Both the position numbers and the translations under genes were made by a program. This document shows, piece by piece, positions 1 to 64,000 of a DNA stretch of 64,000 bases (positions within the stretch are counted from its first letter, which is position 1; each line of letters begins with the position of its first letter). The notes under the pieces are model-generated. The model ran no database searches, was not told where the DNA came from, and saw only the letters and a list, made by a program, of their open reading frames with translations. The DNA is from Trichosphaerium sp. ATCC 40318 (lineage: Eukaryota; Protista; Tubulinea), in NCBI GenBank assembly GCA_038496445.1, contig JALMLS010000417.1:64717-128716 (forward strand), given 5' to 3'.

Positions 1-141
1 CACCTGTCAGCAGAACAAAAATGGCGATCATTCTTGATAATATACCGGTTTTATACACTACTACAGGAATCTAATTCACAAAAAAAATGTAGCCCAATTA
101 GTAAAACATTGGGTTGCCGTTACCCAATAGTTTACTTTCAT
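1..141 (-). CDS. 5' end of a putative membrane protein gene running off the window edge (MKVNYW|IPVVVYKTGILSRMIAIFVLLTG...)
   Basis: ATG at 141, GT-AG intron, then an open hydrophobic frame to the edge; too short to identify. Confidence 0.35.
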
Positions 142-442
142 AACGCTTCGGTAGGTTGGCGATAACGTCAAAGGAAATGGTAGTAGCTTAAGAATAAGTT
201 ACGATAAAACTCTACATGGAAGTACCTTATCTTTTTATCACACCTTTTCCATACCAAAGAAAAGGTAGGTAAGTGACAGATAAATCTTTTTATCTCCACA
301 CAAAGAAGTTACGAATTTTTATGATTTTTGAACGTTAAGTCAACAAAACAGGTTTTAAATGCAATGAGACGCACTAATAACTAAGTAACATCACATTGGG
401 AGGGACCATTGCTATTTTTCCAAACAGTGTTCTTTTTTTGTA

Positions 443-1412
443 TTAATACACGAATGGAACCATTATTTTTCTTTCTGGAGGATATTGAGACCAATTCTTC
501 TTGTATTCGTTATGTTTTTGTGTTGCACGTGTTCCCATGGCAAGAGCTGATGCAATAAGGAATAAAACGCTAGCAACTTGGAACTCTCCAACACTATAAA
601 ACAAGTAAATCAGCAAACCACAAAGTGCTCAGGAAGAAAATTCTGTTTAACTTTTTTCTTGTTTTTGTTTTTTCATGACAAACTTGTACGCACGATAGAT
701 TCCAGCCAACCCATGTGACTAATTCGCAAAAGTAGTGAGGTGCTGTAACGTAGTCAAATAGACCTCCTTTCATCATTTGATGGCGTTTAGATACTGGTAA
801 AATGAGTCCTCGTGACTTTTTTTTAAGTTCTTCAAATTTTTTCTGAGAGCGCTTTATGCTGAACAAGTAATGGTAATAAGCATTACCAGCTTCTCCGGCA
901 AGAAATACGAGTACGCCAAGAACAGAAATAATGGAAATAGATCTAGGCGTTTCGTCCCAATGTACACCATCACTAAAAGAGAGTTTAGGCATTGCATTAG
1001 TGAGAATATGTTTAAACGGAGACAGTCAGCTAGTTTAACTGCGTTTTAGCGTAATCGCTGCTATAAACTGCGTGACACGTCAGTACATTCCGTCCATGGA
1101 ATGGCCTACGTTCGCGTACCTTACAAACCAACCGAACAGACCGTAGTATAGCGGCATGCCAAAAAATTCAGCTAGTGAGAAGACTGCGATAAACCTATAC
1201 ACTAGATTAAGATGTTTTAAGTATAATTTTATGTACTTGTGCTCCAGCAACGACTCTAAAACGCGTCGCGCGTAATGAAGGCACCATAAAGCAGCTAGAA
1301 TAGATCTAAGCGCGTCTCGCTCTTTTTGCTTCACTGCACGAAGCATAAAGAGGATAAAGCCAAGGGAATACCCAATAACAGTTATATAACGCTTAAAACC
1401 AGTTTGCATCAT
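443..1412 (-). CDS. 3-oxo-5-alpha-steroid 4-dehydrogenase / enoyl-CoA reductase family membrane protein (spliced)
   Basis: HYARRVLESLLEHKF, GNAYYHYLF, GGLFDYVTAPHYFCELVTWVGW, and C-terminal YPPERKIMVPFVY*. Confidence 0.85.
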
Positions 1413-1814
1413 GTTGAATAGCACTTTATGTTGGTACGGAATAGTCAATTACGGGATTTTAAAGCACGTCTCAAAATGCGCTCTTCGAGTGTAAACTGTT
1501 CAATCACAATTCTTGTTTGACACGTCCAAGAATGAGTCACTTTATTTTCTTTCCGTTATTTAATACGCGTGCGTATTACACAACGATTTGTTATTGTTAA
1601 CGTGGCAGAAAATTATGTTGACAAAGATGTACTGACACAGAAAACTTATAACAGTACGTAATTGTTGTTATACTCATTGTGGGGTGTTCAACGAGCCACA
1701 GGCGTCGTACATACAAGCATTACAAACGATGACCTAAACGGTCAAAAGTTTTCGTGAGAAAGTTAGAATTAGTGACTCACGCCAACACGACACTTCATAG
1801 TGTCTATTATAAAT

Positions 1815-4800
1815 ATGACCAACCCTAAAAAAATCGGCGTATTCTTTGGATTGTTACTACTAATCCAAGCGTGCAGTGTACGTGTAACCAAACTATGCTT
1901 GTATTGCAATTTTCGTCACAATTTGGTGCGTTGTAGGTAGATCTGACGCGTTTTCTTGTAGGGCTTTACAGGCTCAGCTAGCCGCGGATTTAATGCTGTA
2001 GTAAGTCAGATTGCACTATTTCAGACCGAAGGAGGTGGTTTTCTACTCTCTGAGGACTCTTTGCCGTCATTAGAAGCGACATCATACGCACTCTTCCTAT
2101 CGTCATTATTTGGCCTTCGAGACAAGGTAACACGAGCAGCAATTGCATTTGCCGTGCGTATCAACGCTAAACAAGCGACTAGATCAACCCAAACGAAATC
2201 ACCAAGTTTATTGGTCATTTGAACAACAAAGACGGAGGATACTCTGATTTGGAGGGTGGAAACTCAGACATCGCAAGCGTTAGGTATGTGTTGACGTGTC
2301 AGCTTCAAAGTCAACGAAAAACTCAATTATTGTCAGATTTGCTCTCTTGTGTTACCAACACTTGGGCGGTGCCATCCCAGAAGCCGACAGAGTAGCTGTA
2401 TTCCTTGCCAGCAAATATGATTCATCATCAAAATTTTTCAAAAACAACGCAGGAACAAAGGCTGATATTAAAGCCACAGCACTTGCACTACAAAGTTTTG
2501 ACTTGTTAGGTGGTTCTGAGGTATGTTCTTAATTGTTTAGGCGCTGTGTGACGTTGTATTAATTGGATTTTTTTAGAGATCACAAGTAAGCAAAATCAAG
2601 GGCGCCATTAAGACACAATTGGGTACGTTTCATTTTTATTGTTTTCATCAAAATGATGACAAGTTAAAAAATCTTGAAGCGCATTTGCGCTTTTTTTTCG
2701 ATCTTGTTTTCAGTATTCGACGTGTTGCTGTGTACTGACCCTTCCATTAGCCAAGTTTGTAAAAACTAGTAAGACTGGTAAACATTTCGCATTCAGCGGT
2801 CTTGATGATGTACGTGTAGCAGTGGTCAGAGCCTGATTGCAATTATTGTTTTTTTTTTTGACAACTTTTTTTTTTCTTGTGCTTATACTCTTTGTAGTTG
2901 GAAGGCAACTACTACGGTATTGTTGCAGCTAAATTAGTCGGTTTTGAATTCGGTGATGTAAATGAATGGGCAAAATACATTGTAGCTAAGCAAATTACTT
3001 CCGGAGATGGCGTACGTACCCAAAATTTAATTTATTTACTGTGACTAATGTACTTCTTTTAGCTTGGCGGTTTCGTCGGTCCTAAAGGTGTCCCAAGCGT
3101 AGATGATAGTTCTTTCGCTGTCCGCGCTCTTGCTTCCCTCCCAGGTCTCGAGAAAGACTTCGGGTACGCCTTTTTTTCTTAGTCATGTATTATTTTTGTC
3201 TAACTCTCAGTTTTAGTATTGATGCTGCCTCTCTCCTTGACTTTTTCGAACAAAACGTTCAACATGATATCCGTGAAGCTGTGACTGCCCATACCGCTGT
3301 CGCTCTTACTTCCGCTTACCAAGAACTCTTCACCATTCAAATTTCTTATGAAGTCTTGGACAACAGAGTTGGTGGTATCGTCGGACCACGTGTCATCCAA
3401 GGAATTCAATTGAAACCTGTCGTCGTTGTAAAGACTGTCTATGGCTTTGCTCATGCTGGTCTCGACATTGGCGTCAAAATTGATCACCCTGGTGATGTAA
3501 AGAACTTTAAATTGCAATACAACTCAGACACTCAACAATACGTTGCTGCTGAGTTCTATGAAACCAAGGGTAAATTGGGTAACCTTGACTTTGACTACGA
3601 CTTTGGTTGTGACGTCATTGATTTGGGTACTCCAGTCAAGTTCCAACGCAAAGGTACAAGAATTTACTCCACTGTTTTTTTTTTCTTTTTTTCTTCTTTT
3701 CGTGCTTGTTCTTACTGTATTTGTTTTTAGAGGCCAAGAAGATCGGTTACGGTATCAACGTCCGCTCTGAAGCTAACCTTGGTGGTAAAGCCATCAGCCC
3801 TGGTGATGTTGTCGGTATTGGTAGCGAGTTCGAGTTTGGTGTTGCTCTACGTACCCAAGAACAAAAATCTTTGACTGAGGGTGACTTCACTCTTATTTTC
3901 TCTGTCTTGGATTCTTCTGGTGTTTCTATCCACAGCGAAGTATTGAACGGTAAAGACAACAAGTACGGCATAATTGTTTAGTTGAAATAAAGCTAACAAG
4001 CGCTTTTAGGAAAGCAATCACTTTCGCTTACACTTTGACTTCATCAAACATTCCATCCGGTTCCATTGATTTCCGTTTCGAGGTCAAAAACAGTGCTGGT
4101 GTCCATACTACCCACACTGTTACATACTTGTTGAGCATCCCTATGATTGGTACGTTTTCACTTGATTTTTTGCAACACGTGACTTGACAAAGCAACTAAC
4201 AAGTCAGTTTGCTTTCCGGTTTTTTTGTTTTTGGGTCAGGTTTGCTTACTTTTTTGGTAGCTACTGATATCAAATTCTTGAACTTCAACAAGAAGGATAA
4301 ACAAGATAGACCACAATACAAGGTTGGCGATACAATCGCTGTTGAGATGGTCCCTGCATCTCTCCCTGATTTGAGAACTGTCAAGACTTACGATAAAGCT
4401 AACGCTGCTGAACGTAAATTTTTCATGGACATTTCTACAACTAGCGACAAGTACGACTGAAATACAACATTATGATAATTTTTTTCTCCTTTTTCAAAGT
4501 GCCTAACAACCTTTCTTTGCTTTGACGTGGCAAAAAAGGGCGTACTTGTGTTGACTTTTTTTTTGTTTTTATTTTTGGTGATGTTGTTTGCTTATTGTTT
4601 TTCGCGTTTAGCCGTCAAGTCCTCAGATCTATCCCTGGTAAATCTTCTGGTGCTAAATACACATTCTCCCTTCCTGTTACAGCTTCCTTTGACTCTCTTG
4701 GTTCAAGCTTGATCTCTTTCCGCTTCGAAACCGCTGACAGCAAATCTATTGATCTTGCTCCTTATGATTCTGATATTGATGAGCTTATGGATGAAACTGA

Positions 4801-6315
4801 TGCTCTTGGTTACGCCATTGAGTCTGAACTCCATGTTGTTGAAACAAAGAACCGTCCAAAGGATCCTAACTTGTACTACGGTAACAAGGTCGCTTTCACA
4901 TTCAAAGTAAAAGATACAGTCAGTGATAAATACATCTGGCCTGGTACGTTCATTTAAGGTTACATAAAAATGTGACACACTTGTTTTTAAACGATGTGGA
5001 CTGACATGCTTCTTTATAGGTAAGGATCGCGCAACCACATACTTGCTTCTTCGTCATGAAGACAAGAGCAGAAGCACACCTTTTGTCAGCGCAAAACAAG
5101 CCGCTGAGGTCCAAACTGATGCTCATGGAAAACCAGAAAAGTTTGCCATCTCTTGGGATGTTAACCCTAACGCTATTAACGGAAAGGGTCAACTTGTTCT
5201 TGCTGCTGAAGGACCTGATGGTTCTAGTGTACCTCTCTTTATGTCCAAATCTAAAAAGGAATGGGCTGTCAATGTTGTCATTGGAGGAGAGATTGATGTT
5301 GATGCACGTTACCACTCTTTTGCTGGAGACGAGGATACTGAAGCTAGTTTCATTGCTACCTTTGACTTGTCTTGCAAGGGCAAAACTCTAGCTGTACGTC
5401 CAAGAACCGCACTGAAGGCTTTTTCTTTTGGTGTTCAAAACTTTATCGAAGGAAATTCTTTTTTTTCTTTTCTTTTTTTTTGTGAATCCGGCAGACACTC
5501 CTTGGTCTTTGTTAAGTAGTTAACTACATCGTACTTCCGTCTTCCCGGAAATTAAATTTCAGCCTGAGAAAAAACACCTCACGACCTTACACTAGATGGT
5601 CATGAGACACCTGTCCTTAAGGCAAATTTTACATTGTTCGCTCAAACTTTTGTTTTGTTGGTTCTTTTTTAGTAGTACCTTCCTTCAAAGCTTTGACTCA
5701 CTGTTGTCTTATAGGGCGCTCTCTTGCACGCTTCAATCTCCCTTGCTGGAGAAGATTCAACAGAGATCGTATCTGTCCCAGTTGTCCGTACAAGTGCAGG
5801 ACAATACCAAGTATCTTGGACTCTTGAGAAACCACAAAGCGGTGAATACGTTATTGACGTATACCGTGAGGTTGATCGTCAACGTGCTCTTGAAAGCGCA
5901 TCTGCTAAGGGAGGATTTGTTGCCAAACCATTGATCACATTGTCCCTTAACTTCAACGTACGTTAAGAAAGTTTCTTTTTTCTTTTTGTTTGTCTTTTCT
6001 TTTATGTCTTCTCTACTGTTTTGCTACGCTCACAGTGCATTCGTTTGTGTGACATTGATTCCTCTTTGTTCATACGCTCATTGAGTACTTTGAGGCCGGC
6101 GGTGTTTTTTGTGGTGACTACGCTTGCAGTGGAAAAACAATATTTTTTTTGGATTGTTTTTGGGTTGATGTTAACTTTTCTCTCTTTAGGCTAATGCTTA
6201 CATTCGTTTGCCTGTCCGTACTGAGTTCCTTTTCCTCATTCTTTTCTTGGGATTATTCGTTACTGTTAGTTACAAGAAGATTGAGATGGAAGGAGAAAAC
6301 AAGAAGAGACGTTAA
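1815..6315 (+). CDS. ~1000-aa type I ER membrane protein: signal peptide, prenyltransferase-like alpha/alpha repeats, beta-rich domains, C-terminal TRAP-delta (SSR4)-like domain and TM helix
   Basis: Multi-exon with actin-like high-expression codon bias. N-terminal GGF..PSLEATSYAL, KDGGYSD..SDIASVRFAL and GGFVG..PSVDDSSFAV repeats. C-terminal FIATFDLSCKGK..LHASI..PVVRTSAGQYQVSWTLE..SGEYVIDVYRE..PLITLSL..PVRTEFL+TM aligns by eye with SSR4. Confidence 0.75.
5487..5636 (+). ncRNA. intronic box H/ACA snoRNA candidate
   Basis: Hairpin, ANANNA (AAATTA, 5549), hairpin, ACA+3 nt (5631) inside a long intron; the second pocket is complementary to 28S 62635-62648. Confidence 0.7.
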
Positions 6316-6733
6316 GTCAAAAAAAATTCTTGAACTTCTTTTTTCAAAAAAAAATATTAACAAACAATAATAATGCCTGGTTGGCCCTAGACAATAAGAT
6401 GTTAACTTCTTGTGTCTATTTAAAAAAAAAAGGCAAAAAAGTAAAAAGTCACATTTTTGTAATTACGAGCTGTTGTTTTTCTTTGGGAGCTACCGCCTAC
6501 GCTATGTTTAAAAAAAGCGTGTGAAGTGGACAGTGAAAGAACACTTCTTTGAGAATCACGTGTTCGGTTCAAGAAGACTGTTCTTATCTATGTTTGATTT
6601 TTAAACCAAATCAATGTTGTGTAGTCTAGCTATGAATTGTCTGCTCTCGAAATAAAGAGTCAGCACAGGTCCGCTGCTAAAGCAAAAAAAGTAAATCTTG
6701 CCAACGTGCGTTTAACTCCAGCGCAAAAAGTAG

Positions 6734-7090
6734 ATGACAAATTTCAACCAAGCCTATAGAGGTGGCGTAACCCCGATAACTGGAGGTTGGAGCTCGGAAT
6801 GGAGGAATGTACGAACAAAATTCAGAAACTACTCTAGAGCAGGCGACAACCTTTGGATTGGCATCACGTCAAATGGAGTGAGCGGTTGCAGAGCTAGATG
6901 GAACCAGAAATACAAACACTTGGGTTTGAACCGCATGATGCCATTGTACGAAACTTCGAGCGACGACTTCAGGAAGAAGATGGAATTGCGGTTAACCGAG
7001 TTGATGGTTGATTTGGATAATGTAAATAACGGCGGTGGCGGTCCGGCTGGAAGTCCCCCGTATATTGTCTACGGATGTTGGAGAGAATAA
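6734..7090 (+). CDS. intronless GIY-YIG-like nuclease-fold protein, 118 aa
   Basis: WIGITS...RARW...Y...LYET...E..L...N..GGGG...PYIVY pattern; no introns. Confidence 0.55.
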   Translation: MTNFNQAYRGGVTPITGGWSSEWRNVRTKFRNYSRAGDNLWIGITSNGVSGCRARWNQKYKHLGLNRMMPLYETSSDDFRKKMELRLTELMVDLDNVNNGGGGPAGSPPYIVYGCWRE

Positions 7091-7403
7091 AACGAAGCGA
7101 ATTGATACTGACACAAACTCGAACTTTTTTTATTCATTTTTTTTTGTTTTTGGCTGGTTCGTCTTCTTCCATGATTTTGGGTTCGTCCTCAACGGATTAA
7201 GCAGCAACTCTCGCTTCTTCTTTGCGTTGTCCTTGATTAGCAGTATATTTGTTGTACTTTGAATGAGGTAGCACTAAGCGATTTGCTCCGTTCAAAATAA
7301 GTCAAAACAGTAAGAAAAAAAATACTGCTTACTCATTTGGTGCTGGAAACTAAATTAACACAAATAAGGCTATTTTTAAGCTTAGCATCTTATTGTGCAT
7401 AGA

Positions 7404-8664
7404 ATGGACGACGTTGTAGCCGTTGAGTAAGTTCTAGCTTATGTATTGCTTTAATTAACAGTCAATAAAGCGAACAAGACATACATCATCTCTTACATCT
7501 TCCTGTGGAAGTAATAACGTACTTTATTGAATACTTGGATCGCTTTTCGCGACTTAGAGCCACACGTGTCTGTTGGCTCTTTCGTGACATCGTATACAAC
7601 AATGTGGGCTTAGGGATTATCAGAGTAACGTCAAAGGAACGCTTACAGAACCTCTCAAGAAGTCCTCTTTTAAAGAATACAACAATTGATGTTAGGCTGC
7701 TTGCTAAACTAGATGATGCAGACTTATCTTATCTCTCTGGTGCATATAGCATCAAGCTATGGAATAACAATCATATAACAAATGAAGGTATCAAGCATAT
7801 CTCTGGTGTACAGAAACTTGTGATGAGATGTATACAAATCACAGATGAAGGCATGGAAGTTCTATCAGGTGTTCAAAAGATTTCACTTTATAATGCTAGG
7901 AATCTAACGCCTAGGGGTTTAAGGCTATATCTACAGCAAAATATGTTTCTTTGTACAACTCAATAATAACAGATGAAGGTTTAAAGCATTTTAAAGGAGT
8001 TGAGGCAATAAAGTTAGCGAAATGTAAGAATATTACAGATCTCGGCATTAAGTCACTCTCAGGTGTTCATACTCTTATACTTGACGCTACGAATGTTACA
8101 GATGAAGGCATACTATCTCTTGTTTCAAATGGAAACACTGTTCCTCGTATAAGCTTAAGATGTTGTATGAATATTACTGACAAAGGTGTTAAAAAACTTA
8201 GTGGATCAAGGTTTATTGACATAGGTCGTACTAATGTTACTGATGATGGTTTATCTTCTCTTGGTTGTGTTCCTTCTCTTTGCATTAGTGGGTGTACAAA
8301 AATATCTTTAAAAGGTATATCAGCATTAAAGAGTGTTCATGCTATTGATATTTCAAGGACTGGTGCTAAGGATTCTTGGCTTTGTGTTTTATCTCATGTT
8401 TTTCGTATTACTCTTGATGGGAATGAAGATATTACAGATTTTGGTATTAAAGCTCTTGGTGGTGTTAAACGTATTAGCATGGCTGGGTGTGATAAAATAA
8501 CAAATGCTGGCGTTGTATTCTTGAAGAGTGTTGAAACTTTGAATGTGTCAGAATGTAAAAATCTTACAAAAGATGTATTGGAACATTTGACATGTCTGAA
8601 GTTTCTGACTTGTCGTCGTACTAATTTACCACACCAATATAAAAACATTAGAATAAACCACTAG
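7404..8664 (+). CDS. F-box/leucine-rich-repeat protein with an apparent 1-nt frameshift near 7920
   Basis: MDDVVAVD|EQDIHHLLHLPVEVITYFIEYL F-box, then xITDEGxxxLSGV LRRs; adding one base at GGGGTTTAAGG joins ORFs 7505..7966 and 7951..8664. Confidence 0.8.
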
Positions 8665-9060
8665 ACGTTTAGTTAGGACAAAGTAATTTAATTGACCAGG
8701 ACAACAAGGACTCTAAAAAAAAGTTCCAAGTTATTGTGTTTCAAGTGTTATAGTTGTTGAACTTTGGATATGCTCATAGTGGTGTTTTTAGGTCGTTTTA
8801 TCTTCTTGTACTGGTTTATTAGTCTTGTAATCACGAGTACATCTAATGAATACCTTAACACGTGTACTGGGAAGGTTTAAAGAAAAACCTTCAATTTTGT
8901 CACCTCTCTTTGGTATTACAAAGATAATCATAGTTGCAACATTGTGAGCGGGTAGTGCTGTTTTATGGCAGTACAGAGCAAAGACAACGATTTACAGACA
9001 GATAATATGAGTGTTATGCAGGGTGCAAGCCGAAAACGCATTGAGTATAGTTAATGTAAT

Positions 9061-9623
9061 TTATTTTATTAATGCACGGTTGGTATCTTGGTCATCATCA
9101 AAACATTTAGCTAGTGCATAACAAGGAGTACAAAAGAAACAACAAAGACACTCGCCTCCAGAACTTTCCCTTTCAGTGCACTTAAAATCTTAAGTTAGTC
9201 CCAATACTAAGAGTAAAGCAACATACCTTTGAACAAGCATAGCATGGAGTACAAAAGAAGCAACATAACGCCTCTCCAATGCTCGCACCTTGACAAATAC
9301 ATTAGCCATGTAGGCGTAGCTTTAAATCAGCAAATACGCCCAAAACCACGTGTGGTTTATTTTTCTTCATTTTCTACTTGCTCGTTTCAAAAGTGGGTAC
9401 ATACCATATCCTTTACCACCACCGAGTAGTTTACCATCCTTGTTATCGTATGCGCTCATTTTATATTCGCTATGGTGACATTCTTCTTCTACATCGTCGA
9501 CCTTTTCGACTACTGTATTCATCATCCAACTCCAAATACCTTTGCCGGTGTCACTTTCGTTGGTTACCTAACGGGTGGTGTAAACTTTTGCATCTATAGT
9601 ATTGTACGTACTGTCATGCTCAT
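9061..9623 (-). CDS. small cysteine-rich protein with a duplicated GExLCCFFCTPCYA motif (PLAC8/CYSTM-like)
   Basis: Four exons with GT-AG introns give an open frame ending DTNRALIK*. Confidence 0.6.
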
Positions 9624-10229
9624 GGTAGTTGTCACGTGAATATTCTGTTGAATTGATGACAATAAGCAAGGTTTTTAAATTGCGTTCCGTGGTGACTTAT
9701 CTTGAAATATTGAGAAACACAGATATCACTCTGTGTGCCACAATAAAAACGAAAAGTGCTTATTATACTAATGGCAACTGAAAAATACACAAACGATTGC
9801 GTATTGACAACTTCTCAAAATTGTGAGGAATGGTCGAGGTACTTAGGGATATTCGGGATATTTAGTGCCATCCTACGCTTCACCGTTTCTCACAACGTTA
9901 GGTGCGCGGTACACAACATTTTTCTATTTACCGCTGCCTCGGTTGTCAATTTCAAGAATAGTGCCTAAGAACAGTTAGAAGTTAGGTTTGCCTAACTCTC
10001 TGTGAATCAATCACATAGGGGTACAGCCATTTTGACATCACTACAAAATCATAATAAAAAGAGAAGGAAAGCTAGTAACTTGACTCGTTAATGATGAAAT
10101 CTGAACAGACATGAAGAATGCTAGGCAACACATTTAATATCCATAAATTTATTTAAGGTTTGCGGTGTTACTTTAAAAGAAGTGCGCAAACGTTGGTTAA
10201 ACTCTGGGTTTACAAAGATTGAATTTTTA

Positions 10230-12548
10230 TTATATTTCTTCAACTTCTTCAACTTCTTCAACTTTTTCAACTTTATCATTATTAATTGACGTAACAACAT
10301 CACTCTTATACTCTTTTTTATCGTTACTACCACCTTCTCCTTTATATTCCCAAGCAACGCCTGTTTCTCCTTGCACAGCCTTAGTAGCAGGTGTATCACC
10401 TAAAAGCAAACATTAACAACACTCCTACTTTCAACAAAGCCAATGATGTTGTACATACCTAATCTACGTTCTAAACCTCTGAATGATCTTTCCAAGAACC
10501 TCTGAGAGCCCAGAGGCACATTAATGAGCTGTCCATCCGATCGCGTAGCCAATTGTGTTTCATCCGATATGTCTACAAAATCACGTTAATTTTATGTTGA
10601 ATACCACGATAAGCGTGCCTGTTGCGCTCCCTTCTTGTTTATGATTAGAATGAAGTCTTCCATCAACGAGTGAAAATCTCAACTCGTCTTCGTCTTCATC
10701 CTCCTAATTTCTATTTAGCATCGGTGTGTCATTAATATATTCAAGCGTACTGTAATCTCTTTGTCATCTTTGTTTTTTAGCACATCTACAAAATTTGTAA
10801 CAAAGCTCCCATCCCACTCTTTACCTCTAGTCCGGCATTAATATTAGCATAAGGGATGGTAACCCAAAACGAGCTGCAAGCTAGGGTTTTTAATGGTATT
10901 CAATGAACAGCCTTGCACTACGTGATGGAAACAAAGAAAACGAAACGAAATCATCAAATATGGAAAATAACTTCGGCGAATTTTTTTTTGTTGGCCCAAA
11001 ATCTCACTTAATAAGTCTTACCTGACTAATGCCAGCTCTAGCTCAAATGGTGTGATAATAGGCTTCAAATAATCTGATGATAAAACAAGAACAGTCTCAG
11101 GGCATGCAATGTATACAAATATATCAATTTCTAAAAAATTTGCTAGCTTCGCTACATTCAGTTTACCAACGACTAGCACATAGTGCTTCTTTCCAGCACT
11201 CTTAATAACTGATTTAACGTGTTCAATAATGTCCATGAATCGAGCTAAAACAGTTAAGTTAGAAAGAGCTTAGGATGCAAGTAGTGATGTGGTGACTACG
11301 CACAGACTGATAGTGTGCCAACTAAAATACCAATAACTTGAGCATCTTTTGCTTTCTCAACAAGATAATACCGTTTCATTAACAATCTGTTCACTTTTTG
11401 TTCTTGTAGAGTAATCTTATCTTCCTTAGGTTCATATGTATATACCTAGATGTACAGTAGATCGGTTAATAATGAGCAAGTCAATTAATTCGTTGTAGGT
11501 ACAAAAAACCAAATCGTACAACACTTGAACGGAAGGGTAGAGTAAAATCCAGTGTTGTACACGCTTTTCTTCCATAAAAGACGAAATAACACGGAAAAAT
11601 ATTAAGCAACAATGAGTCTTACCTTTGTTTTGTTGAAAGATAACATCAAGTTTGTGAGTGTAGTGCTTCTTGGACTTATGAATAATATTTTATATTGTTC
11701 CATTGTTTTCCCTTCAGGCAAGTACCACTCCCTTCCAACAAACGTAAATGCATCACTAGTTGGTTTATCAGGTTGTTCTTCCTCTTTTTCTTTATGAATG
11801 ACAACGCCTTCGTTCTCTACAGCGACGTGAACTGATTTTTGAGGTTCGTCTGGTATTATTGCGTTAGGAAATGCCTTTGATATCATTGGTCCTATTGACG
11901 ATATTGTATCTGCGTAGGCATAGTTGTAAAGGAGAATAAAATTTTCTTCTGCAGAAAATGTTTTTTGACATGCTTCAACAAGTTTTTTGGCGTTGATAGA
12001 GCGTTTTCCATAAACATAGCGCACTGATGTACGACTTGCACTAGTCTTAGTCAGTACCAGAGCATTTTAGTCGAAACGTACGGAGATTGGCAGCTATTAC
12101 CATAGTGTATTAAAAAATCTGCGTTAGCGTGCTCTGCGGCTACCTACAAACAATTTTAGCTCAGCACACTCCCAGACGCGTACTTCATCTACACAACAAC
12201 ATCCATATGATGTATCACCCAAAATAAATACCTAACAACGCGTTAGCAATTAAATGTAAAATAGCAGAACAATTACCTCGCTCAAGGTATGAGTGCGTAG
12301 GTATTGTGATATATACGCGGAATCAGGAAGCATTTCATCAGGAAATTGTAGTGCTATCTAAAAAGCGTTAAATTAACATCAAAACGCGCTCGAACCTTCT
12401 TATACCCGTGTTTTTTAATATCCTTCACAGTTTCTTCAAGTTCATAGTATTCCTCAATACTACAACCACGTTCTTGAGAAATTGTTTGTACAGTACGCTG
12501 AATCACCGATTGAGCGTCATTTGAAAACGCTGACGCCGGTTCGCTCAT
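10230..12548 (-). CDS. DPH2: diphthamide biosynthesis protein 2
   Basis: IALQFPDEML, ILGDTSYGCCVDEVAAEH, VGKLNVAKLANFLEIDIFVYIACPE, KPIITPFELELAL, RSFRGLE. Confidence 0.92.
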
Positions 12549-12886
12549 TGTAGCACGGTGTACAGCTTTTTTTTTGAAATCAACTTAACACGCTCTAAGT
12601 CAGAAGCTGTTTTTGACTTGTGTGATTTTTCTTTTCGCAAAATAGTACTTGTTTATTGAATAACAGGTATTGGTTTATGATATTATAGACTCAAGATTGG
12701 TTTTGGCGTTTGTTGGTATGATTTATCAGTATTTTTCTCTTTTTTTTTTTTCGCATGACATTTCAACCAACAGCCACTTTGTTATGTTTTTTTACGCTTG
12801 TTTTATCCGAAATTGGGTGTACTTTTCAAAAACTGCGAACATTAACCTTTCCAACGTCAAGCTAAATATTCGACAACACGTGAAAA

Positions 12887-13997
12887 ATGATGGACTTGCC
12901 TACACAGTTATTTTGTAAAATAATAGTAGTTGGTGATTCTGGTACAGGGAAAACTTCACTTATCAGGTACTTCGCGACGTTATCTATAAAGTAATAACAC
13001 TACCAAGACGTTATACGCAAGGAGAGTTTACAGAACATTTCAAGGTACGTTTGTACAGACCCAAAAAAAAATCACGTGACCAAAAAAAAACTGCTAACGA
13101 AATTCCGATGTTTGTTTTGTAGGCTACTATTGGCGTTGACTTTGCGTTACATACTGTGCAATGGGAAAAAACAGAAATAAAGCTGCAGATATGGTACGGT
13201 TTAAAGTTTGCTATTGGCATTTATAGTTTTGATAGGGATATTGCTGGACAAGACAGAGCTTGTAATATGACCCGCATTTATTATAAAGTACGATAGTAGA
13301 TAAATGATTGTTGTTAATAAAAATGTGATAGGAGGCTACTGGTGCTTTAGTAGTGTTTGACTGCACCAAAATGGTATGTAAACAACCATGCTTTCTTGTC
13401 ATAACAGCATATCAAGAAAAGTTTAGAGAAGGCTGTACTGTGGAAGAGAGATATAGAAAATAAAGGTACCAAGATCCAAACACCAATTTTTTTTTGAAGC
13501 CCGAATTGCTTTATTATTTTATTCGTTGTGTTTCAAGGTCCAGACAACTCTATACTAACTTATAACTTTGAAGTGAATCTCCCAGATTCTGATTCGCCAA
13601 TACCTACCATACTTATTGCAAACAAGATTGATGAAGTCGAAAAATCAGTGAGTAACTTTTTTCTGTTTTTTATTTCGACTCCACAAACCTCATTTTAATT
13701 TTATTGTTAGGCGGAGTATAAGCTTAACTTCAGGTCTAAGATGGATTCGTGGATACAACAACAAAATTTTAGTGGATTTCAAGAAGCTAGTGCAAAGACT
13801 GGGAGAACGTGGCCATTGCTTTTGAAAAACTAGTTGCCCAAATGATGTGTATGTACTGTTTTTTTTTCGCTACTAGGTTTTTTACTAAATGCTGTAATTT
13901 AGCTTCTGTGAGAACACAACCAAGCACTTCAAAGAAACAAAATGGTACAGTATCATTAGACAAAAGCTCTGACGAGCGAGGAAGATGTTGTTCTTGA
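12887..13997 (+). CDS. RAB32: Rab32/38/29-family small GTPase
   Basis: GDSGTGKTS, ATIGVDFAL, WDIAGQDRACNMTRIYYK, ANKID, SAKTG, and C-terminal CCS. Confidence 0.85.
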
Positions 13998-14687
13998 GCA
14001 AGAATGGAGAATCTACCACAGAACATTCTAAACGTCTCAGTTATAAGGCAATGCTTGTATTGTATTTACTAGTTAAAATAACCATGGAACATCTTGTAGC
14101 TGTACTTTGTAACGTAATAAATATACCTAACACCTAGCATATCGAGCATCTATGCATAACAATCAAACCTTTTTTTTTTTTGGCATTGTAGTTCTGTACT
14201 TTTTTTGGCACTCGGAAATACTATTATCATTGAACAAGCAATCAATGACTTTGAACATCGAAAAATCAAGAAAGTAAGTTAATACAGTGTTGTTACTTGA
14301 AAGCGGTTTCGAGTGTTTATTGAATGTAATTCAGCTGAAACAGAATTATATGGGAAGGTGAACGAACGTTGCAAGTTGCAATTTGGGCTGCTAAATCCGA
14401 AAAAACTTGACGTTGCAACTATTGTCATTGTTTAATGGCCTTTAACAGTATTAAAGCGAGACAGAGTTCCACGTGAAGTTCTCATGATTTAGCCGTGGGT
14501 TTAGTGAACATATCGACGAAGAACCGCCTCTCCTAAAACGACTGTTCAAGCCCTGATTCGTTTAGTTTTCTCTGTGTAATATCAAGCAGTTTGAGGTTTC
14601 GTTTTAGGTGCCTGTCTTCCAACCATTGGCGGTGTTTTCTATGAACACAGAATTATCAAATACATTAAACTCAAACACCAACCTACA

Positions 14688-15410
14688 ATGCAGCTTATCC
14701 TCCTTTTACTATCTTGTTTATTGTATACATCACTCGCATGTTCTTGCATACGAAGAAGCGAGGAACAAATTTATTGCGATGCCGATAGCGTTATGAGAGT
14801 CAGAATATTATTCGAATGGCTTCCTTCGCCAGGTGTGTCAACCAGAAGATTCTTGGCGGAAGTAACAAGAATGCATAAGCACCCTAGTGGTTCAGTTGAT
14901 TACATAAACATCGTTACAGGGTACGTTATTCATAAAGTAGTGACTTTAACACGATAATTATAGAGGCAATTCAGCTGCATGTGGCGTTGACTTTCAAATT
15001 GGTCGTGTAAGTAAAAGAATCACGTGGTTTTTTTTGTGCGAAAAAAACTAATCGATACTTACTGGATATTCTAGGAGTATCTCGTACCAGGTAGTGTTAT
15101 CTCTCCTGCTACCCCAAATGATATTCGTGTTAACAGTTGCGGAATGCTTAACTTTTGTAATGTTCCAAACGCTGGTAACATCGACTGTCGGAATCCAGAG
15201 CCTCCTGTTGATTTAGACGATTGTGTTAATTGTCCTATTGTTCAACGTCAGTGTAGCTTTACTTGTAGCTTATGCCTCAATGTACCAAGAACATGTACCT
15301 CTTGTGCTTCATCCAGATGTTGTGACAATATCATATGCTGGAGGTCTGATACATGCACTGAGGGTTGCACCAGATCGAACTGTTGTGGCACTCATTGTGT
15401 ACCTAATTAA
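14688..15410 (+). CDS. secreted TIMP/NTR-domain protein with a Cys-rich C-terminal extension
   Basis: Signal peptide, then A|CSC...IYCDADSV, T..NSAACGVDF...EYLVPG...VNSC; two introns. Confidence 0.8.
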
Positions 15411-15584
15411 AAATAAACTATTGTCCCCGCCACAACCTTGAATAGTTCAAAGGAATCGTGTACCTTCCGTTAGTTTTCTACATTGATATAATGTGTACGG
15501 CGTATCAGTGACATCTCGTTTATTTTCACTGAAGCCTTTCTCAGTCAAAGTTTAGCTAAACTGTCAGTCAGGCAAAGCTTTTGG

Positions 15585-18500
15585 ATGTGGTGGTACCACA
15601 TCACATTGCTTGTAGTTATTTTCACTGTACGCTGTTACTCTTGCGCGATACCGATTAATGCTGACCAACAGCTCGGCAAACACGGTATGTTTTTTATGTT
15701 TACGAGTTTAAAACGGGTTTTAATAATATCTAGACAAAATAATCCAGGACGCGTCTGGAGGCAATTCTGTTGGTATTCTCTACGGTTGGGACAGCAGTAC
15801 GAAACGCTGCGTAATGACATTGTTATTTTGTTGCTAAATTAGCCTAAAACGCGATATAATACGTATTAATCGCTTTTAGACTTATTTTCTTGGCGAATAC
15901 TTGGTCATAAAGAGCTGTGTGGCAATTTAACCTTAGCTATTCACAGCAACGTTCATTTGCGTTCCGTACGCGTTAATTTTCGTCAGTGAGGGCTTACCAG
16001 TTGTTACCAACAAGGGAAACTTTTACTTCGCTCAACCATTGCTGAACCTATCAAAATGGACAGTTTCTAATGATGGGAACCTCACACAATCTTGGAGTAT
16101 CCCTTGGACAAATCTAACCAATTATGAGTCAATACAATACGAGAAATTTGGCAAATATTTAGGATCAAATAGTACGCACTTGGTGTACAGTGTGGGGAGG
16201 CTATTGCTAGGTATTATAGACACAACAGGCCCAATTGATACATATATTAATGAAAAGGCACAAACATGTAATATTACACGTGCCCTTTGCGATTTTTCGG
16301 GATGTAATCCACAAGTCAAATATGATATGAGTCCTATTACTGTTGATGGTGACCGCATACTGGTACGTGATTGTTGGTTTGTATTTTAGTATATTTATAT
16401 CCAAGTGGTATTGATTGATTTGTTAAAAGGTCGTATTGAGGAGTGATTGGTTAGGAATTGGATTGGTACTGTGTTTTGTTTTTAACGAGATGTCCAAGTT
16501 ACAGAATTTTTTTTTGTTGGTTTTTGGTGCTTTTCTGACAACTTATAGGGTGTATATGCTTTGAAGTGGAAGTACAATAGTAGTTGTAGTGTAGAGTATA
16601 TCGTACATGATTCATACAGACGGAGTACTTTATGTACGTGACAGTTCAAATCATTCAAATTCTCCTTTTTTTCTCGCTCACAGAAAAACCTTTTTGTTGG
16701 TGGAAACAAAGTAATTGAGCATAAACAGTAATCCCGTGTCTTCAAAAAAAACCAAATTACTTTGAAATGTAACCGTTCTCTGACAGAAAATAGGTATGAT
16801 TCGTGGCGATGCTAAAGTTGCTATTGTGAGGGATGAAGAGAACTTATTCTTTTTTAATACTACAAATGGGCATGCAATAGATCAAAAAAAACTGTTACAT
16901 ACAACATGTGGTATTCCTTGTGATTACTTTGGACCAACAAATCAAAGTTGTTTTTACTATTGGAAAAAGCCTTCCCTTTACAAAGAAGACAAATTCCTTA
17001 CAAGAGTTTCGCTTTCATTTGAAAAAGATGATCGTATTTCCTTATCTGAACTATCTATGTTCTCATCTCATGAATATCCTATACAAAGAGTTATACCAGC
17101 AGGCAACTACACAATTTATGATCACGGAAAGAAAAAGCCTTCTGACTCTAATGATCTTGTATGATTTATGTTGTTTTTTTTTATGTAAAGTCATGATTGC
17201 GAAACTAACTCTTGTGCTAGTTTTATATAATCCAGAGGAATAGTCGTCCAGGGTAACCCAATACATTTTACATATTTCTTTCTGTACTAATAACATACAT
17301 AGTTATTCTTTGGATAATAAACTATGTACACGCAAAACATACCATAATACAACCAATGACATACTTCCTTGTTTGTTTTGCCCTATGAATACCTTTTTAG
17401 CGTACGTTACCTTGCTATTCCAAAGATCTCATTGGAACTACAATTAGGTCTGAAACGGCATCTAAACCATGTGCGAAGTGTCCTGAATATGCGTATTGTC
17501 CATGCGGGTCCTTAAAGCCAGTAAACAAATCAATACTCGAAAAACCATATTCGACTTTTTACGCTTTTCCCGAACTTCATCAAGCAACAATACAGAATCA
17601 GTATTTTACTCAATTAGCTGATATACATGGTATATTCTTTCCACTAGCTGTGGTTTTATTTCTATTGACAATGTTACTTGGTCTTATTTCTTGTACATGT
17701 AATTACTTTGAACGCACTTCACTTAGTAAAGTGCTACAAAAAGTAGACATGTACAAGTCTCCATATACCGTTGATAAAAACGATTATATCGTATATACGG
17801 GATCTTCTGTGGGTGGTATGATAAGTATATTAGCATGTGGGTTCATGATATTAGGTACAGACTTATTATTAGAAAACGTTTGTTCTTATTTTTTTCTGAA
17901 ATTTGTTTAAGTTCATGTACTAATACAACATGAGCCTCAATTGCTTTTTTTTGCGTTTTATGTATCTGTTGATTTCTAAAAGAGTTTATTCGCAATTGAT
18001 TAACATCTTTTGTATTAGGTATTGTAGCTCTTGCAAATATCTATATTGACTTTAAGCCATTACCTTATGCACCCAATACTTTGGATTATGTTAAATCGCT
18101 TAACACTGAAAGGAAGAAAACTACACAAGCGTTTTTTGCAATGGATGAAGATGTAAAGTCTGTTTACAACGGACTTAAGTATGCAAGAGTATCCCAAGGT
18201 TTCAGTTTTTTTAAACCCTTTTTTCTCTTAGAAAGAACCTGGTAGAGTTACGTATCACGCTGCTAGATGTCGATGTATCATCATGTTACAGCGCTCATGC
18301 TTTTAGAATATTTAAAGATGGTTTAGATATCACAAACAATGTAAAAGAAACAGTGTACGCCCAATGACGTCGTGTTTTTTCGCTTATTTTTTTTTATTAG
18401 ATATGTTTATTGGGATCCTCCCAATGCAATAGAAATTACCTTGAATGTTACTTCCGATTTTGGAGAAGTAAGAAATTATAGTATTGTTGCAGATAAAGGA

Positions 18501-19312
18501 TGTGTTGTACATGCAAGTGTTGTGGACATCACGTTAGATACATTGAAAACGCAATATCATAGTAAGTTACTTCTTTGTTGTTCTCCTTTTCTAATGTATG
18601 TAGAATCGCGTCTTAAACATGTATTACATAGAAGCATGTCTTATTTACTTACTGGTAAATATGAGCTTGTAGTAGAGTTTGTACCGTTCATACGTAGAAC
18701 GATAGAGAACGGAGAAACATCTCATACAGGTATTAGTCCAATTGTTTTTTTTTAATACTTATTCACTTGACTAAGACTTCCATAGGATACACCGGTTTCT
18801 ACCAAGAATTGAATACAATTCAACAACCATGTCATTGCAATAACTCATGTATTTACTTAGAAGAAAGAAATACCAGGTATACGAAAGAAAAAGAACAAGT
18901 ATTTGAGAATTTTTTGGTTCTATTTTTCAGAATAACACGTGATTTGTTTATTGCCTGCATTTTTTTTACCGAACCCAGCTATAACCAAGTGTATCATGTT
19001 TTTCGCTCAAAAAGCTATTACCAGCATCATAAGCATATCACGTTTTTTTCGTCTTACTGATACAATAGGCTTGATGTTATCTTGAAGCATGCTTCAGTAT
19101 TTGTTGAAGAAACAGAGTCTATGAATATAAATAGCTCTGATCTTGTTTTGGGCATGGTAGTCATAGTAACACTTGTATATAATATTGGTTCTTTTGCACG
19201 TAGTCTTCTAACAAATGCAACACGGGCGATTGTAAAAAGAAAGAAAAAAGGTTCAAAAAGAAAGACCAAAAACGAGGACGAGAAACCTTTAATGACCGAC
19301 TGGATAACCTAG
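15585..19312 (+). CDS. large multi-pass membrane protein with an extracellular Cys-rich CxxCP region; function unknown
   Basis: Signal peptide, many exons, CLFCPMNTF..PCAKCPEYAYCPCG, TM segments near 17640, 17820-18030 and 19150, basic tail. Confidence 0.6.
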
Positions 19313-20011
19313 TGTATTTGGTGATGTAATAAATATACAAAATAGTTCCTATTGAGGTTGTAGTTATGTGCAAAACCGGTTTCACGGAGTGGTTACAGGC
19401 ACGTGAAACTCAAGTTAGAATACTTATTTAGTCATTCAAACAGCAGCTTTGGACATGAGATGCAAGTGGTGTTTTGTTTGGTGTTGTTACGAGGTACATA
19501 ACGTTAACTCACATACGTGACATTATTAAAAAAGCGATGGATCAAGCTACATATTCGAACACTGAAAACTGAAAAAAACTTCAAGTACAACTATGTAAAA
19601 GTGAATCGCTTTGTTTTATGCTTTACTACTTGCTCTGTTATTAGCGCTACCCCACGTGCTTATAAACATGCACCACATTAGCCTATTAGTGGGTTTTTAA
19701 GACGTTAAACTATGTCATAAATGAATGGTTTAAAGTGATTAGCAGTTTCGTAGTGGCTATTGAAGGTTTTCTTTTTTCTCGCTTCTCCTTTAACCTTTTA
19801 CAGTTGTCATATAAATAACGTAAAAGCCTGAGCCATAGGTTTTCATACAGCGAGTCCTTTTTGGCGTCTCGCAATCATTCACACTGTACGCTGAAAATCA
19901 ATGAGAGCAGAGTATTTTTCAGAAAATTGAAAAATTCCGCTCACTGTGTTACGTTTACACTTCATTATTACAAGGATCAAACCTCAGTAACAACACAAAA
20001 AAACAACAATC

Positions 20012-21461
<1,450 letters not shown>

Positions 21462-21598
21462 GTGCCTAACTACCCTTGTTTACCTACTTGTAAATGTAGA
21501 ACCAATAAACATTTATTAACTCTACTGCTTTTCGTTTATTTTTTGCTATACATGTAATTTGTTCCGTACCCGTTCTGCTTAAATCACTAGCTGTACAA

Positions 21599-21814
21599 AT
21601 GAAGTGCACTTTGTTTGCTCTTGTTAATGATGTAATCAACAGCTCACCTCCTACGCCATATCCTACAACACTCTCTCAGTCAATTGCTGCTCCAATTGTA
21701 CCAACAACTGCTGCTACAACTGACCCAACAGTGCCAAGTGCTCCATCTTCAGCTTTTACAATGGTCTTTTTCGGCTGTTTTGTACTACTGTTTTGGCAAG
21801 TAGTTTGTAAATGA
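21599..21814 (+). CDS. possible small Pro/Thr/Ser-rich peptide with a hydrophobic GPI-signal-like tail
   Basis: Composition only; lies just after the actin AATAAA. Confidence 0.3.
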   Translation: MKCTLFALVNDVINSSPPTPYPTTLSQSIAAPIVPTTAATTDPTVPSAPSSAFTMVFFGCFVLLFWQVVCK

Positions 21815-22111
21815 AACCAATACTCAAGATTCTTCAGTCAAACTTTCGGTGTTAAGTTTAAACGCACGTCAACAATCGGATAAGAATGTAACAGGGTCTC
21901 GCTCATAAATTTCAGGTTCTTTACTATTTTAGGTACATCACCTTTTTCGCTCTAAACGGTCGGGTGGCTGTAAGTAACGCACATCTAAAGGGCACAAAAA
22001 AATACAGTGACATCTTTTGATGACTTAATGTTATTGTAACTGGTGAATGTGATTCAGTTTACTTATATGTGTTGAAAGTAAATCTGTTTAATTTGGGGAA
22101 TACAAACGTAT

Positions 22112-24010
22112 TCACTTTGTGGAGTTTTCATACTCTTCAGGGCGTGCAACGAATACAAATGCATTAAAAAGTAATAAATCTTCTTCTTTTTCTTGTTCAG
22201 GGTGAAAGTTAAGAGCAAGTGATTTTCCTTTGAATTTATCCAAAACGACAGCAAAAGGAAGCTGATGCTCAATTTTCTTAATGTTTGCAATGTTTGCAAT
22301 AATAGTCCCGTCAGGATGTGGTTTACCAGTACCTAGGTGAAAAGAATAAGTGTCTAAGCATAGTCTCGAGCACGTTGTTTTACTAGTGCTGTTAATGGTC
22401 CTACTCAGTCCGACTATATTTTTTTTTGAGATAGGCCCAACTCGATTTTTAGTTGAGTCAGTAACAGTACTAGTTTTTTCAAGAATATTGTCAAAAGGCG
22501 CAGAGAGTTCTCAATAAAAATTGACTTGACTATACAAACACTGGCGAGTTCTACTGTGAGAAACGTGTGCGAAAACGATTGTAGCGAATTTAGAATACAT
22601 ATTAAAGTGAAATTTGTTTTTACACCGAACACGTGACATGTGTTTGGGAAGAAGAAAAAAAAACAACTACAGCACGTACTTATGTAACCGTTTCCCTTGG
22701 TGTAATCTTTTTTTAAGTACTCAGGTACACCATTCCATAGAAAATGTTTAGGCTGTAGAACATCTATGTAAACTTCTCTAAACAAACAAAAAGTGAGCGA
22801 AAAAAACAATTACAAAGAAAAATCTTACTTGTATAGCTGAGTCCTGACATCTCCGTCCTCTTCAAACGCCAAAGGTACTATAGCACTCATATTTGATTCT
22901 TCCCATGCACCACCTTAGAAGGATCATTTTTAAAAATAAATCAAGTATTTTTTTTTCACTAATATCTATTAACTTCACTATGGTTTACCTAGGTTTTCTG
23001 ATCCAGAGCAATGAGCAAAAACCAATTGAATAACACCTACTCCTCTATCCAAACACTCTTTGAATATGTTACCCCAGCATCTACGAACTTGTGTACAGTA
23101 AGTTAAAACGAGCAACATATTTAAAAAATAAATTTACATAAAACATACTGTCACTCTCTTCATCCCACGCGTAGTTTGTAGCGAATATAATACCATCATA
23201 TTTAGAAAACATGGACCGTACTGTGGCTTCATCAGCTTGGTTTTCATCATAGTAAACATCTGGAAAGCTCTTCTCTTCAAGGAAGTCAACATTTCTGTTT
23301 TAACTGTTTCAGTGTTTATGTTGAATTTGGATTTATTTACATACCTCAGTCCAAGTTTTTTCAATCTTTCAGCTAGTCGAGGAGCACTTGAAACATAACG
23401 GTTTGTGCATACTAAAAACTTGTACTTGAATAAACAATTTGCTATATGCAACCAACGATTCTATAAGAGAGGTCAGTCAGATACTTCAATGAGTTGAAGA
23501 AAATAAGAAAGAAATAAGTTTTTGGCTCTTCTGACCACAAGTTGGCGAAAAATTGCATGGTAGTCAGTGGTATCCCAGACGCATCGTAGAGGCGTATGTA
23601 GAGCTCGATGTGTACAAGAAACACAAAGTCAATGACTATTTTTTTCCATTCTACGCTACAAATCAAACGTGATACCAGTTTCAGTGATCTAGTACCGCAA
23701 AGCACTGTTTAGCGATAACTATTTTGTCGATGCCGTTTTTATTGTTTAAGGTGTTTGTTAATGGCTGAGTGCGTGGAAGAGTGTTGAAAGCGTGTTACGA
23801 CGCCAAACTGTTAATTTTATAACGTACTGGTCCTGGAAGGTGTGAAAGCGTTTCTTTATCTATTTTAATAGGATAATGCTCTCTACAGAGTGCCTCGACC
23901 GATGTAGAAACGAAATATCTCCACTGATGGCATACAAGGCTCCAACTCCAATAATCAGGAATATCAACGCAGTACGATAGTATTTCAGCAACAATCTCTG
24001 GTACATCCAT
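22112..24010 (-). CDS. F-box protein with an uncharacterised C-terminal region
   Basis: MDVPEIVAEILSYCVD..SLVCHQWR F-box; spliced frame ending ARPEEYENSTK*. Confidence 0.7.
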
Positions 24011-24306
24011 TGTTTTAGCCACAAAAAAAAGCGAATAGTGATTTCAACGCAAGTTTTATTTTTGTTTTTTTTCTGAATTTTAAACGTCTTCTTTTTGTTG
24101 AAACTGGTCGGATGGTTAGTGCTGTTTTACCAAATCAATGATGTAATAGTAAGTATGAAGGTGTTACATTAATACAGTGGTTGATTGTTGGTACATTACA
24201 CAATGTGAAGCTAACAAAAAAATACAAACAAGTTTTTTCGTGAGTGAATTACACGTGATAAACGAAGGTGTTTGTGAGCACTTTCCCTTTTTCGAGTTTG
24301 TGTTTT

Positions 24307-26751
24307 TTAGTTCTTCTTGAAAGAGATTGGATCTTTTAAACTCTTTTTGTAAAGTTCCTTAGCACGAACGTGTTCTTCATATTCATCAGGCCATAAAAGT
24401 AAGCATCCATTCTTTTTTGCAAATTTTTGAAATTTACTAACAAGTGATTTGTTAGTCTTGTGCATTTTGTTGGGCACTATGGCCTCAACATGCTCTGAGA
24501 AAAACAGAGGTCCATGTATTTGTATCTCTAACGATAATTGTAAGACTATAAAGCGTGAAAGAATGGTCATGTGGGTACCCTTATAAGTAGAAATACAATT
24601 CGAAGGAGCAGTAAGTTTTTGTTTTGTTGCTACTTGAACAACAGCTCTAATTAATAGATTAGTATATTTCTGTGATTCTTATAGCGTACTTTAGCTCAGC
24701 TGGATTATAAGTTTCTAAGACATGGTTGTAGTACTCACAAGATGCGATTTGAACTAAAAAGCAAAAAGTAAGTATGAAGCAACCAAAAAGAAAACTAGAT
24801 TATCACCTGCAGCGTTTGATGTATCACAACTAGCAAAAGTTGTACGAAGTCGCACTTTCTTCATGAGAAGGTATGATACACCATAAGAAGAACAACATGC
24901 CACACCGTTTGGATCATTAACAATATTCTAGATTGGTTAGCAAGCAAAACAACAAAAAAAATTGTGTACCAAAACTCCATATTTAACTCTCTCGTTTGGC
25001 TTTGCTTTGTCGTACACCTTTTTAAATATATTATTCTCCCAATTTATTCTACATTGCTTATTCTACAAAAAAGATAACACACGTTAACACAAAGTATTTG
25101 AGGGATATGTATCTTACCAAACTTCCTTTGCTTGTTTTAGTTTCAAACTGATTTCTGTATTCAGTGTCGTCTATAAATTTGCCTAATAACACAATCACGT
25201 GAGTTCTATTTTAGGCTATAAAATTAAATTTACCCAGCACTTCATCTGGGAAGTGTATAATAATAGGCGCTTCATCTCGTATGTAACGAAGCGTTAGCTT
25301 TAAATCTTTTTCTGTGAATCCTTGAGTTTTGAACTTCGCTAAAGAGTTGGTTAGATTTCAAACCAGAGATAATGTATTCATTCGTACAAAGTACTCGATT
25401 GTAAGCAGCATCAGAAGCTGTTTTTGATAAATTGACTACTTTTCTTAGAGCTGTTGATTGCATGTGGTTCAGAATACTAATCTCAGTTACTTGTTAGAAT
25501 AACAAATAAATGACAAAGAAAATCTTATGACGTACCCTACTGCTGCCACTTCTTCAGCAGGCGGTAAAAAGCATTTATCTTCATCTATATCGGCTGGGTT
25601 TTTATCTGTAAAGTATATTAGTTGCGTTTAAGATAGGAATAAGAACGAACCATAGTCCATAAGAAACGGCGAATTTACATCTATTGAAAAAAATTCAGAA
25701 TTAACTGAAAAGCTGAGTGGTCGTTATCATACCAACGAATCCGTCTTCTAACGCATTATCAAGTTCCATTGAACTGTTTAGTTCTTGTGACACAGTTAAA
25801 GATAAATCAAACTGACCCTAAAATCAGAAAAGTGAGCAATAAGGTAAATTAATAGAACAACTACAAACCTCCTGTTGCTCGTCTTCACTGACGAATTGAG
25901 GGAACACATCAAGCCTAATTTCGTTTGCGAATATACGTATAAGCTTATTTACTGCACTGAATACAGTATTATGCTTTCCTACACGTGTCTTAGATTTTGA
26001 TTAACGTTTTTTGAACTTTTCAAAGAAACACAAAAAAAAAAGCCGTTTGGCTTACCCAGCTCTGTCATCTCGCCTTCTTCATCAAAAACCATAAATTCTT
26101 CATGCTTTAGACTCTCTGGTACAACCAAAGCGTAATTATCTGACTGTAGAACGTTTTCTTCATCTTCTGGTTTTGCTTTGAATGTTACACTTATTGTACC
26201 GTCTTCTATGCTTAATTCTACGCGCGGTTAATGATAACATGAGCGTTTGAAGGTGTTTTAAAACTGACCATGAAAAATGTTGTGTTTTGGTGCGATTTCT
26301 TGTAATAAAGCAAGCTGGCGACGTCTTGACGATGGTATATCAAGGACAACGTATTTTTTAAGTGTTGCTTGCTCATGGTACGCCGATTGGTTAGTTTTTG
26401 GAGGTTGTTTTTCTAACGGCGGTTAGAAGACAGTAAGGTAGGCACTACTACGATACGAACTGGTTGGCTGTTTCTTTGATTTTTTGTGCTTCTTTGCCTT
26501 GGGTTGTTTTTTTGTAGGCGCTGCCGCTTCTCCGTTTTCTAGAGAGCGTTGTCAGTTGAAAGTGACGTTTAACGTTTTGTTTATCCTCCAAACAATATTA
26601 AACATTACAACTAACCTCTCATAGATGTAGAAAGTGCCAACAGATGATTTAAAGTGGCATCCATATCGTTTTTTAGTTCAGTAAACGTATCATTGATAAT
26701 CTCCTCTGGAATAGAAGGAAACATACTGTACAAAGGCTGAGCAGTTGCCAT
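24307..26751 (-). CDS. CUE ubiquitin-binding domain plus DUF3626-like domain protein
   Basis: N-terminal LYSMFPSIPEEIINDTF...TLNHLL (CUE). C-terminal YRNQFETKTSKG, ERVKYGVLN, YGVSYL, RTTF and YKEIQIHGPL..HVEAIV. Confidence 0.75.
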
Positions 26752-27211
26752 TTTGTTATTTCTTTAACCAACTGGCTATATTATCTGAAAATTGTTTGTG
26801 TATTGGATCAGGACTTGTGTTTCCTTATTAGGAATTTAGCCGCTTCGGTCTCAAAAGCTCGACTACAAGGAACAACAGCTGTTGGAAACGGTAGTTCAGT
26901 GTTGTTATTATGTTGTGGAACATGTCGTTTTCATCAGACATACGGTTTCTTGTAGTATTGTCCGTTTTAATTTAGGTGATTTAATGAAATCCCTTTTATC
27001 TTGTTTTAATTGTTTTTGCGTTTACCTTCCTCTTTCTTACGTATGCAGAATAAACCACATGGGTCGAGGGGTGGGGGAATAATAGTATATAAGCCAAATG
27101 AGTACTCAGTACTTGATGACAATGATAGTGGGTCGCTTTACAAGAAGAGATAGTGTAATAATTGAAATTTATTTTACAGGGTTTGTATTTAAATTGATGC
27201 ACTCTCTTTGG

Positions 27212-30200
27212 TTATGTATGTAGAGCTACAATAGAAAAAAAAATTAGTACCAAAATAGAAACAACAAAATGACTATTATCAGCATAGTACTCTCGAGAAT
27301 AATCGAGAAGAATAAGTCTGAAAAGTTCCACGTACTTTTAACATAATCTACAAAGTGTGTCGAAAGAAGAAATGCTGGGAAGCATTCTTCCTTAAGTTGT
27401 GTCCATACTTTTTCTTGTAATTTTTCAAAACCAAAGTTTGGTTTTCTCACAGCGTCTTTTAGAGCATCTACGAACAGACAGTTGGTTAAATAAAACGTAA
27501 CTAAGCCTATACATATGTAAAAGGTCTCTAAGAGAGCATACCTGTGTAAAATTTATGTAGCCAGTGCTCAGCAGGGAGTCGTTCAAAGTACTTTTTGATA
27601 ATACTATTTTTCTTTTTCTCCCTTACTTCAGGAGTCATATCTTTCCTCTTAAAGAGCTCTACATAATAACTGTTAAGCTATATCATTGATGTTATTACAT
27701 ACCCGCTTCAAGCCAGAACGTTAATAAATACTTTTTACGGCCACTGTGGATAACTAAGACGAGGGTTAAGACAAGAAGATTAAACCGAAGAAAATATACC
27801 TGATAAAAACTTTTTGAAAGATTTCATTAATTCTCGTTTCCATAACGCTGATTTTAATTCAACTATTTGCATCTGTTGTCTCACCTTGATATTCATTAAT
27901 AAAACGTATTCAAAACGAAAAAACACCCAGGTAGAGTGAGTACCTTAGCGTAAAACAGTTTTTCATCTGAAATTTCAATGTACTTATCCAGCATACGTTG
28001 TACTGGTTCTGAAGACTTCGTACAACGAAGACTATTCATTTCTTTAAATAGCCTATGCAGTTCCTTCTGGCGCATCTCAGAACACCTAACAACAACTTAT
28101 TAGCAAAGGCATAAACAATAAGAGTGAACACTGACACAAAAAAATCCAATTCTTTCCAAAAAGTAAATAAGCTGTAGTTAGAGACGTACTGAAGTTCACC
28201 AGAGAGATATTTTGTATAACACCTGGATTGTAGGAATAGTCTGAATAACTGTTTTATAGCTGAAGTCGCCTAGATTTTGTTTAATCAGCAACACAACCGA
28301 ACAATAAAAAATTTAAAAATCTTACCAAACGAGCAGGCATTAAAAACACGCTGTACAGAGCCTGCACTTTAATAGTACCAGCAATTCCTATGTTATATTA
28401 TTAACTATACAACATACTTCCATTGGGTAACACGTACTGTCAATCTCCTTCCGTGGTATCTTCAAAGATACAGTGACTTGTGCAGGAGCTTCTAGGAACT
28501 TTCTAAATATCCTAAAAGCTTCCGCTTGTAACTTCTCCTTGTCATCATCAGTCCTTAGTATAAATATCTCTATTTCAAAAAAACAAGGTGTTAACAACAA
28601 AAGGTCACGTGATACATCAAAAAAACGCCCCACATACCATGCTCCAACCAAAATTGAAGTACAGAAACGAACGACGGTTTTGTCGCCTTTAGGTACTCGT
28701 AAAATACAGATACAAGGATTGGTGAGTACATCAAGTCCGTGCTTGCTAATGATGCCGCTTCTGGGCGTGGTAGACACCTACTTAGAGCCAGTACGTGCAG
28801 CTAATATGTTACTTTAGTCTCAAACAGTTTTTTCAAGGCGTACGTCTATTAAAGATGCTAAGCGCTCGTTGGTTGCGAGAGTGCTACCTATATTTCTTAA
28901 TTAGCTATGTAAACGTATCTTAAAACTCTTACTCTCTCTGTAGTGATAATACCAGTCTGACATTGAGAAATTTTGAAAAACTTTCTCAATTGCTATCCAT
29001 GCATTACCCTGAGCTTCATCAAATGCATGACGCGCTTCAATAGCATTTTTTATACTATCAATCTTAGTTTTAAGTGCTTGAACATCAACACCTACACAAA
29101 GAGAAGTTGTAAGAATTTTTTTTGGTTTTCTAAGAAGAAAACTACCTAGAGGAAGTTGCGGTTTGCCAGCAGCAGGATCGTGTGCAACAAACATATTAAA
29201 AAGAGTAGGTAAGTTCTCTAGAACTTTAGCAGCAGGTTGCCAACGGTGTATCTCAACCGATAGCCACCACTCAAGTAGGCGTGACTCAATACTGTCTTTA
29301 CTACAACCACCATGTTAAAACAAAATAGCAAGAATGAACTGTTCGTACTCAAAAGACACTGCAAAAGCTGTTAATGCTTCTTTTTTTGTCAGTACATCAT
29401 GTACTGATTGTAGTGGAGGCAGTGCAGTCTATGAGAGGTAAATAAGAGTATTTGATGATTAAGGGCGAGAAACTGAAAGATTCAAAAAGTGCGATTACCT
29501 TTGGCCTAGAAGATGCAATCATTCTTATCAATGTAACATCATCACTTTCGCCTCTTGGTGTAGTCATCTAAAAGGCAAAATGAATAAGATCTCACGACGG
29601 TTTTTAACAAAATACAACACTAAAGCCGTACAGTAGGTACAACTTGCTCTTTTTGCAAGTAAGCCTTGCACTGAATTGAAATTTTAAACTCCTCATACTG
29701 CTCTACGAGCTTAGTCCACACAGCCATCTGTGCGCTATCATACATATATTTCTTGAGTGTCAGAGACCCAGAAGCAGACTTTTGAGTTGCCTAATACAAG
29801 AAATCAAAAAACCGGAAAAAATGAAGAAAATAAAGCCAAGTACTTGTAAGATGGACTCTGCACATTCCAATTTCAAAAACTCTGGACTGTTTGGTGTAAA
29901 ATACTTCTCAACAATCTCAGTCGCCCTTTGTAGCCTCTCTTTACCAGGTAGTGTCTTATATTCCTCTATTTTTAAAAGTTATAAAATAGCATTCAAGCAA
30001 AGAAAGAAAGCGCACCAGCTCTTAGCCAGAAAGTCAAATGATGAGCTGATTTTATGCTCAATAGGAACTCTCTAAAGGCTAACAGAAAGTCCGCTTTGTA
30101 TATAACATCTTCTAGGTCTTTAGGAAGTCTCGACTCTCCAGTTAGCTTAGCTTTTAGTTTGATTGGTGAAGACGCTGATCTATTCGAGTGTCGCATACTA

Positions 30201-33200
30201 CATAGCCAATTAAATAACAAGTAATAATAGCTTATCTAGTACTCTTCGTTGTGGTTCACGCCTCCCCAATGCTGCAGTACATTCATTAAATCCATATTAG
30301 CAATAGAATATCTCACAGTAGCCCTTTGTTTGGCCAATCTTGGCGCAGCTAAGGAGTAGTTAGCAACAAACTTGGCATTGTAAAATCATCATACAGCTAG
30401 ACTTGCGCATTTGCACATCATTGAACCGCGGGCCAGATGGTCTTCGTACTGATTCGGGTGTTGATGATCTCGCAGGCACATGAACACTATTTCTCAACTT
30501 ACTACCACTTGATCTTGACCCACTGAGGTGCTGTTTTGGTCCTTGAAATCTTTCAGTTAGCTACTTTTTTATCGACATTATTCATATGTACGTGTAGGAT
30601 TATTCGCTGACTTGTGTAGTCGTGCAACTGGGGCTTTGAACCTTTTTACCCAAACATGTAGTTGGTCAACGAAACCAATCTTAGCAAGTGTAGTATCTTC
30701 AGAAAAAAACGATGCGTCAGGCTCCAACTTTATACCTATACCATCACGTGCATAACCACGTTTTTTACTCAATTTATCGAGTATATTCTACAAAAAAACC
30801 CTCTATTAGAAAACACCGAAGTGTAGAATAATCTACAGAGGGAAAAGAGAACGTACGCCAACTGTTTGACTTGGGTTATATGGAATTTTTGCAAACTGAT
30901 TATTTGGTAGTTTAAGAGAAATAAAAGGCGGAGGAGCGACAGGGCTTGGAATAGCATAACTCTTACTCTTGACATGATTCTTTACTTTCCCAGAAGAGGT
31001 GTAATTGATTTGAGTAGGGTGTTTAGGACTAGTCCTATTGCCTGGAAAGTTTGCAATATCTTCAGTTGTCCAAGAACCAGCTGAAGTTTTAATAATCAGA
31101 AAAACCCATTTCTCTCATATTTAAATTAATAGAAGTGTATGCGTACCTCTTGGTTTACGTGCAGTTGTTTTAATGCGTTGAATATTATCTTTTATAGGTG
31201 CAGACTTTTGTCTCCTTTTCTAAAGGAGGAAAGAAAGTAAATAAGGGTGTAGAGTTCGAAAAATCTTTACCACATCAAACAGCTTCTCAATGTGCATGTT
31301 CAGACTTGTAACACGTTTTTTAGGACTGAGCTGGCCTTGCGATAGAAGTAAGGATTGATTCGTATTAGTAGTTCAGTAACTAGTAAAGCAGTACCTTGCT
31401 TATAATGCGCAAAGTGAAGAGATTTTTTGAATTGCGGAAAATCATTAAATGACAGCTCAACAAGTACAAGCTCTTGTACTGTTTTAAAAACATCCTTGGT
31501 AGGATTATTATTAATATTATGACGTAAATGATCAACATCGAAATCCTTAAGAGACACCTAAACAACAGTCAACCAAAGAACTCCAAAAACAAAGCAAAAA
31601 AAAAATATGCTCTGAAAAAACCAACAATTAATAAAATATCTCTTCCGTACATGATAGTGTGGACTATTCTCTGCATCAAAGTACTTGGCAAATAGTTGCC
31701 TAGCGGATTTACCAAAGTCGCCACTCTTTTGATGTTTAAGTTGTTCTACATCAACATAAAGTGATAAACGAGCAGATGATCCTTTAGAATGTAGGTACTC
31801 ATGGAAACAAGTAAGCAAATTCTTATCTCTCAGAACTTGACGAAGTGAAACATGTGCTTCTAAAGGTAAAACAGTAAGCAAAACATTTACTGATACACAG
31901 CGCATTTGATGGACTTTTTGTCACCAACCACGCCGCACATACCTTGTATCTTCATCTCTTTTACATGTGTATTCCTTTTTAGGCCATTTTCTTGAGGAGG
32001 CTGTGTGACCTTATCTTTCTAACACTCAGGTTATTAGAAAAATCTTTCAAACATAACACAACGTCTAATACGTACAAAGTATTTGTTCATATCAGAAACA
32101 GTAGTACCCCTCATCCGCACTATTGTAGAATAACAAGTTAGCAACCTTTCATAAAAGATATTGCAGTACTTGAAGCGTTATCATCATTATTAAGTTTTCC
32201 TTTATTCCAATCTTGGAAAAACTGTGAAGAACGAAACTTTGGAAAACAGTCATAGCACAATAAACTCCATATACGATCCTGACAGTGAACAAAGGTTCGC
32301 TATCATCCAACATCAGTATAATAATTTTATGTCACACATGAATAAATGGTTTGTAATGCACGCACTGGAGTGGGGTTCGAAAGAACCTCTTGGTGAAGTT
32401 CAGGGACTTGAAGATCTTCGACAAAAATTGCGTATTCAGACTGTGGACTGAAGTACTTGTCGAACATTTCAACTGCGCGTTTCTGCATCTCTGGGCTGCT
32501 AGGACTCTTACCATAGAGCTCTATGATGCGTATATCAGTATGAAGGTTTAATTGTATAGCAACGTAAGAAGATATAAAATTATATCTAACGTGCCTGCTT
32601 CAAACCAAAAAGAAAGAGCTTCAGAGCAATGAATGGTATGAAGATACTTTCTGAATGCCATCATACATGTTTTATCGTGTATAGCCTCTCTTAATGTATC
32701 CTTTACACTTGATCTAGGTACAGGGACTGGAACTTTTGACTTCTTAATAAAGGAAACTCGTCTACAACAAAAAGTTAATGTTCAATTCTGACTATTCCTA
32801 CGCTAGTAAAGCTTACTTTTCTTTTTTCTTTGGGTCTTTTCGTTTAGCTGTTAACAAAGAAGGCAGTGGAAAGAATAGGCCACTCTTTTTATGACCAGCA
32901 CGGTGGCTCTAAGAGATATAAAGTTATCATCCAAAAAAAGCAAATGAAGTGTCAAGAAAACCAATCAAACGTTTGTTCCTAACGTACAAGGTACCGTGGC
33001 CATGTCTGTCCATTGGATAAATTAGCAGTAAGGTTTTCTTTGTACCTCGCTTTATAAAAATACGTTAGATCAATGATATTACTGAGTATTCAGTGCTAAC
33101 CTTTATTTTGCAAGCAAATCTGTAATTCCACTGATTCTCCAAAAGAAGCAAATGTCATTGCCTAATTATACACTCAATACACGGAAGAAACATATGACAA

Positions 33201-33784
33201 ATACTTTAGACCCTTTTCCTACGAAAAGCACCAAGAGGAACGTTTAATTTTCAATTTGAGGGAAAAAAATAAATAAACGACAAAAAAAGCTGTTTAACTT
33301 CTTTGAGTGCTTTTAAAAATCACTGTGCTTGCGCTAGTGCTTCAAACGTACTTTAAGATTCTGCCATATTGCTTTACGTATAACGTCAAATGCATCAGGA
33401 TCTCCACGAGTCCATTTGCTTTTTGTTACCTTTAGTAAAAAAAATTAGCTACCTGATAACGCTCTTGATGGCTTTGTGCGAGCGTACCTTCATGTCCAAG
33501 CCTGGTATTAGCTCTATTGGTAAAAAATATTTTCCAGTTGAAACTAGAAAGCATGCGGCGATTTCATCACCCTTACGTGCGCGTGCTGAACCTTCCAGGA
33601 GCTTGTAAACATCTAAGTATGGGTTGGTACGTGATAAGCTATTACGGCGTTGTAAAAACGTTGAGAGCGTACTCGTATCTGTCCAAAAGGCAAAGTCTCG
33701 CTGAATTGAAAAAACGAATTGATGGTACGCCAAAAATATTGCCGGGTTGTTAGGGTTTATGTCTGATTGCTTTGTACCAAGCAT
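27212..33784 (-). CDS. giant protein with about seven RGS domains and one Ras-binding (ubiquitin-like) domain
   Basis: Repeated RGS signatures (AFRKYL..EALSFWFEAE, FHEYL..LSLYVDVE, AFREFL..LTFWLR, LEWWLSVE, FCTSILVGAW, FKKFL..TFWLEA) and FISLKLPNNQFAKIPYNPSQTVG RBD at ~30600-30930. Confidence 0.8.
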
Positions 33785-34128
33785 TATTATGTTAACACCA
33801 TAAGTTGCTCGGGAATAGAAAGAAGATAAAAAATTAAATTGCTGTTCCAAACAATTCCCACTACAATACGTGTTACAGGTGTAAATGTTTTGTCTCGCTC
33901 TGTTTGCGTACCGTTTTTATCGAGAACAATTTTAAAGCCAGCTATTAAACCAAAACTGAGCGAATAAGCACTAGAGTGGGTAATTCGTAACAAACAAACG
34001 ATGTTATTTACAGATAGCGCACTTAAACTGTGAACATAAGCTCCGACCGTTCAAACAATCACTGCCTTAAAACGAGTTAAATCTGAGTATTTTCTCGTAG
34101 AACGCAACTAGTTAGCGAATACTTACCG

Positions 34129-36319
34129 ATGAGTAACATCAAAACAAATTTTAGCGATGAAGGGAGGGTTCCTATATTACAAAAGCCTACATTTCAATTA
34201 ACAGACCTGGAGTCTCGTATATTTGAACTGTTTATTGCCACAAATAAACATTTCGGTTTAACAACCGTAGTTCGCGTTGCTGGTGGATGGGTTAGGGATA
34301 AGGTACCGTTCTTTAAGCGTTAAACCAACTAATAAACAATAAAAAGGTAATGCAGAAAGAGAGCGATGATATAGACCTCGCATTGAACAATTCAAAAGGC
34401 ATGGGCTACGCTCAAAAGGTCTTTGAGTATCTTGAGCACATAAATGAACCAACACGCAAAGCACCAAAACCAATAGAAGCTAACCCAGAACAAAGCAAGC
34501 ACTTGGAAACAGCAACAATGGGCGTAAGCTAACCTTTGTGATAAAATTCACCGAAACACGACATCCGTTGCGTCGAACTGAATCAACATAGGTGTATGGG
34601 GTATCACTGGACTTTGTAAACTTACGGACGGAAACTTACACTGATACAAGAATACCAGAGATGGTAAAACCACAAACACAATTTCTGTTCTTTGATTTAA
34701 TTAACTAAATGTTCTAGAAATTCGGTTCACCTTATGAAGACAGTTGCAGGCGAGACTTGACAATTAACGCTTTATTCTATAATATACACACCAAAATGAT
34801 CGAAGATTGGACACGTTTGGTAAAGTGACAATAATGACACGTGAAGTAAAGCGACTAAAAGAAAACAAAAATAGGGATTACAAGATCTTCAACTTCAACT
34901 TATTCGAACTCCACTTGATCCTGTACAGACATTCCTAGACGATCCCCTTCGCATATTGAGGTTAGTAGATGTTATCACGTACCCTTTTAACCTTGAACAA
35001 AAGGGCTATCAGGTTCTCTTGCCGATATGGCTTCAAAATAGCACAGAAACTTTCAGATGCTGTACACACTTCACAGATACAAGTACGTACTTCTTTCTGC
35101 ATTGTCTTCCACACATTTATTAATAGAGTCTTCTAGGTTGCTTTAAATACTAAAGTAAGCAGAGAGAGGTTTGGGAAAGAGCTTAACGGCATGCTTAAAG
35201 GTGAGAGAATAAGATTTAAATCAAAAAAAAAATCAGAGTTAATAAGCTACTTAGGTCCAAGACCATATCTTGCTTTGAAGGTCATTAGTAATTTTGGAAT
35301 ATTCCCTATTGTATTCCAATGTAAAGATCAAAAACTCATCGATGAAGCTCTCCCTAATCACGAGGAACTTGCACTTGCTTATGCACATCAAATGAATGAG
35401 TACGAGATAATTTGTATTTCGTTAACAAAATAATGTCTTATTCAATTCTCAGTTGCTTGTTTGATGAGCCAGATATTTCAAAGCCAAACAGGAAGATATT
35501 ACTTCTATCTAGCATGTTCTTACCTTACTCTAATTTCACATATACTGGACCAAAAGGAAAGGAATTTCCACTTGTAAGATATATAATGTGGGAATCTATA
35601 AAGGTAAATAAAGACTTACGAGTTGCTTGGTTCTAACTAGTCTCTTTCAGGAGCCAAAAGATGTATATAATAATGTATGGTCTCTTATTGATGCAGCAAC
35701 TCAATTTAATGATATGATGGATATTTTAAAAGAGCGTAGGGAGCCTACACGGCTTGCAGTTGGTATGCAAAAACAAAATCAGTTTTTTTGGTAACATATT
35801 GTTAGGACTTCTTTTACGCCAAATTAAAGGAAGATATGAGCTTGCTATATTATTGGCGTATGTATTGAGATATATAACACTCAAACACCGCTTTTATGCT
35901 GGCTTTAAGCCTGTTGCTAGTCTATCACGTAAGGGTATTTGCTACTTAGGAAAAATACGCTAGCAACAACTTTTTGTACCTGACGTTTATTCCTAGTTCG
36001 CATTGAGTGCTTAGCTTTACGTAAAAAACTATTGCAGTTAATTGTTGATTATGATATGACAGAAATATGGAAACTTCAACCTTACTTTGGTGTACGATAG
36101 TAACTTATTTTAGACTTTGTCAACTTTCTTTTTTGGCTCACTTTTTGTTAGGGAAAGAAAATCAAAACCGAGTTGGGTGTATCCCAAGGACCAATGTTTG
36201 GATTAATCATAAACAAACAAATAGAATGGATGCTATCAGTACACCCTAACCACGATGAAGAATCAGCAAAAGCCAAATGTCTAGAGATTGTTGAACAACA
36301 AAAACAACAAAGTAAATAA
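34129..36319 (+). CDS. CCA1: tRNA nucleotidyltransferase (CCA-adding enzyme, class II)
   Basis: RVAGGWVRDK, SDDIDLAL, DFVNLRTETY, EDSCRRDLTINALFYN, DDPLRILRAIRF, VSRER. Confidence 0.93.
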
Positions 36320-36693
36320 GGGATTCATTGAAAACCAAGTTCTTCTTTATTATTAGATGTCAGTGTTGTAAGTTTCAATTTTAGGGAATACTATTGATGA
36401 ATCGATTGCAATTGGATATCGTAAACGCAAGTGCTTTGATTTTTTAATGAGACCTACGAAAAGAGCGAAACTAACTCCCAAAAATACAAAATCAAATTAG
36501 AAAAAAAAAAAAGGATGTTGTTTTGCTCTGGTTGTTTTTAACTTTCTATGTGTGGTAAAGGGTTTACTGCACTTTGTTTACAATCACTGCGGTTTTTATT
36601 TAGTCTTGGCATGCTCATTTTATCTGATGAACTAAACGTAAGTGATCATTTAGCTAAACAAAAGTAAGAGATGATCGCGAGGTGTGCATGAAA

Positions 36694-36764
36694 TTGTTAC
36701 TGTTGGATTTGAACCAACGAAAATACGTTATCAGCATATTACTTTACCACTAAGTTAAGAAACG
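36694..36764 (-). tRNA. AT-rich tRNA-Ile(GAU)-like cloverleaf of organellar/prokaryotic type; possibly a NUMT or pseudogene
   Basis: CGTTTCT TA ACTT AGTGGTA AAGT A ATATG CTGATAA CGTAT TTTC GTTGG TTCAAAT CCAAC AGTAACA A. D, anticodon and T stems pair; acceptor mismatches at positions 1 and 5. Confidence 0.75.
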
Positions 36765-37319
36765 AGGAAGCACATTACTCTAAATTGCATCTCGTTGGAA
36801 CGACATGTGTTATCATTTTTGTGTCCATCATTTTCTACACAAAAAAATTGTGGGTTATAGTTTTGAGAAAAATAGTGGAAAAAAAACAAGCTACGTGAAT
36901 CCAACCCACGTGGATGATCAATTAAAGAAAAGAAAGCTATTATAATGCTGTGCGAGTCTAATTTAGTTTAGGTAGTTTAGCGTCAAAAAATGAGTACTTC
37001 AATTTAATTTTACACATAATCACGTGGTAGCGTACCAGAGCATTTTAAGCCTAACGAAGCACAAGCGAGCTGGGTTGGTGATACCTCCCTATTGGATTGG
37101 TTTGTTAGGTAAGCGTGTCTCGATGAAGTTCTATAAGTAAGTATGATGCAAGGTACTTGCGAGCGCTATCCTTAAATCAAGATGATTAAAATCACGTGAT
37201 TGTAGTCAATTTGAGTTCATGTTTTTTAAATCTTAACTTTATAGGCATCGAACTAGTAGTGGCAAATGGCTGAGATGTTTATTGACGGGAGGTTTGTTAG
37301 CAGGTGTACGGTAAAGGTC

Positions 37320-38621
37320 TCACAGTAAAAGTGCTGGTGTGGTAAAGGTATGTAGCCTATAAGCAGCTGTGAAGCTACTTTGGATTATGTTAAAAATATT
37401 GTGAGTTGTGTAGCGCTGTAGTTCTCCTAGAGGATTAACTAATCTTGCAAGGTTGGTAAGCGAATCGAGCGCATCAGAATTCGCATTGGTAATCGAGAAG
37501 TCAATATTGCGAACACCTGCAAGTGACTTAACACCCTCATTTGTAACCATTGTATTGCGTAGAATAATTGTGTGAACACCAGCTAAAGCTCTAACACCGA
37601 CGTCAGTGACATTTGTGCACTCAAGATCAATCATGTGTACTCCAGCCAAAGCTTTAAAACCAACATCTGTAACATTTGCACAACACCCCAGACGTATAGT
37701 ATGCACTCCTGCTAGCGCCGCAATGCTGTTGTCCATATCTGTTGAGTAAAGAGAAATTGCATGTACACCAGCCAACGCTTTAACACCTTCACCAGTCACA
37801 TTAGTGCTACTGAGATCAATTGTATGAACACCTGCTAAAGCTTTTATGCCATCGTTCGTCACTTTTTCACACTCTATTAAAGTTATTGTATGAACTCCTG
37901 CCAGTGCTTTGAGCCCATTGTCAGTCACATCAGTCCGGTCCAAGACAATTGTATGAACACCAGCTAACGCTTTAATACCTTCACCACTCACTTTGGTGTT
38001 CCTGAGAAGTATCTTATGTACTCCAGATAAAGCCTTTATACCTGTGTCAGTCACATTTGTACACTGAAGATCAATCGTGTGAACTCCAGCCAACGCTTTG
38101 ACACCGTCATCTGTGACGTGTGTGTGAGAAAGGTCAATGGTATGAACGCCGGCTAGAGCTCTTATACCATCATCTGTAAGACGTTTACAGTTGCATACGT
38201 TCATGGTGTGGACAGCGCCAAGTTGTTTAAGATGTTCATCAAGTACCAGGACGCCATAAAAGTCAATATATTTCACGACCTTAAAATGAGTAAAGTCTAT
38301 GTCTATCAAAGGGAAAAGAGGTTTAAGCGCGTATGCTCCATTCAAGTACTTCAAGTCTTTCTGTTTGAAACGAAATTTGAGAAACAGTTGCTTTTTTTTT
38401 ATCAGAAAAGGTGCTTCGTTGAAAAGTTGCTGTAGCTTTTCTTCTGTCTGGATAATGATATTTGGTTTATTTGATGTATATCCCAAGTGATTTACCGCAA
38501 TTCTTAACAATAGTTTGGACGTATGTACTACTGAGTGCATAGACATTAGAGAAACGAACTGTAGAATATGAACGATAACTTCAACGGGTATTGAGTCAAA
38601 GAATGCCCTGTTAGACTCCAT
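37320..38621 (-). CDS. intronless F-box/LRR protein, 433 aa
   Basis: FDSIPVEVIVHILQFV F-box and about 12 repeats of LAGVHTIDLxxTxVTDxGxKA. Confidence 0.9.
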   Translation of the reverse strand: MESNRAFFDSIPVEVIVHILQFVSLMSMHSVVHTSKLLLRIAVNHLGYTSNKPNIIIQTEEKLQQLFNEAPFLIKKKQLFLKFRFKQKDLKYLNGAYALKPLFPLIDIDFTHFKVVKYIDFYGVLVLDEHLKQLGAVHTMNVCNCKRLTDDGIRALAGVHTIDLSHTHVTDDGVKALAGVHTIDLQCTNVTDTGIKALSGVHKILLRNTKVSGEGIKALAGVHTIVLDRTDVTDNGLKALAGVHTITLIECEKVTNDGIKALAGVHTIDLSSTNVTGEGVKALAGVHAISLYSTDMDNSIAALAGVHTIRLGCCANVTDVGFKALAGVHMIDLECTNVTDVGVRALAGVHTIILRNTMVTNEGVKSLAGVRNIDFSITNANSDALDSLTNLARLVNPLGELQRYTTHNIFNIIQSSFTAAYRLHTFTTPALLL

Positions 38622-38972
38622 GGTTTATTGTATGAAAGACTCAGGAAGTTGTAATGTAGGGAGAATCTGCTATTTATTAGTCATACAAGTCAACGTAGAT
38701 TATCTTCCTTCAAGGTCAACGTACATTAGGCGAACTTGTGAACTTAAACAACCAGGTCACGTGTTGGTACTAATAACAATCAAAATTGGTCAATACCAGA
38801 CGATTAAACTCGTGGTATGATACACCAGGGTCAACAAATCCAAATATGATTTTGGGATCATTGACTGTACACAATGATTACCATTGACGTATTAGCCTTT
38901 GATTCTTCAAAGCTCTAACGATGTCGTAGGCTTAAAAAAACTACCAATAAACAAGAAATGCATTTTTATTTT

Positions 38973-41900
38973 TTACTTACGACTTGCCATTAAATACTCT
39001 GCAACAGCTATTATGTAATCATCGCTTACTCTCGGACAGTTCACTCCATTTGCAGAAACAACAGATTCAAAATTTTTGCATGAAACATCAATTAAGGCGC
39101 TTGGAAATCTTCCTTTAAAATATGAGCGTAAAGGATAAAGCGCTCCTTCCTGATCTTCTTTAATAATTTCACACCATTCCTCATAAGGTAAGAGCTTCAT
39201 CATGGGTATAGATGTGTCTCTAATGATACAACACATACGTGAAATCGTCATAGAAGGTTCAACATTGTACACATGGTATGTCCGAGATTTGCTGGTTTTG
39301 TAAAGATTGCTAGCGATTTCACAAATACCTTTAGATACATAGTCCACTGGTACCTGTAAAGCATGATTATTGGTGTTTACATGTATAATTAAAGGTACCA
39401 TGTCATATGCTGTTGTAACATCTGGTGCTATTTTAGAGGCTAAAACACCAGCAATGAACTTGTTGATGAAATCCTGGGCAAAGTTAATTTATTTCGCTAC
39501 TGTATTTAATGTACTTTTTTGTTGCAAGCACCAGTCACAGAATGCCCTTAAGATAATCAACATTGTCCAAATTAGTTTCATCAGTACCTGAAATAGTTCC
39601 TGGTCGAACTACAGCCAAAGGAAGACCTAAAGAGAGTTGGGAAATAGAAATTAAAGAAAATACGATTACTAACCGTTCTGTGCAGCTTGCATAAGTAGTA
39701 ACTCAGAAACTCGCTTTGACGCTCTAATATCAGGTTAGTAACAGGGTTAAAACGAGAATGATACCCATAACCAGGCATGATGCCCAATCCTTCTACGGTT
39801 AGATCACGAGATTCATCTGCAAATTCAACGTGTTTGCATAAAGCAGAGATTGATGATACATAAACAACGGCTGTTCTTCCTTGCGCTAACGATGCAATGC
39901 GTAATACTTCATAAGTCCCTATTAATATATTTAGTGCATACTTCATCAACATGAGTCACTGAAATACCTCTAACATTAGGGCCACGAAGAGCTTGATATG
40001 GATATAATCCTATTTTAACAATTTGTTAGTACTCTCAACACAAATCCTAAATTAACTGGTACCATTCACTACAGCTCCATTATGAACAATCAACGAGCAT
40101 TTTTTTAGTTCATGCCAAGCGTTAAACTGCATACCTAAGTCATAAATCACAAATTTACAGGAAAAAACTGAGAAAATCTTAACTAACCTAGTCTATATTT
40201 TGATAAATCACCTAGAGTGGGTAGCACTCTTTTTTCGTCTATCAAATTAATATGGTAATGCTTTGCATTATCTATTATCTTTTGCCAAGCCGAATGTACA
40301 TCTGTACAACCTCTACAATTCAACAAGTAAGAGCAAAAAAACCCAATAACAGTTGAACAACTCACCTAACAAGACACACTATAGTCGCTTCTTTGAACTT
40401 CTTTAATAATTCATCTAATAAAAACGCTCCCAAGAAACCTGTTGCACCTAATTTTCTTATATTAACAAAGCAACACAAAAAGGTATAAAAACAAATCAAG
40501 TATACCTGTCAATAGAATATGTTTACATGGCTTGCTAGCATCTCTTTCAAATTTTTGTGCTTTGAGAGACCTCAAAAAATACCCTTCAACCTATTGAAGT
40601 CAGACAAGAAAAAAAAGCGACTGATTGACCGATCACCACTGTGCTTCAAAAAGTACCTTTATTTCTTCTGTCCAGTCTATTGCAGATTTCTTTTTCTTAC
40701 TCTTACCACCATTATTTACAAACGTTTCAATATCTGTAATGTTTGTTGTTTCGTCTAAGAGCATTTCTAACGGTACATTTGTACCAGATTTCTTTGATAA
40801 CAATGACGCGAGTTTTACCACTTAAGTTGCACATGTTAGCTTCTAAATCAGTGTAACGTTCGTACTAGCAAGGGAGTCTGTGGCCATATCCGTTATAGGA
40901 ACGTCAGTGTCTAGGACATCTACACCAAGAGCTTCTTTGAAAATATGCTCAACATTGCCTTCATCAGCGCTGTCCACTTCACTTTTTTTCTGCTTCTGCT
41001 GTGCGTTTTTCTTGTTGTTCTCAGCCTCCTCAATACTATCATAGAACTCTTCTATAACCTCTTTATACTTGGACCTAAGTGCCAAACGCTTTAATTTCCG
41101 CGTTGGTGTCAGTAATTGGTTTTCAGGTGTCCATGCAACTGGCTCTACACACGTATAAACAAGTATTTGTGGTTTTGAAAACTTGTAAAAAGGTTCTCCT
41201 GACTACTACGTACCAAGTATTATATCTCTTGGTATCTCATATCCTTGCCACTTTGAATGCTTACCAATTCGTATAATATCACTTAATATAAGACGTTTTA
41301 CATCCTCTCGTTTACATAACTCAACAAGTGTTGGTTGCTACAACAAGTAAGAACTAGTCGAAAAAAAAAAAGGAGAACCTTATCTTTATCATCGTTGGCT
41401 TTCGCCCCAAGAATCTGATCATACACAGGTACCACTATCGCTATAACATACTCTCTGAGGCTGCTACCATATACAAAGATAGATTCTATGAATTTGCTAC
41501 CGCTTAAGACTGTTTCAAGTCTCTCAGGGCTACGCACATGTTACTCGTTGGAAAAACTGAAAAAAAGCTACATACGCAATGTATTCGCCTTGTGCCAATT
41601 TGAATATGTTTTTCTTTCTATCTATTACGCGCACATGACGTAATTCCTTGTTATACTCTACAATATCACCAGTATTGACAAATCCATCTGCAGCAATATT
41701 TTTATTTCTAATGAGAAAGATAAGAATGACATCACCAGCTTAAAATAACATACGTGTTAGTCGTGTCACGATAGTATCGTTTTACTGAATCAGGCGTTTT
41801 TACCCAAAGCTCACCACGTGGATATGGTATATCAGTCTTGAAGTAACCTGTATATCACTTAGCAACTAACAGCAACATAGCAAAGACTTACCTAGTTCTG

Positions 41901-43950
41901 GAACATCTTCAAGGCGAACTTGACATTCCATAGATATTACACCGTTGAAAGTAATACCACCACCTGTTAAGCATTAATAAAAAAAGACTAATGCATAGAT
42001 TTACAAAAGAGTACCAACCTTCAGTTGAGGCGTAGGATTCTACAACAAAAACATCTTTGAAACATCTACGGAAAATAAGAAAATAGCAATTGTACTGAAA
42101 GCTTGCTTGTTTATCCATAGCTTTACGTCATTATTTGTTGGTGCACCTACAAAATTACAAAATTATGAAAAGACAGTAATGTTAGACAACACTCTTACCA
42201 CCATAAGTAAGTGTTTTCAGCCGGTCACCAAAAACTTCGCTGTACTCTTTCATTAAGGTTTTTTCAACTTCATCATGCTTGCAAATTGGCAAGTTATATG
42301 TCAAACTCCTAATCAAGCATAAAAACCTCGTTCTATGTTGCGTGATTATTGCGTACTTATAACGTGCTGTGTATTCTGCAAATAGCTTATTAAATATACG
42401 CGGTGGAGAAGACGCCACAGTTGGCCTCAAGGTTTGCATATCTGCGAATAAATTCTCAATCTGGGTAAACAATTAACAAACAAACTCTGCCAAGACCAAT
42501 AACACGTGCATTTGTGTTAATGCCGGTACGACCTAAGAATGATATTAATTACATAAAGTCAACATCATAGGGTTTTTTCAAGTACCTCCACAAGCTATTA
42601 CAGAAAACGAAATAAGACGTTGTGTCATATGTGCCAAAGGAGCAAAAGATAGATTTGCTGTAAATTTACCAGCCATTGCTCTATTGTTGAGCTCCTTGTT
42701 AATATTGGCGTCTGTCATTACAGCTCCTTTCGGTCTGCCAGTAGATCCAGATGTATAGCAAAGTGTCATTACATCATCAGGCGCCATAGGACATAACTTA
42801 AATTGCAAGTCCTTTCCCTTAAAAGCAGGTAAGTTAGTGGCACTACAAGCCTCTTTAATTACGCACTGATTCTAGAAACTTATCAAATAGCGAAAACTGT
42901 ATGCTTAAAGCCTCTAAAGCTTCTTTAATATCTTTAGCTTGTTTTTTCGATGCATCTTCCATTAAAATGACATGCTTAACTGTCTTGGCTCCTAACTTGA
43001 TGGCATCGTACACCTTGAGATACAAGAGTTAGCTCATGGTACTAACTTATTACATCATGATCAATCACGCACAACTGGCCATGTTAGCGCTGTACAAAAC
43101 ATACACTCTATCTCAGAATTATTCATAACGTGATTGATTGCAGTTGAGTCTATAAACACAATGAGAACTCAGAAGCAATCACGAGTTGTACCAAAATATA
43201 TATGTATAGGAACCGACATATACCCACTCAAGATACAAGCAAAATCTGTAATATACCATGGTCTGGAATTAGCACCGCAGATACCAATCACAGATCCCTA
43301 AAAAAAAAGACAATGTCAAACCAAAAAAGCTTGTTGTTCATCACAGTGTGGTTCTGAAATACATTTTTGTATAAGCTCTGCAAGGCAGATGCCAGTGATA
43401 TTGATAAGTCCTTGGCTTCGGTGTATGTGATCCAATCGTTGTACAAACCATAAGTGACTTTCCCGTTTTTATCTGTTATTTTTTCTCTTATTCCCAGACA
43501 TTTAAAGTTACTAAACACCTCAAATCGATTCAATAACGATTCTGCAGCGTTATTCAGTTTTCTTAACGGCGCTATTGCGGATTCTACATCTTGAGTTACT
43601 TTTGTGTATTATTTTTCGTTCTTTACGCACTTTCTAGCTTGTACGTCGTATGGGAGTGCGTACTATAGCAATTTGAACAAAAATCATAACTATTTTGATT
43701 AACGTCGCAAACTAGAGACAACGGCGTAAATTTCCAGGCTTGTCATTAGACACGTACTCTTGCAATACCATCTAGGGGAGTTTCTAGGGATTCCTTTACC
43801 ACATTCGTCACAACCGTACCCTGCATCCAATAAATACTCAATAATCGAAAAATACATACCTATAAAGGCAGCAGGAATGTCTAGGCTGTCACCAACTGTG
43901 TTGGCGGTAGATACATTTGTTTTAGCCTCAGATGTATTCTTTTGTCCCAT
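38973..43950 (-). CDS. ZZ zinc finger plus carboxylic acid reductase-like (adenylation-thiolation-reductase) enzyme
   Basis: GYGCDECG..RWYCK..YDFCSNCY; YTSGSTGRPKG, GYFKTDIPYPRGEL, TGDIVE, IDRKKNIFKLAQGEY; TDSLA carrier Ser; LLTGATGFLGAFLL, HNGAVVN, GYGASKRVSE, RPGTISG. Confidence 0.88.
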
Positions 43951-44099
43951 TAGGGTATCACAAGAGACGCTGTTGTAAAAACTGACGTAGGTATTTTCAA
44001 GTAATAGCCAAATTACAGCTTAGCCGAATGCTAAAAAAAGAAGCTACTTCAATTGCCAAATATACAAAAACTACATCAGCGTACATTCTGATTATTTTA

Positions 44100-45387
44100 T
44101 TAAAGAACTAGAGCCACAATGCAAAGCATGGCAGTAATTACAAATGGTTTGAGAACTGAGAAACCGGATGGCACTAGAAGAATAATGTAAGTATCAAGCA
44201 AAGACACGTGTATTGGTACCAGTGCTATCAACAGGCGTAGTTGGTGCCGCTGTTGTAGGTGTAGCTGTTGGTGACGCTGTTGTTGGCGCCGCTGTGGTGG
44301 GTGCAACAGGCTCGACTGGCGCTGTTGGTGGTGCGGTCGTAGGTGCCGTAGTAGTTGTAGGTGGTTCAGTAGTGTTTGGCACGCCATCTTTTGTCAAAGA
44401 AATCTCGTCAACAAGAAGCTCAAAGTTATAAACTCCATTGTTTCCGTTTGTATTGAAAGAAAAGGCCATTACTCCAAACTGTAGAGTATCTGGCATATCA
44501 GTCCTTATTCGGAAAATGAGTTTGTTATAACTGTAGTGCAACACAATGCCAAATTTTACCTATTAAAAGTATTTCTCAAAGTCCAAGCCATAGCAGTTTG
44601 TTCTCGAGTGAAAACTTCAAACTGACTTCCTGTTCTTTGAATACGAAGCTTGAGAATATACTGTGAGGTAAAGTGAACTTTTACATCGCTGTCATCGTTC
44701 GCAGTTGACTTTGCTTCAATCTATATAAAGCAATTGAGCACTTACGTACTACTACGTTTAAAGAATGACTTTTACAAACGTACAGCAGGGCCACCGTCCC
44801 TGTACCCAACAGCAGCAAATACATAATTTTGAGTTCCTGAATCAGAGGCAGGATCACGGACCATAATGCCTCCAAAGTGATACCCATAGTCTATAGCGTT
44901 GCCAGTAGCCTTATTCACAGCGGCTACAGTGCCTTGAAAACTATTAAAAAAAAACAGTAAGTAATGACGGATGCAAAGACACAAAAGGAAGTTCTCAGAG
45001 ATGACAAGAATCCAAGTTTGGTTAATAAAGTGGATTCATTAAACGTACTCAAAATCTCCTGAAACATTCTGGTGAGCGTAGAAACCAGTAGCGTCGCCCC
45101 GAAACCATACACCTTGCTGATTTACCTTGATTGGGGTCAAAAATAACAAAACGGATTTATTTAACGCTCTGTAATCGCCATACCTGAATACTGTACTGTG
45201 AGGATGACGGAAATGGCGTCGAAGTCGATTTTATCGACTGAGTTACGCTGGAAGGATTTACTGTGGCCCAGTCACCGCTAATGGCGCTGAAAGTATCCTC
45301 AAATGGCAATGAAACCGCTCCGTAAGACAGAATGCTGCAAATCGCCAAAACTAGGGATAACCTTGCAATTATAGTACCTGAAACCAT
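44100..45387 (-). CDS. secreted or GPI-anchored protein with a lectin-like beta domain and a PTTA mucin stalk
   Basis: Signal peptide, beta-rich domain, APTTA repeats, hydrophobic C-terminal tail. Confidence 0.7.
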
Positions 45388-46160
45388 CACAAGAGCAGGA
45401 GTGTTCGAAACGTGTTGAAGCAAATGGTTTCGGCAGTTAAGGCGGTTGGTACTTCCTTTTTTTGTATTCATAAAAGAGTTGTCTGTTTAGCGGAATACGC
45501 ATGAACCCGAGATTATTGTGCGTGCGTTTCTTGGAGCAATTATAGTCACGTCCTTTACAATCAACGAACAAGTCGCTATTACAGGCAAGGCAACTACCAA
45601 AAAAGGCCACTTCTTGCAGCTGTTTTAGTGGCCTCGCCCTTTGTACAGACTAATAAGAATATCCTAAAAACTTATGCTGTGAATACAAATCATGTTCACT
45701 AAAGATCATTGAATGATCTTGAGGTAATTGTCTTGTTCAATCCAATTAAAGACGCAAGATGCAAATAAACCGCAAAAATCCTACAACAAAAAACCAACCA
45801 AACTTTTTATAATGTACATTGTATGGCAACCCAAACTATCAGTTATAGATTTAACTCGAAGAATGGTGGAGGTGTTAAGGGCCTGTGCTCAATCTTTGAT
45901 GACTACTATTCCTCATTTTTTACAATTTCTCTTGAGAGCTTTTCACCAAGATCAGGCACACCTACTATCCGCAACCACGTCTAAGTCAAAAAATAAGAAA
46001 AAGAAAAAAAATTATTTCTTTTCCAAACCATACCGATTGTGACCACCCAAAAATAAATAGCATGCCTAAAATTGTAGAGCAGACTCAAAAAACTTTAATT
46101 TATCGCCAACAGAACGCGTCATATCTGCACGTGATGTTTGCTTCTAAAAATAAAATAAAT

Positions 46161-47890
46161 TTATGAAACAATAGTTTGGAATAGTCGTACCATATGAGTT
46201 GTCATTTTCTTCCTTGTTGGTGCAACAGGAGGTGGGTTAGACGGTGCAGATGGCGGGGCGATGGACGGAACAGATGGTGGTGAGGTAGGTGGCGAAGAAG
46301 GCGGTGCAGCATTATACCGAGGTGTAGGTTTGAAAAATCCATCGCCAGAATTGTTTGATCCTGTTGGTCTTGTTGGTCGTGCTGTTATCTTCGGCTTTAA
46401 ATTGTTACCAGGGAATGGTGTGAAGGTTCGTTTCAGTTTAATATTAGTTGAGGATTTTGCCAATGGCGCTGTAAATGTCCTTTGCAAAGGAACAACACTT
46501 GCAGAGTTAGCCAAGAAAGGTCTTGCGTTTCCAGCTGGGGGTCTTGTCACAAAAGGTCTTGCATTTCCTTCTTTCACTACTGGGCGTTTTGGAGGAGGTC
46601 CTGGTGGAAGGCCTGGTAGTGGTCTTCTAGGCGGTGCAGATCTCCTAGGCGTGATAGATGCCTGTGATGTGGGTGGCTTAGACCTTACAGGTACGGCTGA
46701 TCGCCTTATAGAAGGTGTTGGGATAGCTGTTGCCATTGGTAAAAAATCTACTACAGTTGTTCTTGTTTCAAGCGCTTTTCTTTGAGGCGAAGAAGGGCGA
46801 ACTATACGAGTACTTGGAGGTGAGTGTCTCCTTGGAGGTGAGTGTTTCCTTGGTGGTGTAGGGGCCATGGGGACCATTGGCAATGTTCGTAGTACGGCAG
46901 ACGGTAGCATCGGGAGCGTCCTCCACCATAAGAATGTACTGAATCCTTTCGGATTTGGTAAAGAATCAGAAATCTCAAAACCATCGTATTTAGCGTAGAA
47001 TTCGTCATCATAATCTTTAGGGCCAGTACTAGAGTTTGCAGATCCTTTGGCTATATTAGACCGGCGTATTGTTCTACCTTTTGATTCGCCCACATTGCTG
47101 CTTCGCATTGTCGAAAACATGGTAGTGACGCTTGTTTTTTTTATTGTACGGCGAATCCTCAACGTCCTAGACGTACCAGGTCAGTACAAAAAATAAAATT
47201 AAATACGTCTAGGGTTTTTTTAACGATAAAACCGTTTCAAATGCACGTGGGTTATTAACCATTTAAAGAAGTGTAAAATTTTCTCACTTGGAATGCCTTG
47301 TCGTTACTTGTTCTTGCTCTTTTGACATCATGTCCTCCACTGACTCCATTGTAAGTTTTGGTTTCTCTTCCATTTCAGTAATCATAGAGAACGATGTACG
47401 CTTTTCTTCCGTTGTTATTTGCGTAATAGCTTGTAAACCTTGTCGTTCGTAAATAGGCACTGGTTTTTCAAAATCTTCGACAACACCACGTGAATTGCTT
47501 CTCGCCTTCGGGTCATCCGCCGGTGACTCTACCATTTCTTCCAGTGATTCCATGGTAAGCTTTGGCTTTTCTTCCATTTCTGTAAGAACAGAAAAGGACA
47601 TATTTCTCTGCCTTCTAGTTGGTCCATCAAGTTTTTTAGATTTGTTCTTGTTGGCTATCCTATTAATTGGGCTAGTTTGCGCTAGACTATTATAAAAACG
47701 TGAGTTTTACACTTTTCTAAAGCTTTTGGTCGATGGGTTGTTAATTTAGCCTCAATTCGTACAGAAAAAAAGAAAAAATCGAAAGAAAAAACAAAAACAT
47801 GGTTTATTCTCTTGCGTACGTGCGAGGTTTATCGGGTCTAACAATTGTAGGTAGGTTCCCTACACGCACAATAGGCTCGTTCAATGCCAT
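46161..47890 (-). CDS. proline-rich, probably disordered protein with a duplicated SFSxxTEMEEKPKLTMES motif
   Basis: Three exons joined by GT-AG introns; long open last exon. Confidence 0.65.
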
Positions 47891-48673
47891 GGGTAATTGA
47901 TGTAGTTATAGTATTATATTACTTTGGCGGTGTTCTTCGAGGACGTTTTAGTTCGAGCCAACACAAATGTTGAATGTTTTGTTTTTGTTTTTTTTGTTTT
48001 GTTTTTGCAATGTGCGTTGTTTGAACCTATGGGGACTTTTTACTTACAAAGGCCACGATCGATAAGTACACGAGCAGTAATTAAATACTTTGAGTATACT
48101 CAAACTGCGCGTCGTATTAATAGAGTACTACTAAATGGATTTATTTAAAGGCAATTTATCGAAGTTTGGCTTATACAAGGCGATTTCGATGTAAACCTGG
48201 TTATATCACGTGATAGAAAAAATTTATCTAACACTTTGTAAAAACTTACCTTTTCTGCTTCTAAGATGAGCACCTACGCAAGAACATGTACGGGATAAGT
48301 TTTTGGTACGCCCTGAATGAATTTGATAAAAAAGAAAAAATCTCAATTATTTGAACAAGAATTTCTTGGTTCTCTGCCAGAATTCGTGACACTTGAAGTA
48401 TACTTTACGAACTCGCTTGTCAGATCTGTTGCGCTTGTTCGCGAACAATTGCCTCAGGTTCACTCTTTTTTATCAATATTGAGTGTAACGTCACGTAGCG
48501 TAACTGTTTGCTCAAAAAGAATTGTGCTCTTAAGTAACAATTGGCAAACAAAAATAAAAAAAGTGACAGGCATTTCTTTAGACAAGCATAAATACCTCAA
48601 CTTTAAAATGCACTGTTAGAAAGGTTTTATATATATTACAAACAAGGAAGTAGGTACTACTGATATATAATAA

Positions 48674-49485
48674 TTATCTTCCGCCATCGTGAACCATCTT
48701 GTCAAGCGCCAAAAGTTGTTTAACATAATTTTTATGCAAGTCGATACTGCGCCTCTCAAGCACATACTCTACCGCTTGATTATACCTCATACCCTTTCTC
48801 TTGATAAGATACCCTACTACTAATGCTGCTGAACGATTTACGCCTAAGAAAAAAAAACGAACATTAACACCACAGATCGAGTTGCAAAGAAAACAGAAAA
48901 AAAGCATAAATACATAAAATTAGAAATGCTAGGACTAGTACCAGCGAAGCAATGCACCAATGTATTGGTGCCATTATTTTGACAGTCGTCTATGAACTCC
49001 ACAGCTTTAGGGACAAAAGCTAGGGCCTCATTTGATGTGCCAGTGTCAGTCATGGTAAGAAGCTTCACCTTAAATTCGTCTTTGTATAAGTGGTGCTTTT
49101 CAACTGGGGTATTGTGAAGTGTTAGCAATTTTGGTCGATGTAAAATTGTAGAAATGTCTCAAAGTACCTTCGCAACAGTTAATAACATGCGTAATGTTCA
49201 AATCTTTCAATGCTGACGGGTTCGAAGCGTGATTAATGTCTCCAAGGAATATATGAGGGCAAATCGCATTTGGCAGCGTAAACTCGCCTTCCGGTGCATT
49301 GTTTACCTCTACAGACGCACTGGAACTTGTACGGAGAGTATGTATTAATTTCGATTTTTTGGCAATCGTAGTACGACCTACGTTTCTCCGTGCTACAATG
49401 GTGGCGTTAGATTAAATGCGTGGTTACAAAAACCAAACAGAATTAATGTGAACAAACAAAACAAAACCATACCCCACAGACGCAT
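48674..49485 (-). CDS. dual-specificity protein phosphatase with a possible mitochondrial presequence
   Basis: PHIFLGD, NITHVINC, LVHCFAG|VNRSAALVVGYLI; basic N-terminus MRLWARRNVGRTTIAKKSK. Confidence 0.85.
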
Positions 49486-49734
49486 GATTATTTGGATGAT
49501 AACCACTACATGTATTTGACAACGATATTTGACTACCAAAAACCGCTACAGAGCCAAACTCGCCAATTCGTTAACCGTTTTCACCCTAGCAATCTCCGAC
49601 GCGCTGTAAGCGAGTAACTTCACACCTTTTAATTAACGGCATTTTTGGAACTAGCAGGCCTCAGTAGATTAACGAAAAAATGTGACACAACGCGAGTGAC
49701 GTTCTTTTCTTTTTTGTGTCATTATAATTATTAT

Positions 49735-51571
49735 TTATTTATTCATTCTTTGTCTTCTGCTCTTTAATCCAATAAAGAAATCGCGTTTTAATACAGCATT
49801 TAGTGCATCGGAAATAAGTACAGTTTGAGTAACAGCGTACACAAGGTTCAAGGCATAATAAAAGTTTGAATTGCCTGAACCCGCATAAATCCACATGTGC
49901 CATAAAATTGGATACAACACCATGAGTACCAAGTAACAAATCACTGCTGCTACATGGTATTCCATCTCTACAAAATACCACACATAAGCAACACACAAAC
50001 AAGAATGTCATAGAAAACTGTGAACCAAAAAAAAAAACACAGCCAGCTAAAATGTCATAAGGTACGTGCCTTGAAGCTTGTGGTAAAACATGGGCAACAA
50101 ACTCAATAACAGAGAAATGTCACCAACTGCTGGGTACGACTTGAATGTAGTAATTACAGCTACTAAGAACCAAGCAGCAAATACAGGATGCTCGCTGATA
50201 AAATAGAAAATGTCAGGGTATCAAAGCTACTAGATTACAAAAAAGCGTCTTGTAAGGCGTACCGTATGCGCAAGGTAATCGGAATGGCATATACAAATGT
50301 GTGCGTGTTCAATACAAACAAGAAAAAGTTATAAAATTCCGAGAAGATTTCTGTAAAGAAATACCAAAACAATCCAATATTTGGCTGTAAATCAGGCACT
50401 GTTAGAATGAACCAGTACGTCTTTTCCAAAAATTCCCAAGAGCCAAGTAGTTCGAATGAAAGCCACAACAAGGATCCCAGAAAACCAAGAAGTAATCCAC
50501 AATTATAAATCACACTTGGGCTCTAACAAAAGTTTAACTTTTAGTTTGCGAGGAGTACCCCTTATGTCACGTGCGTAGAAAGTAACTTACAAAGAACTTT
50601 GAAAAAAAAAACAAAGTCAAGAAAGATTGTATGGCGTACCTCTTGTTTATGTACTCTTTGGAGGATAAGAATGAAAGGGCATATCAACATGATAGGGTAT
50701 AGGCTGAGATAAGATCCAAGAGCCAAAAAAAATAAAGCAAGGATAGTGTTACCACGCAGTGCGTTAAAAAACGCCCACAGCACTGACGTGTTTGTAAAAA
50801 TTATCGTTGACATACCCACGCACGATAAGATTGTAAACGGGTTGAATAAATAGCTTGTTTGTTAAGGTTTTTTTTTTTTTGAAATCTTTCTACGTGTCAA
50901 AAAATAAATAAATCTTTCTGACGCGTCTTACGGCGGTTTGTTGTCAAATGGAATCGTTGGTTTTAGGATACAGAGCCGCCAACAGCAGTGGCAATTTCTC
51001 GTAGTGTCGCCACTCTTTATCTTCGTTTAGTATTTTACCTGTCAATTGGCGTAAGTAGTGAGCGCAAAGCGCTATGCTGGTACCTTTTTTAGCGTCTTCG
51101 TATTGGAATGGTACGTATGCAGCTGCTATTCCCACAAGAGCTATTGCATTGAATACGTCAAGGGCTAAATTGATTGGTTAACAACTACCACCAACGAAAA
51201 GAAAAAAAACTTTGTAGGTTGATTTTACTGTACCAATATACAAGATATGCGTGTAATACTGCGGTAGGGTGCTCAAGGGGTGGAACACGGCCAGTACAAG
51301 TGGTGGCTCGTGAAAAGATGAACCAATGTACGGTGATTGGCCTTGAGACAGCCAATGCAATCCTTCCATAACTACCAGGTGCGTCAAAATAAACTCCAAT
51401 CCAAATTGTATGGCAGTTTATTGTTATTGTGACAACAGTACCTCTTTTGTGACTCGTTATGGGCGTAACTACCTCGTAGGAGCGCTGAAACGCTTCATTA
51501 AATCCGCCAAAAAAAAGTAACACGCGGAGCGCCACAGCGGCTACGAGGATGAATACCAACTGCGCTTTCAT
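49735..51571 (-). CDS. PIGU: GPI transamidase subunit PIG-U
   Basis: EVVTPITSHKR, SPYIGSSFHEPPL, VPDLQPNIGLFWYFFTEIF, FKSYPAVGD, WHMWIYAGSGNSNFYYA. Confidence 0.93.
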
Positions 51572-51813
51572 ATCATAGGCAGTTAGTGAAATAAAGAATG
51601 GTCAAAACCATTTCCCAACCACATTTATTTTTTTGCTAGCACCAAACAAAAAAGCAATCGCGCGTCTCTCTGGGCAAGAAAGGAGTCAATAAAAGGGCAA
51701 ACGCCATACTAAAATCAGTACGTTTACAGCAGTCACGCGCACAACAACAAAAAAAAAAAAAAACGTTATTAACTTGCCTAAAGTTCTGTACCTGGAGTTT
51801 AATAGCAAGAAGA

Positions 51814-53157
51814 ATGCTTAACCGATTTGCATTGTGTCAACAACCAGCTAAAGCCACGAAAGCCACAACAGCTAATAAAAAATACTTTTCCACACGCACT
51901 GGCGCTAGGTCACGTACACAAGAAAATTGGTCCAAAAAATAACTGAACAACTTTTTTTTTTTAGCGCGAGAGGATTCTTTGGACAGCGTAGTGGCCAGTA
52001 ACGCGCAAACAAATGAATTGCACGTGACACGACAAGACACCGTCGTAGGATTCATAGGTTTGGGTGAGATGGGTAGCAGAATGGCTGCCAACCTGCTGAA
52101 GGACGGTGTGCGCGTGATTGGATACGATCTTGATGTCAAACGAATGCAAGCATTCAAGGAGAAAGGTTACCCAAGCTGCACTTTTTGAGTCTTTTTTTTT
52201 TTTTGTAAATATGGTGTGACCAATAATTTAGGTACAGCCTAACTTTTTTTCAGGTGGTCACGTGGCATCCGCTTTAACAGATTTTAGTGACACTACTGTC
52301 ATATTGACGTGTTTGCCATCTCAGAGAGCGGTGGAATCTACCTATTTCGGAGAGAAAGGCCTCCTATCCGCCAAAGGAACAAAACCAAGAATCATTCTCG
52401 ATTGCTCAACTATGTCGCCAACTACAGCACGTCAAATATCTGCCAAGGCCGCTGAAAGAGATATTGTTCTTGATGCACCTATTTCAGGAGGGGTTCAAGG
52501 CGCTCAGGCTGGCACGTTGACATTTATGATTGGCGGAGAAAAAGAAGTAGTGGATAAGGTTGAAACTATTTTACATTGCATGGGCGACAATATTATTTAT
52601 TGTGGGCACAGTGGCATGGGACAAACAGCAAAAATATGTAATAACTTGGCAGCTTGCGTTAATAATCAAGCAGCTTGCGAAGCATATATTCTTGCTGAGA
52701 AATTGGGTGTACAGCCAACGGCCATGACAGAAATATTTAACAGCTCAAGTGGCAGAAGTTTCTTTACAACCGACTACAACCCTATCCCTGGTATCGTTGA
52801 AGGAGCGCCATCATCCAAAGGATATGAAGGAGGAGGTAGCATATCAATAGGTACTTTTTTTTTTTTTGTGTTGTCGGTTACAGCGTTCTAGAAAAAGTAG
52901 TAGTGTTGATTAAATGACAAATAAATTAATAGGTAGGAAAGATCTCCAACTAGCTTTGGATACGGCACAACAAGAGGGCATACCAACCATGCTGGGTGGT
53001 ACGTGTGCAAGCTTCCCCCCCTTTAAAAGGGCGCCATCTCATTTACATATTTTGTACAGCATGTGCCCAACAGATTATGAAGCTTATGGAACATCGCGGC
53101 TATGGTGAAAACGACTTTACATTTTTGTACCAATTTTTGAAGCAAGGAAAAAAATAA
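51814..53157 (+). CDS. HIBADH: 3-hydroxyisobutyrate dehydrogenase family protein
   Basis: GFIGLGEMGSRMAANL, LDCSTMSP, DAPISGGVQGAQAGTLTFMIGG, GQTAKICNN, NPIPG. Confidence 0.88.
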
Positions 53158-53199
53158 ACAAACCCGAGACAAAAATCTAAATACGACGCGTCTAACTAT

Positions 53200-53980
53200 T
53201 CCACAATGTAGCGACTACACGTGAGGCGTAACGCTTTTTTTTTTGTTGTTGTTTGGGTCAAACAAAAATCGTCGCGGACAGGAAAGGCGAAATAGCGGGT
53301 CAAAGGGAACGACAGGGGTAAAAAGAAGCCGTAGAGAACGAAATAAGAGTAAATAAAGCGATTTTAACTCAAAAAAAGTTTTGTGACAAAATATCCAGAA
53401 AAAAAAAAACACGTACGGCGCTACAAACTGAGAAAGAGCGGTGTCAAGGGTTTAAAAAACCAACCGCGAGTAGGTTACGACCAAAAAAAAGGCGGCACAA
53501 AGCGCGCGGGCGGTAGAGCGCTATAAACAAACCTCGAAAAGTTTTTTTTCTCACTCGTGGATATTTGTACTGAGCTTCGAAGCGAGTAATAACGTTATTA
53601 AACCAAGCCAGCACTACGAAAACTCGATATTTTCGGGAAAGGAGCTCAGTCCTACAACCGTGTAGCCTAAGGGAGGCGTAAATGGAGAAAAGACTATGAG
53701 GCACAAACCGAAATCAAATTCCCCAAAAACGCCGGGCGATTCACCTGCGCGGAAGGAAGAGGAAAATTTTTGAGCGGAACGCGCCTGCAGAAATCTCATC
53801 TCTTTCCCCTTGGCACAATCGAGAAAAAACAAAAAAAGAACCGGTCGAATCGCAATAAGCGCATTTGAAGAAAATGCAGCAAAAAAACGCGACGTCGCGC
53901 AAGCCCTTTTGTTTTTTACCCGATGAACGAGCCCACAGGGAGTGCACGATGATGTGGGACCGCCCATCGTGCAGCACATT
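53200..53980. promoter_or_regulatory. compositionally distinct spacer with A-tracts alternating with GC/CpG blocks; candidate rDNA intergenic spacer and Pol I promoter region
   Basis: Abrupt composition change after HIBADH, no credible ORF, lies upstream of the hairpin-rich spacer. Confidence 0.4.
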
Positions 53981-54523
53981 TACGGTGACTGGCCATCACG
54001 CCTGAGAAACACTCCAAAATACAGGAGCGCGATCGGGTGCGATGGTAAGCGCGAGGACCTATGATGCTGTCGTCTTCTGCCACATAAGCCCCTATGAAAA
54101 CATGCCGTTAAAAAAGCATAACATAGGTAGTGGCAATTGACTACTGGATCGGCAAACATAGTGAAGAGGGTAGCCTGTATTCATCTGCCGCAAGACAAAA
54201 CACTTTAGAACAAACGGTTCTACTTGAGTTTTTGAGCGTTTTTGAGCATATGGCTGTAAGTCCTGTTTGCTGTGCAAACGCAATAAATCCTCTCTTCCGA
54301 TTGGAAGATGGTGATATATCAGTGTTTTAGTTGCACTTACGCACACACACATTCAAAAAACCCCACTAAGTAAATGGCTACTCTAGCCCTTCTTATGTGA
54401 TAGAAAAGGACGAGTTGTGACTCGCCTCTTAGTATATCCATCGATGACGATGCCAGGTGGGTAATGTGTTGTGCGCATGCAGCTTCAACATTGTATCCCA
54501 CTCTTGCAGTAGCAGAAAGGGTT

Positions 54524-55252
54524 CTCTTCTAACATTATAACGCACGTTTAAAGTACGGAGCGTAGAAATGTTAATCGAGTGCATTGGATACTCTCAATGA
54601 CACAGCAACATCACACTAAATGTAGCGATGTCGTTGGTGACTACAAAGTGCTCTTTTTCCACATGCAATGTGTTAATCGAGTTACTTTGTATCATTAGAA
54701 TACCACACCTTGTTCACACAATCATTGTCCTTAGTGGACCAATGTGTTGTTTAACAAGACTAGACATAGTACTCCTCCTTCATCTTATCTCTGTCATTGA
54801 ATGACAGATTGATAAAGAGATGTCGATCGAGTTACTGTCATTAAGACATGTTGAATTGAGTTTGTAGCCCCCTGAGTGGGAAAACAAGTCGGTACAAATA
54901 TGAGTTGAAGCCCTCAGTGGGCAACAACTACTTGTGTTCCAAAACACACACATGTGCTTCTTCTAGCATTAGAACACTCATCTTGAAGTGTAGAAATGCT
55001 AATCGAGCCATGTAAACAAACTTTAGCTATCTCCTCTAGCATTAGAACACTTTACTACAAAGTGTAGAAATGCTAATCGAGTGGCAAGATTTGGTAAATA
55101 TGCATTTCCTCCTAGTATGTGCAAGTCATATCACTAGGAGTACAAATGCAAGTTGAAGCCCTTAGTGGGCAACAACTGGCAATGTATGAACGCACGTGTT
55201 CTCTTCTAGCATTATAACACTTCTCAAGGAATGTGTAGAAATGCTAATCGAG
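54524..55252 (+). repeat. two families of dispersed hairpin repeats in the presumed 5' ETS
   Basis: CTC-YTC-TARCATT-AKA-ACRC-loop-GYGT-AGA-AATGYTA-ATC-GAG at 54524, ~54957, 55031 and 55201; AGTTG-AA-GCCC-TYAGT-GGGC-AA-CAACT at 54903 and 55151. Confidence 0.9.
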
Positions 55253-55956
55253 TCCAGAGTCATACAACAAATACAACTCTGAGTATGTGATGAAAGGAAT
55301 CAAAGTGTTCCAATTAATCCATAGAAGTTGTATAACCACATCCAAAACACCCAATGGAAAGAAAAGTATCAAGTACTTGGGTAATAATAAATGTGGGCCT
55401 GAAGCAGTAATGCGAAAAAGGCAAATTGACGGAAAGGCACACAAGCCAAGTACATCAATAAAGTGTAGCTAATTGCTACAACTTGAGAGCTCAACAAGGA
55501 AAGGCACTGTCCAAGTACTTGAATAGCAAAGAAAAACAGAAATTAAAAGAGTGTATGAAAAATGATGCAGTTGCAAGCTATTACCGACGATGCCTCAAGG
55601 GCTACTCAGTAAAAATAGGCATGACTCATCAAGAAAAGTAGTCCATAAAAAGACACAACCCTATGCTGTTGTGGCAATGTGCTCTATGAGCATCTCTTGC
55701 CATAAAAACCATAACCAAGACATACTAGCTTCTTCTCCAACAAGAAAGGCTAGTACTGTCCGGCACCAGGTATTTGTGATGTTCATCAAAAAAACCTTCA
55801 TCTTACATCCTCCTTGAAAGAGAATAGGATTGTAGATTGAATGGTTTCTTACGAAGTTCATTCTTCAAAAAACCACCTAAAAACCTCAACCACCTTTGGT
55901 CTGATGAGAAATTATTTTAAATGCAGCTATCTGCTTTAAAACTCTGATGCAAAAGG

Positions 55957-58616
55957 TACCTGGTTGAGCCTGCCAGGAGTGATAAGCTTTCTCGAAGGAT
56001 TAAGCCATGCAAGCTCAGCAAAGAGGTATCCTCGGAGCCGCAAACGGCTCCTTAAAACGGTCGTAACCCACCCGACAAGACTAATAATGGTCACGTCATT
56101 TTGCACACAGGAACTTGTTTTCCTAAACGCACTATAACCAAAACTCGTGGCCTCCCCCGCGGATAACCGGGATTAAAGGAAACCTGCGGCTAATACGTAA
56201 TGCGCCTAGCGCTGCCGATGGGCCCCTCTGCTGCAAGGACCCATCGGTCGCATCCAACGCTCAGGAGCGGACGATCACCCGATCCCATCTTGGTTCGCCA
56301 AGGGAAGCAGCCTCCCCTTAGGAAGCGGCGTCCGTACTCCGTCGGGAAGAGCGGCGTTGGGGCATGCGATGGAGTTATGAGGAGTTCTCTCTGACTAGAC
56401 ATGTTTCTAAAAAAAAATTGTTAAAGTTTACATAAGTGAAACTAGGTGAAAGAAAAATGAACATTGTTCAAATCTCGATCCTTCGCTGAATGTGCTTTTT
56501 CATAAAAAAGATCATATCGATATAAAGTTGAGAGTTCTCCCCCTCCACGAGTCGGAAGGGCGGCCGACCTATCAGCCAGGCGGTAGGGTAACGGCCTACC
56601 GCGGCAGTGACGGGTAACGGGGAACTAGGGTTCGGTTCCCGGAGAAGGGGCATTAGATACGGCCCCTGTACTTACGGGTAACAGCAGGCGCGTAACTTGG
56701 CCATTGATTGCAAATCGAGCCAGCGACTGAGTGTAACGAGGCCGGCATTTAAACCGGTCGTCGCAATGAGGGGCAACTGAATGTCGCCCTGAGAAACTAT
56801 TGGAGGACAAGTTGGGTGCCAGCACCCGCGGTAACACCCACTCCGAAAGCTTATACTTTTGCTGTTGCTGTTAAAGCGCTCGCAGTCCAAACAACGACAC
56901 AGCTGAGAGGGACAAGGTTTAGATATAAGAATTTATTCTTTTGAACAAACCCCCCGACTCTTTTTCATCGCCCGACCAGGCATAAATGGCTTCGCTCAAA
57001 CGCAAGGTCAGTTTAGGCTTCGGCCGCTATGCCACCCACCAGCATCCTGGAATTGGGCTTTAAAAAAACAAAAAACAACACTTTACCAAGTGCGACGCTC
57101 AAGTCTCATTTTTTACTAAGTATGAACAATATCCTGATATGCAAGTCTGAGTGAAAACTCATGTTCTTCATTAAGGGAATAAAAACATTGTGAACTACAA
57201 AAAGTATTTTTGAGATCAAACTTGAGTTAGTCTTCACACTAATAAAGAACACACGATTACTAGGTGCGTACGGGGTAGAGAGTGTGGTATCAGCGAGGAG
57301 TGAAATCTTTTGACCTGATCCAAACTACCCGAAGCGAAGGCGCTCTGCAAGGGCGTGGCCGGTGATCTAGAACGATGGTGGAGGGAGCGAAGCGGATTAG
57401 AGACCCGTGTAGTCTCCACAGTAAACGATGCCGACTGAATGGGCGCCGGGCAAACCAAGGCTCGGGGCCCGTTCCCACGGGAAACCGAAGTAATCGGGCC
57501 CAGGGGGGAAGTATGGTCGCAAGGCTGAAACTTAAAGGCATTGACGGAGCAACACCACCAGGCTCTGGAGGCTGCGGCTCAATTTGACTCAACGCGCGAC
57601 AACTTACCGGGATCGGACGCTCTAAGGGGACGAACAGACTGAAGGGTCTTTTCCGAGTTAGCTAACGGTGGTGCATGGTCGTTTTAGGCTCGTGGACTTA
57701 TCTGTCAGGTTTATTCCGATAACGGGCGAGATCGCTACTGTCACATTGATTCCCCCGCTTCGTGCGGGACCCCTGTGCAGGACTGACGGCGAAAAGTCGT
57801 AAGAAGCGGCGGCTATAACAGATCCGGGATGCCCCCAGATATTCCGGGCCGCACGCGGCCTACACTGCTTAGTTCAACGGGTTCCTGGGCCGAACAGGCA
57901 TCCGGGCAAGCCCTGAAACCGCCAGAACACTTCTTCACGACAGCGAGTTAAACCTCAGATTTAATTATCTAAATACGACTACACTTAAACGCACCTTCGG
58001 AAACTACCACCTTCAAAAACAAAGTCTGTCCTGAACCTAATATAAAGAGTTAACCCCCTCGTCGAGGCTTTTTAGGAAGTTAAATTCCTTTAATGTTAAG
58101 ACGAGAAGCGCTGTTAGATGAAATTTATATCTTTGGACTCGTTTCCTTAGTGTAAACATTGAAAGAGCTGTGGATCGTTTCAAATTAACAAATAAGGTTT
58201 CTTCTTCACTTAAATGCTTTGACCTGGAAGATTATATCTTTACCAAGGCAAACTTTATTATGAAGCAAGTTTCTGCAATGTTCATAAAAAAATACATGAA
58301 AGCGCACCGTGTGGTCGATTTGGATGTTAAGTGTGCTCAATGCTGCTTCTCCGAAAAGACACATGCGTGCTTAGGGACTGGTTGCTGTAACTGTAGCCAC
58401 GAACGCGGAATGCCTCGTACAGGTGTGTCATCAACGCACCTGGAATCTGTCCCTGTTGCTTGTACACACCGCCCGTCGCATCGACCGATGTGGGTGCGAG
58501 TGAGACCAGGGGGGACGACCGGCTTGCCGGTTATCGAACCTGCTCGAACTTGCGCTCATAAAGGATGATGAAGTCGTAACAAGGTTTCAGTAGGTGAACC
58601 TGCTGAAGGATCAATA
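55957..58616 (+). rRNA. 18S (SSU) rRNA gene, highly divergent, ~2.66 kb including AT-rich insertions
   Basis: TACCTGGTTGAGCCTGCCAG start, GTGCCAGCACCCGCGGTAA, AAACTTAAAGGCATTGACGG, GTACACACCGCCCGTC, AAGTCGTAACAAGG...GAACCTGCTGAAGGATCA end. Confidence 0.97.
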
Positions 58617-58854
58617 CTATTGGTATTAAACCCTTAGAAGCAATTAAACCAACTTTTAACCAAGTTTGAAAGAAAAAATTGGAGTATCAGCTCTGGTTTG
58701 GTAAATCTAATCTTACCTCGGTAAGTGAAGGTGTAATCATCCTCTGCTGTGGTGATATCTTGTATATCTGCCAGCTCCATAACCGCCATTTTGGCAAACA
58801 AAAAACACAGTCGTGGCACGACTATAAAGAACGTCAAGATTTTCGAAAGAAACC
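58617..58854 (+). other. ITS1
   Basis: AT-rich spacer between the 18S end and the 5.8S-like sequence. Confidence 0.8.
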
Positions 58855-59020
58855 AAACCTTGTCGGTGAACGGTTAGGCACCTCCCCCGAAGAAGGCCAT
58901 GGATCACTATGAAACCAGCCACCGGAATCGCTCTCATCTGAAGGTGGCATTGCCGAATGCCTCAGGCCGCGTTCTGTATTCTCACGAATCACAGGCAAAG
59001 GAGCGTGACTCAGCGACGCC
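58855..59020 (+). rRNA. 5.8S rRNA (divergent)
   Basis: CGAAGAAGGC resembles the conserved CGATGAAGAAC; 3' end GTGACTCAG-C-GACGC pairs with 28S 5' GCGTC-CTGAGTTAC. Confidence 0.85.
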
Positions 59021-59224
59021 AGCAAAACAAACACTAAATTTATTTGGTGCTGCGTATGGTGTACACACTTAATCTTCTAAAAAAAGAAAGTGGTTGCCAC
59101 AACTAATTAATAAATTGCCGGAAGTGATGTTCCTCCAGAACTCATGCCTAGCTTACTTAAGCGAAGCTTTAGAGCGAAGGTTGGTTTACATACTGAACTG
59201 AAAGCATTAAAAAAAACACAACTT
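59021..59224 (+). other. ITS2
   Basis: AT-rich spacer closed by the 5.8S-28S stem. Confidence 0.8.
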
Positions 59225-61836
59225 GCGTCCTGAGTTACACTTGGCGACCTGCCTAAGTTAAGCATATCATTGGGGCAGAGGAAAGGAAACCAAAAGGGAC
59301 TCCCTGAGTAGCGGCGAGCGAAAGGGGACAAGCTCAAGCCTGAATCCGAGCCTAGCATCGGAGTTGTGGGCTAAGGCGTGGTGGCTCTTCCAGACGTTGA
59401 CGGGAATTACGCACGAGTCGTAGCCGTAGAGGGTGCGAGCCCCGTACGCTGTCAACCGAGGAAATAGAGTCCCATCGTCCAGGAGTAGTATGGTTTGGCC
59501 GTGCCATACGAAGTTACCGGGAGGTTACCCGGCAAGGCTAAGTATCGGGAGGTGGCCGATAGCGCACCAGTACCGTGAGGGAAGACTGAAACAGCACTCC
59601 TCGATAGAGGGTTAAAAGACCCGAAGCCGGCAAGGGTACAAATGGCACGGAGTACGTAGGTGCCCTGCACCTAATCTGCACATGGCAGACGCTCTTGTAG
59701 CGAGGGAAAAGCGACCGGGGCCTTGTGCCCTGGAAGATTATAATGAAACAAAACGTCGAGGGAAGGTAACATAGAAGTGACCAACACAAAAAAGTCATAC
59801 TGGCTAATTGTGCTGTCCACACCATCCTACAAGCTGAAAAGCATAAAAACGTGGGTTTGGTTGAAAGGACATCAAAAAGCACTTTTAAACCTTTAAATGA
59901 TGTTGGTTCACTGAAATTACTGAAACCTCCGAATGTACGTCTTCTTCCGAAAGGAACGAAGTTCGTCATTCATCGTCCACAACCTCAATGAGGCTCTATG
60001 CCCTTATTGGGCCATGGCCTCCGTGTATCCCGTCTTGAAACACGGATCAAGGAGTTCGCCGAGCGTGCGAGGGTGAGAGATCAAACCTCCAACCCGCACA
60101 GAAATGAAGCCAAGGATAAGCTCCTAGGCCGTCAAGTTCTTTATAAAAAAACAAACGTATTACATTACATGTATAAGTTTGCAAAGATCGACATAAAAAA
60201 CCGACTATGCTATTATCATGTTTTTATGTTACGCAAGTAATTAAAAACACGTCATACCAAAGTAGATACACTTTGCCATCTCCGGCGTTGTTCTCTTGGC
60301 AGGCGATAGTACGTTGGGCGATACCCGAAAGGTAGCGATCTATACCCGAAAAGGGGGAAGGCGGGAGAAATCCCGCTGGACGCCCGTAGCGTTGCTGACG
60401 TGCAAATCGCTCGCCGGACATTGGGTATAGGGGCGAGAGACCAAACGAGCTGCCAACGTAGCTGGTACCGTTCGAAGTATCCCTAAGGATAGAGGGGGTC
60501 CGTGACGCCGGTCTCGTCTCGTAGAGCCACTGGAAAGAGGTATCGGAGGCCAAAGTTGCCATCGACCTATTATCAAACACATAAGAGGCGACCGATCACA
60601 GGCCGAATGGCTGTGATCACCGAGACGGTGGACCCCTATTGGGCCGGTCTTGATAAGCAGGACTGACGAGACGGTTTTAAACGCGAGCAGCAGCAAAGGC
60701 GCCCGAATAGGCAGTAACCAAGACAACGAAGGCGGTGTTCCAGTTTAGACAGCTGGAAGGTGGACATGGAAGTCGTCATCCTCTAAGGAGTGAGTAACTT
60801 CTCACCAGCCGAATTGGGACGCGCCGAAAATGGATGGCGCTAAACTGCCTTAGCCGCCGCTGCGCGATCGCCCCGGCTCGGCCCAGGGTGCGGTAGGACG
60901 GCGTGCTGGTGGCGTAGAAGGGGGCGGTGGCGTCCACCCGGAGCCACCAGCAGTGATGATCTTGGTGGTAGTAGCAATTGGAGCCTGGTGAAACAGTGTT
61001 TATCACAGCCAGGTCGCCCAAGTGGGGAAGGGTTTCGCGGTGATGGCATTCAGCTGCGAGTTAGCCGGTCCTAAGCCAGCTCCTAATAGAGTATACTGTT
61101 TGATGCTGGCAGACGACACCTTGTTCAGATGAACTTTACGGTTCTGAAGACTGGTGGAAGTCTGCGATGCTTTCAACTCGGCGAAAGGCAACCTGGTGAG
61201 TAATCCAGGGCATGGGTAAGGAGGATGCATTTGCTTTAGAAGTGGCAACACTGAGAGAGAGAGCGCACGCGAGCAACCACACTTCTGCGGGGCCTTCTCC
61301 CGCGCCTAAGCTATTCGAGGGAAACTCCCCGGAGCCACGTAAAGCGGCGAAGGGAAAGAGTCGAGGGTAGCTAATGGGAAAGCACTTTTGCTTTCTAGGG
61401 GTGTTGGTGAGCTCGTTCTCACGAGGCTGCTCCTCTCCGAAGCCGACACTTTCGGTGTTCAGTGTCCTCCAGGCTCATACCGTACCGAAAACCGCATCAG
61501 GTCCCCTAGGTTAGTCACCTCTGGCGCTGCACGGTGTAAACGGCGTAAGGGAAGTCGGCATACGCGGCCCGTAACTTCGGGAAAAGGGCTGGCTCTGCTG
61601 ACCGGGACCCGGGACGACGTGTATCTGCGCTACTTCAGTGTAGCCCCTTCGGGAACGGCGCACAGTCCCTGCAAAGAGGTCCACAAGCGGATCATGGCGG
61701 AACTCTCAGAAGCTTAGAGAACCCAACTGTTTACTTAAAACTTAGCCCTTTGATACCTCCTCTGAGGTCTGACAAAGGGTGACTCCTGCCCAGTGCTTTG
61801 AAAGTTGCGGTGCTTAATTTCACCCAAGCACGGGTT

Positions 61837-61886
<50 letters not shown>

Positions 61887-62602
61887 GTAACTAATGACGC
61901 GCATGAATGGATGAATGAGGTTCTCGCTGTCCCTACGCCGACCGTGGCGAAACCACAGAGTCGCGAACGGGCGACTTTTCTACCAGCGGGGAAAGAAGAC
62001 CCTGTTGAGTTTGACTCTCACCACGCTTAGGGGCTTGGCACTGGAGGTATAGGGTAGGAAGTAGTTTTTTACGAAAGGTGTAACACTTCTACTCCGGAGG
62101 TCGGGCCCCAGACGCATTCAAAACGGGCGAAAGCGCCTGCCTCTTCGGAGGACGTGGCGCTGCTCGAACCATACAAGTCGGTCTTTAGGTTGAGGCGGGC
62201 CCAATCGAAAGTGCGGACTACCTTCCGATTCCGGACTTTGACAAGCATTAAGGCGGACAGCGCGTGGCCGGGAGTTTGGCTGGGGCGGCACATCCGCTAT
62301 AGGGTAACACGGATGACCTAAGGGGAGCTCAGTGGGGACAGAAACCCCACGTAGAGGCCAAGGCTAAAAGCCCCCTTGAGCAAGAGTGGAGCCATCGCTC
62401 TTGCACCCTAACGGGAGGCCTAGAGATCCCTCGTGACTAGTCATGTAACCTGACACTGGGGTGACAGAAAAATTACCATAGGGATAACTGGCTTGTGGTC
62501 GCCAAGCGCTCAGAGCGACGCGACTTTTTGATTCTTCGATGTCGGCTCTTCCTATCCAGGTGTAGCAGAATGCTCCAAGGGTTGGATTGTTCACCCACTT
62601 AC

Positions 62603-62646
<44 letters not shown>

Positions 62647-63050
62647 TTACCCTACTGGTGGGCCTATTTTATTAACATGCGCGTCGTCGGTAGCGATGCC
62701 TCAGTACGAGAGGAACGGGCATCGGTGGCCTCTAGTGTCCGCGGACGTCCGAGAGGGCGGTTCGCGAAGCCACGCCATTGGGAGTACGGCTGAAGGCCTC
62801 TAAAGTCGGAAACCCAGCCGCCAAGAGCCGCGCGGCGACATTGTCGTTGCTGCGCCTCCTCGAACGAAAGGCTTCGGCCCGCAAAGGTTCTACACTATGG
62901 CACAAGTAGCACGTCTTAGCAAACGCCCGCAGGGGCCCCGTAAACCACGGGAACTCGAACAGGGTCTTAGGGCATTTACTGTTGTAAGCTAGGGAGTCGC
63001 TCAAGCCTTCGGGTGCGACGACCTGCTGAGGCAGAGGCCCGACTAAATTG
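59225..63050 (+). rRNA. 28S (LSU) rRNA gene, divergent, with AT-rich insertions in the D2 and D3 regions
   Basis: TTAAGCATATCA, CCCGTCTTGAAACACGGA, GGGAGTAACTATGACTCTCTTAAGGTAGCCAAATG, GGGATAACTGGCTTG, sarcin-ricin loop AGTACGAGAGGAAC at 62703. Confidence 0.97.
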
Positions 63051-64000
63051 TATTCAGAAATCTTCATTTATTCGTTTTCATGCTCCTCCACACTGAGACG
63101 TGATTTTTGATCTACCCAACACAGACATCACATATTTTTATATCTTAATTTAAAAGCACTTTTCACAGTTTCTTTGGAATAGAGTTAAAAAAAAGATAGT
63201 TTATTACTACTTTCACAATTTAAGAGTTTTAAATTTTGTGTCCGTAAAAAAATTGACATTAACTCTCAACATATTGTTTTTTGATTTTTAAATGTTTTTT
63301 TGACTTTTAGTAAGACTTTTTGTTGGTGTCAAGCCACAATATTGTAGATAATGCTTGTATTAGTGTTTTTTTTGAGGTTTTTATTTATAGGTGTTGATGA
63401 TAAAAAGCACTAATATCTTTGTTTGAGATTTTGTATATAATTACAGTTTTTTTGATAAACACTTTTATGAGTTATAAAAGTAGAATTGTGTAAAAAAACC
63501 ATAATTTTTACTTTTCAAATGTGATGGCTGATCAAAAGCTTTTCAATCCAAAACAACTGGGTTATACCCTTCATAGGTAATGTATGCCTAGTGAAGTGAT
63601 TATTTGACAATTGTTTGATCTTTTACATAAACTCAACTACTACACAAGCTTCAAAATCTTGATTAATTATTTTACAACAAAACAATACAACTATTAATTT
63701 TCATATTGATAACAAAGCCTTTCATCCAAAAAAATGATTTCGCTATTTTAAATGTGCTCAGTGGTTTTTGTGTGAAGCTTGTGTTATTTTCATCAAGGAT
63801 AAAGAATGTTATGGTATAATTATTATCTTTGGCAAACAAAAAGTATTTTTTTTTTCTCCAATTTACTTTGAAGTAATTTAATTATGGCCTTAAATCTCTA
63901 TAATTGTATGCCTACCATGAAATCTCAATTCCACATATCAAACTGCATTAAAAACCATGTAGTGATAAAATTTAAAAAATGGAGTAACATCACATTTAGT
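63051..64000. other. very AT-rich 3' ETS / intergenic spacer
   Basis: Sharp drop in GC after 28S, T-runs, no ORFs in the track. Confidence 0.6.

Follow-up and report, generated by a model that had tools for sequence, protein, structure and literature searches.

Positions 1815-6315 on the forward strand of the window (the whole stretch of 64,000 nucleotides of Trichosphaerium sp. DNA that was analysed) were occupied by a single gene of 16 exons and 15 introns, all of them GT..AG. The coding sequence (2907 nt) was in frame throughout the 16 exons and encoded 968 aa: a signal peptide was followed by some 800 residues of lumenal sequence and a TRAP-delta domain, and then by a single transmembrane (TM) helix and a KKRR tail. 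The features were:

Exon 1, 1815..1877, + strand: start codon and signal peptide of 21 aa (N-end short and basic, core hydrophobic, end QACS).
Exons 2-8, 1962..3163, + strand (1962-2126, 2183-2283, 2337-2520, 2577-2622, 2751-2809, 2898-3011 and 3063-3163): prenyltransferase-beta-like (alpha/alpha)6 toroid, putatively non-catalytic.
Exon 9, 3217..3653, + strand: final toroid helices, then beta-sandwich 1 (assigned from the phmmer relatives and the P0001 model).
Exons 10-14, 3731..5393, + strand (3731-3962, 4010-4149, 4261-4450, 4612-4943 and 5020-5393): beta-sandwiches 2-5, macroglobulin (MG)/Ig-like, then the initial TRAP-delta strands (some 35 aa at the end of exon 14).
Exon 15, 5715..5957, + strand: TRAP-delta domain (PF05404 match and own-genome match).
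Exon 16, 6190..6315, + strand: lumenal end with P.RTE, single TM helix, cytosolic KKRR tail and stop.

The original prediction of one gene rather than two, opening with a signal peptide, agreed both with this structure and with the relatives. A phmmer search with exon 9 gave 40 relatives, ~970-aa proteins in which the match fell around residues 270-410 (the closest was 56% identical in exon 9); the gene model was colinear with the full-length relatives, whose N-termini were likewise signal-peptide-like. Proteins of roughly 970 aa with this architecture formed about 40 clusters, and many were complete transcript ORFs. Where a long-form cluster had a named source, it was one of eight lobose amoebae or the ancyromonad Fabomonas: Trinity ORFs marked “complete” (944-992 aa) came from several named amoebae and from Fabomonas, and Balamuthia had a genome-annotated protein of 997 aa. 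Long-form sequences were labelled in public databases only as “hypothetical” or “prenyltransferase ... domain-containing”, and no published description of a ~970-aa TRAP-delta form was found in a literature search.

The introns on either side of exon 15 were the longest of the gene (321 and 232 nt), and transcript support came from the relatives in other species alone, as might be expected if the long ORF were an artefact, in which a secreted toroid/beta-sandwich gene had been merged with an adjacent short TRAP-delta gene. However, the exon sequence contained no stop, fresh start or second signal peptide ahead of the TRAP-delta part, beta-sandwich 5 and the start of the TRAP-delta domain were continuous within exon 14, and the same continuous layout was present in the ~40 relatives, many as single ORFs. 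Such an artefact is already close to refuted, and we regard it as extremely improbable.

Judging from sequence comparison, the C-terminal ~150 residues (Ig-like domain, P.RTE and one TM helix) were homologous to the whole of mature mammalian TRAP-delta, in line with the prediction of a “giant TRAP-delta” whose last ~150 aa were SSR4-like. The TRAP-delta profile PF05404 matched exon 15 alone over profile positions 64-127 of 162 (25.2 bits, gathering cut-off 25; E 1.4e-5) and 28 of the 31 full-length relatives (best E 5e-18). In a PDB sequence search, positions 805-947 of the family profile aligned with residues 34-171 of the 173-aa mammalian TRAP-delta chains (E 1e-18), reaching through the mammalian TM helix and including the conserved T-E at its lumenal end. 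The Ig-like lumenal fold was superposable on solved TRAP-delta. Searches of the TRAP-delta part in the ESM Atlas returned generic Ig/MG clusters alone (all below 0.9), and profile similarity among the beta-sandwiches and the TRAP-delta domain, which would indicate internal duplication, was not significant (best probability 19%).

Mammalian TRAP-delta (SSR4; PF05404; PDB 8b5l_K, 8bf9_D and 8b6l_H) is a small single-domain protein (~170 aa; 173 aa in these chains) with nothing ahead of the Ig domain, whereas the 968-aa amoeba protein carried ~800 additional lumenal residues ahead of the TRAP-delta module. The amoeba tail was of the KKXX type, but the aligned mammalian chain ended without the two lysines; Lys-rich C-terminal tails occurred among the relatives, with canonical KKXX/KXKXX in only some of these. 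According to PMC11186639, a helical hairpin placed between the final two strands is found in TRAP-delta alone. This hairpin, which contacts RPN2 in mammalian TRAP-delta, was variable across the long-form relatives: the P0001 model had a long helix in this region (891-914), the P0045 model had none, and the window protein had a 17-residue insert at the same position.

The N-terminal ~800 residues comprised the signal peptide, a prenyltransferase-beta-like (alpha/alpha)6 barrel and five macroglobulin/Ig-like beta-sandwiches, much as had been proposed (prenyltransferase-beta-like repeats plus beta-rich domains). Exons 2-14 gave no Pfam match one by one because single exons are too short, and the domains of this region were assigned via the full-length relatives, 27 of 31 of which matched Prenyltrans, and via structure models of two relatives (P0001 and P0045); the N-terminal part formed an (alpha/alpha)6 toroid of PFTB-type repeats (PF00432). 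Whole-model Foldseek lists contained any tandem Ig/MG array, with TM-scores of 0.1-0.2, and were not discriminating. With a signal peptide ahead of it and a TM helix at the C-terminus, the barrel is predicted to be lumenal in the ER. In every barrel column, Cys was present in at most 4 of the 31 sequences. The barrel lacks the zinc-binding cysteine and is predicted to be non-catalytic; a catalytic prenyltransferase was rejected on account of the missing zinc-site cysteine and the lumenal position of the domain. Prenyltransferase beta subunits (GGTase-I, RabGGTase/GGTase-III and FTase; PF00432) are cytosolic and paired with an alpha subunit, whereas the amoeba barrel was found behind a signal peptide, without a conserved zinc-site Cys and without alpha-subunit context; three ordinary prenyltransferase beta-subunit genes were present elsewhere in the genome. 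A thioester protein was also rejected (no conserved cysteine, wrong domain order). Alpha-2-macroglobulin, complement C3-C5 and TEP contain arrays of MG domains and resemble the amoeba protein at the MG-domain level only: in contrast to alpha-2-macroglobulin, the amoeba toroid was N-terminal, the thioester cysteine was missing, and the MG1-MG8 order was not found.

The original prediction had further interpreted the gene as a Rosetta-stone fusion with a ribophorin-II (RPN2)-like lumenal region, for which no support was obtained. A separate and complete RPN2 gene was present on another contig (G000:C33), and TRAP-delta was found solely at the window locus. Among the RPN2 models tested (PF05817, PF23861, PF23860 and PF25147), genome matches of Ribophorin_II_2nd, _3rd and _C were confined to that RPN2 gene, at which the family profile in turn had no match. 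Ribophorin_II (N), a weak model for the N-terminal domain, matched 0 of the 31 relatives, against the 27 matched by Prenyltrans; one weak match of Ribophorin_II_2nd (1 of 31, E 0.0034) was the only exception in the long-form family. No RPN2 chain was present among the best 50 matches listed in each of four fold searches on the two models, nor in the PDB sequence search with the family profile, although the latter is weak evidence since phmmer with single RPN2 exons of this genome did not recover mammalian RPN2 from the PDB either. PF05817 failed on the RPN2 N-terminal exons of the same amoeba, and a metagenome scan with one RPN2 exon, by a word search that misses 600-aa proteins from exon-sized queries, gave no relative. 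Alignments by hhalign between the family profile and two RPN2 N-terminal exons of this genome were weak and not significant (probabilities 10% and 5%); they were colinear with successive barrel repeats, but part of one lay in a probable intron read-through.

RPN2/Swp1 and the amoeba protein do share a layout (signal peptide, lumenal helical repeats, then beta-sandwiches, then a membrane anchor), and RPN2 adjoins TRAP-delta in mammals and is contacted by it (PMC11186639). These likenesses, together with the colinear hhalign alignments and the single Ribophorin_II_2nd match, would be accommodated if the N-terminal 800 residues were a ribophorin-II-like region fused to TRAP-delta and recording that contact, or if TRAP-delta were a truncated RPN2 paralogue; the model, profile and fold results above and the single C-terminal TM helix, as opposed to three in RPN2, make either very unlikely. 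As the tests of the RPN2 N-terminal helical domain were of low power, the two proteins may have a distant layout in common.

The gene is therefore best explained, with good though not full confidence, as the amoebozoan TRAP-delta (SSR4) subunit of the ER translocon-associated protein (TRAP) complex; on this view it encodes a type I membrane protein of the ER, 968 aa long and probably not an RPN2 fusion. Its C-terminal module would, by analogy with mammals, tether the protein to the TRAP complex, next to Sec61 and the oligosaccharyltransferase, the KKRR tail would retain it in the ER, and the beta-sandwich stalk would present the dead barrel to the lumen, where it would be a putative binding module, with hydrophobic or isoprenoid groups (e.g. 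dolichol-linked sugar donors) or nascent-chain segments as candidate ligands. The predicted function is that of a TRAP subunit with a non-catalytic lumenal binding arm.

Assembly into the TRAP complex is suggested by the match to mammalian TRAP-delta: retention of the assembly interface would predict an alignment extending over the conserved T-E and the TM helix, and this was observed. It is also consistent with the absence of any other TRAP-delta homologue in the genome, and with the presence of a TRAP-beta gene and of a TRAP-alpha-like exon (contig C50, below significance). TRAP-gamma was undetected in the same exon-wise six-frame Pfam scan of the genome, a weak test for the alpha-like exon as for gamma. 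This last result would fit a protein that is not a TRAP subunit, but an independent ER-lumenal or secretory receptor or scaffold sharing an ancestral membrane-proximal module of Ig domain and TM helix with animal TRAP-delta and acting alone, e.g. as a NOMO-like lumenal spacer or as the carrier of a bound ligand. So would the 85% of the protein without a TRAP-delta counterpart, the RPN2-contacting hairpin that is not kept across the family, and reports that delta is dispensable for core TRAP and missing in most eukaryotes (PMC5321747; PMC11186639). Given the conserved TM and T-E region, the single TRAP-delta locus and the accompanying TRAP genes, we consider such an independent role unlikely and favour the TRAP subunit.

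NOMO of the BOS complex is a type I ER protein with a long lumenal string of beta-sandwiches, anchored at the translocon by its C-terminus. The amoeba protein has both of these features and is likened to it by layout, with no homology claimed, whereas NOMO lacks the toroid and the TRAP-delta domain. NOMO is named in PMC11186639.

TRAP-delta has been described as a late animal gain that is unrelated to TRAP-alpha/beta and has no known relatives; plants, algae, yeast and trypanosomes are reported to lack it (PMC5321747; PMC11186639). A conserved, single-copy TRAP-delta of ~970 aa in lobose amoebae and an ancyromonad places the origin of the subunit earlier than animals and gives it its first clear non-animal relatives. 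The translocon of some eukaryotes probably has an additional large arm in the lumen, with a barrel of ligand-binding type at its end, and the different translocon architecture envisaged in the original prediction is, from the sequences, plausible. In humans, loss of TRAP-delta causes a glycosylation disorder, explained only by the small RPN2 contact. Somewhat speculatively, the long form (dead barrel, stalk and TRAP-delta module) might have been ancestral and already at the translocon before amoebae, animals and ancyromonads diverged, with the barrel holding an isoprenoid-linked or hydrophobic ligand, e.g. a dolichol-linked donor, by the oligosaccharyltransferase, and with animal TRAP-delta as a truncated stump; if so, the unexplained glycosylation link of TRAP-delta would have a mechanistic root. 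Culturable amoebae now offer a means of testing where TRAP-delta originated and what it does in the lumen.

The giant TRAP-delta gene at window 1815-6315 (+) was a single intron-rich eukaryotic gene of 16 exons (2907 nt, equivalent to 968 codons plus stop), the bounds of which were read from the three forward frames:

Exons of the giant TRAP-delta gene (window positions)
1815-1877 (+), exon 1
1962-2126 (+), exon 2, aligned to residues 20-74 of P0001, a database relative
2183-2283 (+), exon 3
2337-2520 (+), exon 4
2577-2622 (+), exon 5
2751-2809 (+), exon 6
2898-3011 (+), exon 7
3063-3163 (+), exon 8
3217-3653 (+), exon 9
3731-3962 (+), exon 10
4010-4149 (+), exon 11
4261-4450 (+), exon 12
4612-4943 (+), exon 13
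5020-5393 (+), exon 14, continuous across the junction of the fifth beta-sandwich with the TRAP-delta domain
5715-5957 (+), exon 15, 81 aa, Pfam TRAP-delta match
6190-6315 (+), exon 16, aligned to P0001 residues 939-978

The 15 introns (47-321 nt) were all GT..AG. Donors were unusually uniform (GTAC in 12 introns, GTACG in 10 of those), and in 14 of the 15 introns a T-rich tract preceded the terminal TAG. Searches with the spliced model used one exon at a time, full-chain analyses being run on database relatives instead; all exons were colinear with three full-length relatives. The family profile from A1, an alignment of 31 full-length relatives, matched one locus only in the six frames of the whole 70-Mb genome: the window gene, through twelve colinear exon matches spanning profile positions 13-949. 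The predicted gene model thus holds. Codon usage was, as originally predicted, strongly biased, clearly more so than in other ORFs of the window, as would fit a housekeeping protein made in abundance.

The predicted SSR4-like C-terminus was confirmed. Exon 15 alone was the single TRAP-delta match in the genome (E 1.4e-5), its 25.2 bits barely exceeding the curated Pfam cut-off of 25, and the domain was present at the C-terminus of 28 of the 31 relatives (best E 5e-18). The A1 profile matched the mammalian TRAP-delta chains of ribosome-Sec61-TRAP structures (8bf9_D, 8b5l_K and 8b6l_H; E ~1e-18) over residues 34-171 of 173, i.e. the whole mature protein, together with the TM helix and, where that helix starts, the conserved Thr-Glu. 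TRAP-delta has been described as a later gain in animals, unrelated to the other TRAP subunits and missing from plants, algae, yeast and trypanosomes (PMC5321747; PMC11186639), and full-text literature searches turned up no publication describing a TRAP-delta that is long or comes from outside the animals. The window protein is a genuine homologue of TRAP-delta, and its domain architecture is conserved and undescribed.

A phmmer search with exon 9 as query retrieved 40 proteins from 1.84 billion representatives, most of them 920-1035 aa long and matched at about residues 270-410, the position of exon 9 in the gene model. Pfam Prenyltrans was found at the N-terminus of 27 of the 31 relatives (best E 2e-15), and precomputed database annotations agreed (TRAP-delta C-terminal, Prenyltrans N-terminal). 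Many relatives were Trinity ORFs marked “complete” or metatranscriptome contigs of about 3 kb. The amoebae named as sources of relatives were Stygamoeba, Balamuthia (labelled “hypothetical protein” at NCBI), Vannella (UniRef label [quoted passage not shown]), Gocevia, Pyxidicula, Echinamoeba, Nolandella and Rhizamoeba. The giant TRAP-delta, as read from these sequences, is one gene with a conserved layout. The window protein was nearest to P0001 and P0002, another database relative, both of which lay inside a well-supported clade with the tubulinean genera; its host is therefore probably a tubulinean amoeba. Both Pfam domains were also present in the ancyromonad Fabomonas tropica, whose protein lay in a quick, unfinished ML tree on a long unresolved branch nested in no amoeba clade; this position argues against simple contamination, short of proof of vertical descent.

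With A1 as the input alignment, the structural model of P0001 (pLDDT 86.7, pTM 0.64) contained the signal peptide and several beta-rich domains originally predicted:

Domains of the P0001 model (residues)
1-21, signal peptide
29-311, helical toroid
312-815, five beta-sandwiches
820-940, TRAP-delta domain
948-978, TM helix

The prenyltransferase-beta-like character of the helical repeats was likewise borne out, beta subunits being the best structural matches of the toroid:

Fold-search matches of the toroid (scores)
3dra_B, GGTase-I beta, 25.5 (rmsd 3.0, 286 aligned)
1n4p_B, GGTase-I beta, 24.7
GGTase-III beta, 23.3
FTase beta, 22.8
squalene-type cyclases, 14-18
six-hairpin sugar-acting enzymes (glycosidases, epimerases, isomerases, phosphorylases), 12-17
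complement TED domains, 12.7-13.1

In sequence searches, the A1 profile matched RabGGTase beta through the repeat motif (E 6e-12). Protein prenyltransferase beta subunits have a catalytic zinc site, but Cys occurred in at most 4 of the 31 sequences at every barrel column of A1, and the site is therefore absent; a lumenal position would also separate the barrel from cytosolic substrates. Three ordinary prenyltransferase beta-subunit genes were located elsewhere in the genome (C36:378596-380347, C104:169730-171065 and C20:392820-393968).

The proposed fusion with a ribophorin-II-like (RPN2) lumenal region was not upheld. A separate, complete RPN2 gene was found on contig C33 of the same genome (G000:C33, about 260945-263783; 2446-5284 of locus L005), with a signal peptide, an N-terminal helical region, second and third beta domains and a C-terminal TM part (Ribophorin_II_2nd, 1.8e-12; _3rd, 1.4e-6; _C, 2e-9). 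These three models had no match in the window gene; among the 31 relatives the Ribophorin_II N-domain was matched in none and the second domain in one (E 0.0034). The A1 profile matched neither the RPN2 locus of this genome nor any RPN2 chain in PDB, and no RPN2 chain was present among the fold-search matches listed. RPN2 has three TM helices, whereas the window protein has one. On the other side, PF05817 misses even the N-terminal exons of the amoeba's own RPN2, single exons of which do not find mammalian RPN2, and hhalign placed two of these N-terminal exons weakly (10% and 5%) and in colinear order on consecutive repeats of the barrel in the A1 profile, one alignment lying partly in a probable intron. 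Fusion with, or descent from, RPN2 thus received no positive support, though room is left for a very distant layout common to both proteins. The repeats of the RPN2 helical region loosely resembled the barrel repeat motif.

The window protein probably serves as delta subunit in an amoebozoan TRAP complex, since homology runs through the TM helix, the gene is the only one of its kind in the genome, and TRAP-beta is present together with an exon bearing the TRAP-alpha hallmark. This exon of a probable TRAP-alpha gene (G000:C50:232886-233020 (-), locus L007; exon-wise Pfam E 0.2, below significance) encoded, behind an acidic region, an F-R-N-T-G stretch followed by N-H-P-Q-D-Y. The C-terminal KKRR conforms to the KKXX pattern for ER retrieval, which several relatives also show in their tails, and it may direct retrieval to the ER; a binding module made up of the stalk and the dead barrel would extend into the lumen beside Sec61 and the oligosaccharyltransferase.

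Just downstream of the gene, a 118-aa ORF in locally GC-rich, G-skewed sequence (6734-7090 (+)) had no Pfam match. A leucine-rich-repeat protein (LRR_6, E 2e-8) was encoded by two ORFs adjoining each other (7505-8664 (+)). The upstream neighbour (443-1448 (-)) had several exons and belonged to the 3-oxo-5-alpha-steroid 4-dehydrogenase family (Pfam Steroid_dh, E 5e-7), which includes polyprenol reductase and enoyl-CoA reductase.
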